Source: Octopus vulgaris (Eukaryota). From it: DNA of 64,000 nt. The notes beneath the pieces are model-generated. The model searched no databases. It was given only the letters and a program-made list of their open reading frames with translations, and was not told where the DNA came from. The translations under genes and the position numbers were made by a program. Below are positions 1 to 64,000 of the stretch, piece by piece. The DNA lies in NCBI GenBank assembly GCA_951406725.2, contig OX597835.1:21018001-21082000 (forward strand), written 5' to 3'. Every line of letters begins with the position of its first letter. The first letter of the stretch is position 1.

Positions 1-689
1 TTTGGTAGGACTCTGAAACTAGGGAGAAGGAAAGTATTTATTCCCATTTGAGAAAACATGATCCAAGTGCTTCCTCTATGTACACAGGTAAATTTAACCA
101 AAGCACAGAGGGAAGGAAGAATTCCAACCACACTTTGTGATTCGCTGTCTCACCAGTTCCTTTATAGGATTCAGTGGTTAAGGACATCATCAGGAGGAAC
201 CACGTCCTGTTTTGGCCCCTGCTTCTCTACCGTTTTCGACATGGCTGGACCCTTCCCTTTAGGAAGTGTTTTCACCTCGGGTGTTGAATGCGTTTTTTTT
301 TGTTGTTAATTTCTTGGCGTTTTGTTACTTGGTTTCTTCGATGCAGCGTCGTCAACGAATGTCAGGGGGGAATGACCACCCTGCCAAATATCCCTCTAAA
401 TACTTTATGGTAGGCTCCAACAGTCAGCGCCAACTAAGTATCACGTAACACAATCAACTGACTAATGGAGGGAAAGGGCGCAAGGATTTGGCATGCGCCT
501 TCTCTCGACCTATCTTCCAACAGGGTCATGTTGGTTTCAGTTTGACTCATATCCATGACTCAAAATAACAAAAAAGAATAGTAATAAACGAGTGAAAAAA
601 TATATAGTGCGTGTGCTTATTTGGCATACAAATACAATATATATATAAATATATATTAAATCATATATATACATATATGCATATATGGG

Positions 690-1050
690 TCAAGACGCTA
701 TCAACTGTGAAAACAACATGAAATAGGTAAACAACGAGATACAAAATGGAAAGCAGGACAAGAAAACAGAGAAACGACCCTTCATCAGTTGTCGGCTGTC
801 TATCTACTCCTCATTTCGAGCATTCAAAAACAATATGAACCTTCAAAACAGTAGCTCCCATAAATTCTAAAATAAGATTTAGGATTTCTGGAGGGTCAAA
901 ACAGGACAGTCTAGACATACAAGGAAACCGAACGAAAACAAATATGGAGTGTCGTCAGACGAGAACGAGAGGGAAAAACTGAACGGTGGGAGAAAATTGT
1001 TTACTTGAAAAGAGAAAAGATGGGAGAGAAAAATGTCCAGTCCCTTGAAC
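690..1050. repeat. Unclassified repeat fragment, possibly a Penelope-like terminal region
   Basis: Complex sequence between microsatellites; minus strand has CGAAA and CTGATGA motifs but no clean hammerhead fold. Confidence 0.3.
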
Positions 1051-1054
1051 GTCC

Positions 1055-1110
<56 letters not shown>

Positions 1111-1189
1111 GCATGTATGTATGTATGTATGTATGTATGTATGCATATGTATGTATGTGCTAGCTGAGTGCATTACACTGATGAAGGCA

Positions 1190-2040
1190 AAGCATTTCTT
1201 ATGCAAATCTAGAAATCCGGGATTTGGAATTATCCAGTAATTTTTCGCTAGTTTATTTTGTCTCTTCATCTTCTCACCTGATGCCGTATGAACATTTTAT
1301 GTTTTTACCTGTAGTCTTCGAAACACCGTTCACATCTCTGGATTTGAGAAGCCTAATTTTTCAAGGTTGGTATTTTGGCTGTATGTTACATATCCCAGTG
1401 CCCCAATAATTACAGGTAAAAACCTTAACTTGTAATCTGGATAGAGTAGCTTCAAATTTCTCAACAGATTGACGATGGTATTTCCTTTTTCGCTGATCTT
1501 CAGCTTTATGCTAACATCCGCTGGGCAGCTGATTTCCACTACTGTACACAGGTTCTCTTCTATATCTTAAATCACTACGCCAAGTCTATTATGTTTACAT
1601 TTTATTGAGATTTTCACTGGGACATTCCATCAGTACTCCTTTTTATTATGAGTAGCTATATCTTCCACCATACTGTGGGTCCTTATTTCGTTGTCCTCGC
1701 GGTTATCCTTCCGACGTATCTCGTTATACAGTGCCCTAAATACAACATCATGTCTCCTCAGTAGATAATACCGTGATGTCATTTCCGGACAACTGCTTAT
1801 GTGCTTATGATGTAGGTGATAGCTTCGGTGTTAACTCCACAAAATCTTGATCGGTTGTCATATTTTGCTGCTTTTCCTTCCTGGATTGCAAACGCATACC
1901 CTTCAAAGTGGGAGGTAGCAAACCAGTTGAAGGTCCACGATAGACTGCTTTGATGATCTTTGTCACTATCATCTCGGAGCTTTCTACTAATACATGCATG
2001 CATGGTCTTCTGCTCATCCTTCATCTGATGATATGCTGAG
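1190..2040 (-). mobile_element. Decayed 3' part of a restriction-like-endonuclease non-LTR retrotransposon (R4/Dong-like)
   Basis: Minus-strand pieces read TSHFEGYAFAIQE, (C)RFCGVNTEAITYIIS (zinc knuckle), an RHD motif, then VEISCPADVSI..K..EK and PVIIGALG, typical of the PD-(D/E)xK endonuclease end. Frameshifted; cut by a SINE at 2048. Confidence 0.8.
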
Positions 2041-2047
2041 GTAGAAA

Positions 2048-2422
2048 GGCGGCGAGCTGGCAGAATCGTTAGCACGTCGGGCGAAATGCTCAGCACTATT
2101 TTGGCTGCCGTTACGTTGTGAGTTCAAATTCCGCCGAGGTCGACTTTGCCTTTCATCATTTCGGGGTCGATAAATTAAGGACCAGTTACGCACTGGGGTC
2201 AATGTAATCGACTTAATCCGTTTGTCTGTCCTTATTTTTCCCCTCTATGTTTAGCCTCTTGTGGGTAATAAAGAAATAGGTATTTCGTCTGTCTTTACGT
2301 TCTGAGTTCAAATTCCGCCGAGGTCGTCTTTGCCTTTCATCCTTTCGGGGTTGATAAATTAAGGACCAGTTACGCACTGGGGTCGATGTAATCGACTTAA
2401 TCAGTTACGCACTGGGGTCGAT
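2048..2422 (+). mobile_element. SINE family A (tRNA-like head, Deu/Nin-like central domain), about 1.6 tandem units
   Basis: GGCGGCGAGCTGGCAGAA A-box, GAGTTCAAATTCC B-box, core GCCTTTCATCCTTTCGGGGTCGATAAATTAAG; a second unit starts after AAAGAAATA at GGTATTTCGTCTG. Confidence 0.9.
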
Positions 2423-3044
2423 GAATATATAGTGCGTGATTTTATTTGGCAAAAACAAAAAAACTGACCGTCCCGAAATATAACAATTTATAATTATATT
2501 TTTGTTATTGGGAGATATTTTTGTTTTTGTGATTACAGTTTTTCTCGGCGGATCAGCTGGCAAACTCACTGCTGTGTAACGTCTTAGACAGTCGCTAGGT
2601 TACTATAGTTGCGTGTGCGAGACCCTTTAACGAAATATTTGCTTTTTTTTCCCCCTCACAAATTATTATTTGGTGTAACATCATGATCTAAACGAACGGC
2701 TACAGTCTCCCCATCGTCTCCCTCAGCAGCAATTATCATCGTTTTTTGTTCATGATGGTCATGAAGGATCAATGATGATTAACGAAGATGATAAAAATAC
2801 GATAAAAATAGCCTGACATAATGAAATAAATAAATAAATAAATAAATAAAATGATTGATTGAACAAAAACTAATAGAAATATTATTGGCTAAATGATAAT
2901 CAATATAGTATTTTTATGTTAGGGAAATTCCCTGCATTTGATATTAGGTTAATGTATTAACAATGATACATCTCATGCCATTACTGCGAAGAAATACTGG
3001 TAGACACAGAAGCTATTGTCATAATATTCACGTATTATTATAAT

Positions 3045-3290
3045 CTTTTATCTTTTATTTGTTGCAGCCATTAGACTACGGCCTCGCTGGGGTACGCTTC
3101 AGAAGAATATTTAATCGAATGAATCGCTCCCATTAGTCATTTTTTTTAAAGCCTGATTAATAGTCAAACCGGTCTCTTTGACCGAATCACTAATTACGTG
3201 GAAGTAAGCACGCCAACACCGGTTATCGAGCGACGGTAGGGGACAAATAGAAACAAACGCACACCAAACATGCACACACTCACAAACACA
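3045..3290 (-). mobile_element. Degenerate SINE family B, 3' half
   Basis: Diverged match to the tail of the copy at 60146-60576. Confidence 0.6.
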
Positions 3291-3323
3291 CAGATTATAT
3301 ACATATATATATATTTATATATA

Positions 3324-3395
<72 letters not shown>

Positions 3396-3615
3396 TGTAT
3401 GCATGTATGTGTGTATGTATGTATATACAGCTAATTATTTGGATTATGGCTATATGTCTAGTAGTATGCCATTCAGAGTACGTTCACCGTTTAGACTACC
3501 TGGTGTCCCCTATAGTTACGATATAATTGTCACTGGATCTACGTCAAGAATTCTGCAGTGTTCGTTGAGTTTATAATGAGTAACGGGAACGGAAATGGAT
3601 TTAGCAAGAATCTGA

Positions 3616-3735
3616 ATTCAACACAACGATCGTTTCGACCCATTTTGTATTGACGGATGTTACACACCTAACTGTACAGTATCCCAGCTGTAAAGGACAA
3701 ATGCCGGATAGGTCGAAACGATCGTCGTGTTGAAT
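3616..3735. repeat. 25-bp inverted repeat made of two hammerhead 3' halves (GGTC GAAA CGATCG TC GTGTTGAAT)
   Basis: 3616-3640 is the reverse complement of 3711-3735 with 1 mismatch; palindromic ACGATCGT follows GAA. Confidence 0.7.
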
Positions 3736-4010
3736 AAAGGTTCTCGTTAAATCAATTTTCCAGCGACCATTCCTAAAGCCAAAATTCGTAAAGAAGTGCA
3801 ATAATTTCCGACGAACTTTTATGCAGTCATTTTACTCCGTCTCTGAGTAGAGGCATCAGCACCATGATACATCGCATCACCAACATGATACATGTTGCGA
3901 CGTCGCAACATACACCAAACGTTTGTCTAACCCTTTTATATTTATTATAAAATGTAACTCGCAAACCTGGGGTCTCTCAAAGTGTGTTTTCGTAAAGTGA
4001 GGTATTACTG

Positions 4011-4047
<37 letters not shown>

Positions 4048-4066
4048 ATGTGTGTGTGTGTGTGTG

Positions 4067-4230
4067 TATACGACCGGCCTCTTTCAGTTTCCGTCTGCCA
4101 AATCGACTCATAAAGGATTTCGTCAACTTGAGGCTAAAATAGACACGTGCCTAAAGTACCAACCCGTGGGAAAAAAAACCCAGAACCATATGGTTGGGAA
4201 GAGGCAAGCTTCTTATCACTGAACCATGCC
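4067..4230 (-). mobile_element. Degenerate SINE family B, 5' part
   Basis: CTTTCAGTTTCCGTCTGCCAAATC...CCATATGGTTGGG matches family B. Confidence 0.65.
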
Positions 4231-4539
4231 AGAATCTTTGCCGCCGAGTGAAATGACAACAGGATGAAAGGCAAAGTTAGTCGCTTCTTTACATCATGAT
4301 GTAAGACCAAATACCAATTTGTGAGAATAGAACAAAGAAGGAAAATAAGAACAAACGAAACATTCATTCCTGCACACACATAAACAGACCCACAGACACA
4401 TACACACACATTGTTAGCGTACATATTTGCGATTTGTTTGGTTTATACATATTAAACTAAATTTCTAAATTCTCCAAATGCTGCATTGTATATTACCAGA
4501 ACAATGCGTTTGCCAGTATCCCATACAATTGCAATGGCC

Positions 4540-4965
4540 ATGCTATTAATAACTTTAGAAAATAGTTGAAATCAGCCTTTAGTTCTTTACGCTTAGAATT
4601 TCTATTAAGACGAACGTAAGATCGACTTTGTAGATGTTTCCTTAGACCTCAAACCTAATTCCTATAAATCCTTCCATAAGCCTAACGAAACTCTGTAATA
4701 TATTAAGAACTTCTCCCACCCATCTTTTGCATTTAGGAACATAATTCTCAACATTAACCGTAAGTTACATGTCTTTATTCATCTAGAGAAATATTTCAAA
4801 AGTATTTCCATATTAGAGTAAGGCTCTATATGATAACGGATTCACTGATAAAGTCATTTATAATCCTCTACCTGTTCAACATCAGGTCGTAAAAATAGTT
4901 CCTGTAATATTCAATGATTCACCCTAACATTCTCCATTGATGTTAGGACAAATTTAGGGGCAACG
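4540..4965 (+). pseudogene. Penelope-like element reverse transcriptase fragment
   Basis: Translates to IDFVDVSLDLKPNSYKSFHKPNETL*YIKNFSHH, NINRKL..SSREIF, SKALYDNGFTDK and FTLTFSIDVRTNLG, matching Penelope RT thumb motifs (FLDxxLxL..YKPxxKPN; WFNPPFSxxVxTNIG). Stops and frameshifts present. Confidence 0.75.
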
Positions 4966-5061
4966 CTATAAGAATCACTATACTGCCAATTATAGATAGT
5001 GAAATATATTTTATAGACACGAGTAAATTCACATACTCATGCCAAACTAATGTTAAGACAT

Positions 5062-5561
5062 TTTTTCTCTCTAGTTTCAGCTCAGAGCTGCGGCAATGCT
5101 GATGCACCGCCGTTTTGCTACACTGTTATTACTGAGAGCGTTCTCTAATATGTGGCACTTGGTGAAGAATGGTGTTTGATGTAGCTACCCTCATTTTCAC
5201 CTCTTGCCGTGAGGTAGGTTCATCTGGGACTCGACAGGAAGAGGTCCAGCTTTGATTTAAAAACCCCTATATCTACTTTGAGCAAGTTTTTCAGCCTCTT
5301 TAGGAGAATATTAAAAAGCTGTGGGCCCCTGAAACCCAGGCTGTTTCAGTAACTGGTCCTGAAGCGTGATGGCATTGCTAGGATCCTTGGCACTATGCAG
5401 TATCGTCCCGTTCTGGCATTGGTGTAGCTTTCAATGCCAAAATTTGGCATAATTCCTTCTAGGATCTTCCAGATATATATTACTGCATACCTCTCCCGTC
5501 TTCTCTCCAGGGAGTAGAGTATTAGCTGCTTCAATCTTTCCCAGTAGTTGAGCTGTTTCAA
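5062..5561 (-). mobile_element. 5'-truncated CR1/L2-group LINE 3' end (RT C-terminus plus 3' UTR)
   Basis: ORF 5346-5561 LNYWERLKQLILYSLERRRERYAVIYIWKIL continues past a stop as NSLGFRGPQLFNIL...FKSKLDLFLS; ends with stem-loop CAGCTCTGAGCTGAAAC. Confidence 0.85.
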
Positions 5562-5730
5562 TAAACAACCTGTCCTGATTAAAATCTGTCCTGGACGGAC
5601 ATTTGAACTCTGAATGTAATGACAAACGAAACGCCGCTCAGTATTTTGTCTGGTGCGCTAACGGTACTGCCAGCTCGTCGCCTTAAATGCCTTAATAATC
5701 ATAGAACTTTGCTTAATCAATAATTCTAGA

Positions 5731-6075
5731 AATGAGGGTAGCTACATCAAACGCCATTCTTCACCAAGTGCCACATATTAGAGAATGCTCTCAGTAATAA
5801 CAGTGTAGCAAAACGGTGGTGAATCAGCATGGCCGCAGCTCTGAGCTGAAACTAGAGAGAAAAAAAAGCCTTTACATTAGTTTGGCATGAGGATGTGAAT
5901 TTACTCGTGTCTATAAAATATCTTTCACTATCTATGATTGGCGGTATAGTGATTCTTATAACGTTGCCCCTAAATTTGTCCTAACATCAATGGAGAATGT
6001 TAGGGTGAATCATTGAATATTACAGGAACTAATTTTACCACCTGATGTTGAACAGGTAGAGGTTTATAAATGATG
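5731..6075. repeat. About 340-bp inverted duplication of 4855-5196
   Basis: Base-by-base reverse complement with scattered substitutions; spans the LINE tail / Penelope RT junction. Confidence 0.9.
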
Positions 6076-6214
6076 AACCTTAGCCATTTTCGGGGCTGTT
6101 TCGGGAGATGCTGATAAGAAAAAACAGAGTAAGGGATACTTAGGCTCAACTCTTTTAGAAGAGTGGTTACCGTTAAAGGCGTGCAAGAAACAAGTAGGTA
6201 TGTGGGATGGTAAA

Positions 6215-7186
6215 GGCGGCGAGCTGGCAGAAACGTTAGTACGCCGGGCAAAATGCTCAGCGGTATTTCGTCTGTCGCAACGTTCTGATTTCAAATTCCG
6301 CCGAGGTCGACTTTGCCTTTCATCCTTTCGGAGTCGATAAATTAAGTACCAGTTACGCACTGGGGTCGATCTAATCGACTTAATAACTATGTCTGTCCTT
6401 GTTTGTCCCCTCTATGTTTAGCCCCTTGTGGGTAATAAAGAAATAGGTATTTCGTCTGTCGCAACGTTCTGAGTTCAAATTCCGCCGAGGTCGACTTTGC
6501 CTTTCATCCTTTCGGGGTCGATAAATTAAGTACCAGTTACGCACTGGGGTCGATGTAATCGACTTAATACCTATGTCTGTCCTTGTTTGTCCCCTCTATG
6601 TTTAGCCCCTTGTGGGTAATAAAGAAACAGGTATTTCGTCTGTCGCAACGTTCTGAGTTCAAATTCCGCCGAGGTCGACTTTGCCTTTCATCCTTTCGGG
6701 GTCGATAAATTAAGTACCAGTTACGCACTGGAGTCGATGTAATCGACTTAATCCGTTTGTCTGTCCTTGTTTGTCCCCTCTATGTTTAGCCCCTTGTGGG
6801 TAATAAAGAAACAGGTATTTCGTATGTCGCAACGTTCTGAGTTCAAATTCCGCCGAGGTCGACTTTGCCTTTCATCCTTTCGGGGTCGATAAATTAAGTA
6901 CCAGTTACGCACTGGGGTCGATGTAATCGACTTAATACCTATGTCTGTCCTTGTTTGTCCCCTCTATGTTTAGCCCCTTGTGGGTAATAAAGAAACAGGT
7001 ATTTCGTCTGTCGCAACGTTCTGAGTTCAAATTCCGCCGAGGTCGACTTTGCCTTTCATCCTTTCGGGGTCGATAAATTAAGTACCAGTTACGCACTGGG
7101 GTCGATGTAATCGACTTAATCCGTTTGTCTGTCCTTGTTTGTCCCCTCTGTGTTTAGCCCCTTGTGGGCAATAAAGAAATAGGTAT
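6215..7186 (+). mobile_element. SINE family A: one head followed by five tandem 184-bp units
   Basis: Units start GGTATTTCG at 6262, 6446, 6630, 6814 and 6998; flanked by TAGGTATGTG(G/T)GATGG at 6195-6210 and 7180-7195. Confidence 0.95.
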
Positions 7187-7769
7187 GTGTGATGGAATAA
7201 AACTCAAAATTGCTATTTATAAGAAAATGCTGTGCAGCTGGTCAAGCCAAATGAAGTAGAAGACTTTCGGTTAAATTAAACAGCCTTGGAACACAATCCG
7301 GTACAGAATGTATGTGAACCGAGAGCCATAACCACAGAGCCATGCCTGTGGTTATAGCACACTTTTGGGTAGGCTGGGTTAAGGGAGAACCTAAATTAAT
7401 ATGTAAAATGTTAAAAACGAAAATTACATTCATAGAAAAGTTGTGAATTGTAAAGTAGTTTGAACGAAATATTATTTAGATTTTGTAATTCTGTACAGAA
7501 TAAATTGTCTATTTATTATTTTAAACAAACTAGTCGAAAAAATATTTTTATGGAAATAAATTTATCAGATTCGCCTGCTTCCATATTTATTTATTTATTT
7601 ATTCATTTTATTTGTTTATTTGTTTTTATATATATATATTATTTTTTTATCGTCATGAATTTCCATTTATATTTTCTTCATTTAATTTTACCCAACTTAC
7701 CATAATATCATTTGTCTATGTTTGAGGCACCATCAGAAAATATTACCGGAGAAGGGAGAAAATATATTA

Positions 7770-8185
7770 CACACACAAAAACACACACACACACACACAC
7801 ATACACACACGCACACATATACACACACATATATACATACACACTCATATATGTGTTTATGTATATATATATATAAAGTATAAACATATATATATATATA
7901 TATATAAGTATATTTATATATATTTATATACATATATATATATGTATGTATATATGCATGTATATATATATTAATATATATCTTTCTAATTGTGTGTGTG
8001 TGTGTGTGTGTATATGACAGTGCGCTTGTATTTATGTATATACACATATTTGTTTATCAAGATATGCATATATAATCACTCGCTCATTGTTTTCCACTCA
8101 GCATACACATAGATATACATATACACATGAACAGGGTAGGTACAAGTGTGTGTGCATGTGTATATCGAATACGTGTGTCAGTTTC

Positions 8186-8216
<31 letters not shown>

Positions 8217-8607
8217 GTGCCCGCGTGTGTGTATGTTGACATATATACCTTCATAGGTAAAACTCACGAACAAGCACACACATGTATGTATAGATACAAA
8301 CATACATAGACACATAAAACATGCAGGCATACACACCAAAAAACATATATACAAACTTACATACAAATATATATATATATATATATATAAGCAAATATAC
8401 ATACATATATATATACCTATATACATGTATTTGTATGCATGTGAGATTTTATTGTATTTCCTTTTTTTTTTTAAATATATTTCGTTTTCCAACAAACAAT
8501 AGTCGTGCATCAGTTCTTGCTTTATCAATTTTATGTCAAATTACTTCTAGAACAGACTTTACAAGTTTAGAGACATTCCGACAGACGTATAAATGTATGT
8601 ATGTATG

Positions 8608-8646
<39 letters not shown>

Positions 8647-9126
8647 ATATGTCTGTGTGTGTGTATGTATGTAGATATACACATATATATATTTATATAT
8701 ATGTATATATATACATATATATATGTATATATACATATATATGTGTGTATATATATATACATATATATAGACATATATGTGTGTGTATGTGTGTATATGT
8801 TTCTGTGTGTCTGATTGTGCGTATGTGTGCGCGTGTATGTACCTGAGTGTCTGTGTTTGTGTGAGTGGATGTGTGTGATATGTGCGATATCTCTCTGTGT
8901 GTGTGTATGCGTATCAATATCTGTGTATACACATATATCTATCTATATCTATCTATAAAACTCTATCTATCTATCTGTCTGTCTATCTAACTATCTAGCT
9001 CTCTACCTATCTATCCAATTCCCTCTCCCCCTCTCTCTCTAAATATATATATATGTATGTATATGTATACACACACACACATATATATATATATATAATA
9101 CACATTTATACATTGGTAGATGTATG

Positions 9127-9159
<33 letters not shown>

Positions 9160-9340
9160 TTGTGTATGTATGTATGCATGTATGTATATATGCGTGCATG
9201 TATGTGTGTACGTGTGGAAGCATAAATTTGTTGCTATGCATACGTCTGTATTTTTTATGTATGTGTGTGTGCGCGCACGTGTGTTTGTGTGCTTGTGTGT
9301 GTGTGTTCGTGTGTGTTTGTGTGTGTATTTCGCGCGCGAA
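7770..9340. repeat. Compound (CA)n/(TA)n/(TATG)n/(TATC)n microsatellite field
   Basis: Direct inspection. Confidence 0.9.
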
Positions 9341-9869
9341 CACAGATTAAGAGAAAGAGGCAGTCAGAGAGATAATCACACAGAGAGACAGACAGTCGGA
9401 GTGGGAGACACAAAGCGATAGAGGTTTGTAAAGGAAATAGAAAGAATTTCTTTCTAAAGTATTCAGGTAGAATTATTCATGTGTGAAAAGGAAAGAAAAT
9501 ATCGAACTATTTCTGGGGTGTGTGAGTGTGTATGAGAGCGCGTTGGTGTGAACGTTATATCAATATGTGATAGGATATATCGCTATGTGTACATGTATGT
9601 GTTTGAGCGTTTGCTTGTGTATGTGATATATGTATGCGATGGCGTATTTCTTAGTGAACGTACTTGCGTGTGTCCGTTCGCGTGTGTGTGGGAGTTTCTG
9701 CAGAAAACAGAAGAATGGAATGTTGTATTATGTAGTATTTCTTTGTATATAATAAACTTATTTAAATATCAATCGTACAGTCGAAAGCTGTATCTAGGTA
9801 TAAGAAAACAAATGTTATATAGAAAATTACAAGATATAAGTATATATGTATCTACGTATACGTTGATAA

Positions 9870-10102
<233 letters not shown>

Positions 10103-11100
10103 CTGTAATGGTTGTATATGCATATTTCAAGAGTTTTTCGCTTTCATCAGTATCTCATATCGCAAACTACTGAAAGATAGCGAATTAACATTAACATTTG
10201 ATTAGAATTATTCTCTCCTTAGAACACTGCACTACTCCAGGGAGGAGAACACTCCATATTTTCTCAAAAATATTTTCACTATTTCTCCCCAAACAACGTT
10301 TAAGACTTATATTATTTAAGTTGTCTTAACGTAACCTTCCTTTTTCCGTATATATCATTCATTTAATTCTACCAAAAAAAAAAAATGACTTCCCAGCCTC
10401 ATTATAATTCCACCCTATTTAATAGCTTGACCAGAAAATCATTATAGGCTCTGTGTGGGTCGGCCTTTTTCCCCTCCAATATTTGTTTGATAACGTATGC
10501 TGTTGGCAAAAGAGACTGATAGAATAAGAACCAAAAATATGTGCCAGGGTCGATTTCTCCGACTAATACCCTATAAGGTAGTACTCCAGCATTGCCGCAT
10601 TCAAATGACTGAAAGAAGAGAATAAAAGAATCAAAGAATACCCAGAAAGAAATTCTCGTCTGCGGCCAGAGTTAATACGCAAGGTATGAATTGCAATCGT
10701 CAGTTTTGTCATAAATACTATTGACAATAGTTGTATTTGTCTAACAATCTTAACATCTAAACAGTCGTGTAACCATTCCTAGTCACTTCGAGATCTTCCA
10801 GATATATTTTCTCAAGAAGATATTCAAAGTAATTGCTGCTAATATCATTGAGAGTCGTTTGACTAAAGCAATCTTTTTCCTTCTGCTTGAATGGTTTTGA
10901 AAGAAATTCGTTCTATTTTCTTTACAAACCTCCATCAATATGTGTCTCTCTGTTTTATGATTTCCCTGTCTTCTTCAGTTAATCCGTGTGCACACACATA
11001 CGCACACACGACCAGACATACACACATACATGCAGACTTGCACGCAAATATATAAACAAACGCAGACGTATGCATAGCAACAAATACATGCTCGCGCACG

Positions 11101-11166
<66 letters not shown>

Positions 11167-11189
11167 CATACATACATACTTAGAGATAT

Positions 11190-11593
11190 CTCTTTTACTC
11201 TTTTTACTTGTTTCAGTCATTTGACTGCGGCCATGCTGGAGCACCGCCTTTTAGTCGAGCAACTCGACCCCAGGACTTATTCTTTGTAAGCCTAATACTT
11301 ATACTATCGGTCTCTTTTGCCGAACCGCTAAGTTATGGGGACGTAAACACACCAGCATCTGTTGTCAAGCGATGTTGGGGAGACAAACACAGACACACAA
11401 ACACACACACACATATATATACATATATATACGACAGGCTTCTCTCAGTTTTCGTCTACCAAATCCACTCACAAGCCTTTGGTCGACCCGAGGCTATAGT
11501 AGAAGACAATTTCCCAAGGTGCCACGCAGTGGGACTGAACCCGGAACCGCGTGGTTGGTAAGCAAGCTACTTACCACACAGCCACTCCTGCGC
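11190..11593 (-). mobile_element. SINE family B, full length
   Basis: tRNA-like head GCGCAGGAGTGGCTGTGTGGTAAG...GGTTCAGTCCC, CCTTGGG(C/A)AA core, internal (TA/TG)n, tail CAGCATGGCCGCAGTCAAATGACTGAAAC(AAGAGTA)n. Confidence 0.9.
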
Positions 11594-11647
11594 ATATATA
11601 TGTATATTTTATATATAAGTGTGCGTGTATGTATGTATGTATGTATG

Positions 11648-11707
<60 letters not shown>

Positions 11708-11711
<4 letters not shown>

Positions 11712-11837
11712 CGCATATTTGCCATTTGAATATGGCTAACTGTAGTTTGTAGCCCCAGGAAGATATCTCCTCCCGCTGGCTATAGACACACTATCTGTGC
11801 CCTATCAGTATTTGTGAAGGGAAGTCATCCTTCCCGT

Positions 11838-11840
<3 letters not shown>
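11708..11840 (-). mobile_element. Truncated fragment of the 353-bp retrozyme-like family (stops just before the hammerhead)
   Basis: GCCATTTGAATATGGCTAAC...AGACACACTATCTGTG...GTCATCCTTCCCGTCTT aligns with 17198-17350; flanked by (TA)n. Confidence 0.85.
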
Positions 11841-11884
<44 letters not shown>

Positions 11885-11888
<4 letters not shown>

Positions 11889-12136
11889 TCGTGATCATCG
11901 TGACCAACCAGGCTATCCGATGTTGCTACACATCGCTGGTCACAATCCGCTTCTCATTGTTTTAGCCTTCAAATGACGCCTCCGCGCTGGCCAAGCGAAC
12001 AGTCCAACAGAAGAGCCTCTTGGAGCTTTAGGTGTTTTCGCTCAATAGACATTCACAACGCTCGATCTGGGAATCGAAACCGCGATCCTACAACAGCGAG
12101 TCTGCTGCGCTAACCACTGGACCATTGCGCCTCCAC
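11885..12136 (-). mobile_element. SINE family C' (tRNA-Arg-like head, alternative tail)
   Basis: Head TGGAGGCGCAATGGTCCAGTGGTTAG...GGTTTCGATTCCC; same tail as 48295-48608. Confidence 0.85.
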
Positions 12137-12496
12137 ACACACACACAGACTCATACATATATATATATATATATACATATATACATCATCATTGACTGAG
12201 ACACTTCAGTAGAGCAGTCTTTTTTGTTCGGTATAGATAATTAAAGTAAGGAAATTCACATCAAGACAAATATAAAACTGTTAATAAGGGGTTACAATTA
12301 AACCCTAATGGGATACCATTTATATGGCTAAATACCTTTTCAGCTAATGTAATATATTCCTCGTTAGCGATATAGTTGACCACGTCCTTTAGTTTAATTT
12401 TACTAAAATTCATTTAACTACCATCTCTAAACTTATATAAAAAAACATGCGTCACAGTTTTTGATGAAAATATGCTTATAGCCGTTATTGAACAGT

Positions 12497-12879
12497 GAAG
12501 CACTCCGTCGGTTACGACGATGAGGGTTCCTGTTGATCCGAATCAACGGAACAGCCTGCTCGTGAAATTAACGTGTAAGTGGCTGAGCACTCCACAGACA
12601 CGTGTACCCTTAACGTAGTTCTCGGGGATATTCAGCGTGACACAGAGAGTGACAAGGCCGGCCCTTTGAAATACAGGTACAACAGAAGCAGGAAGTAAGA
12701 GTGAGAGAAAGTTGTGGTGAAAGAGTACAGCAGGGATCACCACCATCCCCTGCCGGAGCCTCGTGGAGATTTAGGTGTTTTCGCTCAATAAACACTCACA
12801 ACGCCTGGTCTGGGAATCGAAACTGCGATCCTATGACCGCGAGTCTGCTGCCCTAACCACTGGGCCATTGCGCCTCCAC
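12497..12879 (-). mobile_element. SINE family C (tRNA-Arg-like head), full length with TSD
   Basis: tRNA head with a TCG-centred anticodon loop; TSD ATTGAACAGT at 12487-12496 and 12880-12889. Confidence 0.92.
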
Positions 12880-13139
12880 ATTGAACAGTATATCACTAAC
12901 ATTAAACATACCTTCTTCTGCTCTTCTCAAATCAAGATTGGTATACAACTGTGGAAACAAACCATATACGAGGATGGTCCGACTCCTTTGATCCGTTGCC
13001 GTATGTTTAAAAATTCGTATCTGGAAAACATATTGCTATATCAACAAATAACAGAATTGGAAATAAATACATGCACCCAAACATATTCATATATACATAT
13101 AGATAGATCCATACCTATATGCCTATATATATATATAGG

Positions 13140-13345
13140 AAGAGACGTAAACAAGAGACTATGGCATTACAACCAGCCAGGAATAGTCTTCGCTACATTT
13201 GCGGTACCTGCCAGAGGGAGTGTTTGTCCAGGATAGGACTACACAGCCACAGCAGGAAATGTATCAGGACATGAAATATAAAAGCCGGACTAGACTACTT
13301 CATGCGCAACTCCATTGTCTCCCGAGACAGAAAGGATGCCAATAC
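13140..13345 (+). mobile_element. RTE-clade LINE 3' end
   Basis: 13140-13274 reads KRRKQETMALQPARNSLRYICGTCQRECLSRIGLHSHSRKCIRT* (CxxCxRxCxSRIGLxSH, typical RTE C-terminus); 3' stem-loop TGTCTCCCGAGACA. Confidence 0.85.
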
Positions 13346-13346
13346 A

Positions 13347-13404
<58 letters not shown>

Positions 13405-14087
13405 TGTGCGTGGATAGATAAAATATACACACACAACTCTGTACACACACAAACACAAACACACATACACAAAAAGAAAACATCACAAAAACACACTCAC
13501 ACGCAGCTGGTAACCGCACATATACACACAGGTGGTGACTCTCAAACGAATACATCTAACCCAAACAAAAATCCTAATTCCTTTATCAACAAGAGAAAAT
13601 CTTCACAGCATACACAGCCATCAACATTTTTCAAAACATATTGAAAAGACATTCAACACAACACACACACATACACACACACACACATACACACACACAT
13701 ATACACATACAGATACACACACATACACACACACACAAACACACACGCACGGGTGGACATAAAACTCATTCAAGAAATGTTCTTTAGCCACCCCCTTGAC
13801 AGGAACACACACAGATATCTTTTAGACTATAATAGACACCCCATCTCTCACTCTCTAACACTTTAAACTCTACACCAAACTATATTTAAAGAAGACTTAA
13901 AGGAAAAATCGAAACATCTCCAGAGAAGCTAGACTGGTTTTACTTCAAACTTTTCAAATTTTTACTAGTATTTGCTAAGAAACTGGTAATTTTAATATTT
14001 ATTAAATTCCTTCCTCAACTGAAATGTCCTAGACTTAATTCTGTGCTATTTCCACCTCCATCTATTTGATATACGTACATATGTTTG

Positions 14088-14134
<47 letters not shown>

Positions 14135-14261
14135 TATTTGAAATACTTGAGATTCAGTTGAATCAGGTACTTACGTTGAAGCACCAAGTCAGTGGATGTT
14201 ATCTGTACAAGTCAAAGTAAGGTGAATAAGATCAAAATAAGCAACAAGATGTCAAGAGGTG

Positions 14262-14348
14262 ATGCAGTACGACCGTTTCAGGCGCTCCGTTCAATTGAAC
14301 AATGCAATCACTACATCAATTTAAATGCAGGGCTATCCTCAGCTGCAT
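14262..14348 (-). ncRNA. Candidate type I hammerhead ribozyme with long, imperfect stem II
   Basis: Minus strand: ATGCAG-CTGAGGA-(~56 nt)-GAAA-CGGTCG-TA-CTGCAT. Perfect 6-bp stem I and intact core; base of stem II pairs poorly. Confidence 0.55.
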
Positions 14349-14550
14349 GAATAAATATATATATACGTGTGTATAGATGGAGGGAGGGATGTGTATGTGT
14401 GATTTTTTTTTAGTTTCATTTCAGTTCTTGAGTTTTCGAACCGGTCGCTAACAAAGAGATAATTCTTTTTGAGGTAAAAGGCTTCCCAGTATTTGTAAAT
14501 ATATTGATCAGTTGGTTTGTTGGCTTAACTGTCGATGCAAACAAGCACAA

Positions 14551-14608
<58 letters not shown>

Positions 14609-14844
14609 ATAAATACATACTACACCACACGCTTCCAAACAGTCTCCAGCTGTTCCCTCGCAGAGAACTGATCTGGTCGGACGGCATCACATGATATTTG
14701 CCCAAGGCACCGCGCAATGGGACTGAACTCGAAGATATGTATTTGCTAAACGAAATTGTTCACCACAGAACCATGCAAAATATATGCTTAGATCGATAGA
14801 TCGATAGATAGATTGACAAGACAGGGTGTTGGATGAATGGATGA

Positions 14845-15345
<501 letters not shown>

Positions 15346-16294
15346 CTTTGAGTCAGCAAATAAGTATTGCACATGTTAACAATTGAAAATGTTAAAAATT
15401 ACTAATGAAAAGATTTAATATTTGAATTGTTAATAAACACAAAGCATTATTAAATACAGTTGGAAGGTAAACATCATCATCACCATCATCATCTTCATCA
15501 TCAATAGCAACAACAATAACATCAACAATAACAACAACAAAGCCATTAACAAGAACACTACCCACCACAGCAAATATCTTATATAAAATTCTAAAAGTCT
15601 TCCAATTGAAATCATTCTTAGAAAGCAAACCAAAGAAAAAATGTTTTCTTGTGTAAATTATTTTACAGTACAACTCTATATTATTATTGTATATATTCTC
15701 TTCCTATTGCGAAGCTTTTTCCTCCATTTTTTTCTCATGGGTTTTCTTCTAATTTTATGTTGTAGGTGTTTATTAAGTGTAAATATCTTAGCTGTTCACT
15801 CGTAAACTTGCCAATCCTTCCATTCGTCATAACGTGCCGATGTTTTGTAGATTTTGTTTTTTATCTTCTCTTCTCTTCTCTTCTCTTCCAGTGAAACGTA
15901 GCGTTTTAATCGAAAATGGAAAACTCATTCAGAATAGCGAAAGATTGTGCAAAAATGCTTTGTGGATGAATGTTGTATTGGGGTACGGTGGAGGACATTG
16001 TTTATTGAAATGTTTCTCAACTTTTTACTAGTCTCTAATGCGGAGCAATATAGACGCTTCGGTGGCGGAATGATAAAGGTATATTTTACAATCAAAGGAT
16101 TTCCGGGTTGGATTCTGCTGCACGGTACTGCGGTTAAGTGTCTTCAGTTTTATGAAGACGGTAACTACTTGTATATGTATTCTTTTGAGTTTCCCTATGG
16201 AGTGAAACTCTTATGGTTTAACTATATATAGCTTGTAGCTTTGTCAGGCAAAGAGAAGGGTAAGTTTCAGATAAACAATCTTTAATTCACACAC

Positions 16295-16450
16295 AGGCAT
16301 AACAATGTGATAAGAAGCTTGCTACCCAACCACACGGTTTTGGGTTCAGTCCCACTGCATGGCACCTTGGGCAAGTGACTTCTAGTATAGCCTCAGACCG
16401 ATTAAAGCCTAGTAAGTGGGTTTGGTAGACGAAAGCAAAATATATGAATT
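16295..16450 (+). mobile_element. SINE family B, 5' fragment
   Basis: GGGTTCAGTCCCACTGCATGGCACCTTGGGCAAGTG. Confidence 0.75.
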
Positions 16451-17079
16451 TGGTAGACGGAAACAGGAAGTGGGCCAATGTATGTGTGTGTAAGAAGCTT
16501 GCTTTGTAACCTGTGTAAGAAGCTTGCTTTGTAATAAAAAACTGAAGAAATTGAATCTACTTCCAAAACATGTGTGTGTATGTGTGTGTGTGTGTGTGTG
16601 TGTGTCCAAAACAGTGTATAAAAATTTATACACAGAAAGAGATTATTGAGAGGACTTCTTATATGCTAAAAGAGGCAGGTAAATCCAAACCATGAAAAAT
16701 TATTCTTTAGGCACGCTGTTAATGGCACTAGAATGAACAAAATAAAAAGATTAGTTAATCCGAAACTCAAATTTCGCTATAAATGACCAAATAAATTAGT
16801 TCGTCAGTGGGATCGCTAAAGAATGCATAATTATGTAGGTTTAATACGTACCGAAAGCACGTGCGCAAGACAGCTCCATCCTTAATAAATCATTTTAATT
16901 TTTTACCCTCATAATTTACACAGTAAAATTTTTGAATTCTGGGGCCATATAGTACACAGTTTAAATTTATTTACTACTGGACTATCTAATTATGCTAGCG
17001 TACTAAATTTGAATACAATAATATATAAAAATGTATGTATGCATACATATATATATAGGTATATATATATACATATATG

Positions 17080-17149
<70 letters not shown>

Positions 17150-17350
17150 ACAATGATAAATATCAAAGTGAGTTATATACAGTAGCGGTAACACATCGTG
17201 ACGTATTTTTGCCATTTCAATATGGCTAACCCCTAAGGGTGGATGCTACTGTAGTTTTTAGCCCCAGGAGGACACACTCCTCCAGCTGGCCATAGACACA
17301 CTATCTGTGTCCTGTCAGTATTTGCAAAGGGAAGTCATCCTTCCCGTCTT

Positions 17351-17420
17351 CAACTTATGATACACACGGACTCGAGTTTCGAGGTATTGACCTCTCGTCA
17401 GCGTGTGACAATCATAGTTG
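17351..17420 (-). ncRNA. Type I hammerhead ribozyme
   Basis: Reverse complement of the copy at 17717-17786; predicted cleavage between 17369 and 17368. Confidence 0.93.
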
Positions 17421-17716
17421 TCGCCGATAATTAGATTTCCTTCACAAATATTTATACTTTTTCCAGCGTCCACTGTCGCTGATATTGAAAAAGTGAAATC
17501 AAACAATGATAAATATCAAAGTGAGTTATATACAGTAGCATCCACCCTTAGGGGTTAGCCATATTGAAATGGCAAAAATACGTCACGATGTGTTACCGCT
17601 ACTGTATATAACTCACTTTGATATTTATCATTGTTTGATTTCACTTTTTCAATATCAGCGACAGTGGACGCTGGAAAAAGTATAAGTATTTGTGAAGGAA
17701 ATCTAATTCTCGGCGA

Positions 17717-17786
17717 CAACTATGATTGTCACACGCTGACGAGAGGTCAATACCTCGAAACTCGAGTCCGTGTGTATCATAAGTTG
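17717..17786 (+). ncRNA. Type I hammerhead ribozyme
   Basis: CACACG(17730-35)-CTGACGA-GAGG tcaata CCTC-GAAA-CTCGAG-TC(17768)-CGTGTG; stem I extended by CAACTATGAT/ATCATAAGTTG; GUC cleavage after 17768. Confidence 0.95.
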
Positions 17787-17979
17787 AAGACGGGAAGGAT
17801 GACTTCCCTTTGCAAATACTGACAGGACACAGATAGTGTGTCTATGGCCAGCTGGAGGAGTGTGTCCTCCTGGGGCTAAAAACTACAGTAGCATCCACCC
17901 TTAGGGGTTAGCCATATTGAAATGGCAAAAATACGTCACGGTATATATACATATATGTATATATATATATACATATGTG

Positions 17980-18039
<60 letters not shown>

Positions 18040-18051
18040 TATATAATATAT

Positions 18052-18200
18052 ACACGGCAGGCTTCTTTCAGTTTCCGTCTACCATATCCACTCACTAGCC
18101 CTTGGTTAGTCCGAAGCTACGGAAGAAGATACTTGCCACGCAGTGGAACTGAACCCGAAACCATGTGGTTTTAAGCAACCTTCTTATCACACAGCCAAGC
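18052..18200 (-). mobile_element. SINE family B, 5' part
   Basis: GCTTCTTTCAGTTTCCGTCTACC...CACACAGCCA. Confidence 0.75.
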
Positions 18201-19190
18201 CTGTGTTTATTTAATAAACATACATATACCTTTGCTGTACATGTAGTGAATGTTGTTAAACCGAAGTATTGTTCACGCTTTAGAAGGGAAAGAAAAGCAA
18301 ATTTAACCGATACTCCTGTTTCTACAATTTCATTAGGGTTACTTACGAACGTGTTAATCGACAAAAAGAGCGGGAGAGAAGAACGGGAATCGCTTACATC
18401 GCCCTGTCAAATATGTGATGTTGAATTACCACTGATTCTCTTAATTTAAGTATCTTCTTATTAATAAGTAGATTGTGGATTCGAATTAATTAACGACATT
18501 GCTAAATATGTGTATCTGTGAATATATTATAAATTATTTAATAATTAATTAATAACAGCAGGTGTCTCTTAGTATACAAGTCATGTTAGACGCTTGGTTT
18601 TCTGATCAGAGAAATGACTTCGTTGCTTAAACACTGCAACTGTTTGCTTAGCAAAACTAAACGTATAGATATTAGTACAAACATATTCCTAGATATTCTA
18701 AATAATTTATCCACAGCATATGTCTCCGCGCATGCGCATTCGTGTGTGTGTTTGTATTTGCGTATGTAAAACATATGAGAGAAAAAGAAAATGGAATTCA
18801 TAAAACTCTTTATTAATCACTACGATCGTCTCGACCCATCGTGCATCCGTCCCTCGCTGGTGGAATTCTGTACAACTGTTTCTGGTGCGGCCGAAAGACT
18901 CGTACGTTGGGATAACGCAAAGGAAAATGAAAATGTGCTATTTGACTGGGGAGACAAGAATGACAGTTAGAGGGTCAGAACAAAGGAAGAAGCAAAATAT
19001 AAAGGAGGCAAAGAGAGAGAAAGTGAGAGGAAAGTCGGCAAAACAGGAAAAGATAGAGAAAGAGACAGAGGAGAAAGGAATATTTCAGTGTTGGGTATGT
19101 TCCTAGTAGTACACCGATAAAGCATGTTCATTGCCTGTCTACCTGACGTTATCTCAGGTAATTATACAATTGTCGCTTAACCTACCTCAT

Positions 19191-19271
<81 letters not shown>

Positions 19272-19723
19272 CATATATACACATACACACACATGAATAT
19301 TTATATACACACACACACATATATATACATTTATATAAACATACACACGCACTGACACACAATTTATGGCTGTTTTCAAAATTTTAATAAGCATTAACGT
19401 TGTTTTGATGCTATTTAGTGCTGCAGATTATATGCTTAAAATTGGCCAACTCATATTTTGAAATGCTAAGGCGATTAACGCGTTGTGAAAGTGATTTGGC
19501 AAATAACTTTTAACAGATCAAGTGAATTTTGTTGTATATAGCGGCGCTGATTCAACAAAAATTGATGAAGCATTGTAAAAATGTTAGGTCCTGACTCTCC
19601 CATCAACTTCGAATCCTATATATTCGGTGACAGATTACAGTAGCACCCACAGCTCTAAATGTAGGGCGGTTCCTCTGGCCTCGCTACAAGAATGCTAATA
19701 GGCGCACTGCAGGCGCAGTATAT

Positions 19724-19886
19724 GCACAGGAGTGGCTGTGTGGTAAGTAGCTTGCTTACCAACCACATGGTTCCGGGTTCATCCCTCTGCGTGGCACCTT
19801 GGGCAAGTGTCTTCTACTATAGCCTCGGGCCGACCAAAGCCTTGTGAGTGGATTTGGTAGACGGAAACTGAAAGAAACCCGTCGTA

Positions 19887-19938
<52 letters not shown>

Positions 19939-19948
19939 CGTGTGTGTT

Positions 19949-19981
<33 letters not shown>

Positions 19982-20200
19982 TTATGTGTGTGTGTTTGTT
20001 CCCCCAACATCGCTTGACAACCGATGCTGGTGTGTTTACGTCCCCGTCACAACCAGCGGTTCGGCAAAGGAACACGACGGAATAAGTACTAGGCTTACAA
20101 AGAATAAGTCCTGAAGTCGATTTGCTCGACTAATGGTGGTGCTCCAGCTTAGCCGCAGTCAAATAACTGAAACAAGAAAAAGAGTAAAAGAGTAAAGAGT
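19724..20200 (+). mobile_element. SINE family B, full length
   Basis: Head, internal microsatellite and (AAGAGTA)n tail as in the other copies. Confidence 0.9.
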
Positions 20201-21275
20201 ACTGTGTTAGCTGATACTCCAAATGTTAGAATTTCTACGGCAACAAATTCAATAAAGAATTGCAAAAGGATTCGTAGGAATTCTGGTTCAAGTCCCCCAA
20301 TGTAACTCCTCATAAATTATTTATCTTTTTTGGAATTTTTAGAAATTCCTTGTGAACACACGCGTATTCATACGATTATGCAAAAGAAAAACCCAATTTT
20401 TTTGTGTGTGATTAAAAGGCTGTTTAGCTGTTAGTTTTAGCACATCTCACGTCCACCTACATTTTTCGTTTCTTTGTTATTCTCACATGTATTTATGTTT
20501 TTCCCCTATTTTGCTCCCTATTAACACATTTAATATTCCATTTCTTGGATTTAAGGCAAAAATTCGAACTGTATGTATGTTGAACTCTTTTTTAAAAAAA
20601 AACAACAGGAAATGAAAATTTAGAAGATTTCTTTCTTTTAATTCGAAAAATTATACTTTTTCATATAAGAATAAATTTCTAAGTATAATTCAACCATTAG
20701 CCTTAGGTGAATAACAAATTAACGGATTTCCAAACGTTCCTTTCACATTCTTTGCACTTAAAAAACAATAGTCATACTACCAAATTAACGCTAGCTAAAC
20801 CAGCATACTCTGAGTTCGCTTCAAATCACGGAAGTAGCTGAACGTTGAATAAAGCTGCATTCACTATTGACCACATGAATGAAACTGGGTTCAAATTCAT
20901 TTACGAGATATCTATGCAGCAAAAACGTATGTGGGACAAATTCAAGTTAAATGTGTTGTATAAAATTCTGATGTACTAATCTCCCTATTCATTCATTGTA
21001 ATTGTTTTGGATATGCATTCAGTAGACTATTTATAATCCAATGAAGCGGAATAAGGATTTACTCTAGCAGACCAAGGATTGAGTGAAATACGAAGGATTT
21101 ACTGAAGCGAGCCAAGTATTGGGTGAATTCATAGCGACTACTTACCTCAATTGATATCGGGTGTTTTTACCATTCTATGCGGTTAGCTATACCTTGGATT
21201 ATAATCGAGGCTTGAAGGGTTATCCTTGTCTATTCAACACACACACACACACACACAACACACAAACACACACAT

Positions 21276-21347
<72 letters not shown>

Positions 21348-21370
21348 CACGCACATATATATTGATGTAC

Positions 21371-21424
<54 letters not shown>

Positions 21425-21452
21425 TTTATTTAAAAGCAGCAGAAAATTCAAC

Positions 21453-21499
21453 AAAACCTGTTACTCTGAGTTTCACGTTCCCGTTCGTCGGACAGTTTT
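21453..21499 (-). ncRNA. Minimal type I hammerhead-like motif with a CCGACGA core
   Basis: Minus strand AAAACTGT-CCGACGA-ACG ggaa CGT-GAAA-CTCAGAG-TA-ACAGGTTTT; lies in a small element (21421-21607) with inverted repeat 21421-21449/21513-21542. Confidence 0.7.
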
Positions 21500-21607
21500 G
21501 GGCAAAAATATCGAATTTTCTGCTGCTTTTAAATAAAGCATATTACTCTACCACTGGTATTTGAGTACTCTTTTTTCCACCTTGTTTCACATTTATGTGT
21601 TTACTCC

Positions 21608-21640
<33 letters not shown>

Positions 21641-22173
21641 GGAGAAAGCTACTTATAGCTACTTATTAATCAGGTATGTAACAGTTATTAAAGAAACCAA
21701 ATATTAAAGGCTTGACCGCCTAGAAATTTTTGTTTTAAATTCATGTTTCAAGATATCTCCTGTATTTTTGATTTCTGAAGTTTATGGATAATTTGAACTT
21801 CCAGTCCTTTACAAATATAAGTATTCGTTGCATTCACTGCGGAGTATATTTAGCGAACAATATTAATTCGTTGCAGACGAAATTTTCCGTTTTCATTTGC
21901 AACAGTCTCTCACTCCCTCTCGCCTTTATTTGCATTACTGATAATTTATTATATATTCATTCACTATTTGCAAAACCCACACTTTATTCTATATACGTAT
22001 TGAAAATTTTTTTTTTTATTTGAATGTACGAATGCTATTACACAAATAGTTGCATAACGTCGAGGCTTATTTTTGATAAAATGGACATTTTTAATATTTC
22101 GCTATAATTTGAAAAATAAAAAAATATTCAAGAAGTGATTTTGTTAGTATGACTCTTTGGGACGCTATAAGCC

Positions 22174-22375
22174 TTCATCATCATCATTGTTCGACCGTGG
22201 TCGAGACAATGGAATTTATCATGCTACGCCAGACTTCACCGTCCATCATGGCATTACGGAGGTCCTGTTGCTGGATGCCTGTATCCCTGGAGATTACATC
22301 AGGGTAGGAGAGTGTGTGCCCTCTGGTATTGCGAGTAGATGGCTTCCAGAGGAGAAGAGGAGAAATTACTTCTTT
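22174..22375 (-). mobile_element. RTE-clade LINE 3' end with (TGA)n tail
   Basis: Minus strand reads LLLWKPSTRNTRGHTLSYPDVISRDTGIQQQDLRNAMMDGEVWRSMINSIVSTTVEQ**. Confidence 0.85.
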
Positions 22376-23237
22376 TTCAGGTCTACAACAATAACTAATA
22401 ACTTACACTAATAATTATGTGATCGCTGCTATTTCTAGGACGATTAACGTTTCTTTATATTACAGATATATTACAACTACGGTAAATTACTGAAAGAAGT
22501 ATTTACTAATATTTACTAAGCAAGTGAGATTTTTCATAAATTGAAGTTTTCAAGAAAATTTACTTTCTGAAATTCCTTTTATTATTGAGTATTTCAAGCT
22601 AAGAATTTAAATATTCGGTACAAGATAGTTTGTCATTCTTTCGCTTAAACCCGCAACTTCGTTCATTTCCGTAAGAACATTTTATTTAATATTTTCACGC
22701 CGTGTTCTGCTCTATGTATTTGTAGACAGTCTGAGACGCACGCGTGTGCTTTTGTATGTGCGTTTGTGTGTGTTTGTGTGCGTGTGAGATAGAGAGACAG
22801 AGAGAGAGAGCGAAAGAGTGAGTGAAGGGATGTGTTGTCAGGTATACGTGCATAGATAAATACATATGCATACATCTTTTTGTATGAATCTGTGCGCGCG
22901 TGTGTGCGTGTGAGTGTCGGTGTTTGAGACAGAAAAAAAGTGCGTGATGTCTAAGTGGCACTCTCTCCCTCTCCCTCCCTCTCTCTTTCTCTCTCTCTCT
23001 CTCTACACACACAAGCGTCCATTCCATATACACGAACATACAGTTTTCACTTCTCTCTTTCACTTTAAAACAATAGTAAATAAATAAAAAATATTAACGA
23101 AAATTAACGAAGAAAAGCAGATGTTCATTTTGGCATTTCTGAGGGCTCAACCCCAAAAAAGGCCATCTTGTTTTTAACGATCTTTTACTTATACGATCTT
23201 TTTCATTTCATATTTATTTCATTTACTGTTTATTTCA

Positions 23238-23301
<64 letters not shown>

Positions 23302-23505
23302 TTCACATACACACACACACACTCCAGGCTTGAGTAGCACAAAAACACCCAGAGTGTGGTCCTCCAGCTAGTATATATATTGTGTATACACATACACACA
23401 CACACAAACACATACATATATATACATATACCTGTGTATATCTGGATATAAATATATAGACATACACACGCACACACGCAAGCAGACACATACACACAAA
23501 CACAC

Positions 23506-23550
<45 letters not shown>

Positions 23551-23745
23551 ATATATACAATCATGTACAGATCAAAAAATGTATCGTAGACATATATACG
23601 AATACATGGATTTATATGTATATATATATGCGGGTGGGGTGTATATTACATACATACAGAAATGCGTACTAATATATTTGCATATATACATATATGCATA
23701 TGTATGTAAACATACATAAGTATATATACATATGTGTAAGCATAT

Positions 23746-23817
<72 letters not shown>

Positions 23818-24572
23818 GTGTTTGTGTATAAAAAGATACATATGTGTGTCTGTGTTCATATGTACACATAGCTGAATATATACATGTGTATGTACATTAA
23901 CAAATATAGTCATACATAAGTATGCACTCACGCACACACACGCACACACATACATACACGCACTCACACAAACTTCCGCTATTTCAGAATTTGATTTTCC
24001 CCTTCCATTTTGTTTTCTAATATTATTTCCTCTTTCAACTCTTTTCATATCAAAAAAGGAAAAAAAAAATCAGCAACATAGATTGATATCGTTTTGACCT
24101 CTGATAACTTTGATATCATTTTCAATTTTTTTTTTTTTTTTCTGTTTCGTGTTTCAGGCTTTTTTTTTTATTTTACTTATTCTTTATTATATGCTGCTGC
24201 TGTTTATATTTCTTTGCTTTTGTTTTGAATTTTTTTTTTATTTCCAAATTATTATTTTATAGCCTGACCTCTATATAACCATAATTTTGCTTAAAATTTT
24301 CTGTTCCATTCTTCTTCTTGATTTGGTTGCCGTTGTTGTTGTTGGCCTTGTTTTTGTTTTGTTCTTAGAGTAGTTGTGTGATTATTGTTATTTTCTTTCG
24401 TATTCTATCATTATAGATTATTTTTTTTATATCGTCTTGGTTTTTCAAAACTTATTATTAGCGTTCATAGTTCTCTGCACTTTTGTATACAGTCATACAT
24501 TTAATAACTTTCGTTCACACAGTCTCTTTCTCAAAATCTGCCTCTTTCTCGCGGTCTTTCCCATCTCTCTCT

Positions 24573-24615
<43 letters not shown>

Positions 24616-24768
24616 AGGAAGAAATGGAGCTGAACGAAGATTTAACAAAATTCCTTTTTATTATTTTCTACATATGTTTCAAAGGCTGCAAAGTCCCTAA
24701 TTTGCTACCCAGGTGTCGGTTATCATTTGAATAATCCGTAATAAGATAATTCATTTATCTACTTCAAT

Positions 24769-24821
<53 letters not shown>

Positions 24822-24847
24822 ATATATATATGTGTGTACACATCACA

Positions 24848-24903
<56 letters not shown>

Positions 24904-25135
24904 CATACATACATACATACATACATACATACATACATACATACATACATACATGTGTGAGTCTGTGTCTATGTGTGTGTGTGCATATATATATATGTAT
25001 GATTTTTACAAATTTCAACTGTTTGAAATCTTTCAAATTCTCGTAATCCAGACATATGTACGGCAACTGTTCTCAGATTATCCAGTATCCTATTGTTTTC
25101 TGTGTTCGTATATTCTTCGTGCATATACATAAACT

Positions 25136-25196
<61 letters not shown>

Positions 25197-25747
25197 ATAC
25201 ATGCAAGTATGTGTGTAGCTATGTATCTATGTACACGTCTAAATGTGTGCATATGTAATCATAAATATATGTATGAATATATGTTTAATATACATGCAGG
25301 TATTTGTCTGTATATGTATTTGTATATATTGCTCTTATTTTGATCTTTTTTCTCCAAACTGCATCCATACACTCAGTTAAACTTTCTGTTCTGACAACAT
25401 ACAATGTGCGCCTGCAATAATGTACATATATTTTACAGAGACTTATTTGCACAAATATGCACAGCAGCTCTGAGTTTCACTATATATACCCATAAGTATA
25501 CAAATGCATATAACAGAAGAGTATGTAGATATTTGGATTGATATATGTATGTATGTAGCCACTACACACAATATTTATATATCCTTGTTTCTCTCCTTAT
25601 TTTGTGTCCTTTTGTGTAGAAGAGCGTAGGCTCGAAATGTAAAAGACTTTTTCTATTCCTGAGCGCTATACTAATACATCTGTTTTTTTTTTTACACATC
25701 ACCTGTCTTCGTCTTTTCAGTTATTTTCGTAAACTTTCCATACATGT

Positions 25748-25804
<57 letters not shown>

Positions 25805-25805
25805 T

Positions 25806-25866
<61 letters not shown>

Positions 25867-26429
25867 GTATTTATAAAGAGAATAATGCACAGATAAATAA
25901 TGGCTGCAATTTCACTTCGAGGAATGCCATCTCTTGATTGTTGGTGTTCTCTGAAAATTCTTTAGATGTATGTTTTCTTGTTCTGTTTGTGACCTCCACC
26001 CGTTTTGCATAATTAATGATGTGGCAGTATGCATGCATATCCATGGACCATTGTGTTCGAATATCCAGGACTCAGATATACACTTTCAGTTTCATACCTG
26101 TTATTGCTGGAGTTACAGAATACATACCAACCAGTCTGGAGCAAAGTATGGCTGGACTTAGAGTCTTCGGGAGAAAATGCTAATCCTTAATTCTTACTCT
26201 CCAAAGGATCGTGACATCTGGGATTTTCTGAAACTTTAAGACCTAAAGATTTAAAGAACGTTGTTTTCTGTTTTCTTTCATAAACTTTTTACGAAACAGT
26301 TGGCCGGACAAAATTTATTGTAAATTAAAAGGAGAATGAGAATATACAGAATGAAAATATACATACATACATACATACATACATACATACATACATACAT
26401 ACATACATACATACATACATACCTGTCTT

Positions 26430-26728
26430 GGCACTCCTTCGATAATGATGACAAGGATTCCAGCTGATCCTATCTACGGAACAGCCTGCTCGTGATATTA
26501 ACGTGCAAGTGGCTGAGTACTCCAAAGACACACGTACCCTTCAAATAGTTCTCAGGAACATTCATCGTGACACAGAATGTGATTAGGTTGGCCCTTTGAA
26601 ATACAAGTACAATTCATTTTTGCCAGCTGAGTGAACAGGAGCATCGTAAAATAAAATGACTTGCTGAAGGATACACCGCTGGGAATCGAACCGAAAACCT
26701 TACGAATGTGAGAATACCCTAACCACAT
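26430..26728 (-). mobile_element. Diverged SINE with a family-C-type tail
   Basis: GGAACAGCCTGCTCGTG..TTAACGTGCAAGTGGCTGAG plus a degenerate tRNA head at 26680-26728. Confidence 0.7.
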
Positions 26729-27142
26729 AGTTATATAAATACATACATCCTTGCACACATAACAGCATTTCCCACTTGTATATAAGTAGCATTTTTGTTT
26801 ACGATGCACAACACCGCTGAAAACATTCTCGTTTAAAACACGTATTATCTATATATTAGGTATCTCTGTTAATATATTTACGTTCTGTATACGTAAATCC
26901 TACGTTGTGAAAATATAATCTAATATTTCTGCTGTAAAACTGTTGTAGAAAAATGTAAATAACATATTTTTTTCTGTAAAACATGTAAAAAAACATATTT
27001 TTTTAATTTCAACTTACATATATATAATTCTCTAACAAAAATACTTATCTCCTACATGAAAAATATTTTTTTTATTCCAAGATATTTATATTAGTTCAAA
27101 AAGTAATCGCAATTTCAACAAACCTCTCTCATTATTTTCCCC

Positions 27143-27174
<32 letters not shown>

Positions 27175-27189
27175 GTATATATATGTATG

Positions 27190-27232
<43 letters not shown>

Positions 27233-27341
27233 GGACAACTACTTACTAAGGAAAACTTAACAAGAAATTGTCAGGTAGATAGCGTAAAAACCTCATAAGA
27301 GAATAAATTTCGAAAATAATTATTTCTTATTGAACATATTA

Positions 27342-27468
27342 ATTTATATATAGAGGGCATTATACATACATAGAAGGCATTATATATACATGTAAGAGGG
27401 ACATGACTAATTGTCCCTCTTAGCGTTTGGCATGTATATAATGCCTTCTGATGTATGTATAACCCCTC

Positions 27469-27479
<11 letters not shown>
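27342..27479. repeat. Imperfect ~62-bp fold-back palindrome
   Basis: 27342-27403 pairs with 27412-27479 (TAAGAGGGACA/TGTCCCTCTTA, AGAAGGCATTATATA/TATATAATGCCTTCT). Confidence 0.85.
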
Positions 27480-27554
<75 letters not shown>

Positions 27555-27680
27555 TACATATATATATATATACATACATATATATATATATGTATATACA
27601 TACATATATGTATGTATATACATACATATATATATATATGTGTATATGTATATATATATGTGTGTGTGTATATGTATATA

Positions 27681-27713
<33 letters not shown>

Positions 27714-27730
27714 GGATATACAGTAATAAA

Positions 27731-28052
27731 GGCGCATGGCTCAGTGGTTAGAGCGTCGAGCTTACGATCGTGAGGTTCTGAGCTCGAATCCCGACCGGGC
27801 TGCGTGTTGTGTTCTTGAGCAAGACACTTTATTTCACGTCGCTCCAGTTCACTCAGCTGCAGAAATGAGTTGCGACGTCACTGGTGCCAAGCTGTATCGA
27901 CCTTTGTCTTTCCCTTGGATAACACTGGTGGCGTGGAGAGGGGAGGCCGGTATGCATGGGCGACTACTGGTCTTCCATAAAACAACCTTGCCCAGACTTG
28001 TGCCTCAGAGGGTAACTCTCTAGGTGCAAAGACCGAAGGGGGTCTTTATCCT
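27731..28052 (+). mobile_element. SINE family D (tRNA head, V/Meta-like core) with TSD
   Basis: GGCGCATGGCTCAGTGGTTAGAGCG...TCGAATCCC, then GTTGTGTTCTTGAGCAAGACACTTTA; TSD TACAGTAATAAA at 27719-27730 and 28053-28064. Confidence 0.85.
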
Positions 28053-28301
28053 TTACAGTAATAAAAATTCATCCTTAGATGGAATTAATAAATATCTTAA
28101 TGCATTGCTACGCGCGTTTGCAGGAATCACATGTTTCTTAAGACCATGGTGTGTATTTCTGGAATGGTAATAGTGCAGTCCGTAGTATCCATGAACATCA
28201 AGGAGATATTGTTTTTGCATTCATTTCTTCAGAAGATATAGCATTAATTGATGTTTAACTCTGAGTGCCAGAAGCGTTATCACGCAGGGAGACATCTTAA
28301 G

Positions 28302-28682
28302 GGGTATTTCGTCTGCCGCTACGTTCTGAGTTCAAATTCCGCCGAGGTCGACTTTGCCTTTCATACTTTCGGAGTCGATTAAATAAGTACCAGTTACGCA
28401 CTGGAGTCGATGTAATCCACTTAATCCCTTTGTCGGTCCTTGTTTGTCCCCTCTATGTTTAGCTCCTTGTGGGCAATAAAGAAATAAGAAACGATACAAC
28501 GCCGGGTGAATTGCTTAGCTGTATTTCGTGTTTCTTTATGTTCAGAGCTCAAATTCCCCCGTGGTCGAATTTGCCTTTCTTCCTTTCGAGGTCGATAAAT
28601 TAAGTACAGTTGGGTGCTGGGGTCGATCTAATCGACTGGTCCCCCACCTAGAGTTTCGGGCCTTGTGCCTAGAGTAGAAACG
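28302..28682 (+). mobile_element. SINE family A: headless unit followed by a related variant copy
   Basis: Starts at GGTATTTCGTCTG, the same point as the tandem units; the second copy ends CCTTGTGCCTAGAGTAGAAA. Confidence 0.85.
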
Positions 28683-28727
28683 TATATTTTAATTCGAGTT
28701 TTAAGATTAGGATTTATGATTATATTA

Positions 28728-29110
28728 TTCTTTCACCTGTTTCAGTCATTTGACTGCAGCCATGCTGGAGCACCGTATTAGTCGAACTAGTCGACTGTGT
28801 AAATATAGTACCTATCCCGTCGGTCTCTTTGGCCGAACTGCTAAGTTATGGGGACGTAAATCCACCAACATCTTTTGTCAAGCGATGGTAGGGGTACAAA
28901 TACAGACACACAAATACACACACAAATACACACACACACACACACACACAAATATATATATATATATATACACGACGGGCTTCTTTCAGTTTCCGTCTAC
29001 CAAATCCTTTCACAAGGCTTTGGTCGGCACCGAGTATATAGTAGAAGACACTTGCCCAAAATGCCTAGCAGTGGGACTGAACCCGGAACCATGTGTTTGG
29101 GAAGTAAGAT
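28728..29110 (-). mobile_element. SINE family B
   Basis: Matches 60146-60576. Confidence 0.85.
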
Positions 29111-29539
29111 TATGATTTATTTTTTTAAATGGTGAACCTCGGCTGTATTTGAACCCAGAAAATAAAGAACTGGAAGAAATGCCGCTAAGCATTTTGCTAA
29201 CTATTGCTAACTATTCTACCTGCTCGACGTCCAGAAAGTGTATGTAATATATAAGCGATAGAGAATTGAGTAGACTCACGAGAATTGAGTAGATTCACGA
29301 GCACAGAATAAGACGTGTAGAGGATCACTTGCAGGAATTGAACTACATGTCTGCCGAATACAATTCGACCGCAAGAACCATTATACCAGAGCGCCACACC
29401 ATCTCTTGCCATCGAATTTACAGCAAAGGAATGTAGTTGTGGACTAGCTACCACTGCAAAGTCCACCTTCCCTGCTGCTGCTGCCCCTCCTCCTCGACAT
29501 CGCCCTCTTCTTCCAAATCCTCTCCCCACTCCTCCACCT

Positions 29540-29665
29540 CTTACTACTACTACTACCACCACCACTGCTACTACTACTACTACCACTACTACCACCACTA
29601 CTACTACTACAACTACTACTACTACCACCACCACCACCATCACCACTACTACTACTACAACCACC

Positions 29666-29697
<32 letters not shown>

Positions 29698-29793
29698 CAC
29701 TACCACCACCACCAACACTACTACTACCACCACCACCACTGCTACTACTACCACCACCACCACTACCACCACCACCACCACCACCACCACAAC

Positions 29794-29846
<53 letters not shown>

Positions 29847-29880
29847 GCTGTTGTTTCTGCTGCTGCAGTTGCCACTACTA
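29540..29880. repeat. (TAC/CAC)n trinucleotide repeat
   Basis: Direct inspection; source of the poly-V/H/Y ORFs. Confidence 0.95.
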
Positions 29881-30143
29881 TGACAAGCAACTATCTCTGT
29901 TAGTCAAGGATCCTCAGTACATTCTGTCTCCCGAAATCTATTCAGAACCGAGTTGCAACATGGAATTATGATAAGAGATACACTAGTCACCTATACAATT
30001 TGCTGATTAGCAATGGAATCGAAACCGCCACTACAGTGAATTCTTGACAAACCTTCAAAACTTCATTCATGACAAATCAATGGCAAAATTCACTCCCAAG
30101 TTTCCTATAATTACAAAAGTTAATTAATATTTTATTATTACAA

Positions 30144-30375
30144 GGCGGCGAGCTGTCAGAAACGTTAGCACGCCGGGCGAAATGTGTAGCCATATTTCGT
30201 CTGTCGCTACGTTCTGAGTTCAAATTCCGCCGAGGTCGACTTTGCCTTTCATCCTTTCGGGGTCGATAAATTAAGTACCAGTTACGCAGTGAGGTCGATG
30301 TAATCGGCTTAATCCGTTTGTCTGTCCTTGTTTGACCCCTCTCTGTTTAGCCCCTTGTGGGTAGTAAAGAAATAA
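30144..30375 (+). mobile_element. SINE family A monomer with TSD
   Basis: Full head plus one unit; AATATTTTATTATTA duplicated at 30126-30140 and 30375-30389. Confidence 0.92.
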
Positions 30376-30392
30376 ATATTTTATTATTAATC

Positions 30393-30725
30393 TTGGCTGT
30401 GTGATAAGAAGCTTGATTCTCCAACCATGCGGTCACGGGTTTTAGTAACCCTGCGTGACCCCATGGACATGTGTATTTTATTACAGCCGCGGGCCGATCA
30501 AACTCTTATGAGTAGATTTGCTATAGTTATATATGGTTGTCTTTGTTATATTGTTATATATGGATGTGTGGTAAGAAGTTCATTTCCCAACTACATGATT
30601 CCGGGTTCAATCCTACGGCGTAGAACCTTGTACAAGTGTCTTCTACTGTAGTCTTGGGCAAAACAAAGCCTTGCGAATGGATCTGGTAAACGGAAACTGA
30701 ATGAACCCCGTCGTATATGTAACTA

Positions 30726-30763
<38 letters not shown>

Positions 30764-30890
30764 TGTGTGTCTTTTTTCCCCGCCTTTGTTCACCGTTCGA
30801 GAAACGAAGTCGATATGTTTCACTAAAACCCTTTAAGGAGGTGCCCCAGCATGGCCGCCGCAATGAAATATCTGAAACAAAACAAGTAGA
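30393..30890 (+). mobile_element. Two degenerate SINE family B copies
   Basis: GGCTGTGTGATAAGAAGCTT head, a second head near 30562, tail CCAGCATGGCCGC. Confidence 0.7.
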
Positions 30891-31404
30891 GGAAGATAAA
30901 AAGATTGCTTTGATACAAGAAACGAAACAACAACAACACCGGGGAGTATTGCGTATGAGAGGGAGCAGCAGTCGTCTCCACCCCTGACAACAAAAATTAA
31001 TAAATAACGTTTATATCTACTAAATACTTCCTCCGCTCCAACCTTTCTCCGATTATCTAAAGTGAGCGAGGACCTAACGGGGTTAATAACATTCTTTGTT
31101 TTCCAGCGTATCCTCTTTCAACTCATAAATATATCATTAATAACATAGATTAGTATCATTTGACCTCATACTGCGATATCATCACACTATTGTTTTGGTG
31201 TGGCTTTGTGTGTGTATGTGTGTGTGTGTGTTTGTGTGTGTGTATGTGTGTGAGTTGTGTTTTTATTTTTCTATTTCACGCTATAGTATTATGAATGTTT
31301 TTTTACTGGTGGTAGGTGTTCATTTTATTTTAATGCTTTCTTCCTATGTTGACCTCTCTTTCTCACTCCCGCTCTCTCATTTACTTTCAGTGTATATATA
31401 TGTG

Positions 31405-31467
<63 letters not shown>

Positions 31468-31659
31468 TACATACATACATATATATGGGTGTGTGTGTGT
31501 ATATATATATATAATATATATGTGTGTATACATATACCTACACACTCACATATAGATATATCTATGTATACACGTATGTATGTACATATTTATTTATAAA
31601 CATATATGAAGCTATAAATATAAATAAGAGGTAAAAATATAGACAAAATTATGTGTATA

Positions 31660-31711
<52 letters not shown>

Positions 31712-31769
31712 TGTCAATAAATGAGTGTGTGTATGTATATGTGTATGTGTAGATGTCCAAATATTTATC

Positions 31770-31802
<33 letters not shown>

Positions 31803-31847
31803 TGCATACACATATACATATATATAATTATACATATAAAATAAATA

Positions 31848-31888
<41 letters not shown>

Positions 31889-32179
31889 GCACACGCACAT
31901 ACACGCACAGACACAGTGTGAAAGGGACAATGTACTCGGAGAGTGATAAGCGTATTAACTTATTCGGTTTCATCCGACGTCCCCTCAACCGTCATCGTCT
32001 TCTTTTAATTTTTTTCTTTTTATATTTTCTTTCAAAGACACATCACGTATTTTTCGAGTGTTCTGTGTTTTTTTTACATTTATGTATATAACCTCTCGAT
32101 AATGTAGAATTTATTACAGCAGATACATATTTAAATTACTAACATAAATATTAAATATTAGTATCTGCAACAACAATAT

Positions 32180-32236
32180 TTTATTCTTATTACTATCATC
32201 GTTGTCAACATCATCACCATTATCATCGTAATCATC

Positions 32237-32271
<35 letters not shown>

Positions 32272-32384
32272 GATTATTATTATCATTACTATTATCATTA
32301 GTATTATTATTACCATTATTATTATCATTATTATTAATATTATTATTATTATTATTATCATTATTGTTATTATTATTATTGTTA

Positions 32385-32418
<34 letters not shown>

Positions 32419-32480
32419 GATTATTATTATCATTACTATTATTATTAGTATTATTATTACCATTATTATTTTTATCATTA
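32180..32480. repeat. (ATT/ATC)n repeat
   Basis: Direct inspection; source of the poly-I ORFs. Confidence 0.95.
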
Positions 32481-32847
32481 GTCTTGTTTATATTTCGTTA
32501 TAAGGTTTCTTTCGTTTTTACCTATTACTGTATATGTTTTTGTAGCTGTTTTCCATATTTATATATAATCTTTCTTTTTCGTGGGTTCATGGGAAAAAAA
32601 TAAGCAAAACTGAACAAAAACCATTTGAAATGAGATACGTAAAACCATCCAAAATATTATAATGTATACATGACAGATAGGGTAATGTATAGAGTAAAAC
32701 GTACATCCATACGCTCGACTAATACACGTACATTCATACATCCATAAAATATGCTGTATGACAAATTGTAAAATAAAAAGAAATGAATTTGGAAGATGTA
32801 CCAGTCTTCGTATTTTCTATTATTGTTATAATTATAAATATCGTAAA

Positions 32848-33292
32848 ATATATTTGCCAACTAAATGTGACGGTCCCATAGAGGACGATGTTACTGTTGT
32901 TTTTAACCCCACGAAGATATTTCCTCCAGCTGGTTAACGACACACTATTTGTGTCCGATTAGTATTTGCGAAATCATCGCTCCCATCTCTACCTTTAGGT
33001 AATGCACACAGACCTCGCTCAGAGGTTTAATATAGCTCATTCCTCGTTTATTTCCAGATCAGCGACAGTTTGTCGCTGGAAAAAGCATATAGTGTTTTGC
33101 TAGTGGAATGGGTTTTCATTACTCGCTGGTGATTATCACACACTGAAGACGAGTAACTACTTAGAAACCCGGGTCTTTGTGTACCACGTAAGGCTAGAAA
33201 TGGGAACGATGACCTCCCCTCGCAAATACTATTCGGACACAGACAGTGTGTCGTTAGCCAGCTGCAGGAGATTCTTCCTGAGGCTAAAAATA
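32848..33292. mobile_element. Diverged retrozyme-family relative, also as two inverted arms
   Basis: 32848-33022 resembles 17203-17370 (CCTCCAGCTGG, GACACACTATTTGTGTCC, AGTATTTGC); 33058-33292 resembles 17655-17882 (CAGCGACAG..CGCTGGAAAAAG, GCAAATACT, GGACACAGACAGTGTGTC). Confidence 0.8.
33137..33181 (+). ncRNA. Type I hammerhead ribozyme, slightly decayed
   Basis: CACACA-CTGAAGA-cGAGT aact ACTTa-GAAA-CCCGGG-TC-TTTGTG; intact core, palindromic ACCCGGGT, one mismatch each in stems I and II. Confidence 0.8.
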
Positions 33293-33317
33293 AAAGAAAG
33301 ACAGTAATGTTTATACT

Positions 33318-33720
33318 TGTGGCTAAACAACCACATGGTTCCGGGTTCAGTCCCACTGCGTGGCATCTTGGGCAAGTGTCTTCTGCTATAGCCCCGGGCC
33401 GACCAATGCCTTGTGAGTGGATTTGGTAGACGGAAACTGAAAGAAGCCTGTCGTATATATGTATATATATATAAGTGTGTGTGTATATGTTTGTGTGTGT
33501 GTGTTTGTCCCCCTAGCATTGCTTGACAACCGATGCTGGTGTGTTTACGTCCCCGTCACTTAGCGGTTCGGCAAAAAGAGACCGATAGAATAAGTACTGG
33601 GCTTACAAAGAATAAGTCCCGGGGTCGATTTGCTCGACTAAAGGCGGTGCTCCAGCATGGCCGCAGTCAAATGACTGAAACAAATGAAAGAGTAAAAAAG
33701 AGTAAAAGAGTAAAAGAGTA
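33318..33720 (+). mobile_element. SINE family B
   Basis: Near-consensus body and (AAAAGAGT)n tail. Confidence 0.9.
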
Positions 33721-33921
33721 TACACGCAGAAAACAGAAAAGAAAGCAATGAGAGGGCAGTTTAAAAATGAAAGAAAAATTAAATGTGCGGAAAACATAGA
33801 AACATATTTTATACGAAATGGAATAAAAGAGTCGACGAGAAACGTCTTTTGCGACGGACCCCGTTCGTCAAGGCGGACGAAACAGCATCAAGAAATACGT
33901 CAGACCACCAAAACATCACCG

Positions 33922-33962
<41 letters not shown>

Positions 33963-33988
33963 CACTACTATTACTACTACTACTACTA

Positions 33989-34049
<61 letters not shown>

Positions 34050-34114
34050 CACTACTATTACTACTACCACTACTATTACTACTACTACTACTACTACTAC
34101 TACCACTACTACTA

Positions 34115-34154
<40 letters not shown>

Positions 34155-34259
34155 CACTACTATTACTACTACCACTACTATTACTACTACTGCTACTATT
34201 ACTGCTGCTACTACTACTACTACTACTACTACCACTACTATTACTACTACCACTACTAT

Positions 34260-34291
<32 letters not shown>

Positions 34292-34322
34292 TTACTACTA
34301 CTACTACTACTACTACTACTAT

Positions 34323-34360
<38 letters not shown>

Positions 34361-34391
34361 TTACCACTACTATTACTACTACCACTACTAT

Positions 34392-34424
<33 letters not shown>

Positions 34425-34629
34425 TGTTGCTGCTGCCACTGCTGCTGCTGCTACTACTACTACCACTACTACCACTACAACAACAACAACTACTACTATT
34501 ACTACTACCACTACTACTACTACCACTACTGTTGCTACTACTACTACCACTGCTACTACTACCACTACTACTACTACTACAATTACTACTACTGCTGCTA
34601 CTACTACTACTACTGCTGCTGCTACTATG

Positions 34630-34662
<33 letters not shown>

Positions 34663-34757
34663 TGCTACTACTACTACTACTACTACTATTACCACTACTA
34701 TTACTACTACTACTACAATTACTACTACTACTACTACTACTACCACTACTATTACTA

Positions 34758-34788
<31 letters not shown>

Positions 34789-34911
34789 CACTACTACCAC
34801 TACAACAACAACAACTACTACTGTTACTACTACCACTACTACTACTACCACTACTATTACTACTACTACTACCACTACTACTACTACCACTACTACTACT
34901 ACTACTACAAT

Positions 34912-34950
<39 letters not shown>
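33922..34950. repeat. About 1-kb (TAC)n trinucleotide repeat, followed by (GTT/CTT)-rich sequence to ~35320
   Basis: Direct inspection; source of the 408-aa and 467-aa homopolymeric ORFs. Confidence 0.95.
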
Positions 34951-34954
<4 letters not shown>

Positions 34955-35351
34955 GCTGTTGCGGTTGTTGTTAAGCTCGTGGACTGGAAGAATATTTTAC
35001 TACTTGTTCTTGTTTTTGTTTTTGTTCTTGTTCTTGTTCTCCATGTCCTTCTTGTTCTTCTTGTTCTTGTTCTTCTTTTTCTTCTTTTTCTTCTTTTTTC
35101 TTTTGAAACTCCTGCAGCTGCCTTTACTGCTACTATCACTGATAGGAGTAGTTGTAGCAATTGTAGTAATTTCTGTTGTGCGATAACAGTGACTGTGGCT
35201 GTTTTTACTCTTGCTTTTGTTGTTGATTTTGTTGTTGGTGCTGTTGTTATTGTTTTTGTGATTGTGGTGGTGGTGTTGTTGTTGTTGGTGGTGGTTTCGT
35301 TGGTTCCATCTGTTGTTACTAAATAGGCCATAGAGTTCGGTTACACTTACT

Positions 35352-35734
35352 TGGAAGCACTCACTCCGTCGGTTACGACGACGAGGGTTCCGGTTGATCC
35401 GAATCAACGGAACAACCTGCTCGTGAAATTAATGTGTAAGTGGCTGAGCACTCCACAGACACGTGCAACCCTTAACGTAGTTCTCGGGGATATTCAGCGT
35501 GACACAGAGAGTGACAAGGCCGGCCCTTTGAAATACAGGTACAACAGAAACAGGAAGTAAGAGAAAGTTATGGTGAAAGAGTACAGCAGGGATCACCACC
35601 ATCCCCTGCCGGAGCCTCGTGGAGCTTTAGGTGTTTTCGCTCAATAAACACTCACAACGCCCGGTCTGGGAATCGAAACCGCGATCCTACGACCGCGAGT
35701 CCGCTGCCCTAACCACTGGGTCATTGCGCCTCCA
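35352..35734 (-). mobile_element. SINE family C, full length with TSD
   Basis: TSD ACACTTACT at 35343-35351 and 35734-35742. Confidence 0.92.
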
Positions 35735-37081
35735 CACTTACTACAACCTGGTAGATGCTCGAACATACGGTGTCAAAAGAAAAAAACAATTCTACAACCG
35801 GTATATTGACATGCCACCGCTCCGTGGTCCGGACTCGGCTCTGAAAAAAACTTCAATGGCTTTTACAAACGTAAAATAAATCGAACATTCTCGTGCATCA
35901 ACAGAATTGTTGTTGCGGATTTTCGAATACTATAACCTCAGGTTGGCATTAACTGAATAGATCTATAAACAAAAATATTCCAGTGACAACCATCCCACTT
36001 TAAAATTCATACGTTGTCCATTGAAAACCATGAATTCAATAAAGTGTCAGGCAATATCGTTTTATAGCATATAGTGAGATATAAGGGAAATATGACACAT
36101 ATTTCTAGCAGAACAGTTGTTCACGTTGAGCAGTGGATCTTGTCCATTTTTTACCTATGAACCCACTCAATTTCTATTTTATTCTGATGGACCCCACTGC
36201 CATTCGGTGCTTAAGAAACTAATTTCATAAATACTTATCTCCAAATACTTATTTTGTTAGTCACACATTCACTTGTACAGTGTGAACTATGTAAACTGCG
36301 AGAGATAGAAACCTAGCTGTTTCTAGTTATTGATACATCTAAATACAATTTTTAAGATCCCTAAAATAGTATTATTTGATCCCAGATTTACTATTTCGCA
36401 AGCATGAACTCACAAAAGTTTTATATGGGTCATCAGGGGCCATATGCACCCTGGTTGAGAAACACTGACACAGAGTCTCGTTTGTACACCCCTTAAGTAT
36501 TGTTTAGTTTCTGATCTCAGACAGTTAGGATCAACACTGCAAGTGGTCCGATTACAGCCTCTTTTAGCTTGACCTAATGTAACACTGTGTAACACGATTT
36601 TTTTCCTTGGGTAGCAACTGTAATTTCCTATTTGCTTACTTCTAAAAAGTATGAAAAATGGCTAATATTTCCTTAAAATTTGCTTTAGCTATAGTTATTC
36701 AAACCCCAAAGAATCCCTTTCAACACATGGTTATGATGCTCTTTTACTATTCCTTTTCAAGGCCCGAGACGCACATATTGTACCCCATAAAGGGACATGA
36801 TCAAGTGATTATGTTCAAGCAACTGACAATCAAAGCTGTGGTAGTGATCAGAATACTTACTATAGCGATATTTCTGCTTCAGCAACTCAGAGCTGAATCT
36901 GTCAGAAATGTAATAGAATATAGGTCGGTCTTAAAAGCATCGATGTCCAGGTCATAAAAACAGAGTTTGAAGGGAATAGTAGTCATTTCCTTTGATTTAT
37001 TGATAGAATCAAATAGGAAATAACAATTACTGACCGAAGACATTAAGCAAAACTTTTTTTTATAATTCTTACAGTGTACAT

Positions 37082-37490
37082 AGGCGCGGAGTGGCTGTGT
37101 GGTAAGTAGCTTGCTTACCAACCACATGGTTCCGGGTTCAGTCCCACTGTGTGGCACCTTGAGCAACTGTCTTCTACTATAGCCTCGGGCCAACCAAAGC
37201 CTTGTGAGTGAATTTGGTAGACGGAAACTGAAAGAAGCCCGTCGTATATATGTATGTATATGTGTGTGTGCGTGTATGTTTGTGTCTGTGTTTGTCCCCC
37301 TAGCATTGCTTGACAACCGATGCTGGTGAGTTTATGTCCCCGTCACTTAGCGGTTCGGCAAAAGAGACCGATAGAATAAGTACTGGGCTTTACAAAGAAT
37401 AAGTCCCGGGGTCGAGTTGCTCGACTAAAGGCGCGTGCTCCAGCATGGCCGCTGTCAAATGACTGAAACAAGTAAAAGCGTAAAGAGTAG
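37082..37490 (+). mobile_element. SINE family B, full length
   Basis: Near-consensus match to the other copies. Confidence 0.9.
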
Positions 37491-37526
37491 TGTAATTGAT
37501 CTCGATTGGCTAGTTTATTCTAGCTA

Positions 37527-37993
37527 TATATATCATAGCGCATTGTGAAGACGCTTTATATTTCCAGCTCAACGTACAGCCACGTTGAGCCGTCTTTCTT
37601 CGCAAGATATACAGTGGATCAAATGGATGCATATATCATAGCGCATTGTGAAGACGCTGTATATTTCCAGCTCAAAGTACAGCCACGTTGAGCCGTCTTT
37701 CTTCGCAAGACATACAGTGGATCAAATGGATGCATATATAATAAGCGCATTGTGAAGACGCTGTATATTTCCAGCTCAACGTACAGCCACGTTGAGCCGT
37801 CTTTCTTCGCAAGACATACAGTGGATCAAATGGATGCATATATCAGAGCCGTTTTTCTTCGCAAGACAAGCAGTGGATCAAATGGATGCATATATAATAA
37901 GCGCATTGTGAAGACGCTGTATATTTCCAGCTCAACGTACAGCCACGATGAGCCGTCTTTCTTCGCAAGACATACAGTGGATCAAATGGATGC
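37527..37993. repeat. Tandem repeat, 103-104-bp unit, about 4.5 copies
   Basis: GCGCATTGTGAAGACG at 37538, 37641, 37745 and 37901, with a half unit at ~37846-37900. Confidence 0.95.
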
Positions 37994-38356
37994 AGGGTTA
38001 ACACATAAATATACAATTTATCCGTGAAATGTAACCAAAGTTGTTACAGCGCAGGTCATACATCTCTATAAAGAGAAAAAACAACAGGATTGGTTTCGGT
38101 AAGTGATAGGATTAACAATCTAGACTCTGTCAACCGGATCGTAATTTTTTTGCGCACAGTGGCTCATGAAGAGATAAAATCCGAGGTGTAACCAATTTGT
38201 ATTGTATGCATATTTTAGAAAAAGAAAATTGCATGTTTTGCACTTCAGATTATCACGAAATGTTGCGTTCTACACTATGAATTTCCGTACACACACATGC
38301 GCACACATACACTCACATATACACACACTTACTCATATAAACAAATATATACACAT

Positions 38357-38411
<55 letters not shown>

Positions 38412-38416
38412 CAAAC

Positions 38417-38451
<35 letters not shown>

Positions 38452-38462
38452 AACACATACAC

Positions 38463-38499
<37 letters not shown>

Positions 38500-38510
38500 A
38501 ACAAACGTAC

Positions 38511-38556
<46 letters not shown>

Positions 38557-38764
38557 CATAAATCTTTCAATGCTAGATGAATACCTACTGCATTCATATC
38601 TTACAATCATTTTTACATGCATAAATATACGTGTGCCTGTGTGGTGGTCGTTGATGGGTGAGTGTTACGTGTGTGTATGTATTTATATATTTATATATAT
38701 ATATATATATATACAAATAAATACATATATATATATATGGATATAAATGCACACACACATATAC

Positions 38765-38801
<37 letters not shown>

Positions 38802-39413
38802 AGTGTACGCCCGCACACATACACTCATACACATACGTTATTATCCACATTCTCTTGTGTACGTACTGATTTCGTTTCTATTCCGAAAAACTGCTATATA
38901 TATATGTTCTATTTTAAAGAAGACCCGAACGCTGGTTATATTTTTGACAGCTAGATGTAATGACATATGTCATAACAGCAATAACTGTCTGCAATAGATA
39001 CTGTACAAAAAAACCTATTTGCCGTGGCCTACTGAAGACCTTCTGGCTAGAAGCCTACGTGAAAAGATTCCGTTACAAAGCCTGCTCAATATATCATGAA
39101 ATCACTAGTTCGGACTGGAATTTTTTATTTTTGTATTTTCTGTGTTTTTTCTGTGTTTTTTGTTTTTGTTTTTTTTTGTTTTTGGCTTTTGTTTATCCGG
39201 AACGCTATCATCCAATGATATTCTAACTCGTTCCCTTTCACTCCCTCATTCTTTCCTCTTGTTTCTCTTTCACTCTCTCTCTCTTTCTCTTTCTATCAGC
39301 CCATCCTCCCTCTGTTTCCCCTCTTCCTTTGCCCAATCTCTTTTTATCACCTCTATTGCATATTTATTATATTAAGATTGTATGTCTATTCGTGAACGTG
39401 TATATATAAATTA

Positions 39414-39468
<55 letters not shown>

Positions 39469-39471
39469 TAT

Positions 39472-39532
<61 letters not shown>

Positions 39533-39558
39533 CATATATATATACATACATACATACT

Positions 39559-39590
<32 letters not shown>

Positions 39591-39760
39591 AAGAGATAGA
39601 GATAATACGTGTAAAATGTATGAATATACAAATGTATTTACATGTCTATATGTGTGTGTCTATGTGTGTGTGTGTCTGCGTGCGCGTGTGTAGATAGATA
39701 TACAGATAAATAGAAATAGATATGGGTGCAAATATATTAGAAGATTCATATGTATATGTG

Positions 39761-39802
<42 letters not shown>

Positions 39803-39805
<3 letters not shown>

Positions 39806-40095
39806 AGGCGTAATAGTCCAGTGGTTAGGTCAGCGGACTCGCGGTCTGAGGAACGCGATTTCGATCCCCAGACCAGGTGTTTATTGAGCGAAAACACCTT
39901 TCTGCCTCTTTCTGTTGTACATGGATTTCAAAGGGCCAGCCTTGTCACATTCTGTGTCATGCTGAATCTCCCCGAAGTTAAGGGTACCCGTGTCTGTGTG
40001 CGAATTGCCCAGCCACCATCTCGTTAATTTCACGAGCAAGCCGATCAGATCAACTGGAATGGAACCATCGTCGTCGTAACCGACGGAATGCCGCG
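39803..40095 (+). mobile_element. SINE family C, internally deleted
   Basis: TGGAGGCGTAATAGTCCAGTGGTTAGG head and CGTCGTCGTAACCGACGGA tail. Confidence 0.85.
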
Positions 40096-40161
<66 letters not shown>

Positions 40162-40342
40162 CCGTCAGTAAATTAAATAAAGGCATTACTCAGCATCAGT
40201 ATTGCTTGAAATGGGAGTAAAAACAACTTATTGCCACGGAAAGCACTTATCATAATGACTGGCAAGGTAGGCAAGCTCCCTAGCAATACGGTGCTGACTC
40301 GTGCCCTTGCTGAATTGCGAATAAGACACCTTCGCTATATAT

Positions 40343-41096
40343 ATACTGAGTATGGACAAAATAATGGAAGCACCTTATAATTACAAACAAATTTATTTTA
40401 ATATGGCGTAGGACCGCATTTCGCAGTAATTACAGCTTCAGTTGTACGAGGTATGGACTCGGCCAAAGTGTGAATTGTTTCCAAAGGAATTTTTGTCCTT
40501 TCTTCAGCTAAAAGAAATCTTCAGTTCTTGTAGTGATGATGGCGGAGGATATCCACTCCTTACTTGTTTTTCTAAAATGCACCATAAATGTTCAGTAATA
40601 TTGAGATCTGGGGACTGTGATGGCCAGATGAGACGTTCAAACTTCACTAGAATATTCCTCGTGCAATTCAGTAACAACTTCAGCAGTGTGAATTGATGCA
40701 TTATCATCCTGAAAGATTGTGTTTCTCTCCGGAAACGGTTCCGTAACCACAGGATGAATTTATCAGATAAAATGCTTAAGTAGTCTTGACTATTAATTCT
40801 GTCATGTAGGGAAACCATTGGGCTGGCGGATTTCCAAGGTATAGCCCACCCAGCCAGATCATCACAGATCCCCCTTCATGTTTAACAGGTGGAAGAAGAC
40901 AGTCTGGGTCAAATACTTCTTTTCACTGTCTCCACACGTATAGTCGGTCGGTGGTCGGAAATGAGGTAAATGATGACTCGTCCGAGAAAATAACATTTCT
41001 CACTGCTCTATAGGCCAATTCTGTAGATCTTTACTCCACCCTAAATACTTTGCAACGTTTGTTTTTGAAAGTAGTGGTTTTCTGAAGACAGAATTC
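40343..41096 (-). mobile_element. Tc1-family transposon remnant (catalytic domain to right end)
   Basis: Minus strand RKPLLSKTN..W..EQ*ENVIFSDESSF, VKHEGGSVMI, FQDDNASIH, WPSQSPDLNITEHLW (DD34E type); TIR-like end at ~40343. Confidence 0.9.
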
Positions 41097-42545
41097 ATAT
41101 TTTTTCCACCTAGATGATTTTGAAGACTGCCAAATAAACGATAATGAGATGGGGCAATATCTATCATAGATGGTGGGTGGGGCATCGTTTCCCATTCCAA
41201 CTGCTCCAGCCTTTGGAATGTCCTTATTTTCCTGATGGAAAAACACTTTTCGTCTTGAAACCTAACATGGTCGTTTTACCTCTAACGCTGACTTAAGCCG
41301 CTCAAGTTGCTAGAGGCAGATCTCTTTCGTTATCGCTAGGTTTGAGTTTAAAAGTTCAAAGTGAACTATACCTTTCATATCCCACCAAACAGATAACAAC
41401 AGCTTATGTGATTGAAAACCTTCTTTAGCCTAGGGTGCGGTGTTTCTCCTTTCCCTACCTACTGTCTTCGGCACTTGACATTTTTATAGAGAACCCATTT
41501 CTCGTCTCCAGTCACTATTCGGTCCCAAAATGGTTCATTCGTGAGACGTGACTGCAAAAAAAAGCACACATTCACTCTCTGCAGGCGATTATACTTGGAA
41601 ATTAGTGAGGAACCCATTGACCCAATTTGCTGACTTTTCCGATGGCACGCAGGTATTGAACGATTGGTTGCAAGTTTGTAGCAGGTAGATAATCCATATT
41701 CGTATTCGTATTCATTGCCATGGTAGTAGCAGGATTCATAGAAGAGGTTTCGTGGGAATATTGAATTCACAAGCGATCCCCGACATCTCACATGCATATC
41801 CCGAGTGACGGGACGCCGTTTGCCACGGTGTCTCCACAGTCGCAGGGAGAGAACGACCTCAAAGCCGTCGGTTGCCGCTCAGACGCCTCTTTGAATTTTT
41901 ACCAGAGCCCCCTTGGCCAAGCTGCGGCCCTAGTACCACTCGGTGCCAGACCAATCTGCCTTGATTGGCCCTACCAGGAACCGAAGTTCCCGACGGCAAA
42001 GCTCTGACACTACCCGTTTACACCACCCTACCGCTTTGAGGAGGAGTTGGACTTTAGGGTTCGTGATGCCGTCAGGAACAGAGAAGAAGCTGACTCAACC
42101 CGCCCTGGGTGAACACCGTCACAAGTACAAGTACAAGTATTGGATTATTGAATGACCAAATCCAAGCCTTTCTGCTAGTTACTCTTGTCCGGCCGGGATC
42201 TTGTCCGGCCGGGATCTTGTCCGGCCGGGATTTTCAGGACGTCCTCTTCAAGGTCTACAGAACTTCCAGGATGAGATTTTCCAGTCTTCTACACTGTAGG
42301 TTCCGGTTCGGAAATTCTTGACACTGGATTACGCTTATTGTCCGATTTGCATAAATGTATCTAGCACTTTCCTTTGCGCTGTTGCTTTTATTGAACCCAT
42401 AAAGCAAAATATACCGAATATGTCCATTTGCCACTCCTATTATAGCTTTGAAAATATAACTGTTAATCGGACTGCATTCTTGAAAACTTGCACTAAGAAT
42501 ATGTAGAAGTTAAAATTGCTACCTGCTTTTATAGCATTTATTACC
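41097..42545 (-). mobile_element. mariner-family transposon remnant, interrupted at ~41660-42135
   Basis: LGFGHSIIQ / YLRAIGKVSKLGQWVPH, RIVTGDEKWVLY, SVWWDMKGIVHFELL, HPPSMIDIAPSHYRLFGSLQNHLGGK. Confidence 0.9.
41660..42139 (-). mobile_element. GC-rich non-coding insertion, probably a non-autonomous RTE-type retroelement
   Basis: Splits the mariner ORF; minus strand has AGAGCTTTGCCGTCGGGA..CCTGGTAGGGCCA (resembles RTE 5' UTRs), a (GAATAC)n tail and (TACTTG)3 at the 5' side. Confidence 0.55.
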
Positions 42546-43267
42546 TTGTCCAAAAAACGAAAAATCAGCCTCACGGTTCCTCATTCCTAAAAAGTATCTT
42601 TAGCTGGTTGTAGGAATATAGGTTGATATTTTAATACTGCGGATTTGTTTCCAGTGCTTGTAACAGATTGACCTCTATTAATATCACCCAAAGGCAAGAC
42701 GTTTGTGATAAACAGGAAAAACTGACCCCAATCGGAATATAGACACGATTTCAGCCACGGAATTTTAACTCACATGTATTATCGAAGGAGACACTTGCCC
42801 AAGGTAACACAGTGACTCTGAACACAAAAACACATGCCAAGGAAACTTCAACAAACACACACAGTGATGCCTCAATGCTAGCTGTTGGTGCTGTTGGTGC
42901 TGCTGCAGCTAGTGTTGCTGTTGAAGTTTTTGTTGTCCTATAGTTATTCAAGCTGATGTTGCTGTACTTGACTTTGTTGTTGTTGCCGTTGGTTTCGCTT
43001 TTGTAGTGCTTGTTGTTGTAGTGGCTGATGCTTCTGCTCACAGTGTCTTCTGCCACGGCATTTGCAACGCTTCTCACAAGTAAACATGTTATTTCAGGAA
43101 TCTTTCACCAATATTATGATTTTTCCCAATAACTTTTAGCTTTTAGAATTTTTCACCAATCTCTTCAAAAGCTCTTTTCCATTCCACTTAATTCTCGCCC
43201 AATATAGTATTATAGATGTATACATACATGCATAAATGCATGCATGCATACATACATACATACATAT

Positions 43268-43324
<57 letters not shown>

Positions 43325-43422
43325 CATGTACATCTATATGTATATATATGTGTGTGTATATATATATATGTGTGTGTGCATGTGCATCTATATATATTTA
43401 TGTATATGTATATATATATATG

Positions 43423-43454
<32 letters not shown>

Positions 43455-44298
43455 TATACATATTTATGTGTGTATATATATATATATACACATAAATATG
43501 TATATATGCATATACGTGTACATAAATATTCGTGTATATATATATATATATAGATAGATAGATAGATAGATATACATACATACATACATACATACATACA
43601 TACATACATACATACATACATACACACATACATATATATATATATAATGTATACATGCATGTATACACACACCATATCTGTGTGCATGTGTATATAAACA
43701 CATCTGTGCGCGCGTACTGTGTGTGTGTGTATGTGTGAGTGTGTGCGCGCACGTACGTGTTTCATTCTATTATTCTATTATTCAGCATTCCGTCTTACCG
43801 AATATTGCGAAAGTCTTTTGAAGAATTCGCATGCATTTTCATTCTATTATTATATTTTTATACTTCATTATTTTCTACTCCCGAGACTGTGTTTTCCCAG
43901 AGATCAGAGATCTGGTGTGTATGTTTCACAGCTGCTGTCAATCGAACTCACATGTACGCACAAACAACTCCTTCAGACACAAATACACACAAACGTACGA
44001 CTGCAGACTCGTATATAAACAAAAAACCACATACACGCACATACACACACACGCACGTATACACGCACACACACATATATAAAGTAAGTTAAAAATAATG
44101 GTCATTACATATTTTTCCTTTACTGGAGCAAATTTGCCTACCAGGTGTTTCCGGTGGTCATTAGAGGTACATTTCTGATAGGCCTAGTCAATTAGTTTAT
44201 TCATCAGCTGAGAAAAATTGAACAACCTAAAATAGTGATGTTACTATCGTCAGAGACATTTCTGGGTATGTACAAACATACACACACAGATAGATAAG

Positions 44299-44411
<113 letters not shown>

Positions 44412-44593
44412 CGACAGGCAGAGAGACGACATAAACGTCATATAACCGAGCTGTCCTTGGGCTGAACAGTAGCTCGCGGTCTAACCCGGATTCACATTAA
44501 TTACTGCTTCCTAGGTTCCGCCAGCTATGAGACAGGTAGCCTGAATTTCATCTACTGTATTCCTTAATTTAAGTTGTTAATACAACCACACAC

Positions 44594-44666
<73 letters not shown>

Positions 44667-44778
44667 ATTTACCAATATAAGTCTATGTATGCATGGATGT
44701 ATATATGTATGAGTATATATATTGATACACACACACATATATATATGTAAAATAGTAATATATGTGCAAATATATATA

Positions 44779-44810
<32 letters not shown>

Positions 44811-44976
44811 ATATAAATATAATAATATATATATATATACATATATAGTTATCGGACCACACTAACAGTTATTCTTATGCTTATATATACATTATAATAT
44901 GTATACTTACACATATTTAGAAACATACATATATTATACATTGTAAACATATATATATATATATATATCCATATAC

Positions 44977-45024
<48 letters not shown>

Positions 45025-45169
45025 GTGTGTGTGTGTGTGTGTATGAATGTGTGTGTGTGACTTATAACATATACATTTACGCAGGTATATAAATATATCT
45101 GCATATATCACAAGACATATACAGAAACATATACATACGCATATATATATATAAATATATAAACGTACT

Positions 45170-45228
<59 letters not shown>

Positions 45229-45571
45229 TATATACATATACGTAAGCATATACATAATTATACATGTACATATATAATCATGTAGTTATATATGTAATAT
45301 ATATATATGTAATATATGTATATGTATGTAGATGTGCGTGTGTGAGTGCACACACCTACATACTGGCGTAACACATTCATACATACACAAACATACGCAG
45401 TATAATATTTTACAGGATTAGATATCGTCCGTACGTAAGCTTATGAATTATTGGTCTTATTTATAAGTGTTGGATACGATAGTGGTAAATTGATTTTTGA
45501 TTTTGACTGGTACAAGTTATTTGAGTTTGCAGACACTTGATATCAAATGATAAATTATAAACAAACACGTC

Positions 45572-45632
45572 TATTTACCAATATAAGTCTATGTATGCAT
45601 GGATGTATATATGTATGAGTATATATATTCAT

Positions 45633-45665
<33 letters not shown>

Positions 45666-45735
45666 AAATAGTAATATATGTGCAAATATATATATGTATA
45701 TTATATATATATATATATATAATATAAATATAATG

Positions 45736-45790
<55 letters not shown>

Positions 45791-45925
45791 CATAGTTATC
45801 GGACCACTCTAACAGTTATTCTTATGCTTATATATACATTATAATATGTATACATACACATATTTAGAAACATACATACATATATTATACATTGTAAACA
45901 TATATATATATCCATATACATATGT
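45572..45925. repeat. Local direct duplication of ~44667-44980
   Basis: Shared anchors TATTTACCAATATAAGTCTATG and GTTATCGGACCAC(A/T)CTAACAGTTATTCTTATGC. Confidence 0.85.
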
Positions 45926-46109
45926 ATACCTCCATACATATGTATGTAGATATATATACATACATACACGTATGAGTTTAAAGAAAAGTAGACAGACAGT
46001 GAGAAAAAAAGAGAGAAGGAAGGAAAGAAAGAAAGAAAGAAAGAAATGCATAACGAAAGTAAGGAAGGAAGGAAGAAAGAAAAAATGAAAGCAAACTATA
46101 TTGTGTGTA

Positions 46110-46329
46110 GCGGGGAGCTGGCAGAGACGTTAGCACGCCGAGTGAAATGCGTAGCCGTATTTCGTCTGCCGCTACGTTGTGAGTTCAAATTCTGCCGAGG
46201 TCGACTTTACCTTTCATCCTTTCGGGGTCGATTAAATAAGTACCAGTTACGCACTGGGGTCGATATAATCGACTTAATCCGTTTGTTTGTCCTCTCTGTG
46301 TTTAGCCCCTTGTGGGTAGTAAAGAAATA
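46110..46329 (+). mobile_element. SINE family A monomer with TSD
   Basis: TATATTGTGTGTAGCG at 46097-46112 and 46330-46345. Confidence 0.9.
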
Positions 46330-46349
46330 TATATTGTGTGTAGCGTTGG

Positions 46350-46800
46350 CAAAAAGACAATTTTTAAACATGAAGCAATTTATTCAATTTATGATATAAT
46401 TGTCTTGTGCTCTCATTTATCCCTTGCCATCTTGTGGGCGGAACCATTCCCACATGCTCGAGGAATTTTCCGCCTCTACTGGCGAAAAGCTCTTCCAGGG
46501 CAAGTTCCAGGTCCTCTTCAGTGATGAAGGTCTGTTCTTCATTCAATGAATTTTGAAGAGGACGAAACACGTGAAAACATGAATGCGCATGGTTGGGCGA
46601 ATATGGGGCGTGCATCAACCTTCCCGGTCAACCCCTTGCAGTACCTGCAATGTCTGCAAAGAAGTGTGCAGTCTGAGATTGCCGGGATGAAAGGCAATGC
46701 ACTTGTGGTCAACATTTCAGGGATGTTTCTGATGGATCGTTACTTTTAACTTCTTTAGATATGTAACAGTACACAACCGTATTGATGTTGTTTTCGTTAG
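46350..46800 (-). mobile_element. Old mariner transposase C-terminal remnant
   Basis: ORF 46364-46618 HAPYSPNHAHSCFHVFRPLQNSL...FAS...RWQ resembles HPPYSPDLAPSDFHLFxxLQNxL. Confidence 0.8.
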
Positions 46801-46912
46801 AGGAATCTCGTAAAAGTCAACACCCTGCCAACCCTACAAAATTAAAAGCATAACCTTCTATGGGTTATATATATATACCCATATACGTATACATATATAT
46901 ATATATATACCC

Positions 46913-47003
<91 letters not shown>

Positions 47004-47109
47004 TATATCCATATACGTATATATGTACGTATACATATGTATATATGTATATATAGCATTATTAAATCTCAGAATGAGATGTAAACAGTAATCGCTCGAT
47101 CATGTAAAG

Positions 47110-47352
47110 TATAGAAGCCATCTTAATATGGCTAACCACATAGGGGAGGGGGTGTTACTGTAACTTTATAGCCCCCGAAATCGTCGTCTCCAGCTGGCTT
47201 TAGACACCATTTCAGTGCCCTTGAAAGGGAGGCCATCCCTTCCTCGCAAGCCTGAGTGATACGCTCGGACTAGTTTCGGGATTATTGTCCTTTGTCAACG
47301 GGCGGTAATCACCAGGTCGACTGGTGGTTACCGCCCGTTGACTGGTGGTTAT
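47110..47352 (-). mobile_element. Distant retrozyme-family relative with a decayed hammerhead (47251-47316)
   Basis: Shares AGCCAT..AATATGGCTAACC, TAGCCCC and CTCCAGCTGGC with the 353-bp monomer; minus strand CGCCCG-TTGACAA-AGGA caataa TCCC-GAAA-CTAG-TC-CGAGCG. Confidence 0.7.
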
Positions 47353-47487
47353 ACATTACATATATATATATATATATATATATATACTTTACATATATAC
47401 TCTATATATACTCTATATATACTCTATATGGCTTCTATACTTTACATATATATATATATAATATGAATTAGAAAAAATAAATAACAT

Positions 47488-47641
47488 TCAATTTAGTATT
47501 AAATCAAATTTCACAGTATAAATATATAAAATATAAATTAGAGATAAACCCACTATTATGCAACTCAAACAGTGATAGACATAAACTAATACATAAATAA
47601 CAAATAAAATATATAATTAATATAATATATAATATATAATG

Positions 47642-47706
<65 letters not shown>

Positions 47707-47790
47707 TGTTTGAGTTGCATAATAGTGGTTTTATCTCTAATTTATATTTTATATATTTATACTGTGAAATTTGATTTAATACTAAATTGA
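47488..47790. repeat. 90-bp near-perfect inverted repeat around an AT-rich/(TA)n spacer
   Basis: 47488-47577 versus 47701-47790, about 1 mismatch. Confidence 0.9.
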
Positions 47791-48294
47791 CTTTTCCCTG
47801 TAAATTTGGAGTTATATTCACTAATATTATTATATATATATATACGTTTAAAATGTATAATATATGTATGTGTGTATATATGTGTATAAGTATATACTTA
47901 TATGTTTACTATGTATCATAATATATGCATGTATGTTTCTAAATATGTGTATGCATGTATACATATTATAATGTATAGTGTTTCGCTGCACTCCTTCCAT
48001 GATTATTTGCGCTTCTCCTTGTTAGAGACAAACTATGTTTCACCCTCTGTCACTATTAGTTTTTTTTCCATGCAACGAAATGTAGATGGGCATTCCGTGG
48101 GCCCGTACTCCTCATTCACTTGTGTCCAACTATTTGTCTCTACCTTCTTACAAAAGTCTTCATGTTTACGCATTCGTTCTTCATAAACTTAATTTATATA
48201 ATGGTTCAATTGCTGCTCTCTCTCTTTCTCTTTCCCTGACTGTCTATCTCTCCATCTATCTAACTTACCATCTATCTAAATCTCTATCTCTCTA

Positions 48295-48608
48295 TATCAC
48301 CGTGATCACCGTGACCGACCAGGCTATCAAATGTTGCTACACATCGCTGGTCACAATGCGCTTCGCATTGTTTTAGCCTCCAAATGACGCCACCCCGCTG
48401 GCAAAGCGAGCAGGCCAACAGAAGAAAGAGTGAGATAAAGTTGTGGTGAAAGAGTACAGCAGGGATCACCACCACCCCCTGCTGGAGCCTCGTGGAGCTT
48501 TAGGTGTTTTCGCTCAATAAACACTCACAACGCCCGGTCTGGGAATCGAAACCGCGATCCTACAACCGCGAGTCCGCTGCCCTAACCACTGGGCCATTGC
48601 GCCTCCAC
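48295..48608 (-). mobile_element. SINE family C' (family C head, different tail)
   Basis: Matches family C from the head to CACAACTTT, then a distinct tail ending (CACGGTGAT)n. Confidence 0.9.
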
Positions 48609-48846
48609 CTATCTCTCTATATACTTTCTATATTCTATTGCAGTCTAATCTATCTATCTCTCACCCGCATTGACTCTCTCTCTCTCTCTCTTTCTCTGTT
48701 CTTCTCTCCCTCTGATACTACCTTTCTATCTCTCTCCCTCTTTCTCTTTTTCTGTTGTACCCACACACTCACTGCCTCTCTCTCTCACTCACTCTCACTC
48801 TCCCTCTATCTTTCTATCTATTTTATTCTATTCTATCTCTTGCTCG

Positions 48847-48912
<66 letters not shown>

Positions 48913-49439
48913 CTCTTAGCTTTCTCGCTACCTTGCGAAGTCGAACATATTTTGTCCAGAATAATGTTTTGATTAAAGACTAGATCGACTAGGCCAAGTG
49001 TGTACATTTGCGTTTACCTTCCGTATACCGTTTGAACTGACGCATCTAAAAACAGCCTTCTGTAAGGAAGCCCCTTATTAAAAAGACGCGTTCCATACAG
49101 TTAGAAAACGATCGATATAGAAACACATGACGCACACACGCACACACACACGCGCCCATAGAGATACGGAAAAAAACTCTCACACGCCCAAACATATAAT
49201 ACATATTATATAGCGTATTATATATAGGTATATATACATGCTTTTTATGTAAGTTTATGTTTTTTTATATACAATACAAATGTATTGTATGTGTATCTAG
49301 AATGCAAATGCATGTGTGCGTGTGTTTGTGTGTGTACTCTCACATACATATGTCCACAAACAGGTGCATGTCCATATGTCTACACATTTATATATATATA
49401 TATGAAACCAAAGTGTACGTACGCCGCTATATTTTTTTA

Positions 49440-49930
49440 TATATAAAAAATACAAAAATGGGACAAGAACGCAAAACATCTAGACAGACAATACAAAGAA
49501 AACAGGGACGAGTCATACGGACTTTTCTGTCCTCAGTCTGGTTATACTCGAGATTGCTTCAATCTGGCCAACCCCAAGGCGAAACTAAGCTAATAGCATT
49601 AGATTATTTGGAAGAAAGCAGTGAATATATACGAAAACAAGGACGGAAGAAAACGGAGAAATGTTACAGAAATACAAATAACAAGACATAACAACAGGTG
49701 TCTTTCGACTATGGACCAATTAAATTAAGCTGGCGTAAGATGAAAGGATCAAGGTGTAGGAAAAAAGTTAGTTTCAAGCAATCGGTAATAAATATTGAAA
49801 AAAAATACGGACAATAGTAGTTTATTGAGATGGAGGTATGGAGGTTTGTGGATTTTTTCGTATCGGAGTACGATGACTTGAAAAAAATTCTTTTTATAAT
49901 TCACGGTAGGCGACCAAGGTTGTCGGATAT
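49440..49930 (-). mobile_element. Possible decayed Penelope-like 3' end
   Basis: Weak RLLExxxIxxLxxxxPxxLN-like remnant near 49725-49790, followed by a T-rich terminal region with CTGAGGA; similar layout to 690-1050. Confidence 0.35.
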
Positions 49931-49944
49931 GCTATCATTATAAA

Positions 49945-50152
49945 TTCTTTTCTACTCTAGGCACAAAGCCCGAAATGTTTGAGGCGGAAGGCAGTCGATT
50001 AGATTGACTGCAATATGCAACTGGTACTTACTTTATTGATCCTGAAACAATGAAAAGCAAAGTCGAGCTCGGCAGAATTTGAACTCAGAACGTAAAGACA
50101 AACGAAATACCACTAAGCATTTCGTACTAACGTTTCTACTAGCTCGCAACCT
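49945..50152 (-). mobile_element. SINE family A variant
   Basis: AAAGTCGA.CTCGGCAGAATTTGAACTCAGAACG core; tail as at 28660-28682. Confidence 0.8.
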
Positions 50153-50819
50153 TGTTAGCACTATATAATAATCCACCTATATATTCTTCCCTTTAATTCA
50201 TTATTTTCGTTTACAACAGAGAAATATCGGGAAAACTATAAGCAAAGACAGTGATAGCTTATGATGAGTTCGATTAGTTGTTTTTAATATACGTGTGTGT
50301 GTGTATACTTAATTATTTTGTTTATATTAATTAGTTAGTCAGTCAGTCAATCAGTTAATTAATTAGTTAATTATTTAGTTACGTATTAACAAACTACACT
50401 CGCTCTCGGGGAAAAAGGACAAGTATTTTTACGTCAAGTCACTGGAACCGAAGTTTTCACGTTGACGGAGATCCGCTATTATACAAAAATAATTCAATAA
50501 CACATTAGTCTGCAAATCTGGTGAACTACTATGGTGGAGTGTACTTCTCCATCTCTAATGATGGTGAATAACATCTCATCTTCGTCAATAATATATATAT
50601 TTCTCATTTGAAGCCACATATCCTACTTAGTGAGAACAAGGGAGCTGGGATGTAGAAAAATGAAGAATTCGCTTTCGAATTTCTCTTTCCACATGTGTAT
50701 GTCACTGCCACCACTTTCTCATTTAATACATTTGTATTATGGCACTTCGCAATATCTAGTACTTTCTTCATAACATTAAGTAATGTTTTCAAAACATCGC
50801 TTTTGGAATTGCTTCTGCA

Positions 50820-50907
<88 letters not shown>

Positions 50908-50924
50908 TGATGTATATATATATA

Positions 50925-50977
<53 letters not shown>

Positions 50978-51091
50978 GTGTGTGTGTTTGTATGTGTGTG
51001 TGTGTGTGTATAAATATAAATATATATATTTGTGTGTGTGTGTTTGTAAATCTATATATATATATATATATATATAAGCATGTAAACATAT

Positions 51092-51130
<39 letters not shown>

Positions 51131-51219
51131 CAGAGAGAGATGGAGGGAGAGAGATATTTGGATAGGTCAAAGTGTATATGCAAATATACATTGACGTGTA
51201 TGTTTATTTTTGAGAATAA

Positions 51220-51257
<38 letters not shown>

Positions 51258-51602
51258 AGAGTAACTTTTATATGTATTTTCGGTAATGTATATACGACAC
51301 TAAATATAGTTGTATAATGGTAATATTGGTAATTCATATTTATATATGCCTTGCGTAGAAAACTCTACAAGTATAATTATATTCTCATTAATGCATACAA
51401 CATGAATAAGTGGTATATCTATCTATCTATCTATCTGTCTATCTATCTATCTATCTATCGATCTATCAATCTATCTATCTATCTATCGATCTATCAATCT
51501 ATCTATCTCTCTATTTCTCTCACTCTCTCTCTCACATATACATATATATATACACACATACACGTGTATATATATATATATATATATATACATACACACA
51601 CA

Positions 51603-51695
<93 letters not shown>

Positions 51696-51882
51696 GTATG
51701 TATTTATGTATGTAATTGCGTGTTTGCGTATATGAGTGTGTAGAGTGTGTTTTAGTATTCAATGTGTTTTATTGCGTATAACTAATCAATAATGTAATAG
51801 AGGTACATGTTATTTCTGCATCGACTTATGATAGCAATATATAGGTAGATAGATTGATGGATAGATAGATAGATAGATAGAC

Positions 51883-51949
<67 letters not shown>

Positions 51950-52361
51950 TAGACAGATATATAAATGGAGACATTTATAGAGAAATAGATGTGTGTATAT
52001 ATATATATGTGTGCGTGTGTGTGTGTGTGTTTGTTTGCGTATATGTATTTAATTGTATGTATATATAAGCATATATTTATTAATATCAATTCACTTGATT
52101 CGACAGGCGGTGGCTAACGTACACATTTATACTTTCAACCTCATGATAATGTAGATCGATAGATATATTCCTTGAGAGAAGCAGACAGAAAATGTTCCTT
52201 TATAAATATACACACAATGAATGATATATTTATGTGTGTGTATATCGCCCACCATATGCATATAAGTATGTGTGTGGTGTGTCTGTGTCTTTAGAGCGAG
52301 AGATATTGACACAAATACATGCTTTGAAAATTACATATCTATCAATCTGTCTATCTATCTG

Positions 52362-52437
<76 letters not shown>

Positions 52438-52610
52438 AATATCTACCTATATATATATATGTCTGTATGTATGTATGCATTTATGTATGTATATATATGT
52501 AGGTGTATATATATATATATATATATATATAGCATATATTTACACACCTATACACATATGCATATATATATATAGATAGATGCATAATACATCGCAACAT
52601 AGATAAGTAG

Positions 52611-52652
<42 letters not shown>

Positions 52653-52663
52653 ATATACATATA

Positions 52664-52720
<57 letters not shown>

Positions 52721-53187
52721 CATACCTACATATATGTACGCATACTTTTTTTACCTTCATATATTTTTTAGGTATAGAAGTAAGTATATTTATATATATG
52801 TATATGTGTGTGTATATATGTGTGCAAATATTATATAAGTAACTATGTATTTGTATGTATGTATATGCGTGTATGTATGTATGTATGTATGTATGTATGT
52901 ATGTATGTATGTATGTATGTATGTATGTATGTATGTATGTATGTATGTATGTGTGTACTACGTAGTTATGTGTGTCTGTTTTCTTAGAAAGCAATTCTGA
53001 ACAGTTCCGCTGCAAACACTACATTTCATAATGAAGAAAGAACTAGACACTAGAAAGTGTGCTGCGAGAAGTATGTTAAGTTCCAGAATTGTGTAAAAGA
53101 CATATTCATGTAGGCATATATATTAGGAAAGGAATATGGAAGTGATACTTGTGTATGTATAGCAACTGTACGCTTTTTATAAGGGCA

Positions 53188-53238
<51 letters not shown>

Positions 53239-53474
53239 TATCTATATATATGAATATCTATATATATGAATATAAATATATATATATATGCAAATGTATA
53301 CATGTATATACATGTATATCTGTATGTATGCATATACACACGTATATATATACGCGCATATATATATATATATTTACACACATGTACACACATTAATATG
53401 TAGATTTATTTATATAAATGTAATCTATTTGAGTATACATATATGTATATATATATATATGTTATGTTTATGTT

Positions 53475-53505
<31 letters not shown>

Positions 53506-53531
53506 ATGTGTGTGTATGTATAAATTGACAT

Positions 53532-53574
<43 letters not shown>

Positions 53575-53815
53575 TATATATACATTCATATATACATACG
53601 TAATGCATACAGGTATATATATATATATATATATATATGTCTTTCATAAATGCATACATAAAGCTATATAAATTTTCTGCGGCTGCAAGTATAAATCCAT
53701 CGATCTATATCGATATGAGATTAAGTATATATGAATATATTTCTAAGTATGTGTGTGATTACCTGTATTACTGAATATTCCTAGAAAGATATCGTGATAA
53801 ACGTTTATCTCTGTC

Positions 53816-53856
<41 letters not shown>

Positions 53857-54382
53857 TTGTGTGTGTTATGTACTGACTCCACGTAACTATGACAGTTCAT
53901 ATGTTGACACAATTTGTGTTATGAAGGAGATGCATATGATGAATGCCACTTCCTCTCCTTCTTACACTTTGGCAATTTGATGACGGAAGTGAATTGTCAA
54001 AGTGATGCAACAGAATAGGATTGTGAATCGAATGATGAGAAGCTATTCATAACATACATCAATATATATGTATATATATATAGATATACACACGCACGCA
54101 CACACGCACACACATATGCACATATGTCTACACATACATACATATATATACACTCACATACATCTTTATATACAAACAAATATATATATATATCTATATG
54201 TGTATGTGTATGTATATATATATATGAATGCGTATATAGGTATATATTTATATGTATATATATATTTACAGATATATGTATACACACACACATATATATA
54301 CACATATATATGTATATACATATATACATATATATGTAAATATATATATACATACATAAACATGTGTATGCCTATGTATGTG

Positions 54383-54422
<40 letters not shown>

Positions 54423-54445
54423 CATATGTACATATAAACATCCAT

Positions 54446-54536
<91 letters not shown>

Positions 54537-54602
54537 CTTTGTATGCATGTATCTATGTATAAATAGTTATCGTACTTACGCGTAGGTGTGTGTTGTATTA
54601 TA

Positions 54603-54815
54603 TACGAATGGTGAGGTTGCTGAAAATTTCCAAGCTTTAGGTAAAAAGAAAATTCAGGTGTGCAAGTTAATTATGATTTTATTCCCCTCACAGATTCACA
54701 CATTTATTGCATCAATCCTTCAGTTTTCGAAGCCCCGTAATAAAATTTGAATTATTGGGCCTCCCACCAAGTCTTTCACTATATTCTTAAAGCTAGGAAC
54801 ATTACATCGCACCAT
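54603..54815 (-). mobile_element. Probable mariner-type terminal fragment
   Basis: TATACGA..GG..GCTGAAAA terminus and CACACATTTATTGCA..ATCCTTCAGTTT (KLKD..NKCV on the minus strand). Confidence 0.5.
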
Positions 54816-54875
54816 CGTGTGTGTGTGTATATATATATACATGCATACATACATACAGAAAAAGACAGAGATGCC

Positions 54876-54957
<82 letters not shown>

Positions 54958-55133
54958 ATTTATTCGTTATTTTTCACTTGCCCTACGTTAAATGTTGGGG
55001 TATTTCTCCTTGGAAACAATTTTTAGTGGCTATACCATAGCGGATCTATTTTTAGCACTAGAGTCGACCACATAGTGGTTACTCTCTCATATTCATATAA
55101 ATATGTATGTGTATATATAATATATATATATAT

Positions 55134-55178
<45 letters not shown>

Positions 55179-55784
55179 ATATATATATATATGTGCGTCT
55201 ATATGTATGTGTGTATGTATGTTTGTCGTATGTATGTATAATATAGATACATTTCTTTATGTGTGCGTAGTTAAGATTGTTTTTGGGTGAGCCTCTGTGT
55301 GTGGAGAAGGAGGAAACTTGCAAAAGTAATTCAAAACTTCGCGTGTTTAAAACGTGACCCGTATCGGATCTTGCTGAGTGCTATGCATAAAATTGACAGC
55401 CCCAAGGTCTCTCCAGTAACTTTATACATTATTTTTTTGTCATTCTTCTTTTTCTTTTTGTCATATCACTGCAGCCATGCTGGAGCACCGCTTTTGGGGA
55501 AAATATTGAAGAATATATTATAACCGTTTATTGACTTCAGTTTATCCGTGTTTTTTCGTCAAAATATATATGTAGTCAGTACACAAGCACTCAGCTATGA
55601 GTGTATTGCATGTTACGTCAGAAACAGCTGTAAGCTAATGGTAGTTCATTACATAATTTCTTCTTCTTCTTCTTTGTTTTTTATTGAATCTGAAATTATG
55701 CAAGCATTTCGACGAACGTTGCTCTCTGAAGCATACGTGTATTGAGTTCTAACACATGGTTATTAGTTTCACTAAACCTAAGCA

Positions 55785-55850
<66 letters not shown>

Positions 55851-56007
55851 CTATGTATGTATATACTTGTATGCATGTATATATGCATGTATGTATATAT
55901 ATATATATAGTTATATATATATATATGTATGTATGTATATATATATATGTAGGTATATCCATATATATATATACATATATACCTACATATATATTCATAT
56001 ATATATA

Positions 56008-56008
56008 C

Positions 56009-56093
<85 letters not shown>

Positions 56094-56094
56094 C

Positions 56095-56134
<40 letters not shown>

Positions 56135-56135
56135 G

Positions 56136-56212
<77 letters not shown>
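56008..56212. repeat. (GATA)n microsatellite within a broader (TA)n/(TATG)n field (50820-57100)
   Basis: Direct inspection. Confidence 0.95.
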
Positions 56213-56213
<1 letters not shown>

Positions 56214-56822
56214 TACATAACACTTAGTTCAACTTCACGAATTGCATGAAACAATTCGGATAAGGGCATATCCTGAATACGGTGAAATGTATTTAAATAT
56301 GCGTTGAATTTAGTCTGTAATATTATGCTCAATTGATCTAACGAAATACAAACGAGAAAAATTGCCTAAACTCACACATCTCAATAGTAGAGAGAATCAA
56401 GTCGGGTAAATCAAAATGGCCGCCGCTCTAATCAATATAGGAAACGCTTTTTTTTTTTCTCTTTTTTTTTCTGATATATTGCTGAACTTGTTCAATGGAA
56501 AGAAAGGTTTCCTTTGCCTGCTAGAAATTATGGATGATTTTTATGAAATACTTTATTTTCTATTTTGTCTTGTTTAACTTTCTTTTAAACTTATTTGATT
56601 TTAATGAATAAATGTGAATTATTTCCAATAATTTCTTTCTGTCCTCCTTCCCTGCCCGCCATCCCATCGCCTTGAACAGTATAATGCACTGCAAATAATG
56701 TTCATTCAGAGAAAATGTATGAATTTACTCTCATACACATATATGCAGGCGCGCACAGGGGAGTTCGGCATATATGGATATATCTATATATGCTTGTATA
56801 TGTATGTATACATATACACCTG

Positions 56823-56872
<50 letters not shown>

Positions 56873-56914
56873 ATATATGCTTGTATATGTATGTATACAT
56901 ATACACCTAATATA

Positions 56915-56984
<70 letters not shown>

Positions 56985-57655
56985 ATGTAGTAATGTATAT
57001 AGGTATACATGCATACATGTATATGTACACACACACACACGCATATACATATATATATATATATGTTTATATGTATATTCACAAGTACGTGTGTGTGCAT
57101 AATTGCATGATATATTGAAATAATTCTGATTCAGATAAAAATATATGTATTTAGGCTCATGCACTCAAAAGGCTGCACACACAAAATCACAAACGCAAAC
57201 ACATATATATATAGAGAGAAAGGTCGAGAATGAAAGAGACTGAAAGGTCGAGAGTGAAAAAGAGAGAGAGAAAGAACGAAAGAGAGAGAGAGAGGGAGAG
57301 AGAGCAAACTGAGGTAGAAAGGGAACAGAAAAAGCTAAAATGGTTTATGTTTTAAGATATAATTAAAACAGCACGTTCAAGTGACGTTTTACATAGAAGT
57401 TCCATCATATATATACACAATTTTTTAATCTTTTTAGTGGCTTCAATCATTAGACTGCAGCCATGTTGGAGCATAGTCATGCGATGTGTAGAACACATCG
57501 ACTCCATTGCCGTTCTTTTTTCAAGTCGCTGTTAATTTTATCAACCACCTTGCTGAACCTTTAAGTTATGGGAAATTAAAAAAACCAATACCAGTTATCA
57601 AATTTCAGTAGGGGTTCAAACACGCATGCATAGGTGTAAGTATATATATATATAT

Positions 57656-57717
<62 letters not shown>

Positions 57718-57940
57718 TGATAGATAGATAGATAGATACATATATATATATATATATGTGTGTATATATATATAGATAGATATATATATAAGAAAAGAAA
57801 GGAAAAACGGAAAATACGCACACTTACATGGTTATTGCATAATTTTTAATGTATCGACCGGTTATATATATATATATATATATACACACAAATATATACA
57901 TATACATATATGTGTATACGTGCGCGAGCGCACAGACGTA

Positions 57941-58005
<65 letters not shown>

Positions 58006-58324
58006 ATTGGTGAATTGAAGAATGTTTTAATTTCAATTATCCGCACCAACGCACGGTTGCAACACCATATGGTTGTACCTCCAACCGTGCTGTTTACTGT
58101 TGTCTACTAAGGTATCGGTTAAACTTTTGATTAATCTACTACAAGATTATTCATCTTTCTATTTCACATAATATATATATATATATATATATATATACGT
58201 GCTCGTGCGCGCACACACATACTTATATACGACGGTCTTGTTCCACATTTCGTCTATAAGATCCCTAACAAGATTCTTGCCGCCAGCGTCTATAGTAAAT
58301 GCCACTAACCATTTCCCCAGCCGT

Positions 58325-58562
58325 TCTTATTTCTTTACTACCCACAAGGGTCTAAACATAGAGGCGACAAACAAGTACAAATAAAGGGATTAAGTCTGTT
58401 ACACCGACGCCAGTGCGTAAATGGTACTTACTTTATTCACCCTGAAAGGATCAAAGTCAAAGTCGAACTCGGCGGAATTTGAACTCAGAACGTAACGGCA
58501 GACGAAATACCGCTAAGCATTTCGCCCAGCATCCTAACAATTCTGCCAGCTCACAACCTTCG
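58325..58562 (-). mobile_element. SINE family A
   Basis: Diverged full monomer. Confidence 0.85.
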
Positions 58563-58586
58563 CCAAACATTATTTTATAAAAAAAA

Positions 58587-58984
58587 CTAGCAGTATCGCC
58601 CGGCATTGCTCGGGTTTGTAAGGAAAATAACTATATAAGCATTTTTAGAGAGTTATAGCAAAAAAATAGCAAAAAAATGCATTAAAAATGGAAAAGAAAT
58701 GATGGTAAATTTTTTTTTAAATCGTTGACTCATCGTAGACATTTTTAGAGAGTTACTTCCCTTATATAATAGCGAAAAAATGCATTAAAATGGAAAAAAA
58801 TTATGGTAAATTATTTTTAAAATCGTAGACTCATCGTAGACGCGCGCTAATACCCAGAAGGGCTCGATATGAATCACGACTATAAGATACCTGCTTTTGG
58901 TTACACTGCACCGCAAAATGTGGGAGTAGTTAGGAATCTAAATCGTAGGAGACAGACACACAAATTGACTTTTATATATAAAGA
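58587..58984 (-). mobile_element. Non-autonomous Helitron (~400 bp)
   Basis: Minus strand begins TCTTTATATATAAAAG and ends with hairpin CCCGAGCAATGCCGGG then CTAG; inserted between A and T with no TSD. Confidence 0.85.
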
Positions 58985-59353
58985 TAATATTTCAATTTCA
59001 TTCAATTTTATTAATATTTTTTATCATATATGTGTTTCTTTGTTCGTACTTTTGTTTCGTCTTGAAATGTAATTCCTAAATCCCATCAGTCAACATTTCG
59101 AGACGTTCACAATCTAATTTTCGAATTCAGATGTTCTAATGGCATTGAGTCCTGGTGTTCTGCAGTAAGTCGCAAGGTCACTTAGAGATAATGTCCTCGG
59201 TAATATAATCACCAACGCGAAATTTTTAAATCGATTTCTTGTTTTTAATATACAAGACAAAGACACTCGCACAAATACACAGAAACAGTCATACCATATA
59301 TGTGTGTGTTTGTGTGCGTATATTTATGCGCGTGTACGTGTTTTTGTTATGTA

Positions 59354-59453
<100 letters not shown>

Positions 59454-59500
59454 GTATATATTATATATATATTATGTATATATATATATATATATATTAG

Positions 59501-59539
<39 letters not shown>

Positions 59540-59543
59540 TATG

Positions 59544-59631
<88 letters not shown>

Positions 59632-60145
59632 CTATGTATATGTATATAAATATATATTATAATATATATATATTATGTATATATGTATATATATATATTG
59701 TATATGTATGTATATATATTATGTATATATGTGTATATATATATTGTATATGCATATATATATATATATTATGTATATATATAAATATTGTATATATATA
59801 TGTATACGTTATTTTGAGTGTACCAGTGTATATGTATACACATATACATACATATATATTTGTGCGTGTGTGTGTGTGTGTGAGTATGTGTAGAAAGATA
59901 CAAAAGTCGGATAGAAAGAAACTTTCTATGCTAATATTCAGCTTCAATGGAAAATAGTTATAGTATTAGCTGTACAGAAACAGGTTGCAGTAGGAGTAAA
60001 TTATATAAAATGAAGCGTTATGGGAATGTTCTACTTGAGAAACAAAAATGAGACCGCCTTCCACTCTTGCAATGCAATCCATACATACCCTGGCTTGGTA
60101 TTGCCATGGGTCCACCGCACCGGCCCACGTTTGCTACTGTCCATA

Positions 60146-60356
60146 TACTCTTTTCCTCTTTTACTTGTTTCAGTCATTTGACTGCGGCCATGCTGCAGCA
60201 CCGCCTTTAGTCGAGCAAATCGACCCCGGGACTTATTCTTTTGTAAGCCCAGTACTTATTCTATCGGTCCTTTTGCCGAACCGCTAAGTGACGGGGACGT
60301 AAACACACCAGCATCGGTTGTCAAGCAATGCTAGGGGGACAAACACAGACACACAA

Positions 60357-60411
<55 letters not shown>

Positions 60412-60576
60412 TACGACGGGCTTATTTCAGTTTCCGTCTACCAAATCCACTCACAAGGCATTGGTCGACCAGGGGCTATAGCAGAAGACACTTGCCCAAG
60501 ATGCCACGCAGTAGGACTGAACCCGGAACCATGTGGTTGGTAGGCAAGCTACTTACCACACAGCCACTCCTGCGCC
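60146..60576 (-). mobile_element. SINE family B, full length
   Basis: Near-consensus copy. Confidence 0.92.
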
Positions 60577-60829
60577 TATGTCTAAATTTGAAAATAAGTT
60601 CTATCTGAAACATTGCCAAATCTGTTCGATTGACGACTTCTTCATAGTGAACACGGTGTGTAGAGCAGAACCGGAAAACCGAGCGGTTTTAAAAGTATCT
60701 GTTAAAGGGAAAATACCATCGCAATAGAAATAGTCGAAAACCATCCTGCTCTACAATATCTTTCTGTTGTCGTCACCTATATGGATATACGTATATATGC
60801 TTGTATACGTATGTATACAGATACACCTG

Positions 60830-60879
<50 letters not shown>

Positions 60880-60890
60880 CATATATAAAC

Positions 60891-60957
<67 letters not shown>

Positions 60958-61025
60958 ATGTAGTAATGTATAGAGGTATACATGCATATAAACATATATA
61001 TATATATATATATATAAACATATAA

Positions 61026-61073
<48 letters not shown>

Positions 61074-61403
61074 AGAAAGGCATCAAACTATGTATTTGGG
61101 AAGCATACACACACACACACGCACACATACACAAACACATACCCATACATATGTGTGTGTGTGTGTATGTATGTGTACGCGTGTGGGTGTGTATGATTGC
61201 GTGGGATCAATCTTGATATGTTTCAGTTTTATGAAACCCCCGTCCATTAAATCGCACTCCTCACAGTGGTCTCTTAAGTAGAAGGAAGGGCGTCACAAGG
61301 TGACTCTGCATTATTGTGCATTATTATCTCCATTCGAACGTTACCTACGTCAAATTTTCTTATTGACTTACCTACAAGTCTAACAATTCACCTTCCTATG
61401 TAT

Positions 61404-61638
61404 TTATTTCTTTACTAACCACAAGGAGCTAAACACAGAGGAGACAAAACAAAGACAGACGAACGCATTAAGTCGATTATATCTACCCCAGTGCGTAACT
61501 GGTACTTAATTTATCGACCCCGAAAGGATGAAAGGCAAAGTCGACCTCGGCGGAATTTGAACTCAGAACCTAACGGCAAACGAAATACGACTACGCATTT
61601 CGCCGGGCGTGCTAATGTTTCTGCCAGCTCGCTGCCTT
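61404..61638 (-). mobile_element. SINE family A monomer
   Basis: Head GGCAGCGAGCTGGCAGAAAC and central core. Confidence 0.88.
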
Positions 61639-62561
61639 ATCTATTGAGTGTTCATTTATTTCCTATGTATTGATCGTTCATTTATTTCAATGTCAGCACG
61701 GTCGTCAATCTATCAGACTTTATCCATTCACATACGTGATTCATGCTCCCTGCATAACATGCATGAATGTCCATTTAGTTACATTTAGTATGCGAATCCG
61801 TTAGTTTAATTCAACTTTTTCTGACGCCACGTAACATTTTTATTTTCCCCTCTCATATATATAAGTTGACAACTACATATCTACATCACTGTCCGTATAA
61901 TTACCTGTCTACATAACGCCATGTTTTCATATCTATCTATTCCTATCTATTTATCGTTCTTTCTTTTTTTTTCCTCTTCCCCCTTTTTTTCCCCTTTTTC
62001 TTCTTTTTTCATCTCTCTTTTCTTTTGTTCCTTTTCCCTTTCTTTTTTTTTCTTTTATTCCTTTTATTTTTATTCTTTTTTTTTCATTTTTTTTTTGTTC
62101 TTTTCTTCCCTTTTACGATCCCTCTTGATCGAAAACCTACGCCACCCCCTTTTTTTGCATCCCCCCAAAAGAAAAGCTCTACCTTGTAACTTGTCCCATC
62201 TGTGTGCAGCCCTGTGTGACCAATAAAGAAACTTATTTCCTTTCCAACAACCCATCATCTCGATGAATGACCCCTGGAGAGAACTTTTATATAATGCTTG
62301 CCACCAGGATCAACAGTAGAGTTTCTCAGTAGGTAACGTCAGCAATTATCATATAGCTGTGGTCTTCTTAACTGTTTAATATTCTATGTATTGAATATGT
62401 GAACACCCTATCAATCTATCCAGTTGCGAATAATGCTTTATGCATTAAAATGTATTGACATTAATTTGACTATTTCCCTATCTTTGTATATTTATACATA
62501 TATCTTCTTTATAGCAATCTGCCAAAGTTCCTATGCATCTATTTACATACATACATAAATA

Positions 62562-62618
<57 letters not shown>

Positions 62619-62649
62619 ATATATATATATACATATATATATATGTGTG

Positions 62650-62681
<32 letters not shown>

Positions 62682-62961
62682 CTGTATATATATATGTATA
62701 TATATAAATATACATATATATATATGTATATATAAATATACATATATATATATATATATATAGATATACGTATATATATATATGTATGTATATATAAATA
62801 TACATATATATATGTATGTATATTTAAATGTATGTATAAATATACATATATATATATATATGTATATATATATGTATATTTAAATGCATGTATAAATATA
62901 CATATATATATGTATATTTATATATGCATTTATATATATATATATATATATATATGTATTT

Positions 62962-62993
<32 letters not shown>

Positions 62994-63019
62994 CATACAT
63001 ATACATATATACGTATATT

Positions 63020-63052
<33 letters not shown>

Positions 63053-63284
63053 GTATATATAAATATACATATATATATATAACGATTCTGCCAGCTCGCC
63101 ATCTTTCGGTATTCCAGTAATACACCCAAGTTAAGTAGCATTTAAAATCGACACACACGATTTGAGAAAGAAAAGTGCTAAATATAAATTCTGTATAATT
63201 TCTGCATAATTCTGTATAATTTGTTGTATTACCGTTTTTACCAATATATATATATATATTATTTAAAGCAGCAGAAAATTCAAC

Positions 63285-63331
63285 AAAACCTGTTACTCTG
63301 AGTTTCCCGTTGCCGTTCATCGGACAGTTTT
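63285..63331 (-). ncRNA. Second copy of the CCGANGA-core hammerhead-like motif
   Basis: AAAACTGT-CCGATGA-ACG gcaa CGG-GAAA-CTCAGAG-TA-ACAGGTTTT; same flank as at 21421. Confidence 0.6.
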
Positions 63332-63612
63332 TGCTTTATATATATGGCAAGAAAAATTATTATACTCAGTAGGGTAATTGCCACGCAATAAACAACACTG
63401 GTGTATTAATTAGGTATTCTACAAGTAGTATATTGGATAGATTCTATCCCTTAGTTGGTTGGATTCACAACATCATTCTTTGAATTATATATACATATAT
63501 ACATGTTAGCTGTCCTCAAAATACTGCTAGAATGCGTTTTCCAAATGAAGGAAAGTGGACAACAACACTGGTATAGGCTCCTCTTCTGTCTGTTCATTGT
63601 TGTAGAACTATG

Positions 63613-63845
63613 AGCTCTACGAGGCTCCGGCAGGGGATGGTGGTGATCCTTGTTTCTGTTGTACCTGTATTTCAAAGGGCCGGCCTTGTCACTCTCTGTG
63701 TCACGCTGAATATCCCCGAGAACTACGTTAAGGGTACACGTGTCTGTGGAGTGCTGAGCCACTTACACGTTAATTTCACGAGCAGGCTGTTCCGTTGATT
63801 GGGTCAATCGGAACCCTCGTCGTCGTAACCGACGGAGTGCTTCCA
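63613..63845 (+). mobile_element. SINE family C, 5'-truncated
   Basis: Matches the 3' two-thirds of 35352-35734. Confidence 0.9.
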
Positions 63846-64000
63846 GAACTATGAACTGGGAAATTTTGCAATCATGGATATCGTTCAGTACCATGGCATT
63901 CCGTAACGTGAAACGTATTTCCCATTGACTTTCCTATTACATGAAAGTGAATGTGGGATATGCTTCACGTTTAGTAATTCTGGCTACGTATCGCGGCAGG

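Follow-up and report, generated by a model that had tools for sequence, protein, structure and literature searches.

Palindromic stem III segments in hammerhead motifs of retrozyme-like and Penelope-like repeats of Octopus vulgaris

Palindromic stem III, dimeric cleavage and the control of multimers versus circles are already published features of hammerhead ribozymes in repetitive DNA. Perreault et al. 2011 (PMC3088659, Fig. S8 legend) noted that, in repeat-type hammerheads, a palindromic stem III and loop III permit a dimer, and Cervera and de la Peña 2014 (PMC4209133) described a palindromic loop, a U3-A8 variant and a dimer model, together with the idea that multimers are cut while monomeric circles are spared. 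The dimer model is summed up, with Forster 1988 and Lunse 2017, in PMC6765202. According to the available parts of Cervera and de la Pena 2020 (PMC7229834), hammerheads having two pairs and a tetraloop cleave efficiently as monomers among invertebrate retrozymes, at ~0.8 and ~0.1 per min for monomeric coral and mussel retrozymes, respectively, and most invertebrate type I motifs are described as efficient monomers there and in PMC7761336. In a recent preprint (Li, Clavereau and Pollet, 10.64898/2026.07.22.740005), one of nine frog dimer constructs cleaved in vitro, which cautions against assuming activity.

Among the literature titles searched, none concerned this octopus lineage. Here, we present the analysis of a 64,000-nucleotide stretch of Octopus vulgaris DNA (hereafter the window), a microsatellite-rich part (G+C 34%) of a 2.8-Gb genome in 227 contigs. 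No host gene was found near the focal hammerhead. An initial annotation had proposed that the segment between GAAA and the cleavage site stays palindromic while its sequence changes across hammerhead relatives, as a result of selection for dimeric cleavage, which would leave uncut any single copy lying in host pre-mRNA.

Hammerhead motifs of the window

The six segments cited in that annotation had been read with correct letters and places, and every one is a perfect palindrome. By sequence, the window motifs are type I hammerheads of retrozyme-like and Penelope-like repeats, and putative ribozymes. The focal copy and its insertion comprise the following features:

33137..33181, plus strand: focal type I hammerhead, a decayed copy in canonical order, open at stem I
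33137-33142/33176-33181, plus strand: focal stem I, with one C.U mismatch (33141/33177)
33143-33149, plus strand: focal core CUGAAGA, followed by stem II
33150-33163, plus strand: focal stem II, with a C10.1.A11.1 mismatch typical of the subfamily
33164-33167, plus strand: focal GAAA (C17 stands at 33175)
33167..33174, plus strand: focal palindromic stem III/loop 3, ACCCGGGU, the majority state of its subfamily
33051..33290, plus strand: sense body of an old retrozyme-like copy, 71% identical to a 353-bp unit, with the insertion's single ribozyme inside
32849..33014, minus strand: inverted 5'-truncated copy of the focal element, without ribozyme, adjoining the focal sense copy

The remaining hammerhead-related features of the window are:

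17197..17940, both arms: young insertion, two inverted 343-nt arms (99%) between (TA)n runs, unit of 353 bp (17588-17940)
17730..17774, plus strand: intact type I hammerhead of the young subfamily, core at 17736, segment ACUCGAGU at 17760-17767
17363..17407, minus strand: identical hammerhead in the inverted arm, uncited in the initial annotation, core at 17401, ACUCGAGU at 17377-17370
47262..47304, minus strand: related type I hammerhead, U3-A8 core (UUGACAA) at 47298, segment ACUAGU at 47274-47269
3650..3760, plus strand: 3' stub of a long-stem-II hammerhead family, segment ACGAUCGU at 3718-3725, CUGANGA absent here
3593..3643, minus strand: inverted partial copy of the preceding stub, also uncited, ACGAUCGU at 3633-3626
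18787..18874, minus strand: 3' stub of the same family as 3718, ACGAUCGU at 18829-18822, GAGA for GAAA, without core
24600..24702, minus strand: 3' stub of another long-stem-II family, segment ACAUAUGU at 24677-24670, core absent here and present in genomic copies
14263..14347, minus strand: separate type I hammerhead, also uncited, segment ACGGUCGU self-complementary with G.U pairs

The focal motif runs from the stem I 5' strand through CUGAAGA, stem II, GAAA, ACCCGGGU and C17 to the stem I 3' strand. With ~89% identity to its nearest full-length genomic relatives and one stem I pair lost, it stands alone as a decayed member of a lineage of ~350-bp tandem repeats. This lineage appears to be a non-LTR retrozyme put in place by Penelope-like machinery. 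Three sequencing runs guessed to be RNA gave zero cover of the focal ribozyme at 95% likeness, a result uninformative on expression. The focal insertion is directly adjoined by a high-copy SINE-like repeat (33326-33440). Elsewhere in the window, a further fragment of the 353-bp lineage without ribozyme (11708-11840, minus strand) and a LINE-like ORF end fragment (5346-5657, minus strand; by eye similar to an 819-aa ORF in locus L343) were observed.

The cited sites differ in completeness and kinship. Whole motifs stand at 17736, 33143 and 47298, whereas 3718, 18822 and 24670 are 5'-truncated 3' stubs, and the GAAA said to precede each segment is replaced by GAGA at 18822. The stubs are nonetheless hammerhead-derived, because in their genomic families CUGANGA precedes GAAA by 55-78 nt, with a long stem II between the two. 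Likewise, the description of the sites as relatives holds for 17760, 33167 and 47269, which are homologous (68-71% by BLAST), but the 3718/18822 family and the 24670 family have no BLAST match to them in the window. Stems II of 54-80 nt with inner helices are found in several families (window 3650-3760 and 24600-24702; loci L097, L101, L125, L144 and L207); they put the core far from GAAA, and standard descriptors would overlook such families. In the window, no Rfam model reached its gathering score, and no hammerhead was among the 150 listed of 673 E-value matches.

In the young hammerhead (17730-17774), a 6-bp stem I extends past a UGU bulge and a 4-bp stem II carries a 6-nt loop. Among relatives, both the stem I pair next to the core and a stem II pair occur as A-U or as G-C, which is compensatory change. 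The base pair 10.1-11.1 of stem II, usually G-C in type I hammerheads, is G-C in the young subfamily; older subfamilies, that of the focal copy among them, have C.A, U.U, C.U or A-U, and the same wandering among C.A, C.U, U.U, A-U and G-C was observed across the subfamilies of the focal lineage at loci L002-L030 and L261-L327; a U.U at this position is on record for an axolotl motif.

Palindromy and loop states across the genome

The palindromy noted in the window is real and holds beyond it. Our sample consisted of 120 stretches of 10 kb, namely 118 evenly spaced ones (1.18 Mb) and the two window flanks. A strict descriptor, in which the core and stems I and II were fixed and the A15.1-U16.1 segment was left free, found 23 cores in the 118 stretches: 15 carry perfect palindromes, 4 more become palindromic with G.U, 2 fail at the centre only and 2 fail otherwise, while reversed-sequence controls gave 0 hits. 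With a looser descriptor applied to all 120 stretches, 20 of 48 segments were palindromic (31 of 48 with G.U), compared with 0 of 10 (1 of 10 with G.U) in the control.

Since one or two outer pairs are part of every stem III, the inner positions were tested as the informative ones. The cluster set was built from 260 loci and the window (1.70 Mb; 127 cores in 23 clusters), and the inner-pair test used the 17 clusters with even segments of at least 6 letters, omitting 6 of the 23 (4 of odd length and 2 of four letters). The innermost pair was Watson-Crick in 12 of 17 clusters (p 1.2e-4 to 2.7e-4, the clusters being partly dependent), with four different dinucleotides, and both tetraloop pairs were kept in 8 of the 15 clusters with segments of at least 8 letters (p 1e-6 to 4e-6, with the same partial dependence). 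Three of the 17 clusters are the families of the initial annotation itself; among the 14 others, the innermost pair was kept in 9. In one cluster (L021) an ACGU motif was parsed wrongly, and cluster counts are incomplete, since stem mismatches put both the focal copy and the ACUAGU family out of reach of the descriptor. The segment varies between families in sequence and length (4-12 nt), its place between A15.1 and U16.1 being constant. Among the longer segments, one of 12 nt is a perfect palindrome, another of 12 nt is palindromic with G.U, and those of 9-11 nt fail only at the centre (L125 and L032, both minus strand, L107, L189 and L222).

Within the focal lineage, a search with the loop left free returned 1889 exact matches and none in the control. 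By hand count, the first 100 listed of these comprised 71 perfect palindromes (64 UCGA, 6 CCGG and 1 UGCA), 10 UCGG and no CCGA. Whole-genome counts of an 18-letter pattern gave UCGA 1286, UCGG 274, CCGG 170 and CCGA 12, the last as scattered singletons. A single change separates UCGG, and likewise CCGA, from either palindrome, and each is the reverse complement of the other; read on the ribozyme strand, UCGG self-pairs through G.U and CCGA gives C.A mismatches. Decay of a DNA palindrome after insertion should therefore yield both equally, against an observed ratio of 274 to 12 that counts copies and not events.

The loci were further placed on a tree of 83 rows with the four loop letters masked, including all 12 CCGA copies and 25 UCGG rows taken from the first-listed of the 274 loci. 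UCGG fell into two starred clades (7 and 3 rows) and an older grade between CCGG and UCGA copies, requiring 9 changes for 25 rows, a number that 0 of 500 label shuffles reached. CCGA required 11 changes for 12 rows, matched by 221 of 500 shuffles, and clustered no more tightly than shuffled labels. The bootstrap of this tree is unsettled and its root was placed merely for display, so that no sequence of changes can be read from it. The tree supports only about two or three amplifications. Among old inserted copies, the palindrome was kept in 17 of 35. Since inserted copies lose it by decay, selection apparently operates in lineages that replicate and not on copies already inserted, and these patterns together point to selection on RNA pairing between two copies within such lineages.

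Repeat units, insertions and Penelope-like elements

The young unit measures 353 bp, and each of its best 40 full-length genomic matches has 100% identity across 161 bases. Units of 352-353 bp with one type I hammerhead each stand head to tail, with a 353-bp spacing in L057 and nine cores at 352-bp spacing in L344, and no ORF was seen in the 353-bp unit, whose length falls within the 150-450 bp of non-LTR retrozymes. The nine-core array (L344:1400-4548, G000:C2) has the core CCGAUGA (U4 to C) and a C.A base of stem II; this core change is common to L344 and to related copies at L264, L265 and L290, so the variant was amplified. The predicted 353-nt circle is strongly self-paired (z -6.9 versus 60 shuffles). 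Assembled contigs from three runs guessed to be RNA span the unit together with its head-to-tail joint, which also stands in genomic tandems, and the contigs therefore cannot separate a circle from a tandem.

We distinguished 24 insertions of the young subfamily (30 loci): at least two same-strand ribozymes occur in 11, copies on both strands in 10, and a single ribozyme in 7. Partial tandems, 5'-truncated copies in inverted orientation, a short one-end tail and microsatellite flanks were seen among the insertions, and the portions available of PMC8557442 list these features, with microsatellites as targets, as hallmarks of Penelope-like insertion. The insertions end at constant points, either where the unit stops or behind a 45-48-nt tail, and border on (TA)n. 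Because the fixed end lies ~170 nt beyond the predicted cut and copies continue through the cut site, a circle or uncut multimer likely served as template.

A young intact Penelope-like element is present in the same genome (L340:3722-6076; 105 scored matches, all at least 98% identical). Its 784-aa frame contains RT and GIY-YIG domains (RVT_1 at E 3.5e-8; GIY-YIG at E 3.8e-4, weaker than Pfam's cut-off), and its own U3-A8 hammerhead, with the palindromic segment ACCGGU, lies in the 3' region ~840 nt downstream. Except for one adjacent stub, the window families gave no sequence match to the loci of this element; among window ORFs of at least 100 aa, no RT plus GIY-YIG ORF is flanked by the repeat; and no autonomous element bearing the window's exact repeats was found. 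An RT ORF beside a copy of the 3718 family (L111) was considered as a donor and rejected as a chance adjacency, because its intact copies carry a different hammerhead. Near copies of the 24670 family, retroelement-like ORFs (L136:2013-2969 and L140:3-725) have a YRDD motif and, by eye, a GIY-YIG-like end; they gave no Pfam match and possibly represent a divergent Penelope-like clade.

Pairing between copies, alternative readings and known systems

Folding predictions bear on how the segment could pair. Alone, a segment of 6-8 nt is predicted to form a 1-2-bp hairpin at +2.4 to +6.0 kcal/mol, and two copies a 6-8-bp self-duplex at -4.8 to -14.9 kcal/mol. The double hammerhead is the predicted minimum in two of three natural tandems. 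In the natural two-unit young tandem it is the free minimum (-144.2 kcal/mol, versus -126.9 for two monomers) with a shared-helix probability of only 0.40-0.53; this probability is 0.82-0.98 in a second array and 0.24-0.28 in the UCGG tandem, where the double hammerhead is not the minimum. The folding model omits core and loop-loop contacts, so that monomers are undervalued.

In our judgement, the palindrome is probably maintained because replicating RNAs of the retrozyme and Penelope type are selected for forming a double-hammerhead helix. Within a tandem transcript, two copies would pair through stem III into a double hammerhead, which would cut the multimer into unit-length RNAs. By extension from published retrozyme work, a host ligase may close the cut units into circles, whose recutting would be prevented by the weak stem III of the monomer, and a Penelope-like RT/GIY-YIG protein could copy round the circle or along the multimer, leaving partial tandems in which one end is fixed. 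It would be the replicating RNA that is under constraint, with inserted copies such as the focal one left to decay. Of the initial proposal of selection for dimeric cleavage, the part that stands is pairing between copies, argued for by the inner-position enrichment, the excess of UCGG over CCGA, the amplification of UCGG and not CCGA, and the double-hammerhead minimum in most of the natural tandems; a requirement for the dimer does not follow, as similar invertebrate hammerheads cleave as monomers (PMC7229834, in the parts available). The amplified subfamilies show a G.U-tolerant path, CCGG-UCGG-UCGA. More tentatively, and without quite leaning towards it, we suggest that the double hammerhead may be the in vivo working form even for the class with two pairs plus a tetraloop, and that the series CCGG, UCGG, UCGA, with UCGG amplified more than once and CCGA never, may record compensatory evolution of an inter-copy helix via G.U, alongside the wandering stem II base pair.

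The strongest rival, which we nevertheless regard as rather unlikely, is that these ribozymes are monomer-competent, with two pairs and a tetraloop, and that the palindrome is an optional booster or an inheritance from Penelope-type minimal hammerheads. The canonical helix sizes, UGU bulge in stem I and 6-nt loop II of the young motif fit such a reading, as do the 7 of 24 young insertions with one ribozyme only and, in the available text of PMC7229834 and PMC7761336, monomer cleavage by similar invertebrate motifs. However, segments of 6 and 4 nt form at most one pair as monomers, CCGA was never amplified, and the inner loop letters vary between families yet stay complementary, for which inheritance alone is no explanation.

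Selection at the level of the host, which would keep a weak palindromic stem III for sparing pre-mRNAs that contain one sense copy, appears improbable. A single linear unit does have a near-zero predicted monomer stem III, and retrozyme copies are scarcer than expected in Xenopus introns and exons, so genic insertions have a cost. Yet the 11 of 24 young insertions with at least two same-strand ribozymes would not be spared, 10 of 24 contain an antisense copy, and the window's inverted insertion folds as one long hairpin whatever its loop. Moreover, old copies decay out of the palindrome, and any weak stem III, palindromic or not, would spare host pre-mRNA; no literature title on sparing through a palindromic stem III was found among those searched.

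That the palindrome is a feature of DNA (an endonuclease or protein site, or a symmetric product of CpG decay) and not an RNA helix is very improbable: double CpG decay can convert palindromes, ACAAUUGU standing beside ACGAUUGU in one cluster, but a double-stranded DNA site is blind to UCGG versus CCGA, so that the strand asymmetry of 274 to 12 largely refutes this, and the segment is family-specific in sequence and length (4-12 nt) at the fixed position A15.1-U16.1.

As the principle of a double hammerhead paired through a palindrome is already in print, the finding leaves the field unchanged. What this genome adds is a clean natural test, with subfamilies one loop letter apart and a strand asymmetry separating RNA pairing from DNA symmetry, in a young family with many identical copies that shares its genome with an intact Penelope-like element. 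These octopus subfamilies are ready constructs for asking if invertebrate retrozymes need the dimer in vivo. The apparent within-lineage path through G.U would be a modest addition to the published principle; in the available parts of PMC3088659, the repeat-type hammerheads are presented without such a path, unlike the focal lineage.

The octopus repeats share with the Penelope-like pseudo-LTR hammerheads of PMC4209133 (as far as its available text goes) the palindromic 15.2-16.2 and loop 3, the U3-A8 variant, long helix II, opposite-strand copies 100-700 bp apart, the dimer model and a proposed regulation of multimers versus circles, but the focal lineage differs from the minimal motifs described there in its 6-8-nt segment and canonical stems. 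Penelope-like co-occurrence and monomer, dimer and multimer copies are likewise found in the preprint of Li, Clavereau and Pollet, which is vertebrate-centred and, in the portion available, leaves palindromes unmentioned. With the metazoan non-LTR retrozymes of PMC7229834, the octopus lineage has in common tandem units (352-353 bp, versus 350-390 in mussel), canonical type I helix sizes, the lack of an ORF and a strongly self-paired predicted circle; cephalopods are absent from the accessible part of that account. Finally, the axolotl motif in the same paper has a palindromic tetraloop like those described here, and cleaves better as a dimer.
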